This document shows positions 1 to 35,142 of a DNA stretch of 35,142 nucleotides, piece after piece. Under the pieces are notes generated by a model that was given only the letters and a program-made list of their open reading frames with translations, was not told the origin of the DNA and ran no database searches. The stretch is taken from positions 1 to 35,142 of the IMG/VR virus record IMGVR_UViG_3300032320_001130. One strand, given 5' to 3'. The DNA comes from a virus. Its lineage: Duplodnaviria > Caudoviricetes. The translations under genes were made by a program, and so were the position numbers. Numbering within the stretch: the first letter of the stretch is position 1; each line of letters starts with the position of its first letter.

Positions 1-3000
1 CTGCATAATAGAATCCATTTGCATAAATTACACTATTCAATTGATCCGGTGCTATACTAATTGGGCTAGTATCAAAACTAGCATCATCAAATGCAGCCGT
101 GTCAAATAGTACAGGATTACCAGTTGTTATCCAATTTTGTGCATCAAAGCTAACTATCATTGGATTAGCTTTTGTTTTAGTAGTAACTACGTATTGATCG
201 TTAAAATATGATATTCCAGTAACATTCAATACTACATCGGCAATCTTATAGTTTTGCCATGTTATCCCATCATTACTAATTAACACAAATGAATGATCGG
301 CTGAATCTCCTATGGCTATATAACGATTACCATCATTTAATATAGCCTTGATATTAGAATCACGTGGATAAAACGGTTGATCCTTCAATTCAAAATCTAA
401 CGGTAATTCATCGTCAGGGCTAAAAGTATTACCATAGTACGTATTATTAGGATATGATATACCTTTAACTAATTGTTGCAAATCTTTAGGTGGCATATTA
501 ATTGCCGGCTCATAGTATGCAACAATTCTATCAAGTGCATTCAATAATCTGTCATCGCTTTCAAGTTCTACCCATTTAGATTTTATAAATGTTCTATCAT
601 TATTACTTTCAATACAACGCCAAACTTTGTTATCATAAGTAACAATGGACGTTGAGTCATATTTAAAACTCATACCATAATATATTGGCTCAGGAGCATA
701 TGCAAAATCACTGGCTCCACCTTCATATATAAATTCAGAATATCTAACTGGAATTCTCATTGAAATATCTTTGTATACTTCTGCTTGTGACTCGTTAATT
801 GGATTCAAATAGTAAAGATTGAATACTCCAACTGCGGAACCAGAGATTCTAGCATATTGAATGCCACCGGGTTGAAGACCGTCGACTGCATCAGTATAAT
901 CAATGTTAATGATAGCATCATTTTTTCCAGTGACACCTCCCAAACTTGCACCCGGAACAACAATAGTATCATTGGCTCTATAAATAGAACCTGTATCTAG
1001 AATTTTAATGAAGTAATTATTTGCCAATCTACCAGGATTAAATCTAGGTCTATATATTTCAATCTTGGCCCCACCAGCACCAGTGTCATCATATACATAC
1101 GGTGGAATTACACGATAGAAATATATGCTTATGCCTCTTAGTTGACCGGGTTTAATTATAGTTGGTGAATAATCTAGTTCTACAACAGCATTATTTGATG
1201 AGTTAACTACACCTGTTATTGGCAATACTGCACCTTGAAAACTAGCCAAATGTGCATCAATAGCAAGCCCTGACGTACTAAAAGTTTTAATTACACCCGT
1301 GTTTACTGGTGTACCTGTTACTGTACATGTATCTACTTTACCATTTGATGATATGCTAGTAACTCTAATAGTTAAATTGTTAGCAGGGGTAGTACCGTTA
1401 AATCTACTGCCATCCATGTAAATCAAATCGTTAACTTGATACCCTGTTCCATAATAGAAAGGATCAATAATTGCAGTATATGTAGAACCGTTAGATGTGA
1501 TATTGAATCTAGCATTAACTCCACTACCATTGGTGCTATCTTGTAACTGACGCACATATGTTCTTTCAATTGATGTTACTGTAATTACGCAATCATTAGT
1601 TGTATTGGCCCCGGCTAATCTAGAACCTAATATTCTAATAACATCATTCTGTCTATATGCCGCACCTACAGTTGTCATTGTAACTGAATAGTTACCACCC
1701 AATAATACATTATTGATAGTAAACTTGGCATCGGTAGAACCACTTAAACTTGCGGCAGCAGTCATGTTAGTATAAGACCTGCTATAGTATAATAATGACA
1801 TATTACTTGAACTCTTGTCATTATTTGTTCTACTATAAGGACTTGACCAAAATTCATCAGGCTTCCATGCTTGAATCTTTGGAACGTAGCTTGTTCTATC
1901 AAAACGCAATGTATTTTGAATTCCTCTAACTAAACTGTTACTTGTTATAGGTATAGCACGTGCAGTAAGTTCCATTCTATACTCAGTAGTTACAGAAACT
2001 ACTGGTGGTTTGAATATCATTTTATCAGTACCACGAATACTGTTAGCACGTGTTTTATGTAAAGTAATTGATATTATTTCTTCTTCTTCTACTTTAGCTA
2101 CAACATATACATAATAGTAACCGTTTTTTATTGAACCATTATTTGTAGATAATGCGGTAACTCTTATTAAATCACCGGTTTCAAAGAAAGTCGTAGGGAC
2201 TAAAACCGTATTGTTAATATAGTTAATTCTAGTGTCAGTAAAGTCAACTGAATAACTACCTGAAATTATAATCTGCGGAGATACTGGATAATTCTCACCT
2301 GGGTCTACTACTTTAACACCTATTACTTTATCTCCTGCCATGATAGGCAATAGATTTGCTTCACGGGTAGGTGCTGGATATAAATCAGTATCAACATATG
2401 CAGTTACTGTTGGAGGGTCAATATAATTACGTCCGGTATCTAATACCACAACACCCGGTAGATCCATATATATTACTGCGCCTGGATAATGCTCGGTCAC
2501 ACTTGAATTGTATAATCCTCGTATCACACCCGATACTACACCTGTTTCTCTATCTACACCGGCGTATCCAATCAACTCATCGTCAACTTTCATTATACCT
2601 TGAATTGGAATTCCTCTAGCATTATCTAACTTTAATAAGTTACTAGTGGTTTTCATATAGTTTGCTAATACAGCAACTGATGAATTTGGGACTGACTCTA
2701 ATTTTAAACCATAATGATTAAACCAGTTTTGATATTCAGTGTTTTGCCAAATAGTATCAGTAAATAAAAATTCATTGTTAACTGTGCTAATGTCAGAGAA
2801 CTTTAATTTAGGAGTTTCAAATCTATCAATACTAGCATTATACTTAGGAGGTAAATCAAAGTCAGTTATATCTCCTGTATAAGGATCTAATCCATTATAC
2901 TTGAATCCAAATTCTTTAATAATACTGTGATATGGTTTAACTTCATTGACAAAACCACTAATCAAGTTTTCATTGTCACGCTGATATTTCTTTTCTTGCT

Positions 3001-6000
3001 CTAGGTTACGCACTGTATATACTACATCTGCAAAACTAGTTTTGTTTAACCATGGCAAGTAGTTATGAGCATCTGTGTTTTCACTTTGAATATACTCAAA
3101 CATCAATATCAAACTCTTATTTCTATACTCTAGTAAAGGACCTGTATAGATTTGTTCGTTCAATGCTCTGATAATATTTCTAGTTTCAGTTGAAGGATAT
3201 GAATCATATGATACTGTATCATAGAAGTTATCACCAAAACCAATCTTATTAGTTTGATAATCCCATAACGTATCTAAGAACTTGATTGTACCATCTTGTA
3301 AGCCAACTCTAATCCAAGCACTATCTGTATATGAATATACTTCTCGTTTATCCTGACCGTTCTTAGCAACACCTACCAATAAGCCTTCTTTAGGAGTTAA
3401 TCTTAATAAATCAGGATATGATGCTACTTCTATTGCAGTCTTAGACTTATCGCTATATCCCTCTGCCCACCAATATATGTGTGTCCAGTAATCTCTAGTA
3501 TTATGATAATCACCGTATTCAGTTAAGAATGTTAAATTACCAAATTCACTTATAGTGTATTTTGCCAATATGCTATTAGCATATGCCAAATAATTTTTCA
3601 AAGCATTAAATCTATTGATGAAGAAGCCTTGTCTTGGGCGTACATTGACACCTATTTGCAAATAGCTAGGTAAATTAATATTAGGTACAGTGGCACCAGT
3701 TTCGTCTACGCCTGACAAACTATCTAAGAATCTATCATATAAACTTTCAGGATATGTGTAGCCACGTAGTTTATTAACAAAGCCTGGTAAAAAGTCTTCC
3801 GGATAGTTACTTCTTATCAATTTGTATTCATTATGTGTTTCTACTTCCCCGGAACCAGTACTAAATCCAATGTGCATATTTGTATTCAGACCGTTGATAT
3901 ATTCACGGCTATTATACAACGCAAATGTGTCTGGTTTTAATGGAGCAAAATAACTTATACCTGAACTTTGTGGGTTAGAAATATATTGTTCAATAACACT
4001 ATCAGTTAATGTTTTAGTTCCGTATAACGTGTTGGTTTTTCTTACCCAGAAATAATATCTAGGTACTAAGCTATTATTTGAATTGATAGCGAAAGTAACT
4101 GTATAACGTTCTAAATCATATGGGGTGCCGACACCTGTGTAGAATGCCGGAGTAACATCACTTTCAATCCATGTGTATACTGCTACAGTACTTCCCGGGA
4201 ATACATTACCCCAATGTTTAGCATTATACACTAAATCATCTTGATGATAATTCATAAACTTGACAGTACTAATATCAAACCATAATTTACCAACTTGAGT
4301 GTTACTCCAAACTATACTGCCATTTACAATAGCAGGATTATTATAGCCTGCAGGATCTACTACAGATATAAAATCTAAATTTTCTGCTACAACACCCAAT
4401 AATTTACCACGCAATGGGTCAAAATAATCTAACGAATCTAAATTACTATCATCTATGTTAGAATACAATTGAATGCGTTTAATTTTATCAACATCTACTA
4501 TAGGGCTAGATTTTCTATGTGCTGACCAATTTGGTTTCTTCGCATCATTAACATAAATTACTGCTCTTCCGCCCACGTTATCAGCCTTAAAGTTAGGACT
4601 ACCAACCATAACTACATAATCATTAAATGCAATTGCTGAACCATATAATGGTTTTTTACCATAGTCAGACTCTAAATCGTTTAATGATTGAGCATAGATA
4701 TATTGTCCAGTGTTCAATAGACTTTCAGCATATGGCTTCACATAATCATACATGTATACAGCACCTGCCTCAGTGAACTCATCTTCAAACTTAGTTAAAT
4801 GATTATCAAATACAGTATCGTTGTGTGAATAGTCATCATCGCTAAAGTCAAATTTGGTGCTTACAAATCGTGAACCAAAAGGTGCAGATACAATAAAGCT
4901 ATTAAACTCATTAAATTTTACTAAATGTCCAAACCCAGTGCTATTTTGCTGATGTGGGTTTCTGATAACCTGTGTCTTTGTATACGGAGCGATCCCCATT
5001 AGATAGTAATAAGTACCATTGAATACTTGCAGTGATATTTTGTTATTGTCAGGGAATAGATTCATATCACGCAATCTGATAACCAATCTATTATCTTCGG
5101 TTACATATGCAAACACGTTAGTTATTGTTGCAATATTAATAGCATCCGCAATATCATATGCATCACCGTTTGGAATAGGTACACTATATCCGTTAATTAA
5201 CAAATAAGTTGCACCTAATACGTTATTGGCTGCGATAAATGCGGTGACTCTGCCAAATCGTTTACCTTCATTAGTATAACGATATACTGCACCTTCTTGA
5301 CCTGCTGGGGCAGATGGGATAGCGCCTTCTCTGGCTGTTGCAGTAGTTATTCCACTACGGTCATACGGTGCACCAACAATCAATTCACTGCCTGTGCTGT
5401 TACATGATACACTTGTACCAAATTGTTGTCCTGCTATTACTCCATTCCAACCTTCATAGCTTGCCAATTGTTGTTCTAATACAAAATTTACACTGCTTAA
5501 TGATACAATATCACCTGCTTTAACGCGCGGGCCAATTAATACTAGATTCAATATAATTATGTACTTACTCTTTTCAATTCGTACACCATTGATATATAGT
5601 TGACTTCCACGACCAGGACTCCATGGTAAGTATAATGCATAAAATGAGAACGGCGGACTATCATATTGCACGGTCCATGTTTCAACTAATCGTGAATGTA
5701 CGTATACGTATCCAACGTCAGCAATTACCGGTAATTCAGGATTAGCTGACCATCTAAAGTTAGCCTTAGGGGCGCCTACAAATAGTTTTGTTCCATCATA
5801 TGTAGTTGCAATACTATAACCGTACTTGTCTCCAACTTGGCTAAATGTACCTGCATTAATCAAATTCAATATTGAAAAATTATTGTTTACAGTACGTATG
5901 TAAGTATCCATTACTTGTGTAGAGCCGACTGTAAATAACACAGTTGGTGCAATATTATAACCAATACGTTCAACAGTATGAATAGTAGTCGCATCTGTAC

Positions 6001-9000
6001 CACTATCATATTCGGCTGTTATCACAGTTACATACTTTAATAATGCTGCCGGTGTATATACTTTGATTGCATTAGAATTATTATTAGTAAATGAAGTAGT
6101 ATTCAATGAATCTAAATATGTAAACAAATCGACATAGATATAGGCATTGATAGGTGTGAAGAACTTAGAATTTCCGCCGGTATATAATGTGTTTCCACCA
6201 AGCAAGTACGGATCAGAATTTTGCCCAATAGAATTAATTTTATAATCAGCAGGATCACTATCCGCAGAGAATGTTATTGATGTATCATTGGGTATATACC
6301 CGTTACATAACAAATAGTATTTTCTATGATTGTTCAAAAAATCTATTAAATTTTGATTAGTTAATCCTAAACCTACTCCAGTAGAATATGCACTCTCAGC
6401 AGATGCTTGTTTAACTATAACAGTTACACTATCACCTAAGGTTAATGCATTGTTGAATACAATTTCAGCTCCGCCCGCTAATAACGGGGTCAGTGTATAA
6501 GTAGATGAACTTTGAGTTACTGTATTAATCTTAACATCAATTACAGACTTACTATTAGGAACAAATGTTAAGACAAACGATTTAGTAGAATAATTTGATA
6601 CTGTGAAATAGTTTCCTTGAGGAATATAACCAAACTCCATTACATATGAAGTTTTATATTGTGAATACTTATAAAAGGTTACACGTCTGCCGGGCTTAAA
6701 TGCAGCCGCAGTTAGTCCTGTAACATGGTTACCTTTAACTACAAACTGTTTATCTAATGGAGTTGTTGTGTTTTTTAATACAATACCTGTAAATGTGTTT
6801 ACTAAATCAACATCACGTTGAAATGCAATGATACTGTTAAAATTAATAGCACTTAGGTATAAGAAGTTACTGTCTCCACTGAACGCCATACTAGTACCAA
6901 TATCAGATTGACCAACGGTTATAACCTGTTCTTCAACTAATGCTTCAACCTCAGGCATTTGTACAATACGATACACATATATTTGAGTGCTAGAATTGCC
7001 CGGACTTGATACAACCATAAACTCATCATTACGTGCAATAGTTTTGCCAAATGGCGCAGTTTTAGTAATAGTGTTTCTTAATAAGAACCCACCATTGGCT
7101 GCTTTGATATATTGATATAGTTTTCCAGCGCCTGGATCGCCGACAAAATATCCTAACTTAGGAATATATGCAACACTTGTGCCAAATGTTTCGTTATTCA
7201 AACTTCTAGGATTAGCATTATTAAACTTCGAAAGTTCATAGTTCAATGTTTTACGGTACACAACCCAGTCGTTGTTTACATCTTTATCAATCCATACTGT
7301 ATTCTTATTGTATTCACTATCCATTAATGGTAGTTCTAATAATTTTGTAGGGCTAGACAATCGCTGACTTTGTAATTTAAACACCATACCAGTGCCAGAT
7401 GGAGTTATTAAGTTGATAGTGTTTACTATTGCTAAATCTACAATAATAGTTTTACTATTGCCTATGGCTGACACAACATAATATCCGTCTACTCTATAAT
7501 CGTAATTAATAATACCAATTGCATCATATTTTGATAAATTGTGCGGTCTGTTAAAAGTTATGGTGACTGTATCATTTAGATTATTAAGAACTGTTGTTAT
7601 TGTAGCTCCCAAAGATACAGGGGTATATACATTCCAATCCCCTTGTTTATCAGCAATCCATATATAATCATTAGCGTATACATAACCTACTGTATTCTTA
7701 TCTAAGCGTTCTATCGTGTATCCTGTTAATGATACATCATCTAAATTTACATATCCACTATTAGGCATTGCTATCAACGGATCATTAGTAACAACGGGCA
7801 TTACATTAGTATTGTTTAATATTCTTCCATAGTTTACTAAACTGTGTAATGGTACTTGTTGGTGAGCGCCCGTCACCGCTACTCCATTAGTAATACCAAC
7901 TATAGCTGGGTTACCTGTCATCATTGTTTCATTTAGGGTGAACTCTATAAAATTGTGATTTAATACTCCACCATACTCTGCTGATTTAATAGCCCAGTTT
8001 TCATAGATATCATATTCTAAAGTATGGTTCTGTAATTCAATTCCTTGTAGTATGTCTAGACCGTCTCTAGTACCTTTACTACCAATCATATTTTTATAAA
8101 CACCAATTTGTGAACTATCGTTCAAATTAGCATCAGCTAGATAATTGCGTGGTCTATACCCAATCAATGAGAACCCTAATATGTCTCCATCGCTTTCTAG
8201 ATTTCCTCTAAACTCATCATAGTACAACATTGATTCGTATGCTCTAGTACTAGGATTAGGTAATAATCCCTCATGTATGTTATTATAATTTGTTTTTAAC
8301 CAATAGTTATAATTAAAGGTAGTACTAGGAGCAATGGTTAATTCATTAGCCATCCAATATTCACGTTTGAATCTTACTATCGTTCCCTTATTATATTTTA
8401 CATTAGGTGTCCAATCTAAAACATTATTCTCATTTAGAATAAATCCAGGTGCAGTTATGGTGCCGTCCCAATCACTAGTTTTAGTACCTCTAACATATAA
8501 TCGTTGTTGACGTAATCCCGTAGTTAAGTTAAAAATCACATCATTAAATACGGTTTCATTATCAAACACTACTACATGTTCTGTATTGCTTAAATCCAAT
8601 TGAGCATAATTGATACTATCACCCTCAATCAATACCTTAACGTCAAAGTCATTGTCTTTTCTAAGAATAGACAAATCTTTTATTTGTATTGGTAATGAAT
8701 TTTGATTCAATATAAAATTATCACGTGCGTATGACAATGATTGCACTACGTAATTTTGTTTAGTGATAGTTAAGTTATTAGCACATGGATTTAGATTGAT
8801 AGAGCTTCCTACTTCCCAACCAGATTGATTCCAATATAAGAATTCGACTATCATTTGCTTCCAATTCAATTCAGTAGAATTTTCTACATCCATGAATTTT
8901 AATCCTTGTGTCTCTAAATATTTTCCATAATTGTTTACAAAAATAGATAGTGATTGTTCGCTAGTAAATTCGTGACCATACTCTAGTATTCTAACTTCAG

Positions 9001-12000
9001 TTGTAAAATCTGAAGGTAATTGTATTGTCGTTGAACCCATACTGACTTCAGTATAACTACCACTGGAGATAGGTACTAGATATTTGAAGTATGCTTTGTT
9101 TTGACTATTTCCGTATACTCTAAAACCATTATCAGTTTTTTGCACAATAACGCTACTATATATGATAGTATCGTCAGGTTCATTTCTATATAGTAATATG
9201 TCATAACTATCATCAGGTATCAATAAACTATTATTCTTGCTGTTTGGAGAACCCTTTTCAACATAGAAATTCAATTGATTCTTATCACTGTACCCGGCAA
9301 GTTTATATACCAATCTAACATCCAAACTAGATAACAATGAATTCAGTATAGTGCTGCCTTCAAGTCCATATTGTTGCAGATAATCTACCATCCAATTTAA
9401 GTAACTATGTGATGCAGTTGTAGCATCAGTGCCGTATAATGTTACAATGTCAGTAGTAGTTCTACTTCTATTATTAGCCAAATATTGTTTGAATTCTGTG
9501 TTATACTTGTATGTGTCTAAATTCAATCCCAAAGAGAAGAACATTGCAGGTTTAGTTAATGCAAATAATCGCATTAAATCAAAAGGCCATGTGCTACTTT
9601 TTAGATAAGCATACTCAGCCGGGCCAACATCTCCTATCTTCCAATCTTCTTTGAAAGAACGTTGATTATAATTGTTAACTACTGAAGTAAACGGGCTTAA
9701 CAAATTACCATGCTTATCTACTGGTATAATTTTAGATAGTTCTGGTCTAACTCGTTTAGTATTAATGTACGGGTCTCCGTCATTCCAAACAAAACCTTTA
9801 CTTAAATCATCCCATAATAAATCATTGGTACTAGTATAAGGAGCATTACCATAACGACTAGCCCACCAATTTGGTTTGTTAGGTAAACCTAACATTTCCC
9901 ACGGTGTGAGATGAGGTGATACTGTATCATATAACCAAAGATATATTGATCTCCAGCTTCCTCGATTGAATGGTAAATTATCTAACTTATTAGTAGCTTT
10001 AGTGTAATTCCATGTATACTCATCAGTACCATCATAATACTGTTGTTTAAATTCTATACGATTTAATCCTGCCCAATTCAAGAACATTGTATTATACAAT
10101 GTCATAAATTCTTCACGTGAATATTCTGTTTGTCTAAAGTACCCACCAATAATATCATCTTGCTCAATAGGAATCTTAGCGTTTACTTTAATATTGTTAT
10201 AGATTCTCATTTCAAACTCATACAACACTTTATCTCTAAAATCTTGCAAGAATCCATCATTATATTCTCCGTACAATCTAGTCAATGAACCGTCATGTCC
10301 TTTTAACATAAATGTAGGTTGTAGATAAGTATCATCTAAAATAATATCAGGTATATATGTTGGATATAATCCTAATTTTGTAGGTGTGTTAGGAACAAAA
10401 CTTCCGTATGTTTGGTTATACTCTTTAACTGTGACTACATCATTTTCGACCAACTTAGTCATTACCAACAAATAAGGATCAGTTTCAGAAAGAACATAAT
10501 CTACATTTCTTATCATTTGTATGACTTGGTTTATGCCATTTTTAAACCTAGATACATAAACTAATACCCCATTATAATTTGCATTTGAAAAGTCGTATGT
10601 TTTAGTTAAAGGATAAACTGTATCACCAATCCCTACTTTGAAAGTGTATGTGTTGGTAACATATGCTGTTTTACTAGGTAGCATGTCACTCCAAAAGAAA
10701 GGATTACTTTCACTTTTGGTACTTGATATAATATCTAATGCATCATCCAGCATATCAGAACCTGATTGGTAAGGAGTATAGTTTTCTCCGTTAACAGTAG
10801 ATACTAGTAATGACTTAAATTTTACATATTCGGTAGCGTTGTATGAAACACTATTAAAGAAATTATAACTTTGCTTTCTTATAATAGCAGCCGGGGTAGG
10901 TAATGAAGCACTGTTTTGAACGATTCTCATTCCGTATGGCACTACGTTTCCTAAGTCTCTATAATTGTTTGCGCCGAAAGCGGCACCGGTTAAGTTAGGT
11001 ACATTATTGCATATACTTTTGAAATGTCCGCGTATATCGCCCGAATTTATAAGAGATATTTGTGAGTTGAATGGGTTATGATCCAAGTTACTAGGTATTT
11101 GATAATAACCGGTTGAACTAACCTGATCGCTATATATCATAATATCAACAGTAACACCGTTGGTCAATGTATCATTTATTTGAATTATAGTTGTATTTGC
11201 AGTAGTGCTTACGGTATAACCAGAAGTATCTATTCTGTTATTATCTACATACACAATGATAGTAGGCCATTTTGTAGTAGATGAATCTTTTGCCGCAATA
11301 TCGCAAACAAATGTTTGATTACTGATTACTGCATCATTGTATAACAAATTAAATATTTGATATTGAAAACTTTTCTCTACGGCTGTTTCCCAACCAATCT
11401 TACGTTTGTAAGAATCTTTGGTTATAAATTGATGAACATAACCAGTATTCACCGGTTGATTAATTGATAATCCATCATACACATAGTTAAAAGTTGCACT
11501 ATTTAGTGAAACGTCAAACACGATATCACTTATATTTCCTACACCACTATATCGAATAGGGAATTTTAATACAGTATCATCTACTCCTGAACTTTCTGCA
11601 TATTGAAACAGTGTACAACCAGTGAAGTCCGTACCTGGATAATATTCCAAATTGCTAAAACTTATACCATTACTATCAAAAATATCAAACAACGGTGGTT
11701 GATTAATTCTTTCTTTTCTTTGGGCACTGATCCACTTATCTCCGTCAAAATATAAACTATATCCGCTGTTACTAGTACCTTTAGTAATAATGATTTGATC
11801 CAGATAGTCTACATCACCGTCGACCGCTTTACTCAAAGTAACAATTCGTTGACCGTTAACTAATGCTACGGTAGCTACATATATTTTATTTCTAACTTCT
11901 ATATTATTGTCTTTAGCAAATACAATTCTTGCGCCATCATATAATAATGAGTCAGCACCGTCTGGATGATAATTTGTATTTCCACCTGATATAATTGATA

Positions 12001-13798
12001 ATGCATCAGTTGTTGTATTATCTAAATAATCAACTGGCATTTTACCAGTACTACCAGAATTTAATAATTTTAAATCTGGATAAAACTCAATAATAGGTCT
12101 TTTTGCTCTGCTATCTAAACTAGTTAGTGCTTTATTGGCTATAGGACTTCTAGTGTTATTTGCTACTATAGTGTTTAATACGTCAACATGGAACCACCGA
12201 TTACTACGACTCCATGCATTTCTATCTATACTACTACGGTTAATAGTAATATAATCTTGTTCATATGGTACTTGACTTGAGCCACCAAAAGATTGTTGGT
12301 CATATGATACTTCATCGAACGGAGAATTAAATGATTGACTAAATGGTTCAGGTACTATAAGGTCGCTGACCGGAACTAGTGTTATTTTTGTTCCAACACC
12401 CTCAACATAATACAAATCATTTAAATATTTTTCAGGATACACTCTACCAGTGAATCGAACTTTTAGTCCATTAGAGAATTTAATTCCATTTGGGCTAATA
12501 TAAGTACTGCTACCCAAAATATCTTCAACATTTAATAACGCATCAACTGAATTATCAACTATCTTAATTTTTCCAAATTTAAACTTACTACTAGTACCTT
12601 GATAATATAATGTATCTAATCTAGCTGTAATATTTGGAATCAATATCATTTCACCTAGACTATTTTTAATAAAACTTCTAGTAATATATTCTTTTCCATA
12701 TTGGATATTCAGTTTAGTATCATCTGGGATAGCATGTAACTGTTTGAGCCTAACAACTGAGTCATCACCAATCAACTCAATACGATAAACGTTACTGTTA
12801 ACATTAGTATAGAATCCACCTTCAAGTCCACCATCTTGTGTATCAGTATTAAAATTGGCAGAATCATACAAATTACCGATATATCCTCTATCAGTAGGAC
12901 TTGAACCATAAAAGATTAATGTTTTACCATTGATACCCAATACGCCATCAATACCTTTGATAGTACTTAACGGTTTACCGTGCAAATTATCAAATGATAA
13001 AGTTGTAACTAAATCTACATCAATACTTTCTGCAAAATTATAATCATCTTGTGCATTCGTCAAGGGTACATCAAATGCTATTACTTTAGATGTACTACCG
13101 CTTGATCCTCTATACTCGACTCCAGCAATATCACGTGTACTGACATTAGTCCTAGATACATCTACTCCATTTACTCCTGGTTGAGTTTGGATGTAAAAAT
13201 CATCATCGGCTCCTACATTAAACAAATAACTTCCACCACGAACTAATGTTAGTGTTGGATTACTTATTTCTAATGGAACATTGTTTACTGATATATCATA
13301 CGTGCTACCACTAGATGATACTATATCAAACGTAGCGTTTACTAATAATGTTTCTGTTGTGATTTCTACTGCTTCTGGTCCTTCTGGTACCCAATAATAT
13401 TGACTAAAATTAATTAATTTATCTAGGTCAGTAAAGCTATCCCAAGAATAAAATTCGTTGCTAAAAAGTTTGTTATGATTTAAGGTAATGCCACCTTCTA
13501 ACTCTAGTGCATCTATAATACCTGGGTAAGTTAACAAATCAACAGCAGTAGTGGTATCTTTCTTTTTGAAAATTACGGCAGGTTCTAACTGATAATTGGT
13601 TCTTATAGTAGAAGTTTCTGTTAGATAGTTATCCTTACTATTAACTCCGTAACCAAATTTACTACCAATAAAACCTTGTATCTTATCAAAATTAGGAGGC
13701 TGAACTAGTTGATCGAGGGTGGCATTTAAAAACTGTTCGTTGGGTTTGGTTTTAAAAATGTCCGGTAAAAACTCAATTGTTCTAATTCTTGTTGCCAT
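1..13798 (-). CDS. Giant virion structural protein (gp7-like baseplate wedge/fibre fusion), more than 4,599 aa, 3'-partial
   Basis: ATG at 13798 (MATRIRTIEFLPDIFKTKPNEQFLNATLDQLV...). The same frame is open at spot checks near 9893 (TPWEMLG), 5369 (LIVGAPYD), 2933 (EVKPYH) and 2-110 (FDTAAFDDASFD...YANGFYYA). No minus-strand ORF is listed here, consistent with no stop before the window edge. Lies directly downstream of gp6 and contains FG-GAP, Gly-rich and Asp-box-like repeats. Confidence 0.85.
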   Translation of the reverse strand, partial: MATRIRTIEFLPDIFKTKPNEQFLNATLDQLVQPPNFDKIQGFIGSKFGYGVNSKDNYLTETSTIRTNYQLEPAVIFKKKDTTTAVDLLTYPGIIDALELEGGITLNHNKLFSNEFYSWDSFTDLDKLINFSQYYWVPEGPEAVEITTETLLVNATFDIVSSSGSTYDISVNNVPLEISNPTLTLVRGGSYLFNVGADDDFYIQTQPGVNGVDVSRTNVSTRDIAGVEYRGSSGSTSKVIAFDVPLTNAQDDYNFAESIDVDLVTTLSFDNLHGKPLSTIKGIDGVLGINGKTLIFYGSSPTDRGYIGNLYDSANFNTDTQDGGLEGGFYTNVNSNVYRIELIGDDSVVRLKQLHAIPDDTKLNIQYGKEYITRSFIKNSLGEMILIPNITARLDTLYYQGTSSKFKFGKIKIVDNSVDALLNVEDILGSSTYISPNGIKFSNGLKVRFTGRVYPEKYLNDLYYVEGVGTKITLVPVSDLIVPEPFSQSFNSPFDEVSYDQQSFGGSSQVPYEQDYITINRSSIDRNAWSRSNRWFHVDVLNTIVANNTRSPIANKALTSLDSRAKRPIIEFYPDLKLLNSGSTGKMPVDYLDNTTTDALSIISGGNTNYHPDGADSLLYDGARIVFAKDNNIEVRNKIYVATVALVNGQRIVTLSKAVDGDVDYLDQIIITKGTSNSGYSLYFDGDKWISAQRKERINQPPLFDIFDSNGISFSNLEYYPGTDFTGCTLFQYAESSGVDDTVLKFPIRYSGVGNISDIVFDVSLNSATFNYVYDGLSINQPVNTGYVHQFITKDSYKRKIGWETAVEKSFQYQIFNLLYNDAVISNQTFVCDIAAKDSSTTKWPTIIVYVDNNRIDTSGYTVSTTANTTIIQINDTLTNGVTVDIMIYSDQVSSTGYYQIPSNLDHNPFNSQISLINSGDIRGHFKSICNNVPNLTGAAFGANNYRDLGNVVPYGMRIVQNSASLPTPAAIIRKQSYNFFNSVSYNATEYVKFKSLLVSTVNGENYTPYQSGSDMLDDALDIISSTKSESNPFFWSDMLPSKTAYVTNTYTFKVGIGDTVYPLTKTYDFSNANYNGVLVYVSRFKNGINQVIQMIRNVDYVLSETDPYLLVMTKLVENDVVTVKEYNQTYGSFVPNTPTKLGLYPTYIPDIILDDTYLQPTFMLKGHDGSLTRLYGEYNDGFLQDFRDKVLYEFEMRIYNNIKVNAKIPIEQDDIIGGYFRQTEYSREEFMTLYNTMFLNWAGLNRIEFKQQYYDGTDEYTWNYTKATNKLDNLPFNRGSWRSIYLWLYDTVSPHLTPWEMLGLPNKPNWWASRYGNAPYTSTNDLLWDDLSKGFVWNDGDPYINTKRVRPELSKIIPVDKHGNLLSPFTSVVNNYNQRSFKEDWKIGDVGPAEYAYLKSSTWPFDLMRLFALTKPAMFFSLGLNLDTYKYNTEFKQYLANNRSRTTTDIVTLYGTDATTASHSYLNWMVDYLQQYGLEGSTILNSLLSSLDVRLVYKLAGYSDKNQLNFYVEKGSPNSKNNSLLIPDDSYDILLYRNEPDDTIIYSSVIVQKTDNGFRVYGNSQNKAYFKYLVPISSGSYTEVSMGSTTIQLPSDFTTEVRILEYGHEFTSEQSLSIFVNNYGKYLETQGLKFMDVENSTELNWKQMIVEFLYWNQSGWEVGSSINLNPCANNLTITKQNYVVQSLSYARDNFILNQNSLPIQIKDLSILRKDNDFDVKVLIEGDSINYAQLDLSNTEHVVVFDNETVFNDVIFNLTTGLRQQRLYVRGTKTSDWDGTITAPGFILNENNVLDWTPNVKYNKGTIVRFKREYWMANELTIAPSTTFNYNYWLKTNYNNIHEGLLPNPSTRAYESMLYYDEFRGNLESDGDILGFSLIGYRPRNYLADANLNDSSQIGVYKNMIGSKGTRDGLDILQGIELQNHTLEYDIYENWAIKSAEYGGVLNHNFIEFTLNETMMTGNPAIVGITNGVAVTGAHQQVPLHSLVNYGRILNNTNVMPVVTNDPLIAMPNSGYVNLDDVSLTGYTIERLDKNTVGYVYANDYIWIADKQGDWNVYTPVSLGATITTVLNNLNDTVTITFNRPHNLSKYDAIGIINYDYRVDGYYVVSAIGNSKTIIVDLAIVNTINLITPSGTGMVFKLQSQRLSSPTKLLELPLMDSEYNKNTVWIDKDVNNDWVVYRKTLNYELSKFNNANPRSLNNETFGTSVAYIPKLGYFVGDPGAGKLYQYIKAANGGFLLRNTITKTAPFGKTIARNDEFMVVSSPGNSSTQIYVYRIVQMPEVEALVEEQVITVGQSDIGTSMAFSGDSNFLYLSAINFNSIIAFQRDVDLVNTFTGIVLKNTTTPLDKQFVVKGNHVTGLTAAAFKPGRRVTFYKYSQYKTSYVMEFGYIPQGNYFTVSNYSTKSFVLTFVPNSKSVIDVKINTVTQSSSTYTLTPLLAGGAEIVFNNALTLGDSVTVIVKQASAESAYSTGVGLGLTNQNLIDFLNNHRKYYLLCNGYIPNDTSITFSADSDPADYKINSIGQNSDPYLLGGNTLYTGGNSKFFTPINAYIYVDLFTYLDSLNTTSFTNNNSNAIKVYTPAALLKYVTVITAEYDSGTDATTIHTVERIGYNIAPTVLFTVGSTQVMDTYIRTVNNNFSILNLINAGTFSQVGDKYGYSIATTYDGTKLFVGAPKANFRWSANPELPVIADVGYVYVHSRLVETWTVQYDSPPFSFYALYLPWSPGRGSQLYINGVRIEKSKYIIILNLVLIGPRVKAGDIVSLSSVNFVLEQQLASYEGWNGVIAGQQFGTSVSCNSTGSELIVGAPYDRSGITTATAREGAIPSAPAGQEGAVYRYTNEGKRFGRVTAFIAANNVLGATYLLINGYSVPIPNGDAYDIADAINIATITNVFAYVTEDNRLVIRLRDMNLFPDNNKISLQVFNGTYYYLMGIAPYTKTQVIRNPHQQNSTGFGHLVKFNEFNSFIVSAPFGSRFVSTKFDFSDDDYSHNDTVFDNHLTKFEDEFTEAGAVYMYDYVKPYAESLLNTGQYIYAQSLNDLESDYGKKPLYGSAIAFNDYVVMVGSPNFKADNVGGRAVIYVNDAKKPNWSAHRKSSPIVDVDKIKRIQLYSNIDDSNLDSLDYFDPLRGKLLGVVAENLDFISVVDPAGYNNPAIVNGSIVWSNTQVGKLWFDISTVKFMNYHQDDLVYNAKHWGNVFPGSTVAVYTWIESDVTPAFYTGVGTPYDLERYTVTFAINSNNSLVPRYYFWVRKTNTLYGTKTLTDSVIEQYISNPQSSGISYFAPLKPDTFALYNSREYINGLNTNMHIGFSTGSGEVETHNEYKLIRSNYPEDFLPGFVNKLRGYTYPESLYDRFLDSLSGVDETGATVPNINLPSYLQIGVNVRPRQGFFINRFNALKNYLAYANSILAKYTISEFGNLTFLTEYGDYHNTRDYWTHIYWWAEGYSDKSKTAIEVASYPDLLRLTPKEGLLVGVAKNGQDKREVYSYTDSAWIRVGLQDGTIKFLDTLWDYQTNKIGFGDNFYDTVSYDSYPSTETRNIIRALNEQIYTGPLLEYRNKSLILMFEYIQSENTDAHNYLPWLNKTSFADVVYTVRNLEQEKKYQRDNENLISGFVNEVKPYHSIIKEFGFKYNGLDPYTGDITDFDLPPKYNASIDRFETPKLKFSDISTVNNEFLFTDTIWQNTEYQNWFNHYGLKLESVPNSSVAVLANYMKTTSNLLKLDNARGIPIQGIMKVDDELIGYAGVDRETGVVSGVIRGLYNSSVTEHYPGAVIYMDLPGVVVLDTGRNYIDPPTVTAYVDTDLYPAPTREANLLPIMAGDKVIGVKVVDPGENYPVSPQIIISGSYSVDFTDTRINYINNTVLVPTTFFETGDLIRVTALSTNNGSIKNGYYYVYVVAKVEEEEIISITLHKTRANSIRGTDKMIFKPPVVSVTTEYRMELTARAIPITSNSLVRGIQNTLRFDRTSYVPKIQAWKPDEFWSSPYSRTNNDKSSSNMSLLYYSRSYTNMTAAASLSGSTDAKFTINNVLLGGNYSVTMTTVGAAYRQNDVIRILGSRLAGANTTNDCVITVTSIERTYVRQLQDSTNGSGVNARFNITSNGSTYTAIIDPFYYGTGYQVNDLIYMDGSRFNGTTPANNLTIRVTSISSNGKVDTCTVTGTPVNTGVIKTFSTSGLAIDAHLASFQGAVLPITGVVNSSNNAVVELDYSPTIIKPGQLRGISIYFYRVIPPYVYDDTGAGGAKIEIYRPRFNPGRLANNYFIKILDTGSIYRANDTIVVPGASLGGVTGKNDAIINIDYTDAVDGLQPGGIQYARISGSAVGVFNLYYLNPINESQAEVYKDISMRIPVRYSEFIYEGGASDFAYAPEPIYYGMSFKYDSTSIVTYDNKVWRCIESNNDRTFIKSKWVELESDDRLLNALDRIVAYYEPAINMPPKDLQQLVKGISYPNNTYYGNTFSPDDELPLDFELKDQPFYPRDSNIKAILNDGNRYIAIGDSADHSFVLISNDGITWQNYKIADVVLNVTGISYFNDQYVVTTKTKANPMIVSFDAQNWITTGNPVLFDTAAFDDASFDTSPISIAPDQLNSVIYANGFYYA

Positions 13799-13814
13799 TA
13801 TCTATGCCTATAAA

Positions 13815-16800
13815 TTATCTAATTTGTAATTCTGCAGGTGTCAATGCAGAAATAACTGTTATATCTGTTGCTTGGGCGCAATTAACAAATATTTCATAAG
13901 GAGCACTACGTATCTCATATAACTCACCAAATCCTAGTCTAGGATCATTTGGCACTAGTACTACTGAGTTTACTAAATCACCGATTCTACTGTGTAGGTA
14001 AGCACTTAGTTCACTAAAGTAAAATGTATCTCCAAAGTCCCAGTTGTCAATACTAAAATAATTATTAAGTTCACCCAACACAGTCGTTCTAATCTCGCTA
14101 TCACTAGCTGTAGTTGTTCCTGACTTGATTACCTTAATTGTTGCTCTCAAATTAGATGATGCTTTGCTACCAAACAACGGTTTAAATTTTACACTGTTTA
14201 AAACTACACTATCAGTTAACATCTTGTAATTATTAATATCAGTGAATTGTTGATTCAATTCGTTGATACTAGGTGGAGTAGGTTCAGTTAATGTACCAGT
14301 AGTATCTTTAATCCAATTTTGATACTGAGTATAATAACTCTGTGTTACCAAATATAAATCTATGATATTAGTTGTTCCTGGATTAATACGTGTAGTATTA
14401 TTAGAAATATGACGATATTGAAAGTATAGTCCTTGACGACCAGTACTAGCTTTATAATCAGTTAATTGAACAATATTATAAATGTTAGCTGAAGTGGTAT
14501 CGTTTACTGATTCGTAGAATGTGTTTTCAAACACTGCATAGAATATACTTCCGACCGGAAATTCATACTTAACTGCATTGATATCTTGTAATGTTGGGAA
14601 AGATGTTAATATAGAATTGGTTTCTACCATAACATATCTGGTCAACATATTAGCATCGGTTATGCGTTTAAAGAACACGTGATAGAATATATTTTGAAGT
14701 CCGGTAACATAACCGGTTATGTCACGGAAGAAGTCTGGATCTTGAATCACACTTCCTAAACTTGGATCAATACTAGAAACCTCAACACTATAATCGTCTA
14801 CATAACCATCAGTTTCAGTTGGTTGTCCAACTACACGCAATTTTAAATCTCTAGCAAAAGGTGCATTAGTAGTGGGCTGACTGTTAGATTTTAATATGTT
14901 AATGTAATCTTGCATTATCTTACCAGTCAACGGGTCATATACTAATTTGTCTTTATCATAGTTAAATCTAATTTCAGCTACGCTAGCAAAATAATAAGCA
15001 AGACTCTTATATGTTACTCTATAATTATTAGACCCTAAACTTTGAAATTTTACAAAATATTTTTGAGCATCATAATCGCCTATGCTCCAACGATTTTGAT
15101 TTGCAAGTAATGTATTATCAAACAGTAATGTAAAGTTTTTATTCAAATTAACTTCTGTTATACAATCTTGAACTACATCAGATGGTATAGAATTAGTGAA
15201 GCTAGGTATAATTGTAGTCAATCTAGCCTTTGTTGGTATAGGACTTGACAATACAATAGGACCTAACCCATTGCTTAGTTTACCTTCACCATTATTAGAC
15301 CCATCACCCGTAATACTTACTACAGTTGTCCATAACTGTTTAACATCTTGTGGACCTGACAAACCTTCAATCAACATATTTGAATACTGGTCAAAATAAT
15401 AACCTTCCGGTGGGACAAAACGTAATAGTGCGCCCGGTGTGATATATTGTTCATTACCTGAAACGTATGTGCCTACCTGCGCAGGACCTGAATACTTATA
15501 GAAGTATCCTGTAGTCTGATTAGCATTATATGTTGCTTGTTGCCAATAAACTATATATTGGTAGCTTACTGGTGGGAAATCAACCCATGGATAATATTGA
15601 ATATAATATTGATATGGTCTATGTCCACTAAGTATTTTTCCTAATGTTTCAGTTAAAAAACTTACAATCTCACTAGTAGTATTAGGATTGAAATTTATAT
15701 AACCTTCTGTTTCGTTTAAATAAAGACCGCCATCATCAGCAAAATCATTTGTACTAGAAAATTTACCACTAGGATCTACTAAATCAAAATTGCGACTTAC
15801 ACCCACGCTTGTACGATTCAATGCCTTACTCTTAATGATCGAACTATATAATGTAAACGGGAAAGTATTGTAATCTTCTCCATTAACCATACGATTTTGA
15901 CTATAGTATCTCTGTGGCGCACGTGTTTTAATATTGGTTAATGTTTCACGATTTTTAGCATTGGTTACAGGTAAAGGTAATTCAAGTGTTATTAATAATG
16001 TTTCTGTTCTGCCAATTCTATTGACATAACTTAGTGTAATATTAATACCTTGAAATTCACTTGGGTCAATTGTATAAGTTAATGCATTACTTGTACGAAC
16101 ATATGCAATAAAATTGCCAATTGGTATTTCACTGAATACTCCATCTCCAAAATGATAACTTACTTGGTCATTAAATCTACTAGTTACACTAAAAATTTTC
16201 TTTTTGTTATTAGATTCTTTAGATCCTTGATTAGCATAAACACTATCTACTTTAGCCCATTCGGTTAGTGCACCAGTAATATTATCAATCGAATATAGCC
16301 ATGTATCGCTATTATTAATTCCTTCTATATTCAAATCAACTACCTGGTTGCTTATTTGTTCCGGTATATTAAAATTGTAAGACTGCAATGAACCTTGTTT
16401 GAAATACATGAAAAAGCCTGTACTTGGGCTACCAAATCCTAACTTATCATTTCTATACAAAATATTAAATGATCCTGATGGTGCCGGAGATTTTTCATAT
16501 ATGCTATTATTGTTCAAACTTGTTGCGCTAACACACTCAAACGTCATAGTCGTACCATCTACAGTTGCGGTAAAAGTTGAAGCGGGTGTAGCTGTAGCGG
16601 GTAAACGTATGCTATATTCGTCAGTCTTTACATCTAATAATGTTTGACTGTTACCTGGTCTACCAATACGTTGTGCATCTATCAATGCCGCATTTAATAT
16701 TGTATTGAATTGTTCTTGCCAATTTGGGTTTGCAGGATCGTTCCATAATATACTTAAGTTACTTAAATTGACACCATTAATGTCACGTAATGATTCTGTA

Positions 16801-17174
16801 GTTTGTATCGCAACAATCTTTAAAAAACCTTCTGCCGCTATATTTCTTTTTGGAGTATACCCTACTAAGTTAGCTAATTTGATAACACTATCTCTGCGTT
16901 CTGCTGTGTCAATAAAGTTTTCACGGGTATTTAAATCGTCACGGAAAGCAAGACCTTGACCCATGAATGCCATAATATCAAGCAATGCTACATATTCGCT
17001 AGATTCAACAAAATCGTTAAAAGTTTCAGGATAGTATGCACGTAAGTAATCTACAAAATTCTTACGTAATGATTCATAGTCATAGCTTTGGAAGTCGGCC
17101 TGGCTATAGGTTTTGTAGATTGTTTTCCAATCATTTACACCAAATATACTAGATTGTCGTGAACTGGTTGCCAT
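13815..17174 (-). CDS. gp6: Baseplate wedge subunit, T4 gp6-like (1119 aa)
   Basis: N-terminal DFQSYDYESLRKNFVDYLR...LLDIMAF...ENFIDTAERRDSVIKLANLVGYTP; FGDGVF; ETLTNIKTRAPQRYYSQNRMVNGEDY; C-terminal WDFGDTFYFSEL. Follows gp25. Confidence 0.9.
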   Translation of the reverse strand: MATSSRQSSIFGVNDWKTIYKTYSQADFQSYDYESLRKNFVDYLRAYYPETFNDFVESSEYVALLDIMAFMGQGLAFRDDLNTRENFIDTAERRDSVIKLANLVGYTPKRNIAAEGFLKIVAIQTTESLRDINGVNLSNLSILWNDPANPNWQEQFNTILNAALIDAQRIGRPGNSQTLLDVKTDEYSIRLPATATPASTFTATVDGTTMTFECVSATSLNNNSIYEKSPAPSGSFNILYRNDKLGFGSPSTGFFMYFKQGSLQSYNFNIPEQISNQVVDLNIEGINNSDTWLYSIDNITGALTEWAKVDSVYANQGSKESNNKKKIFSVTSRFNDQVSYHFGDGVFSEIPIGNFIAYVRTSNALTYTIDPSEFQGINITLSYVNRIGRTETLLITLELPLPVTNAKNRETLTNIKTRAPQRYYSQNRMVNGEDYNTFPFTLYSSIIKSKALNRTSVGVSRNFDLVDPSGKFSSTNDFADDGGLYLNETEGYINFNPNTTSEIVSFLTETLGKILSGHRPYQYYIQYYPWVDFPPVSYQYIVYWQQATYNANQTTGYFYKYSGPAQVGTYVSGNEQYITPGALLRFVPPEGYYFDQYSNMLIEGLSGPQDVKQLWTTVVSITGDGSNNGEGKLSNGLGPIVLSSPIPTKARLTTIIPSFTNSIPSDVVQDCITEVNLNKNFTLLFDNTLLANQNRWSIGDYDAQKYFVKFQSLGSNNYRVTYKSLAYYFASVAEIRFNYDKDKLVYDPLTGKIMQDYINILKSNSQPTTNAPFARDLKLRVVGQPTETDGYVDDYSVEVSSIDPSLGSVIQDPDFFRDITGYVTGLQNIFYHVFFKRITDANMLTRYVMVETNSILTSFPTLQDINAVKYEFPVGSIFYAVFENTFYESVNDTTSANIYNIVQLTDYKASTGRQGLYFQYRHISNNTTRINPGTTNIIDLYLVTQSYYTQYQNWIKDTTGTLTEPTPPSINELNQQFTDINNYKMLTDSVVLNSVKFKPLFGSKASSNLRATIKVIKSGTTTASDSEIRTTVLGELNNYFSIDNWDFGDTFYFSELSAYLHSRIGDLVNSVVLVPNDPRLGFGELYEIRSAPYEIFVNCAQATDITVISALTPAELQIR

Positions 17175-17191
17175 ATTTGTTCTCTTTTACA

Positions 17192-17199
17192 TATTTATC
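17192..17199 (-). promoter_or_regulatory. T4-type late promoter variant GATAAATA upstream of gp6
   Basis: Plus strand tatttatc, 17 nt upstream of the gp6 ATG. Resembles the T4 late box TATAAATA, and gp55 is encoded in the window. Confidence 0.7.
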
Positions 17200-17218
17200 A
17201 TAGAAAAAACATGGAGTT

Positions 17219-17668
17219 TTAGACTTGATATGCATTGTTTGTAGCTTGGTCAAACAATATTGCTAATTCAGTTGCATTATTAAATGGTGATACTGCCATT
17301 TCTACTTCAATTAAAATTCCACCTTCAACTTGAGTCACACCCACAGTATTCAATATTATTCTAGGATCGTCAGCCGCTATTCTTCTAATTTCTGATTCTA
17401 ACTCTGTTCTTACATCAACTGTATTTGGTTCAAATACAAATCCCCACAGTGTAGTTCCATAATCAGGTCTTCCGGGTTTTTGCCCTTGTGGGATATTTAA
17501 CGCATTGACAAAATCTCTAAAAACCAATTCCTCGTCTGTGGTTCTAAACTTTCTACCCACTCTTAGATTTTTACCGGTAGGACTATTAGTGTTATTAACC
17601 CCTCTGGTATACCCGGTAGTTTTTAAATTTTCAGTATGTTGGGTACTAAAACCGATAAAAGTTGACAT
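17219..17668 (-). CDS. gp25: Baseplate wedge / sheath initiator, gp25-like
   Basis: ALNIPQGQKPGRPDYGTTLWGFVFEP...IAADDPRI matches the gp25/GPW pattern. Lies between spike and gp6; AAGGA RBS. Confidence 0.9.
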   Translation of the reverse strand: MSTFIGFSTQHTENLKTTGYTRGVNNTNSPTGKNLRVGRKFRTTDEELVFRDFVNALNIPQGQKPGRPDYGTTLWGFVFEPNTVDVRTELESEIRRIAADDPRIILNTVGVTQVEGGILIEVEMAVSPFNNATELAILFDQATNNAYQV

Positions 17669-17684
17669 AGAATATCCTTTAAGA

Positions 17685-17692
17685 TATTTATG
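17685..17692 (-). promoter_or_regulatory. Late-promoter-like CATAAATA overlapping the spike gene stop, upstream of gp25
   Basis: Plus strand tatttatg; same NATAAATA core as the other late boxes. Confidence 0.5.
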
Positions 17693-20636
17693 CTTTAGAT
17701 AAATCAGCTATTTGATTACGCAAATCTTCTTGTTTTTGAACTGTTGTTTTATAAGATGCCTCTGCTGCCTTAGCCTGACTAGATTCGTCACCGTATTTGG
17801 CTTTAGCATCATATAATGCTTTACGTGTAGCATAATAATCATCTTCATTTTTATCTAATTCAGCCTTTAACATATCGTATTTTTTAACCTGATCTGCACT
17901 AGGTATTTTGAATACAGTTGACTCAGTACCAAAAGGTATAGGGGGAACTCTATCATCTCCTAATAAACTTTTAGATTGTGCTTTAATTGCGCTGAAATCA
18001 AATGTATCTTTAGCAACAGTTGGAAGTTTAACATCAACTTGTCCACCGGATCCAACTGAATTAATTGCTGAGGCTAACTTTTCGGCATCGCCCGGACTTA
18101 ACCCGGTACCAGCCAAAGATGTTAAACTATCACCTTTAAGTTTATCTTTTAAGTTTTGCACTGCTGATGCCACCCCTTCAGAACCAGTAGAACCGGCTAT
18201 ACCTTTAAAAGCTGTTTGCAGGGCACCCAGTCCTGCAACAATATTGCTACTACCAGATAATGATGTTAGATTATTAAATGCACCTGCGGCTGCTGATGAC
18301 GTAGGTAGTGAGGCTGCTTCTTTTACTGTAGCTAAATTTTGTGGGCCAGCCTTTAAAGGTTTAATTGCAGATGATATTGCACTAAACGCACCGGCTACAG
18401 CACCTTTAAGTTTTTCTGTTACGTTTAAACCACCCAATGATACTCCACTTAGTGCAGACATATTTTTCTCAGCTAAGCCAGCCGCATAGTTTCCTGAAGC
18501 TATTAAATCTTTAGGAGAGCCAACTGTCATATTGGTTAGTTGAGTTCCTAACCCAGCCAATGAACTAGCGGCTGCTGCTCCGGCACTCAATGAGTTAACA
18601 TATGCCATAGTTGGGCCCATACCTACACTAGCCGCACTCATTATTAAACCTGCAACTTGTGTACTATTTTCATTACCAGTAATTAACCCGGTAGCTTTTA
18701 ATCCTAGTCCACTATCTTTCATTATATCAATACCTGATTGTGCTTGTGCTTGGGGACTATTTAAATATTGATTCATATTATTAATCCCATATTTACCGGT
18801 GAACAAATTACTGGGTACTGCTTCTGAAATAGACTTACCTTGTTGTATTCCACGTTCAACAAGTTCTGCTGATCCATTTTTAAAGATACCGGAAGTCACC
18901 ATTTGTTTTGGATTAAGTGCAAGACTTCCAAATGCAGCAGTTTTAATACCTTGTCCTGAAGTTAATACGCCGGCACCTGACAGGGCAGCCGGGCCAAATG
19001 GGCCAAATGCCGCAGTCATTGCCATTTGAGATACCATACTGCTACTTGCTAGTGGCCCAATTGCATCTGATACAGATGAAATATTAGGTATAGTAGCCGC
19101 TAGACTAGTAGTAGTTAACGAACTAGGATTTAGTGATGTTGCCGCACTGTTTGCTATGCTTGCAGCCTGAGTAGGACTACTTGGTAAATTATTTTCTGCA
19201 TTTAAATCTGCTTTAGCATCAGTGCCTTTACCAGCAGAGGTCCATGGCATATGCGCTGGAGCACGACTAGTAATACTTGACAATTTACCCGGTGCCGGCA
19301 AGTAACCATTTTTAGGATCATATAACGTATCATCATGTGCTTTAACTGATAGTTGTTTTACTTCCTCAGGTGTCAATGAAATTTCACCACTATTAAGTTT
19401 AACATCAGGGCCTCCATTAACATATACTGTTCCTCTAGATTTCAATCCCATATCGCCAATACTTGCAAATGCCATTTTGCTTTCAACACGAACAGTATGA
19501 TTTCCTTTAGTATACCCTCTATAATCAGTACCTACATAATTTGTGGTTTCTTTTAAACTTTCTATTTTTACATTTTCAGCAGAAATATTCAAATCTTTGG
19601 CTGCATTAATATTGATGTTTCTGTCAGCATGTAAGTTTAGATCACCTTGTGTTCTGATATTAACACTATTAGTTGAATACATATCAATAGTGCCTTCTTT
19701 ACCTAATTCAATGTAACTTTGACCATTAGCGTGTATTATAGTTAATACTTGTGAGGCATCATTCATCATTATCATATGGCCGCCACCAGTACGCAATCTA
19801 ACTAATTGATCTCTCCCTAGTATATCACCGTCGTCCATTACTAGTGTATGGCCACCACGTCTACCTATAATTTTGAAATTTTCATTAGGTGTGCTATTAT
19901 TTTTTATTGCATCACCAATAGTAGTATCATCGTACCCACCTTTATATACTGGTCTACCGGGAGTGCTTATACCAAAAACATTGCTAGGACTTTCACGATT
20001 TGCACTACTTGAAATTACTCCACGATCTGGATCTCGTATCAATCCTTGGTTATTCAATATAGCAGCTTGATAACTATGTACAGGTCTAGTTTGATTTGTA
20101 AAAGTAGGGCTATTATTATTTTTTTCGTTAGCGTTATTAAACTCTGTAACTGGTAGTTTTTTTGCATCACCGTATCCAGCTGCTTCCCCGCTATTTAGGT
20201 CTACTGATGTGCTTGATCCTATAGCAGGAACCATTTGCGTCATCCCTGCTTGTGGTATACAACCTATATAAAATCCCTTACTAGGATCTCCGTTTAAAAA
20301 TACACAAAGCACTTCTGTATCTATATCAGGTGGGGTAGCCCAAAATCCATAGCTATGTGGGTTGCCTACATAAGACCCACCGGTATCGTCCTTACTTGCA
20401 GTATTTCTAGTATAACCAAAAAATGGACTTAAGTATCGTACCGGTACCCAATATGCAGGATTATCTTCGTCCGGACTGTTACCACGAACGATATATACTT
20501 CAATTTTTCCCGTATGTGCTGGATCAATATTATTTTTTACAATACCTATTACTGCACTGGGTATAATTCCGGCGTTACTTGAATCATCTTTGACTGAACT
20601 TAATGATCCTGTTAATTTTGATATATTCTCAGCCAT
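17688..20636 (-). CDS. Baseplate central spike, gp5/VgrG-like, with a long C-terminal extension (982 aa)
   Basis: N-terminal OB-fold (IGIVKNNIDPAHTGKIEVYI...SYGFWATPPDIDTEVLCVFLNGD), beta-helix repeats (GGHTLVMDDG...GHMIMMND...GDLNLHADRNININA), His-containing tip motif RAPAHMPW, then a lysozyme-like segment and an Ala/Gly/Ser-rich tail. Confidence 0.8.
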   Translation of the reverse strand: MAENISKLTGSLSSVKDDSSNAGIIPSAVIGIVKNNIDPAHTGKIEVYIVRGNSPDEDNPAYWVPVRYLSPFFGYTRNTASKDDTGGSYVGNPHSYGFWATPPDIDTEVLCVFLNGDPSKGFYIGCIPQAGMTQMVPAIGSSTSVDLNSGEAAGYGDAKKLPVTEFNNANEKNNNSPTFTNQTRPVHSYQAAILNNQGLIRDPDRGVISSSANRESPSNVFGISTPGRPVYKGGYDDTTIGDAIKNNSTPNENFKIIGRRGGHTLVMDDGDILGRDQLVRLRTGGGHMIMMNDASQVLTIIHANGQSYIELGKEGTIDMYSTNSVNIRTQGDLNLHADRNININAAKDLNISAENVKIESLKETTNYVGTDYRGYTKGNHTVRVESKMAFASIGDMGLKSRGTVYVNGGPDVKLNSGEISLTPEEVKQLSVKAHDDTLYDPKNGYLPAPGKLSSITSRAPAHMPWTSAGKGTDAKADLNAENNLPSSPTQAASIANSAATSLNPSSLTTTSLAATIPNISSVSDAIGPLASSSMVSQMAMTAAFGPFGPAALSGAGVLTSGQGIKTAAFGSLALNPKQMVTSGIFKNGSAELVERGIQQGKSISEAVPSNLFTGKYGINNMNQYLNSPQAQAQSGIDIMKDSGLGLKATGLITGNENSTQVAGLIMSAASVGMGPTMAYVNSLSAGAAAASSLAGLGTQLTNMTVGSPKDLIASGNYAAGLAEKNMSALSGVSLGGLNVTEKLKGAVAGAFSAISSAIKPLKAGPQNLATVKEAASLPTSSAAAGAFNNLTSLSGSSNIVAGLGALQTAFKGIAGSTGSEGVASAVQNLKDKLKGDSLTSLAGTGLSPGDAEKLASAINSVGSGGQVDVKLPTVAKDTFDFSAIKAQSKSLLGDDRVPPIPFGTESTVFKIPSADQVKKYDMLKAELDKNEDDYYATRKALYDAKAKYGDESSQAKAAEASYKTTVQKQEDLRNQIADLSKA

Positions 20637-23044
20637 TAATTGCCACCTCTTGTTCCTCGATCACCACCTTTTGGCCGATCTGAAGGAGTAGTACTAGATG
20701 TACCATCTTCGCCAGTGTCAAACGGTGGAATTACAGTTTTTAAATCTTGAGTAAACAATCCTTTTGAAAAATTGCTTACTACTTGAGTTACCATATATGC
20801 TACACCTTGTATCTTATCTTTTACGCTATCGGGATATGGCCAAAACAAAATATCATCATCTTGTGCAGGATCTAATAACCCAGTTTGTTTGTTATAATCT
20901 TCAGTATCCCTGAAATCAACTTCAATGAATACTTGACCAGCATGTGGATTAATAGAAAATCCATCTTCTCCGTAAAAATAATCTGATTGTTCTTTCACTC
21001 CCCTAGCAGTAGCAGTAACCAAATAATCTGGATCACCTAATATTGTTATACGTGCATTTAACTGGTCACCTGGACTATATAAAAATGTTTTTACAGGTCC
21101 AATCGACTTGTCCCACCAGCCATCACCGCTTGCACCTGTTTTATCAGTACCACTAACATATCCTGGACTAACTGGTGCGCTATTAGATGAATTAGGCATT
21201 GGGGCGCCACTACCAGTCCCACCTGCATTAAAATATAACAGATTATATTGTTGGTCGTATGAGATAATTTCTTTTTGGTGTTTGGTTTTATCTTTATTAT
21301 CGTTAGACAAATATAGATGCTTATATCTTTTCACCGGGCCATCATACTTTCCGGGCTTTGCTATTTTTAATCCTCTTACGTAGGGTATAGTATATTTTCT
21401 AATAATATATGTGATATCATATGCATAACTATTACGTAATTCATCCCATCCATCTGTTTTTACTTTTACTTGAGGCGTTACGGAGTACCAAACAAGTTCT
21501 TTACCTTTACTATCTGAATTATCAGAGAAATTTTTGGCTGGGTCTGTTGGCTCTTGTATTATTTGTTTATCTGTATACTTAAACGCATTCGTAATATAAG
21601 AACTTTGTGTTATAATTTGGTCAATTACTCTCAATATTTCAACACCTTTAGTAACAGTAAGTGTTTTTGTTTTTGTGTCAATGGTTGGACTACCGGCTGC
21701 CGTTCTTGCATTATTGTTTGATATATCTTTTAATGAAACAAGCGGGGCGGTACTACGGTCAACTGACTTAGGTTCCTTAACCATTAATGCTGATTTTATC
21801 GAATCGGTTTGAAATTCTATTGAGTATGAATCTTTAACTTGAATTTGTTTATTTTTTAAATATTCTTCTTGTTTATTGTTTAGATATTCTATCAATCCAT
21901 AGGCTTCTTTATTTGACGTTGAAGATCCTTCTAGCATATCAGCCACTGACCTACCTTTAAGGTTTATAGTATCACTATCAATAAAACCTCTGAATTTTCC
22001 TGCAGTTATATCTTCGGAAACCATTACAGCTTTTATGTTATATATAATTTTACTATCTAATTTAAATTCAAAACCAGTTATCTTGATTGGGAAACTACGC
22101 TCAAAAACAGCATTGGTATCTGTTACTGTACTATCTGCTTTGCTGTAATTAGTAGAGGTTACAAGTTCTCCATCTTTGTTATATCCATAAAATCGTATCA
22201 CTAGCATCATTATTGATTGTAATGCTTGATTGGTATTCTTTATGCCTGGGGTATTTCTAATTGAGCTGCTTTTTTGAGCCTGATTTGCGGCTCTAACTAA
22301 TTTAGTAGGAAACTTAAAGCCATATGGTTCAAATACTTGAAAAGAAAACTCATACGTACTAGATGCTCTTTTTGTCTCTTGACCGGCAATGTTAGTTGTT
22401 AATCTTAAATTATCTATGTAGTAATCTAACTCAAACCCTTCTGCCCTAGCTGACCCACGATTGGCAACATTACCCACATTAGTATAAAAATCACCTATGC
22501 CACCACTACGACATATTAATTTCCAATCAGACGGGATTATTTTACTACCTTCAGTATAAGAATTATATGTTTCAGGATTTACAACATACAAACTTATATT
22601 ATACGTATAGCTTGAAAAATCACTCAACGGATTATCTCTGGGTTCTTTCCATCGTAGTTTAGTACTTGCTTTGTCTACTACTATTTTTTTAATAGGTTCT
22701 GTTTTGTCTTCCGGTGATATGTCAGGTGAATTGGGAATAGTATCCCCTTGGTCAAGACCAGTAGTGTCTGCTTCTGTAGTGGAATTTAAAGATTTGACAG
22801 GAGTTGGTGGTAAAATTTCTTGCGTAACAGATGAATTAACTATAGGTGTTCCATATGATCCGCCGCCTCGACCGGCTGCAATCTTAGTTAAATTATCACC
22901 ACTAGCCACTGTGTAAGTTATATCATTAGACAGAGTAAGTACTTGTCCAGGATATATCAAATTAGGATTATTACCTATTACATCTTTGTTTGCGGCATAT
23001 ATTGCTTGCCACGTAGTGACCGTAAAATTGTCAGGTGCTGCCAT
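20636..23044 (-). CDS. Putative baseplate hub protein (gp27-like position) with N-terminal permuted LysM (802 aa)
   Basis: LysM half-motifs at aa 11-58; NPLSDFSSYTYNISLY, FQVFEPYG, ITILGDPDYL, YMVTQVVSNFSKGLFTQDL resemble hub/late-control-D proteins. Lies between gp53 and the spike with a TAATG overlap. Confidence 0.6.
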   Translation of the reverse strand: MAAPDNFTVTTWQAIYAANKDVIGNNPNLIYPGQVLTLSNDITYTVASGDNLTKIAAGRGGGSYGTPIVNSSVTQEILPPTPVKSLNSTTEADTTGLDQGDTIPNSPDISPEDKTEPIKKIVVDKASTKLRWKEPRDNPLSDFSSYTYNISLYVVNPETYNSYTEGSKIIPSDWKLICRSGGIGDFYTNVGNVANRGSARAEGFELDYYIDNLRLTTNIAGQETKRASSTYEFSFQVFEPYGFKFPTKLVRAANQAQKSSSIRNTPGIKNTNQALQSIMMLVIRFYGYNKDGELVTSTNYSKADSTVTDTNAVFERSFPIKITGFEFKLDSKIIYNIKAVMVSEDITAGKFRGFIDSDTINLKGRSVADMLEGSSTSNKEAYGLIEYLNNKQEEYLKNKQIQVKDSYSIEFQTDSIKSALMVKEPKSVDRSTAPLVSLKDISNNNARTAAGSPTIDTKTKTLTVTKGVEILRVIDQIITQSSYITNAFKYTDKQIIQEPTDPAKNFSDNSDSKGKELVWYSVTPQVKVKTDGWDELRNSYAYDITYIIRKYTIPYVRGLKIAKPGKYDGPVKRYKHLYLSNDNKDKTKHQKEIISYDQQYNLLYFNAGGTGSGAPMPNSSNSAPVSPGYVSGTDKTGASGDGWWDKSIGPVKTFLYSPGDQLNARITILGDPDYLVTATARGVKEQSDYFYGEDGFSINPHAGQVFIEVDFRDTEDYNKQTGLLDPAQDDDILFWPYPDSVKDKIQGVAYMVTQVVSNFSKGLFTQDLKTVIPPFDTGEDGTSSTTPSDRPKGGDRGTRGGN

Positions 23045-23045
23045 A

Positions 23046-23348
23046 TTATAAACTCAATGCGTTTTCTAATGTAGTATATTGTGGCAAATATATCCATGTA
23101 CCTAACACAAAATCAAACAATGGATCTTTAAGAGTATTGGGGTTGCGCTGTGAAAATACCCACCATAATTTACTATCATTGTATAAGTCATACGCTAACA
23201 AATCTGGACGCAAGTTATATGTTGTGTTTATTTGAAAATATACATCATCAGGTAATGATGGTATAGGCCTATTCTCCATTACATCTAAAAATAAATTTTT
23301 ATAAACAGTGGTAGAATAATAAGGACTTGTTTGTCTATATGTTGCCAT
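23046..23348 (-). CDS. gp53: Baseplate wedge protein, gp53-like (LysM-type, ~100 aa)
   Basis: RPDLLAYDLYNDSKLWWVF...NP motif. Start placed at ATG 23348 (TAATG overlap with the upstream stop) rather than 23354. Confidence 0.8.
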   Translation of the reverse strand: MATYRQTSPYYSTTVYKNLFLDVMENRPIPSLPDDVYFQINTTYNLRPDLLAYDLYNDSKLWWVFSQRNPNTLKDPLFDFVLGTWIYLPQYTTLENALSL

Positions 23349-24583
23349 TACCAAAATCCCTTCTTAATTAATTCACCAGAAGCATATTTTTCTAAACTAA
23401 ATGTTTTGCTAACATCACTACGGGTAACTATTACATGAGCACCTAATGTAATTTGCATTTTTGTAGGTACGTATGAATTTTCTTCTGATATGCTAGAAAG
23501 ATTTTTAAATGTAGGTGATGGGGGTTTTGCGTTGGGGGGTGCACCTGCCATTTTTAAACGTATTCGTTGAAATATGTTAGTTGATTTTTTTGGAGAGGTA
23601 TCCTCTGCCGTAATCATCCCTGATCCCTCCCAATCAGTTATTGCTTCAGTCCTTATATAATCTACATCAGTGGGCAACGTGTATTGAAATGATGAAATCA
23701 CTAATGGGTGTTTATTGAATTGATATGCACCTAATCCCGAAAGATAACATAGTGGTGGAGGTGTTCCGCCTCTAGGATTAGAATCTTGACCATAAAACAT
23801 TTTAGTAACCGATCTAAAAAAGTGTATCACTGCTAATAGATACTTAGCTTCATTTGTATCCTGTGCTGTGAATTCTGCTGTGATTTGTATATCGTCAACA
23901 CTACTACCCTTATAGAATTGAAGCCTGTAATTACTATGTGCAACCTCTGTTGGGTCATAGTTAGCACGATATGATACACTAATAGTGGGCATATACGGAA
24001 ACAATACACCTGAGGTTGATCTTAACGGGGCTAATATATTTGTTTTGCTCATATTCTCAGCCATGTATAAGTAGTTTGCTTTAGGGGCCAAACTCAATCT
24101 AACTCTCCAATCATTTTCAGCCACCGCAGCTTTAGTTGATATTGTGTTACTGGTTGTTTGGCGTCGTTCTGCTAAAGCCGCTGTAAGTGCAGTTTGTTCT
24201 GTTTCAGTAGCTCCGCCAAATGTATTTTCATAATAATTATCAGATGGGGTCGCTTGACCTTCAATTTGAGATGATCCATCTGATGCGGTGGTACTTGATG
24301 ATTCTGTAGAACTTACTGTTTTTTGATCTGAACTTTTTGCAGGAGGAATTGACTCAATCAGTTCCCCTTTAGAATTATATTTCTCAATAGTTCCGTCAGT
24401 GGTTGTTACAGAGAAAGAGTTATTTGCCGAATTTTCAAGATTTACCCTTTCTTGTAAATATGCAACAGATTTTTCTAGTTGCGTTACTCTTGATATATCA
24501 GCGGCGGTCTTGTTGGGTGCCGCTTGGGCGGCGGCTAAATTCTGTTTAGATATTTCTAGTTGTTGTTCTTGTGGGGTTGCCAT
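23348..24583 (-). CDS. Tail tube initiator / baseplate-tube junction protein (gp48/gp54-like), 411 aa
   Basis: GVLFPYMPTISVSYRANY...HSNY...IQITAEFTAQ...PPPLCYLSGLGAYQF...LVISSFQYTLPTDVDY resembles tube-fold initiators. First gene of the baseplate operon; Ser/Thr-rich N-terminal ~150 aa. Confidence 0.6.
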   Translation of the reverse strand: MATPQEQQLEISKQNLAAAQAAPNKTAADISRVTQLEKSVAYLQERVNLENSANNSFSVTTTDGTIEKYNSKGELIESIPPAKSSDQKTVSSTESSSTTASDGSSQIEGQATPSDNYYENTFGGATETEQTALTAALAERRQTTSNTISTKAAVAENDWRVRLSLAPKANYLYMAENMSKTNILAPLRSTSGVLFPYMPTISVSYRANYDPTEVAHSNYRLQFYKGSSVDDIQITAEFTAQDTNEAKYLLAVIHFFRSVTKMFYGQDSNPRGGTPPPLCYLSGLGAYQFNKHPLVISSFQYTLPTDVDYIRTEAITDWEGSGMITAEDTSPKKSTNIFQRIRLKMAGAPPNAKPPSPTFKNLSSISEENSYVPTKMQITLGAHVIVTRSDVSKTFSLEKYASGELIKKGFW

Positions 24584-24597
24584 TGATATATACCTTT

Positions 24598-24605
24598 ACT
24601 AAATA
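24598..24605 (+). promoter_or_regulatory. Possible late promoter ACTAAATA pointing toward gp55
   Basis: Identical 8-mer occurs upstream of the tape measure gene (31248); abuts the oppositely oriented GATAAATA. Confidence 0.35.
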
Positions 24606-24613
24606 TATTTATC
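24606..24613 (-). promoter_or_regulatory. Late promoter GATAAATA driving the baseplate operon
   Basis: Plus strand tatttatc, 22 nt upstream of ATG 24583, with an AAAGGT RBS-like sequence in between. Confidence 0.75.
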
Positions 24614-24646
24614 GCATTAAAAAATCACCTTTTTTACCATAAGTTG

Positions 24647-24675
24647 TTGCTTTTCTACAACTTAAGTGTTATACT
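24647..24675 (+). promoter_or_regulatory. Sigma70-type promoter for gp55 (TTGCTT-N17-TATACT, extended -10 TG)
   Basis: -35 at 24647-52, 17-nt spacer, TG at 24667-68, -10 at 24670-75; GGAG RBS before ATG 24702. Confidence 0.75.
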
Positions 24676-24701
24676 TTGCTTAACAGAAACTACGGAGAAA
24701 T

Positions 24702-25592
24702 ATGAGTTTACCAAGTAAAAAACCAGTCAATTACCTTAATAATAAGGATATTTTAAAAGAAATACATTCAAGCAAAAATACATATTGCGCTTATCTAAAA
24801 CCAGAGGATCATAGATATGATTTCATTGTAGATATGCCCACAGAGGCATTAGAAAAAAGTCTTGATTATATCTTAAAACCAGAAACTATCCAAACAGCAA
24901 AAGAAACTAGAGCGACACGGTTAAGTGTAGAAACTGGAGAAAAAGTAGACCCAGACTCAATAGCAGTAACAGATTTAGTATTTCGTGTAATGACATGGGA
25001 TCATATCCCTGTGGCGCCCAAGCAACCCAGAAAAATAGATAAAAAGAAAACAGCAAAAGACTTTTTTGAGTTTGATGAAGATGGAGAAGAGATTTTTGCA
25101 GAACTAGAAGATCCTACAACTAAAGCTGAGATTGATGACATGGTTCATGTCAAAGTAAATTTTCCTCCTTTCCAACACTATAAATTAACCAAAGTTAACA
25201 ATTTCAAATGTGTTGGCAAGAGTCATTGGATTGGTGATTTAAAAACCGGTGAGTTTAGTAAGGATCAAGGTACTATCACAGATAAACTTGCTCGAATGTA
25301 CATTATGATGTGTGAAAAATATGCTATGAAATTCAATTGGCGTGGGTACACATACAATGATGAAATGCGTAACAGTGCCATTCTACAGCTTACATATGTT
25401 GGACTACGATTCAACGAAGCAAAAAGTGCCAACCCTTTCGCATACTACACAGCCGCAATTACAAATAGTTTCTGCCGTGTATTAAACACCGAAAAGCGTA
25501 ACCAGAACATAAGGGACGATATTTTAGAAATGAATGGGCTTAATCCAAGTTGGAGCCGTCAGGGCACATCAAGCATTGTGTACGAAGAATAA
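24702..25592 (+). CDS. gp55: Late-transcription sigma factor, T4 gp55-like (296 aa)
   Basis: NYLNNKDILKEI N-terminus; NWRGYTYNDEM; FNEAKSANPFAYYTAAITNSFCRVLNTEKRNQ. Precedes gp47/gp46 as in T4-like phages. Confidence 0.88.
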   Translation: MSLPSKKPVNYLNNKDILKEIHSSKNTYCAYLKPEDHRYDFIVDMPTEALEKSLDYILKPETIQTAKETRATRLSVETGEKVDPDSIAVTDLVFRVMTWDHIPVAPKQPRKIDKKKTAKDFFEFDEDGEEIFAELEDPTTKAEIDDMVHVKVNFPPFQHYKLTKVNNFKCVGKSHWIGDLKTGEFSKDQGTITDKLARMYIMMCEKYAMKFNWRGYTYNDEMRNSAILQLTYVGLRFNEAKSANPFAYYTAAITNSFCRVLNTEKRNQNIRDDILEMNGLNPSWSRQGTSSIVYEE

Positions 25593-25599
25593 TTTAACC

Positions 25600-25635
25600 A
25601 ACAGAGTTGCATTAGTAACTCTGTTTCTATATAAT
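25600..25635 (+). promoter_or_regulatory. Sigma70-type promoter TTGCAT-N17-TATAAT overlapped by an 11-bp hairpin (may also terminate gp55)
   Basis: AACAGAGTTGC-ATTA-GTAACTCTGTT at 25600-25625; -35 at 25607-12; -10 at 25630-35; gp47 ATG 6 nt later with no SD. Confidence 0.7.
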
Positions 25636-25641
25636 AACTGA

Positions 25642-26655
25642 ATGAGTAACCTTTTCAAGAAAGCAGCCGTTTTTACGGACATACATTTTGGTCTAAAGAG
25701 TAACAGTCTACAACATAATTTAGATTGTGCTAACTTTGTAGACTGGTTCATACAAAAAGCAAAAAGTGAGAATTGTGAAACTTGTTTCTTCCTTGGTGAT
25801 TACAATCATCACAGAGCAAGTATCAATATCCACACTTTGCAATTTGGATTACAAGCATTGGAGAAATTAAATGCTAATTTTGATAGAGTATATTTTATAC
25901 CAGGCAATCACGATCTTTATTATCGTGACCGCAGGGACATTCATAGTGTTGAGTGGGCTAAACATTTACCAAACGTACACATCATCAACGACTTCTACAA
26001 AGAAGGAGATGTAGTAATAGCCCCCTGGCTAGTACAGGACGATTACAAAAAGGTTCAAAAACTAAGTAGCAAATACATGTTTGGTCATTTAGAATTACCT
26101 AAATTCTACATGAATGCTATGGTAGAAATGCCCGATCACGGTGAGATTAACGAAGACCATATGAAAGGCTTTGAGAAAGTATTCAGTGGTCACTTTCATA
26201 AACGACAAGCACGTAAAAATATTTGGTATATCGGTAATAGCTTTCCACACAATTATGCTGACGCAGGTGATGATGCTAGAGGCATGATGATATTGGAATG
26301 GGGTGAGGAGCCTGTATTCCATAGTTGGCCTCGTCAACCATTATTTAGAGTTTACAAACTTAGCGATGTACTAGAAAATCCAGAAGGGTTGCTATTGATT
26401 GATAGTCATGTTAGAGTACATCTTGATATTGATATTAGTTATGAAGAAGCAAACTTCATACGTGAAACTATGATACCAGAACATAAACTTAGAGAAATGG
26501 CGTTGATACCTATGAAAGTTGAACAAACTGAAACTCAAGGCTTTGACGGTCTTAAGTTTGAGAGTGTTGACCAAATCGTTATTGACCAGATTAACAGTAT
26601 TGAATCAAATACATTTGACAAAAAGATACTGTTAGAGATTTACAACAATCTATGA
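25642..26655 (+). CDS. gp47: Recombination endonuclease subunit, gp47/SbcD/Mre11-like
   Basis: Metallophosphoesterase motifs DIHFG, GDYNH, GNHD, GHLE, SGHFH. Confidence 0.93.
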   Translation: MSNLFKKAAVFTDIHFGLKSNSLQHNLDCANFVDWFIQKAKSENCETCFFLGDYNHHRASINIHTLQFGLQALEKLNANFDRVYFIPGNHDLYYRDRRDIHSVEWAKHLPNVHIINDFYKEGDVVIAPWLVQDDYKKVQKLSSKYMFGHLELPKFYMNAMVEMPDHGEINEDHMKGFEKVFSGHFHKRQARKNIWYIGNSFPHNYADAGDDARGMMILEWGEEPVFHSWPRQPLFRVYKLSDVLENPEGLLLIDSHVRVHLDIDISYEEANFIRETMIPEHKLREMALIPMKVEQTETQGFDGLKFESVDQIVIDQINSIESNTFDKKILLEIYNNL

Positions 26656-26873
26656 AGATACCCAGAGAAGTCAGAGAATTAGAATCGTTAATAAAAGTAA
26701 ACAAACATTTGGGTATCGCTTTATCTGAGTTAACTCATACTCATTCCTATATAGGTAGCTTAAGAGAACAAAAAAGTTTGATTAAAGTTAAACTCAAATT
26801 AGAAGGTATAATAGAACGAACATTAAAGTCTGAGAAATCAGCCAAAGACAGTTTTTTTAGAAAATTAAAATGA
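26652..26873 (+). CDS. Small basic hypothetical protein (73 aa)
   Basis: Fills the gp47-gp46 gap exactly, with ATGA overlaps at both ends suggesting translational coupling. Confidence 0.7.
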   Translation: MKIPREVRELESLIKVNKHLGIALSELTHTHSYIGSLREQKSLIKVKLKLEGIIERTLKSEKSAKDSFFRKLK

Positions 26874-28942
26874 TAACACTAAAGAATATTACATTACGGA
26901 ACTTCTTATCAATCGGACAAGTCACTCAAGCAGTTGATTTTAACCGCCAAGACTTAACACTTATTCTGGGTGAGAACTTAGACTTAGGCGGTGATGGCGC
27001 TCGTAATGGTACAGGTAAGACTAGTCTTATTCAAGGTCTATCATACGCATTGTTCGGCGTACCCATTAACAGTATCAGAAAAGATAATTTAGTTAATCGC
27101 ACAAATGGAAAGGGTATGCTAGTTACACTAGAGTTTAGTGTAAATGGTATCGACTATAAGATTGAGCGTGGTCGTAAGCCAAACCTACTGAGATTTTATG
27201 TAAACAATGATTTGCAAAAGGGTTTGGATGATGCACAGGGTGAGAACAAAGAAACACAGGCTCAGATTGAGAAAATAATTTGTATGTCTAGTAGCATGTT
27301 CCGCCACATTGTTGCATTAAACACATATAGTGAACCGTTTCTAGCACTAAAAGCAAATGAACAACGTGAAATCATTGAACAACTATTGGGTATTACCCTG
27401 CTATCTGAAAAAGCAGAATCAATCAAAGTTTTATTAAAAGAAACTAAGGATAATATTCAGGGTGAAGAATTCAAAGTCAAAGCTATTGAAGAAGCCAACA
27501 AACGAGTTAAAGAACAAATTGATAGCTTAAAACGTAGACAAGGACTATGGCAAAAGAAACATGAAAGTGACTTGGCCTATCTGGTTGCACAGTATGATGA
27601 ACTTGCTAAAGTTGATATTGAAAAAGAGTTATTGGCTCATAAAGAGTTAATTATATACAATCAACAAAAGAAAGCACAGGATGAGTACAATGCATTGTTG
27701 GCTCGCCAAACTGCTTGGCAACAGAAACATGATAGTGACATTACTGTGGCACGTACTGCTTACTTACATAAGAATGAGTATGACATTGAAGCCGAACTTA
27801 AATTATGGAGTGATTTAAAAGAGTGGCTCAATGATGAATCATCTCAAAAGACTATTGCTACTGCAATAGATGTCCAAACAAAAAATATTACAAAAGAAAA
27901 AAAATTAATTGAAAAATTGGTTCAAGAACTTAAAGAACTTGAGGATCACAAGTGTTATGCGTGTGGTCAAGACTTCCATGACAATAAACATTTAGAAGTT
28001 ACAACAGAAAAGACTAAATTACTTGAAAATGCCCGTAGTGAGTTAGCTGAACTTGAAACGCAATTAGCAAATAATAAAGCACTAGTTAAAGAGTTAGGTG
28101 CTAAACCCACACCATCGTATAAAACAGAAGCAGAAGCTATTCGTCACGGTGGTGACGTAGCTAACTTAAAGAAAGTTTGGGAAGATAAGAAACAAGAATC
28201 TAATCCATTCAGTGAACAGTTAAATGAATTAACTCCAGTAGTATTAGGTTCCCAACCCGTTACTCATTATGATACAGAAGTTGAGGCCGTAAAACACTCA
28301 AGTCAAGTTGCTAATATATTGGCGCAGATTGAAAACAAGTCAAGTGAAAGTGATCCATACAGTGAACAGGTTAGTGAAATGGAAAGTAATGCATTGCAAA
28401 GTATTGACTTTGATGCAATCAACAAACTAACTAAAACTATGGAGCATCAAAAGTTCTTGTTAGATATACTAACTAGCAAAGATAGTTTTGTTCGTAAGAA
28501 GATTATTGACCAAAACTTAAGTTACTTGAATAGTCGATTGACACATTACCTAGATAAGATTGGGTTACCGCATCAAGTTATCTTTCAAAATGATTTACAA
28601 GTTGAAATTACTGAATTGGGCCGTGAACTTGACTTTGACAATTTAAGTCGAGGTGAACGTAACAGATTAATTTTAGGCTTGAGTTTTGCATTCAGAGATG
28701 TTTGGGAGAACTTATATGCACCAATCAATACACTATTCATTGATGAATTGATTGATAGTGGATTGGACACAATGGGTGTTGAAAACAGTATTGCTATTCT
28801 TAAGGATATGTCACGTAGACGGCATAAGAGTATCTGGCTTGTTAGTCACCGTGAAGAATTAGCAGGGCGTGTGCCCAGTGTCTTGAAGGTAGTAAAAGAA
28901 AAGGGTTTCACGACCTACAGCACATCAGTAGATATGGAATAA
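26870..28942 (+). CDS. gp46: Recombination ATPase, gp46/SbcC/Rad50-like (690 aa)
   Basis: Walker A NGTGKTS, Zn-hook CYAC, signature LSRGE, Walker B LFIDE, H-loop VSH, long coiled coils. Confidence 0.93.
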   Translation: MITLKNITLRNFLSIGQVTQAVDFNRQDLTLILGENLDLGGDGARNGTGKTSLIQGLSYALFGVPINSIRKDNLVNRTNGKGMLVTLEFSVNGIDYKIERGRKPNLLRFYVNNDLQKGLDDAQGENKETQAQIEKIICMSSSMFRHIVALNTYSEPFLALKANEQREIIEQLLGITLLSEKAESIKVLLKETKDNIQGEEFKVKAIEEANKRVKEQIDSLKRRQGLWQKKHESDLAYLVAQYDELAKVDIEKELLAHKELIIYNQQKKAQDEYNALLARQTAWQQKHDSDITVARTAYLHKNEYDIEAELKLWSDLKEWLNDESSQKTIATAIDVQTKNITKEKKLIEKLVQELKELEDHKCYACGQDFHDNKHLEVTTEKTKLLENARSELAELETQLANNKALVKELGAKPTPSYKTEAEAIRHGGDVANLKKVWEDKKQESNPFSEQLNELTPVVLGSQPVTHYDTEVEAVKHSSQVANILAQIENKSSESDPYSEQVSEMESNALQSIDFDAINKLTKTMEHQKFLLDILTSKDSFVRKKIIDQNLSYLNSRLTHYLDKIGLPHQVIFQNDLQVEITELGRELDFDNLSRGERNRLILGLSFAFRDVWENLYAPINTLFIDELIDSGLDTMGVENSIAILKDMSRRRHKSIWLVSHREELAGRVPSVLKVVKEKGFTTYSTSVDME

Positions 28943-29118
28943 TTTGTGTACCAGAATTAAAAGCAAACATTATACACGAATTAGAAAGTAATCTGATACA
29001 GCACGGTACATTAACTACAATAGCTAAAAAATTCAATTGTAGCATTGATTTGATAAGTAGAATACACAAAGATATTAATTTATACAAAGAGGCATTAAAT
29101 GAGTGGGTCAAAAAGTAA
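28942..29118 (+). pseudogene. Start-less reading frame with a helix-turn-helix (probable gene remnant)
   Basis: Manual translation: ICVPELKANIIHELESNLIQHGTLTTIAKKFNCSIDLISRIHKDINLYKEALNEWVKK*. HTH-like IAKKFNCSIDLISRI; no in-frame ATG/GTG/TTG before the HTH in this segment; overlaps the nuclease start. Confidence 0.5.
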
Positions 29119-29674
29119 GAATAAAGGTAACGCATTCGAGCGTGAAGTTGCTAATTTTTTATCTAAAACATACAATGCCTCTTTTGTTAGAGCAGCACAT
29201 AGCGGTGCATTTATAGGTGGAACAAATAATCACCGAAAAGAATATCTAAGTGAGAATCAAGTTAAATCATTCAAAGGTGATATCATACCACCTGATGATT
29301 GGAAACATTTCAATGCCGAAGCGAAAAGTTACGCTGACTTTCCGTTTCACCTATTACTTACAGGTGAATGCAAACAACTTGATTCGTGGCTAGAGCAATT
29401 ACTTGATGTAGAAGATACTGATGATTTAAATATTCTTTTTATGAAATTTAATCGTAAGGGTCAATATGTAGCAGTACAAGGAAAACTAACATGGAAGGCA
29501 GATAACTGTCTTTTCTATAGTAGTGTAAAGTACGGTGATTGGGTCGTAATGGAACATTCTAGCTTTTTCAAAAATAATGCAGAATTAGTAAAACAATATT
29601 CAGGCACAACAACAGACACAAAGTCAAATAATACAGAAACAAAACAATTTTTAGATTTAACAACCGTAGGCTGA
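29099..29674 (+). CDS. PD-(D/E)XK nuclease, Hjc-like Holliday junction resolvase
   Basis: SKNKGNAFEREVANFL...SGAFIGG...GDIIPP...NAEAKSY gives an E...GD...EAK catalytic pattern; follows gp46. Confidence 0.8.
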   Translation: MSGSKSKNKGNAFEREVANFLSKTYNASFVRAAHSGAFIGGTNNHRKEYLSENQVKSFKGDIIPPDDWKHFNAEAKSYADFPFHLLLTGECKQLDSWLEQLLDVEDTDDLNILFMKFNRKGQYVAVQGKLTWKADNCLFYSSVKYGDWVVMEHSSFFKNNAELVKQYSGTTTDTKSNNTETKQFLDLTTVG

Positions 29675-30025
29675 GTTTGTCAGTCCTCCTTGAGTTTGTA
29701 CAGATTGTGCTGTGCTGACGGATCTGGAGTATGCACGTTAGTAATAGCGTGGAACACCGAGAGGGCAATCTACATAGGGAACCCTCAATGAGTCTGTAAT
29801 TAACTCTATCTTGCGATTACAGAACATGCGTTGTCGAAGAACCAAACTATATTTGGTAGCTTCACTACAGTCCCATATAAACTTTACAGGACAACCGGTG
29901 GCGAATAGTAACAGAAAAAGTTAACTAGTCGGGGAATAGATGGCAAAGGATGACAGGCATGGCAAAGTTTTTCCAATGGTAGTGCAATTTTGCACTACCA
30001 TGGCTTCAAAGCGGCAAAGTATTCC
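29668..30025 (+). ncRNA. Candidate large structured non-coding RNA of unknown family (~360 nt)
   Basis: About ten nested stems found by eye, with G-U pairs and a GUAA tetraloop on the plus strand; long-range pairs CACCG/CGGTG and GGAATA/TATTCC; no credible ORF. Confidence 0.6.
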
Positions 30026-30057
30026 AATACAATAAAGTTAAATAAAATCTAAAAGAA

Positions 30058-30118
30058 TACCGAACGTGATACTGAGCAAAGCGAAGTATGAGTGAAGGTA
30101 GATGACCGAAGGTCATCT
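30058..30118 (+). other. Two adjacent hairpins with triloops and tandem G.A mismatches (ssDNA-type; may double as terminator)
   Basis: TACC-GA-AC-GTG-ATACT-GA-GC-AAA-GC-GA-AGTAT-GA-GT-GA-A-GGTA and perfect AGATGACC-GAA-GGTCATCT. Confidence 0.6.
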
Positions 30119-30164
30119 TTAAAGAATAAGGCTACTGTAGTTTATGATAAATGAATAATTACGG

Positions 30165-30395
30165 TTAGAAGAATGGAAGTCCTGACTTCTTAGTAGTTTC
30201 CATATTTTCTTCAATAAGTTTGCTTATTGATTTTCTTTCAGTAACACTCATGTTAAGAATATCTGTATAGCTAGCACCACCTCGCATATACCAAGCCATC
30301 TTCATCGCACCGGATTTAATATCCTCGCACTCACGCTCCAATTGATCTAATAGGCCCTTGATTCCCTCGGAGTCAAGCGAAAGGAGCCTTAACCG
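30165..30395 (-). CDS. Hidden small ORF (gp51-like position), probably the -1 frameshift extension of the gp26-like protein
   Basis: Manual translation: RLRLLSLDSEGIKGLLDQLERECEDIKSGAMKMAWYMRGGASYTDILNMSVTERKSISKLIEENMETTKKSGLPFF*. The frame is open back through the slippery site; internal starts give only 58 aa (TTG 30341) or 46 aa (ATG 30305). Confidence 0.75.
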   Translation of the reverse strand, partial: RLRLLSLDSEGIKGLLDQLERECEDIKSGAMKMAWYMRGGASYTDILNMSVTERKSISKLIEENMETTKKSGLPFF

Positions 30396-30401
30396 AAAAA
30401 A
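30352..30401 (-). promoter_or_regulatory. Programmed -1 ribosomal frameshift signal (U_UUU_UUC plus 3' stem-loop)
   Basis: mRNA reads ACU UUU UUC GGU UAA; heptamer at 30401-30395. 5 nt later a stem-loop AGGCU..CUUGA-C-UCC-GAG-GGA-A-UCAAG-GGCCU (30389-30352). Confidence 0.65.
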
Positions 30402-31225
30402 GTTGTTGCGTTGATAGTAAACTCTTGCTGATATTCGTGACTACAGTGTACACATTTTATATCTAGTGGTTTATTTTCTGTAGATTGGCGCAATTCTACA
30501 TTTACTTGTTTAATGCTTTCAAACGTTTTAGCATCAATATTTCTTAAGAACTCATCAATATATGCTGGGTCAAATACAGTAGCGTTTGGAGTTTTTACAT
30601 ATTCAATTGTTTTTGTAATCAATGTAATAGTCATGTTATTAATAACTTCCAAAGCCCTAGCTGTCTTTTCATTTTTTTGATTAGCATCTTCTTCAGATTC
30701 GATGTTTAACAACATTTTTTGTATTTCAAATTGCATGATACTAGTTTGATTTACTTCTCTGTATGGTAAAGGTTTGAATTTAATAATCAAATCTTCTCCA
30801 ATCTCTAGAGGTTTGTTATAATCACCGGGCTTAAAATTAGCCAAAATACCTGCTAAGTTTACATCATATTTTGCTTCTTCATTACAACTAGGACAACTTG
30901 TTTCAATCTCCATTAAATTACCATTTGTAGCGGCACGTATAGCAACTAGTATAGGATCTAAATCAAGTACTGGAATTTCCCATGGATCTAAAATATTAGG
31001 GGCACAACTTTTGATTACTTCAAATATCGCAATACCGTTATATAATGCATCCGGAGTTCTGCTGGTAATCTCATCAATTGCAGTCATAGGATATATAGGT
31101 ATTTCTCCATTCTCTGGTAAATTAATTGCGTTTTCAGAGTATCCTGAGCCACCTGATGGCAATCTCAGATATAATGCTGGTCTACGAAAATATTGTTGTA
31201 GGGGGTTGCTTGAAATGGGTGCCAT
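30389..31225 (-). CDS. gp26-like baseplate hub / tail assembly chaperone (278 aa)
   Basis: NPLQQYFRRPALYLRLPSGG..Y, IYPMTAIDE, DLDPILVAIRAAT, two CxxC pairs (CPSC, CVHC), terminal FFG; adjacent to the tape measure gene. Confidence 0.75.
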   Translation of the reverse strand: MAPISSNPLQQYFRRPALYLRLPSGGSGYSENAINLPENGEIPIYPMTAIDEITSRTPDALYNGIAIFEVIKSCAPNILDPWEIPVLDLDPILVAIRAATNGNLMEIETSCPSCNEEAKYDVNLAGILANFKPGDYNKPLEIGEDLIIKFKPLPYREVNQTSIMQFEIQKMLLNIESEEDANQKNEKTARALEVINNMTITLITKTIEYVKTPNATVFDPAYIDEFLRNIDAKTFESIKQVNVELRQSTENKPLDIKCVHCSHEYQQEFTINATTFFG

Positions 31226-31247
31226 GTTTTATCCTAAATTTTGATGT

Positions 31248-31255
31248 ACTAAATA
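31248..31255 (+). promoter_or_regulatory. Late promoter variant ACTAAATA for the tape measure gene
   Basis: In the 66-nt divergent intergenic region, 36 nt upstream of ATG 31292. Confidence 0.55.
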
Positions 31256-31271
31256 CAATTAGTACCAACTA

Positions 31272-31279
31272 TATTTATA
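31272..31279 (-). promoter_or_regulatory. Canonical T4 late promoter TATAAATA for the gp26-like gene
   Basis: Plus strand tatttata, an exact match to the T4 late consensus; AGGA RBS before ATG 31225. Confidence 0.75.
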
Positions 31280-31291
31280 GGTTAAAAAATC

Positions 31292-33694
31292 ATGGCAGAT
31301 ATTAATACACAGCAAATACAAGACGCATTAGACGGATTATCCAGAACTACCAATGCGTTAGGAGCCGCTGAAGCGGCTGTTGCCGGTGAACAAGCAAAAA
31401 ATGCACAAGCAATTAAAAACGCTACTGCCTATTTTAAACAGTTGGGAAATACGTTATTAAGTTCAGACCGTTCACTAGGGAAATATAGTAACTCAGTATC
31501 ACAAGCCGCCGATGCCGCAGCCTCTGTTGCTAACAATTTTGGTGTAATTGGAATGGCTGCAGGCACACTAATAAAAATATTTGGTAGTTTGGCAGCCGCC
31601 GGGTTAAAACAAAACGATGGGTTAATAAGCACGTATAGAACCTTATCAAATTTTGGCTCATTAAATTTTGATTCAACTGTTGATGGTATAGAACAGTTAA
31701 AAGATCAATTAAAAGATATTGGTTCAACTTATGAAAATTCTGCATACTTTTCAAAGTTAATAGGTGATATTGCTCCTGATTTGATTTCTTTATCAGGTGA
31801 TGTAGGGAAAGGTAGAAAAGACATTGCCGGTATGGTTGGAACTTTACTTAGCACAGAAGAACGTAGATTAAAGAATTTAGGCTATACTACTGAAAGCATA
31901 GCAGAAACTGCAGGTAAATTTACAGCCATACAATCTAGATTAGGTATCAATCAAGGCAATCAACAAGATAAATTAGTAGCCAGTTCATCAAAATATATGA
32001 CAGTATTAGCTGAGTTAAGCTCATTAACCGGACAAAGTAGAGATATAACATTACAGCAATTAGAAGCACAAACTAGAGATGTTCAGTGGCGCGCATATTT
32101 GAGTAAATTAGGAAAAGAAGAACGTGAAGCAGCCGTAAATCAAATTGCAACTATTCAGGCTTTAAACCCAGCTTGGGCTGAGGCTGCTAAAGAAGTTAAG
32201 GCGTTGAATGGTGGTTTTAGAACTCAAGCTACTGCAATGACTATGACTCAAATTCCTGAATTAATGCAAATTATGGATGAAAATGCTAGAGTAGCAAAAG
32301 AAGGTGGAAATGCTACTTTAGATTTATATAGTCGTTTTGGTAAGGCTGCCCCTGATATAGAAAAAAGAGTAGGACAATTTAGAGACTCTGTTATTAATAT
32401 GGACGCGGCTTCAGCCCAACAGTTACAAATTAACTATCAATTGTTTGACACATTAGAACGATTAAAAAATGCCAAGACTCCTGAAGAAATTCAAAAATTT
32501 GCTGAAGAAATGAAAAAACTTGCTGCCCAAGATAAAGGTAGATTAGCAGAACAAACACGATCGGAGCAACTACAACGCCAAAGAGATAATGCACTGGCTG
32601 ATTTACAATTTGGTGCAGCCAATCAATTGATACCTGCACTTAATAAATTAAGTGAAATAGTTAATGATACCGCATATGGCGTGGCTAGATTTGCAAAAGC
32701 TATAGCTAATTTTGTCGGTTTGAATATTGACTGGACCGAAAGTTTTAGACAGTTTAACTCAATTAAAGCTACACAAGATGCACTACAAGAATATGGAGTT
32801 AAAGAAAAAAAGTTAAAAGAAGATCAGATTAAAATTCAAACTGAACTTAATGCTGCCCAAGCGAAAAAACAAGACCTAGATAAAAAAGGTACTCCATCTG
32901 AAAACGTATCTAAAGAAATTACTAACCTTCAAAATAATTTAGGTGAAATTACTAGTCAGTTGTCTGCAACCGAATCAAGTAGAAAAAATGCTAGAGCCGC
33001 TCAGAAAAATTTAGCAGTACAAGGTGGTACTAATGTCAGTGGTGCTTTAGTTGGTTCAGGAATAGGAGTAGATGAAAGTTTAGGTGGGTTGCGTAAAGTA
33101 AGATTATCGGGTGATACTCACCGTGAGGGTTCACAACTTGACCCTCGACTAATAGCAGCCGCACAAAAACTAGAACAAGGTCTCCCTGAATTAGCAATGT
33201 TCACATCATTCAATGATGAATATCATACCAAAAAAAATCCTAATTCAAAACATACTATAGGTCAAGCTATAGATTTTACCTTACAAAAAGATCCTACTCC
33301 GGAAGAGTTTACAGAAATAGCAAAAAAGTTAAGAAATTTTGGATTCACTGGATTAATTAAAGATGAATACAATAAGCCTGATGATAGGACTAGAGGTAAA
33401 CATATACACGCAGAGTTAGCTACTGGTGGTATTATCTCAGGACCCAAAACAGGATATCCGGCAATGTTGCATGGAACAGAAGCAGTTATACCTATGAATA
33501 TGTTTAAAGATTTTGGAAATCTCATTACTAAATTTCCTTTACAAAGTGGAACAGGTACCGGTAATATGAATAATAATATGGATTCATTAATAACTGTTAT
33601 GGATTCTATAGCAACAAAAATAGATGAAATGGTTAATTATCAACGAAGATCCGTAAACACACAGGAAGAGATTTTAACATATACCAAGCATTAA
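31292..33694 (+). CDS. Tape measure protein with a C-terminal M15-type Zn peptidase (800 aa)
   Basis: Long Ala/Gln/Leu-rich helical protein with hydrophobic Gly-rich patches; SKHTIGQAID...HIH; ATGGIISGP..GYPAMLHGTEAVIP motif. Confidence 0.75.
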   Translation: MADINTQQIQDALDGLSRTTNALGAAEAAVAGEQAKNAQAIKNATAYFKQLGNTLLSSDRSLGKYSNSVSQAADAAASVANNFGVIGMAAGTLIKIFGSLAAAGLKQNDGLISTYRTLSNFGSLNFDSTVDGIEQLKDQLKDIGSTYENSAYFSKLIGDIAPDLISLSGDVGKGRKDIAGMVGTLLSTEERRLKNLGYTTESIAETAGKFTAIQSRLGINQGNQQDKLVASSSKYMTVLAELSSLTGQSRDITLQQLEAQTRDVQWRAYLSKLGKEEREAAVNQIATIQALNPAWAEAAKEVKALNGGFRTQATAMTMTQIPELMQIMDENARVAKEGGNATLDLYSRFGKAAPDIEKRVGQFRDSVINMDAASAQQLQINYQLFDTLERLKNAKTPEEIQKFAEEMKKLAAQDKGRLAEQTRSEQLQRQRDNALADLQFGAANQLIPALNKLSEIVNDTAYGVARFAKAIANFVGLNIDWTESFRQFNSIKATQDALQEYGVKEKKLKEDQIKIQTELNAAQAKKQDLDKKGTPSENVSKEITNLQNNLGEITSQLSATESSRKNARAAQKNLAVQGGTNVSGALVGSGIGVDESLGGLRKVRLSGDTHREGSQLDPRLIAAAQKLEQGLPELAMFTSFNDEYHTKKNPNSKHTIGQAIDFTLQKDPTPEEFTEIAKKLRNFGFTGLIKDEYNKPDDRTRGKHIHAELATGGIISGPKTGYPAMLHGTEAVIPMNMFKDFGNLITKFPLQSGTGTGNMNNNMDSLITVMDSIATKIDEMVNYQRRSVNTQEEILTYTKH

Positions 33695-33696
33695 CA

Positions 33697-33704
33697 GATA
33701 AATA
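33697..33704 (+). promoter_or_regulatory. Late promoter GATAAATA 5 nt before the portal ATG
   Basis: taa-ca-GATAAATA-ttagt-ATG in a 15-nt intergenic gap; no SD. Confidence 0.7.
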
Positions 33705-33709
33705 TTAGT

Positions 33710-35142
33710 ATGACATATAAAAAGCGTTTTTCCGGACCCAATACAACTGGTCAACTTAGTCCCATTTCAGGTAACAATAGTAACCAAGGCGCCTGGAACA
33801 ACGATCCAATACCGTATAATCCAAAGTCTGCAAGTGCATACTATAGCAACGATCAATTTGGTTATAAGAACTATCAAAGTCGATTACCGGAAGTATATAC
33901 GGGTCACCCAAATCGTATTGAACGATATAATCAATATGAAATGATGGATGTAGATGCTGAAATTAATGCATGTTTAGATATCATTGCTGAGTTTAGTACA
34001 CAGAAAAACGAGCAAAATAGTACCCCATTTGAGATAGAATTTCACGAAGATCCTACTCCACACGAAATAGAATTAGTAAAGAAACAATTACAACAATGGT
34101 GTAAATTGAATGAATTTGATACTAGAACATTCAAAATATTCCGTAATAGTATAAAATACGGAGATCAGGTTTTCATCCGTGACCCTGAAAACTTCAAGTT
34201 ATATTGGGTTGATATGACTAAAGTAACAAAAGTTATTGTTAACGAAAGCGAAGGCAAGAAACCTGAGCAGTATGTTATTAAAGATATTAATCTTAACTTG
34301 CAAAATTTAACTATTGCTGAAAAAATATCAACTGACTTTGCCGCAAGTCCAAGTACAGGTTTTGGTGGCACCGGTGGTGGTGGTAGTTCTGGTGGCTATA
34401 CAGTACCAAGCATGCCACAAGGTACTGCTGGTAGTCGTTTTACATTAGGTTTAAATGAAGCCGCTATTGAGGCTAAACATATAGTACATTTAAGTTTGAC
34501 AGAAGGTTTAGATAGATTTTGGCCTTTTGGACAAAGTATCTTAGAAAATATTTTCAAAGTATATAAGCAAAAAGAATTATTAGAAGATGCTATTCTTATC
34601 TATCGTGTGCAACGTGCTCCGGAGCGTAGAGTATTCAAAATTGACGTTGGTAATATGCCAAGTCATATGGCTATGGCTTTCGTTGATAGAGTTAAAAATG
34701 AGATTCACCAAAGACGTATACCAAGTGTAGGTGGTGGCTCAAGTATTATGGATGCAACATATAACCCATTATCAATGAATGAAGATTATTTCTTCCCAGT
34801 TACAGCAGATGGCCGTGGTAGTGATGTTACTACATTGCCCGGTGGTGATAATTTAGGTCAGATTGATGATTTGCGTTACTTCAACAACAGATTAGCACGT
34901 GGATTACGAGTACCAAGTTCATACTTACCACAAGGTCCAGAAGATAGTCCAACTCCATTAGCAGATGGTAGGGTTGGAACAGCTATGATTCAAGAGTTTC
35001 GCTTCAATCAATACTGTGAACGATTACAAAAGTATATTAGTCAAAAATTAAATGACGAATTCAAGTTGTTTATGCGTTGGAGAGGATTGAATATTGATAG
35101 TAGTTTGTTTGATATCAAATTCAATGCACCGCAAAACTTTGC
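33710..35142 (+). CDS. gp20: Portal vertex protein, T4 gp20-like, 3'-partial
   Basis: Manual translation MTYKKRF...; LEDAILIYRVQRAPERRVFKIDVGNMP; MNEDYFFP; TLPGGDNLGQIDDLRYF; LRVPSSYL. Runs off the right edge, so it is absent from the ORF track. Confidence 0.93.
   Translation, partial: MTYKKRFSGPNTTGQLSPISGNNSNQGAWNNDPIPYNPKSASAYYSNDQFGYKNYQSRLPEVYTGHPNRIERYNQYEMMDVDAEINACLDIIAEFSTQKNEQNSTPFEIEFHEDPTPHEIELVKKQLQQWCKLNEFDTRTFKIFRNSIKYGDQVFIRDPENFKLYWVDMTKVTKVIVNESEGKKPEQYVIKDINLNLQNLTIAEKISTDFAASPSTGFGGTGGGGSSGGYTVPSMPQGTAGSRFTLGLNEAAIEAKHIVHLSLTEGLDRFWPFGQSILENIFKVYKQKELLEDAILIYRVQRAPERRVFKIDVGNMPSHMAMAFVDRVKNEIHQRRIPSVGGGSSIMDATYNPLSMNEDYFFPVTADGRGSDVTTLPGGDNLGQIDDLRYFNNRLARGLRVPSSYLPQGPEDSPTPLADGRVGTAMIQEFRFNQYCERLQKYISQKLNDEFKLFMRWRGLNIDSSLFDIKFNAPQNF

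Follow-up and report, generated by a model that had tools for sequence, protein, structure and literature searches.

The window analysed here, a stretch of 35,142 nucleotides, comes from a T4-like jumbo phage whose nearest cultured relatives, according to protein searches, are the PA5oct-like phages, phage Phosso and the Rak2-like phages, at approximately 50% identity. A plus-strand block composed of gp55, gp47, gp46 and a Holliday-junction resolvase gene faces the minus-strand gene gp26, with portal and tape-like genes farther out (Table 1). A minus-strand open frame of at least 4599 aa (2–13798) runs off the window. The first-pass annotation had described the interval between the resolvase and gp26 as the only long non-coding gap, and had placed a structured RNA in it. 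The gap does hold the RNA, but its non-coding length is limited to positions 29675–30164 by a conserved minus-strand ORF occupying approximately 30165–30390. The resolvase stop codon falls within hairpin P1 of the RNA. On the opposite side, gp26 itself (30389–31225, minus strand; phrog_150, E 2e-18) has its 3' end at a conserved run of TTTTTTCG, beyond which a gp51-like ORF poor in start codons extends in a different frame (30165–30400, minus strand). Between hairpin B and the gp51-like stop, a conserved GATAAATGAATA at 30145–30156, absent in some short gaps, has what we take to be a resemblance to a T4 late promoter. The spacer separating gp46 from the resolvase (28943–29098, 156 nt) exceeds most of those in the window and varies from about 50 to 1100 nt among relatives. 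The sequence AGACAnnnnGTC (29611–29627) was kept in 64 of 82 relatives while the surrounding resolvase tail varied; considered as a promoter, it was dropped because it lies in frame within this tail (DTKS/DTTS) in 61 of the 64.

Table 1. Features of the resolvase–gp26 gap and of the RNA that it contains.
Feature	Position	Strand	Evidence or remark
Holliday-junction resolvase gene	29099..29674	+	phrog_244, E 1.5e-18; last of the gp55-gp47-gp46 block
Structured RNA, ~350 nt	29666..30020 (about)	+	ends inferred from conservation
P1 hairpin	29669..29685	+	double changes at 5/6 pairs
P2, CTCC/GGAG stem, invariant UUGA / GA.CU internal loop, variable apex	29686..29729	+	
P3 hairpin, GNRA loop	29734..29751	+	42/82 GNRA; double changes
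Core domain, closed by P4 (29755-59/29896-900)	29755..29900	+	
P5 (core domain)	29761-86	+	asymmetric CAA/A loop
P6 (core domain)	29788-827	+	
P7 (core domain)	29830-34/29891-95	+	
P8 (core domain)	29836-63	+	
Pseudoknot 1, P6 loop 29806-29811 with 29938-29943	29806..29943	+	100% paired
Pseudoknot 2, 29871-29874 with 29932-29935	29871..29935	+	97.4% paired; double changes at 3/4 pairs
P9 bulged hairpin	29903..29930	+	double changes at 9/10 pairs
Repeat 1, AGGC(AT)GGCAAAGT	29955..29968	+	putative RNA strand pairing with the template under repeat 2
P10, near-invariant hairpin between the repeats	29973..30003	+	98% paired
Repeat 2, AAGCGGCAAAGT	30009..30020	+	putative RNA-DNA hybrid site
AT-rich spacer	30026..30058	.	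88% AT (77% in relatives); sequence unconserved
Hairpin A, tandem GA/GA mismatches, 3-nt DNA-type loop	30069..30089	+	motif in 61/82 relatives
Hairpin B, 8-bp stem, C(GAA)G loop	30100..30118	+	C(GNA)G loop in 60/82
gp26 baseplate-hub gene and gp51-like ORF below it	30165..31225	-	convergent gap boundary; coding-type conservation

Using resolvase and gp26, 107 loci were collected. The RNA was present behind the resolvase in all 90 loci with a resolvase match, and no RNA match was obtained in the 17 gp26 loci without one. Eight of the gp26-only loci were inspected, and in the seven with enough flank the site was filled by other genes. A pattern search based on the 3' stem, with at least 120 loci listed, gave RNA matches adjoining the resolvase and/or gp26 wherever the flank sufficed, the remaining listed matches being chance hairpins. 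Within the subtype of the window, the resolvase was always upstream of the RNA where the flank reached it. Mean identity to the window was 0.71 for the RNA, compared with 0.39 upstream and 0.37 in the spacer.

The alignment used for covariation contained 41 rows, near-duplicates and three rows with long inserts being left out. RNAalifold returned 72 pairs, with double changes at 47 of them, and two pseudoknots were revealed by an APC-corrected G-test. The resulting 85-pair model was 96.2% paired among the 41 relatives, and 57 of its pairs showed double changes; none of 500 shuffles scored as high, and slid controls reached 30–43%. In pseudoknot 1, double changes were seen at five of the six pairs, and a U-G pair in 10 rows. 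The plus strand folded at −107.2 kcal/mol (z −2.82), with 0 of 100 shuffles as good. As the minus strand also reached z −2.46, the energy cannot fix the strand by itself. The helices of the relatives held 163 G-U cells versus 30 A-C cells, and the P3 loop was of the GNRA type (GTAA, GCAA, GTGA or GCGA) in 42 of 82 sequences and of the GNYA type in 0 of 82. The fold is therefore that of a plus-strand RNA, which the earlier annotation had deduced from G-U pairs and a GNRA loop. Covariation among related phages and folding against shuffled controls were two of the checks that it had proposed, and on this comparison of sequences a conserved, multi-domain, doubly pseudoknotted plus-strand RNA can be considered as confirmed.

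All the sequences it had named were present in the window, and double changes among the 41 relatives were found in GGCTGA/TCAGTC, the GNRA hairpin (29734–29751), the long-range CACCG/CGGTG, GAGGG/CCCTC, TCTGTAA/TTACAGA and the 29903–29930 stem (CGA..TAAC/GTTA..TCG). GTTGTC/GACAAC survived in the shorter form GTTGT/ACAAC, with double changes, but its sixth pair held in 68%. The proposed CAGAT/ATCTG was paired in 76–93% per pair, and CTCC/GGAG (100% paired) with an internal loop was modelled in its place. The ACCAAA/TTTGGT arm turned out to be variable among relatives, and the GGAATA/TATTCC helix was unconserved (41–90% per pair), its bases being used by both pseudoknots. The 11-bp stem, here P10, is real, but with a core that scarcely varies (no variation at all in 7 of its 12 pairs) it gains no independent support from covariation. 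The core domain carries an invariant ACTACA, and we take the asymmetric loop of P5 to be like a C-loop. Judged by eye, neither a kink-turn in P2 nor an alternative ACTAC/GTAGT switch had support, and both were dropped. A second conserved module, the twin hairpins at 30069–30118, lies beyond position 30025, where the earlier annotation had ended the RNA.

Comparison of the window with Rfam 15, another check proposed at first pass, gave only chance matches at the gathering and E-value thresholds (GOLLD, ROOL, OLE, HEARO, RNase P, group I/II introns and riboswitches included), and ARAGORN reported 0 tRNA or tmRNA genes, in agreement with the initial opinion that the RNA was not recognisable as a tRNA, tmRNA, RNase P, intron or riboswitch. 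A blastn search of the gap against annotated phages returned 10 short chance matches. The 3' stem pattern matched eight times in the GTDB genomes, none of the matches being the RNA; this was one pattern, and diverged cellular copies lie beyond its reach. The word "undescribed" used at first pass holds for the window, without Rfam match, but less so for its relatives. In a sister subtype, the Polynucleobacter-1 motif (Rfam RF01718; Weinberg 2010, PMC2864571) matched the first 135–142 nt of the element in L267 and L279, with 115 and 106 bits, respectively (threshold 37 bits). These were two of 20 loci tested, and both matches lay at the same resolvase–gp26 site. The model did not match the window at E 10, nor 15 further loci of its subtype at E 1. 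It spans the 5' third only, without the pseudoknot core, the repeats or the hairpins. The second known sequence is ncRNA004 of PA5oct, a paralog of the element situated in the PA5oct resolvase–gp26 gap (126 nt at 83%, with an identical 32-nt GA hairpin) and transcribed from the same relative strand (PMC7318152). It measures 619 nt, and the sections of Lood 2020 covered here (PMC7318152) give neither a structure nor a function for it. Because no profile or descriptor match was obtained from the window subtype, its kinship with the window RNA rests on synteny and layout, and ncRNA004 is likely a distant relative.

Hairpin P10 is flanked by two short repeats, which were registered by a symmetric rule in 81 of the 82 non-redundant relatives (L281 was left out). 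Of 729 repeat cells, 538 were identical, 149 differed as G/A or U/C, nine in the reverse sense and 33 otherwise. The repeats thus differ chiefly as G/A, which fits a pairing of RNA repeat 1 with the template under repeat 2: the 149 mismatches are compatible with this direction, the nine with the reverse and the 33 with neither. In that direction, 57 of the 81 repeat pairs were compatible throughout (mean of 30 after permutation of the partners), and in the reverse direction 0 of 81. Cognate repeats scored 8.49 compatible positions out of 9, whereas 1000 permutations of the partners gave 7.89 ± 0.05 and never more than 8.07. On the far side of a 0–3-nt bulge, at position −2, 6.6 of 7 independent pairs agreed (sign test, p 0.016–0.03), and no compensating partner for the variants of this position was seen by eye within the RNA. 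Two repeat positions covaried as "same base" in the Rak2-type copies. For the 5-nt repeat core, a tree-based test did not reach significance (p 0.375). Two inherited consensus positions accounted for 140 of the 149 wobble mismatches, and a longest-common-substring test was marginal (5.63 versus 5.38, with one permutation equal). An asymmetry in duplex energy was discarded as support for the direction of pairing, being explained by composition alone. We infer that the simplest partner of repeat 1 is the template DNA, on the strand complementary to repeat 2. The hybrid predicted in the window consists of 11 Watson-Crick pairs and one rG-dT wobble, interrupted by a 2-nt bulge; the usual predicted hybrid is approximately 9 bp.

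Downstream of repeat 2, the AT-rich spacer, possibly an unwinding element, precedes hairpins A and B. The perfect form of hairpin A was found 1–4 times per whole genome, and perfect hairpins of the GA and C(GNA)G kinds just 6–12 times per genome. Hairpin B contains CCGAAGG (30106–30112), the sequence that forms the mini-hairpin in the ssiA primase signal of RSF1010 (PMC13037366, section 4.2). In DNA, GNA loops have a far higher stability, and they are found at the priming signals of G4 and RSF1010 (PMC13037366). The C(GNA)G loops recall G4 oric as well as ssiA, with the difference that the hairpins lie here behind a large RNA gene in a dsDNA phage and that primase binding is putative; mini-hairpins of this kind also serve N4 promoters. 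Among 30 Rak2-type copies, 25 had DNA-type hairpins downstream on the RNA-like strand and none had them on the other strand. With this occurrence in 25/30 and in 60–61/82 of the closer relatives, the two hairpins are a candidate primosome or helicase signal of the displaced strand, reversed in Phosso. In this phage, an RNase HI gene adjoins a structured gap of 1 kb (L110:5594-6994), and the C(GAA)G hairpin of the gap occupies the opposite strand compared with the other phages.

At many distant resolvase loci, a GC-rich gap of 350–700 nt occupies the same site without a profile match. Visual comparison, together with covariation in 30 Rak2-type copies, indicates that these gaps keep the order of parts seen in the window subtype: a hairpin with the pseudoknot-1 loop, CGT-P7, ACAG-P7'-CCG, pseudoknot 2 and repeat-hairpin-repeat. 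The Rak2 core CGTTGC...ACAGAGCAACC almost matches that of the window subtype. Starting from the window subtype, nhmmer found none of the distant elements, and only two loci, L250 (E 0.012) and L302 (E 0.22), were matched by the covariance model where the element was expected; the Rak2-type copies gave no full-length match. A hand-made descriptor, tuned after those sequences had been seen, matched many distant gaps and three of the four copies in 121Q, with a background of three matches in 2.72 Mb of shuffled sequence and four off-target in 1.36 Mb (approximately one per Mb). It missed PA5oct, Phosso and the L231 group. A search for the repeat-plus-hairpin module returned the element alone in G001 and G002, three of the four copies in 121Q, and nothing in PA5oct, G007 and Vibrio phage 2.275.O, a genome in which no element was detected. 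The case for kinship with the elements of cultured phages is modest: it rests on topology and synteny and is weak by profile.

The number of copies per genome was four in 121Q, five in XaC1 and in each of GAP32, BF, XbC2 and Munch, three in PA5oct and two in G007. The copies were always on one strand, which equalled the majority gene strand in 121Q and PA5oct. Five genomes of the window subtype had one copy, and in two complete genomes of this subtype the single copy was on the minority coding strand. Spacing between copies was more even than random in the GAP32 group, a single lineage (P 0.002–0.005), and borderline in 121Q, XaC1 and G007 (P 0.05–0.07); PA5oct entered this test with two copies. 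The copies occupied like positions across genera. In 121Q, XaC1 and GAP32, endonuclease VII replaces the resolvase and the gap stays, in PA5oct the resolvase is inverted and the gap stays, and the other copies in cultured phages have no nuclease neighbour. Because the neighbour is swapped, inverted or missing in these distant relatives, the RNA is not a partner of the resolvase. In 121Q and XaC1, a TACAATATAGATCCGTCC-like motif, possibly a protein-binding site, recurs in variable stem-loops inside the RNA.

Nine RNA runs carried small shares of the stretch. Contigs of close relatives covered parts of 29565–29982 in seven of the eight RNA runs examined, and several of them spanned the resolvase 3' end into the RNA; such contigs reveal neither ends nor strand nor level, and may stem from DNA carry-over. 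In run X5, the contigs did not cover the RNA. The segment 29998–30450 had no contig in four RNA runs, an observation that was not used because contigs cannot show ends. No fixed sigma-70 promoter was found upstream in the window subtype, where TAnnnT occurred at a single distance in 20 of 80 cases, so that read-through is plausible and the RNA may arise in this way from the gp55-47-46-resolvase block. No antisense promoter was found in a scan of the window. The copies of cultured phages are preceded by their own promoters; ncRNA004 has one of the sigma-70 type, and its annotated end is located approximately 50 nt before the GA hairpin. This transcript accounted for 0.08, 0.03 and 0.02% of the phage reads at the early, middle and late stages (PMC7318152, Table 1), compared with up to 5% for ncRNA001 and ncRNA002 (PMC7318152). 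In the supplements of Lood 2020 that were covered (PMC7318152), no read counts for the gap were found.

We propose that the RNA acts in cis as a primer similar to ColE1 RNA II and marks a replication origin of the phage, with a probability of roughly 0.55. In this model, the transcript adopts the two-pseudoknot core, as the covariation shows, and this fold together with P10 would keep repeat 1 single-stranded. RNA polymerase would then pass repeat 2, approximately 50–58 nt farther on, where repeat 1 would pair with the template. The hybrid would nucleate a persistent R-loop extending into the AT-rich tract, and the displaced non-template strand would form the two GA/GNA DNA mini-hairpins, loading a helicase or primase. 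Finally, trimming by an RNase would leave a 3' end on the RNA from which a DNA polymerase could extend. In ColE1 RNA II, a G-stretch pairs with a C-stretch. RNA II is a pre-primer with a downstream helicase-loading strand, and the element resembles it as a long folded non-coding transcript with a proposed persistent hybrid on its own template and a displaced strand that would be offered for helicase loading (PMC5043065). As in the ColE1 type, a folded transcript, described by the 85-pair model, lies upstream of the putative start site, and, from the comparison of relatives, an upstream RNA segment appears capable of pairing with the template close to the 3' end. The cultured relatives of the element have host RNA polymerase promoters, a further likeness to ColE1. 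In contrast with ColE1, there is no match in sequence or fold, the element has two pseudoknots, no antisense RNA I was seen, the replicon is a phage and not a plasmid, some lineages have multiple copies per genome, and the function is here a proposal.

Several observations were counted against a primer. The four-fold-site skew showed no switch at the element in any of four genomes; such a switch is not expected for one-way origins or recombination-driven replication. RNase HI (PF00075) was found in one of five genomes. To these are added the short hybrid of about 9 bp, the absence of a detected element in Vibrio phage 2.275.O, the single minority-strand copy in two complete genomes, the lack of a fixed promoter and the reversed hairpin of Phosso. 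The R-loop origins of phage T4, oriF/ori(uvsY) and oriG, combine transcript-primed initiation, a downstream unwinding element and a plurality of origins. To our knowledge, the T4 origin transcripts need no special fold, whereas the window RNA is under strong structural selection. The RNA itself is real, and it would constitute an RNA-primed origin of a new sort if the mechanism holds. The literature consulted, mostly non-subscription papers, yielded no mapped origin for these jumbo phages and no account of the RNA. It was not found in the supplements of Fremin 2023 (PMC10690425) other than files 1, 2 and 4, which were outside the search, nor in the passages covered of a 2026 review on jumbo phages (PMC13282480). 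The extension to a T4-like jumbo superfamily (lake phages, Rak2-like coliphages and PA5oct) with one to five evenly spread origins, each set by a doubly pseudoknotted RNA docked on its template via a slipped repeat and with DNA mini-hairpins taking over the displaced strand, is tentative, and we give it slightly less than an even chance. If true, a folded primer RNA would be described for the first time from a dsDNA phage, together with a multi-origin replication plan in a virus. The reading would name the origins of jumbo phages, give a function to Polynucleobacter-1 and to ncRNA004 of PA5oct, and extend the ColE1 primer-RNA principle to large multi-origin viruses.

A trans-acting ornate RNA, serving as a scaffold or RNP in the manner of GOLLD, ROOL and OLE, with the repeats as twin protein-binding or oligomerisation motifs, would account for the size, the two pseudoknots, the GNRA loops and the many invariant unpaired bases, and would suit the RNA-library contigs over 29565–29966 in seven of the eight runs examined. 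Those RNAs, as far as the descriptions covered here go, are also large, pseudoknotted and phage-borne; the window RNA is shorter, has no Rfam match and possesses end repeats and DNA-type hairpins. We consider this reading unlikely, as the repeats covary across a bulge of variable length, which suits pairing better than a protein site, DNA-type hairpins accompany the copies (25/30 of the Rak2 type), and spread copies on the same strand favour a function in cis. Another argument against it is the level of ncRNA004, which makes up at most 0.08% of the phage reads, whereas ncRNA001 and ncRNA002 reach up to 5% (PMC7318152). Even if the origin reading fails, the family is, judging from its alignment, a large pseudoknotted RNA with strong covariation, and it remains a good target for structure determination.

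The spread of copies along one strand, provided with promoters of their own in cultured phages, and the conserved site adjoining the resolvase and gp46/47 would also be compatible with another role of the RNA or R-loop in cis, such as an antiterminator, a start for recombination or packaging, or a genome-organising anchor. HK022 put is an RNA antiterminator that modifies RNA polymerase. This possibility appears quite unlikely to us: the conserved copy is directed into the convergent gp51/gp26, the remaining copies have no nuclease neighbour, and antitermination leaves repeat 2 and the DNA-type hairpins unexplained. It is very improbable that the element folds as single-stranded DNA, as an origin of the sso/ssi kind with incidental transcription. 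G-T wobbles are possible in DNA too and the downstream hairpins are of the DNA type, but the 42 GNRA loops against 0 GNYA, the two pseudoknots, the promoters before the cultured copies and the annotation of ncRNA004 by RNA-seq (PMC7318152) all argue for RNA. A selfish element (intron or mobile RNA), or an RNA that guides the adjacent nuclease or serves as its scaffold, which the multiple copies in cultured phages and the position right behind a nuclease gene might suggest, is scarcely credible given that no gene is split around the RNA, no Rfam intron or ribozyme matches, the site is fixed across deep divergence with copy positions alike across genera, and the adjacent nuclease is swapped, inverted or missing, with no obligate link to one nuclease family.

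In several public records, the tiny hypothetical ORFs drawn over the element, as in L108 (6151-6963), K64-1 (L397) and Yen9-04 (H101), are probably spurious. In PA5oct, an unannotated third copy is located in the terminal repeat, at 12.8–13.7 kb (L393:5811-6721), and has a near-consensus sigma-70 promoter.
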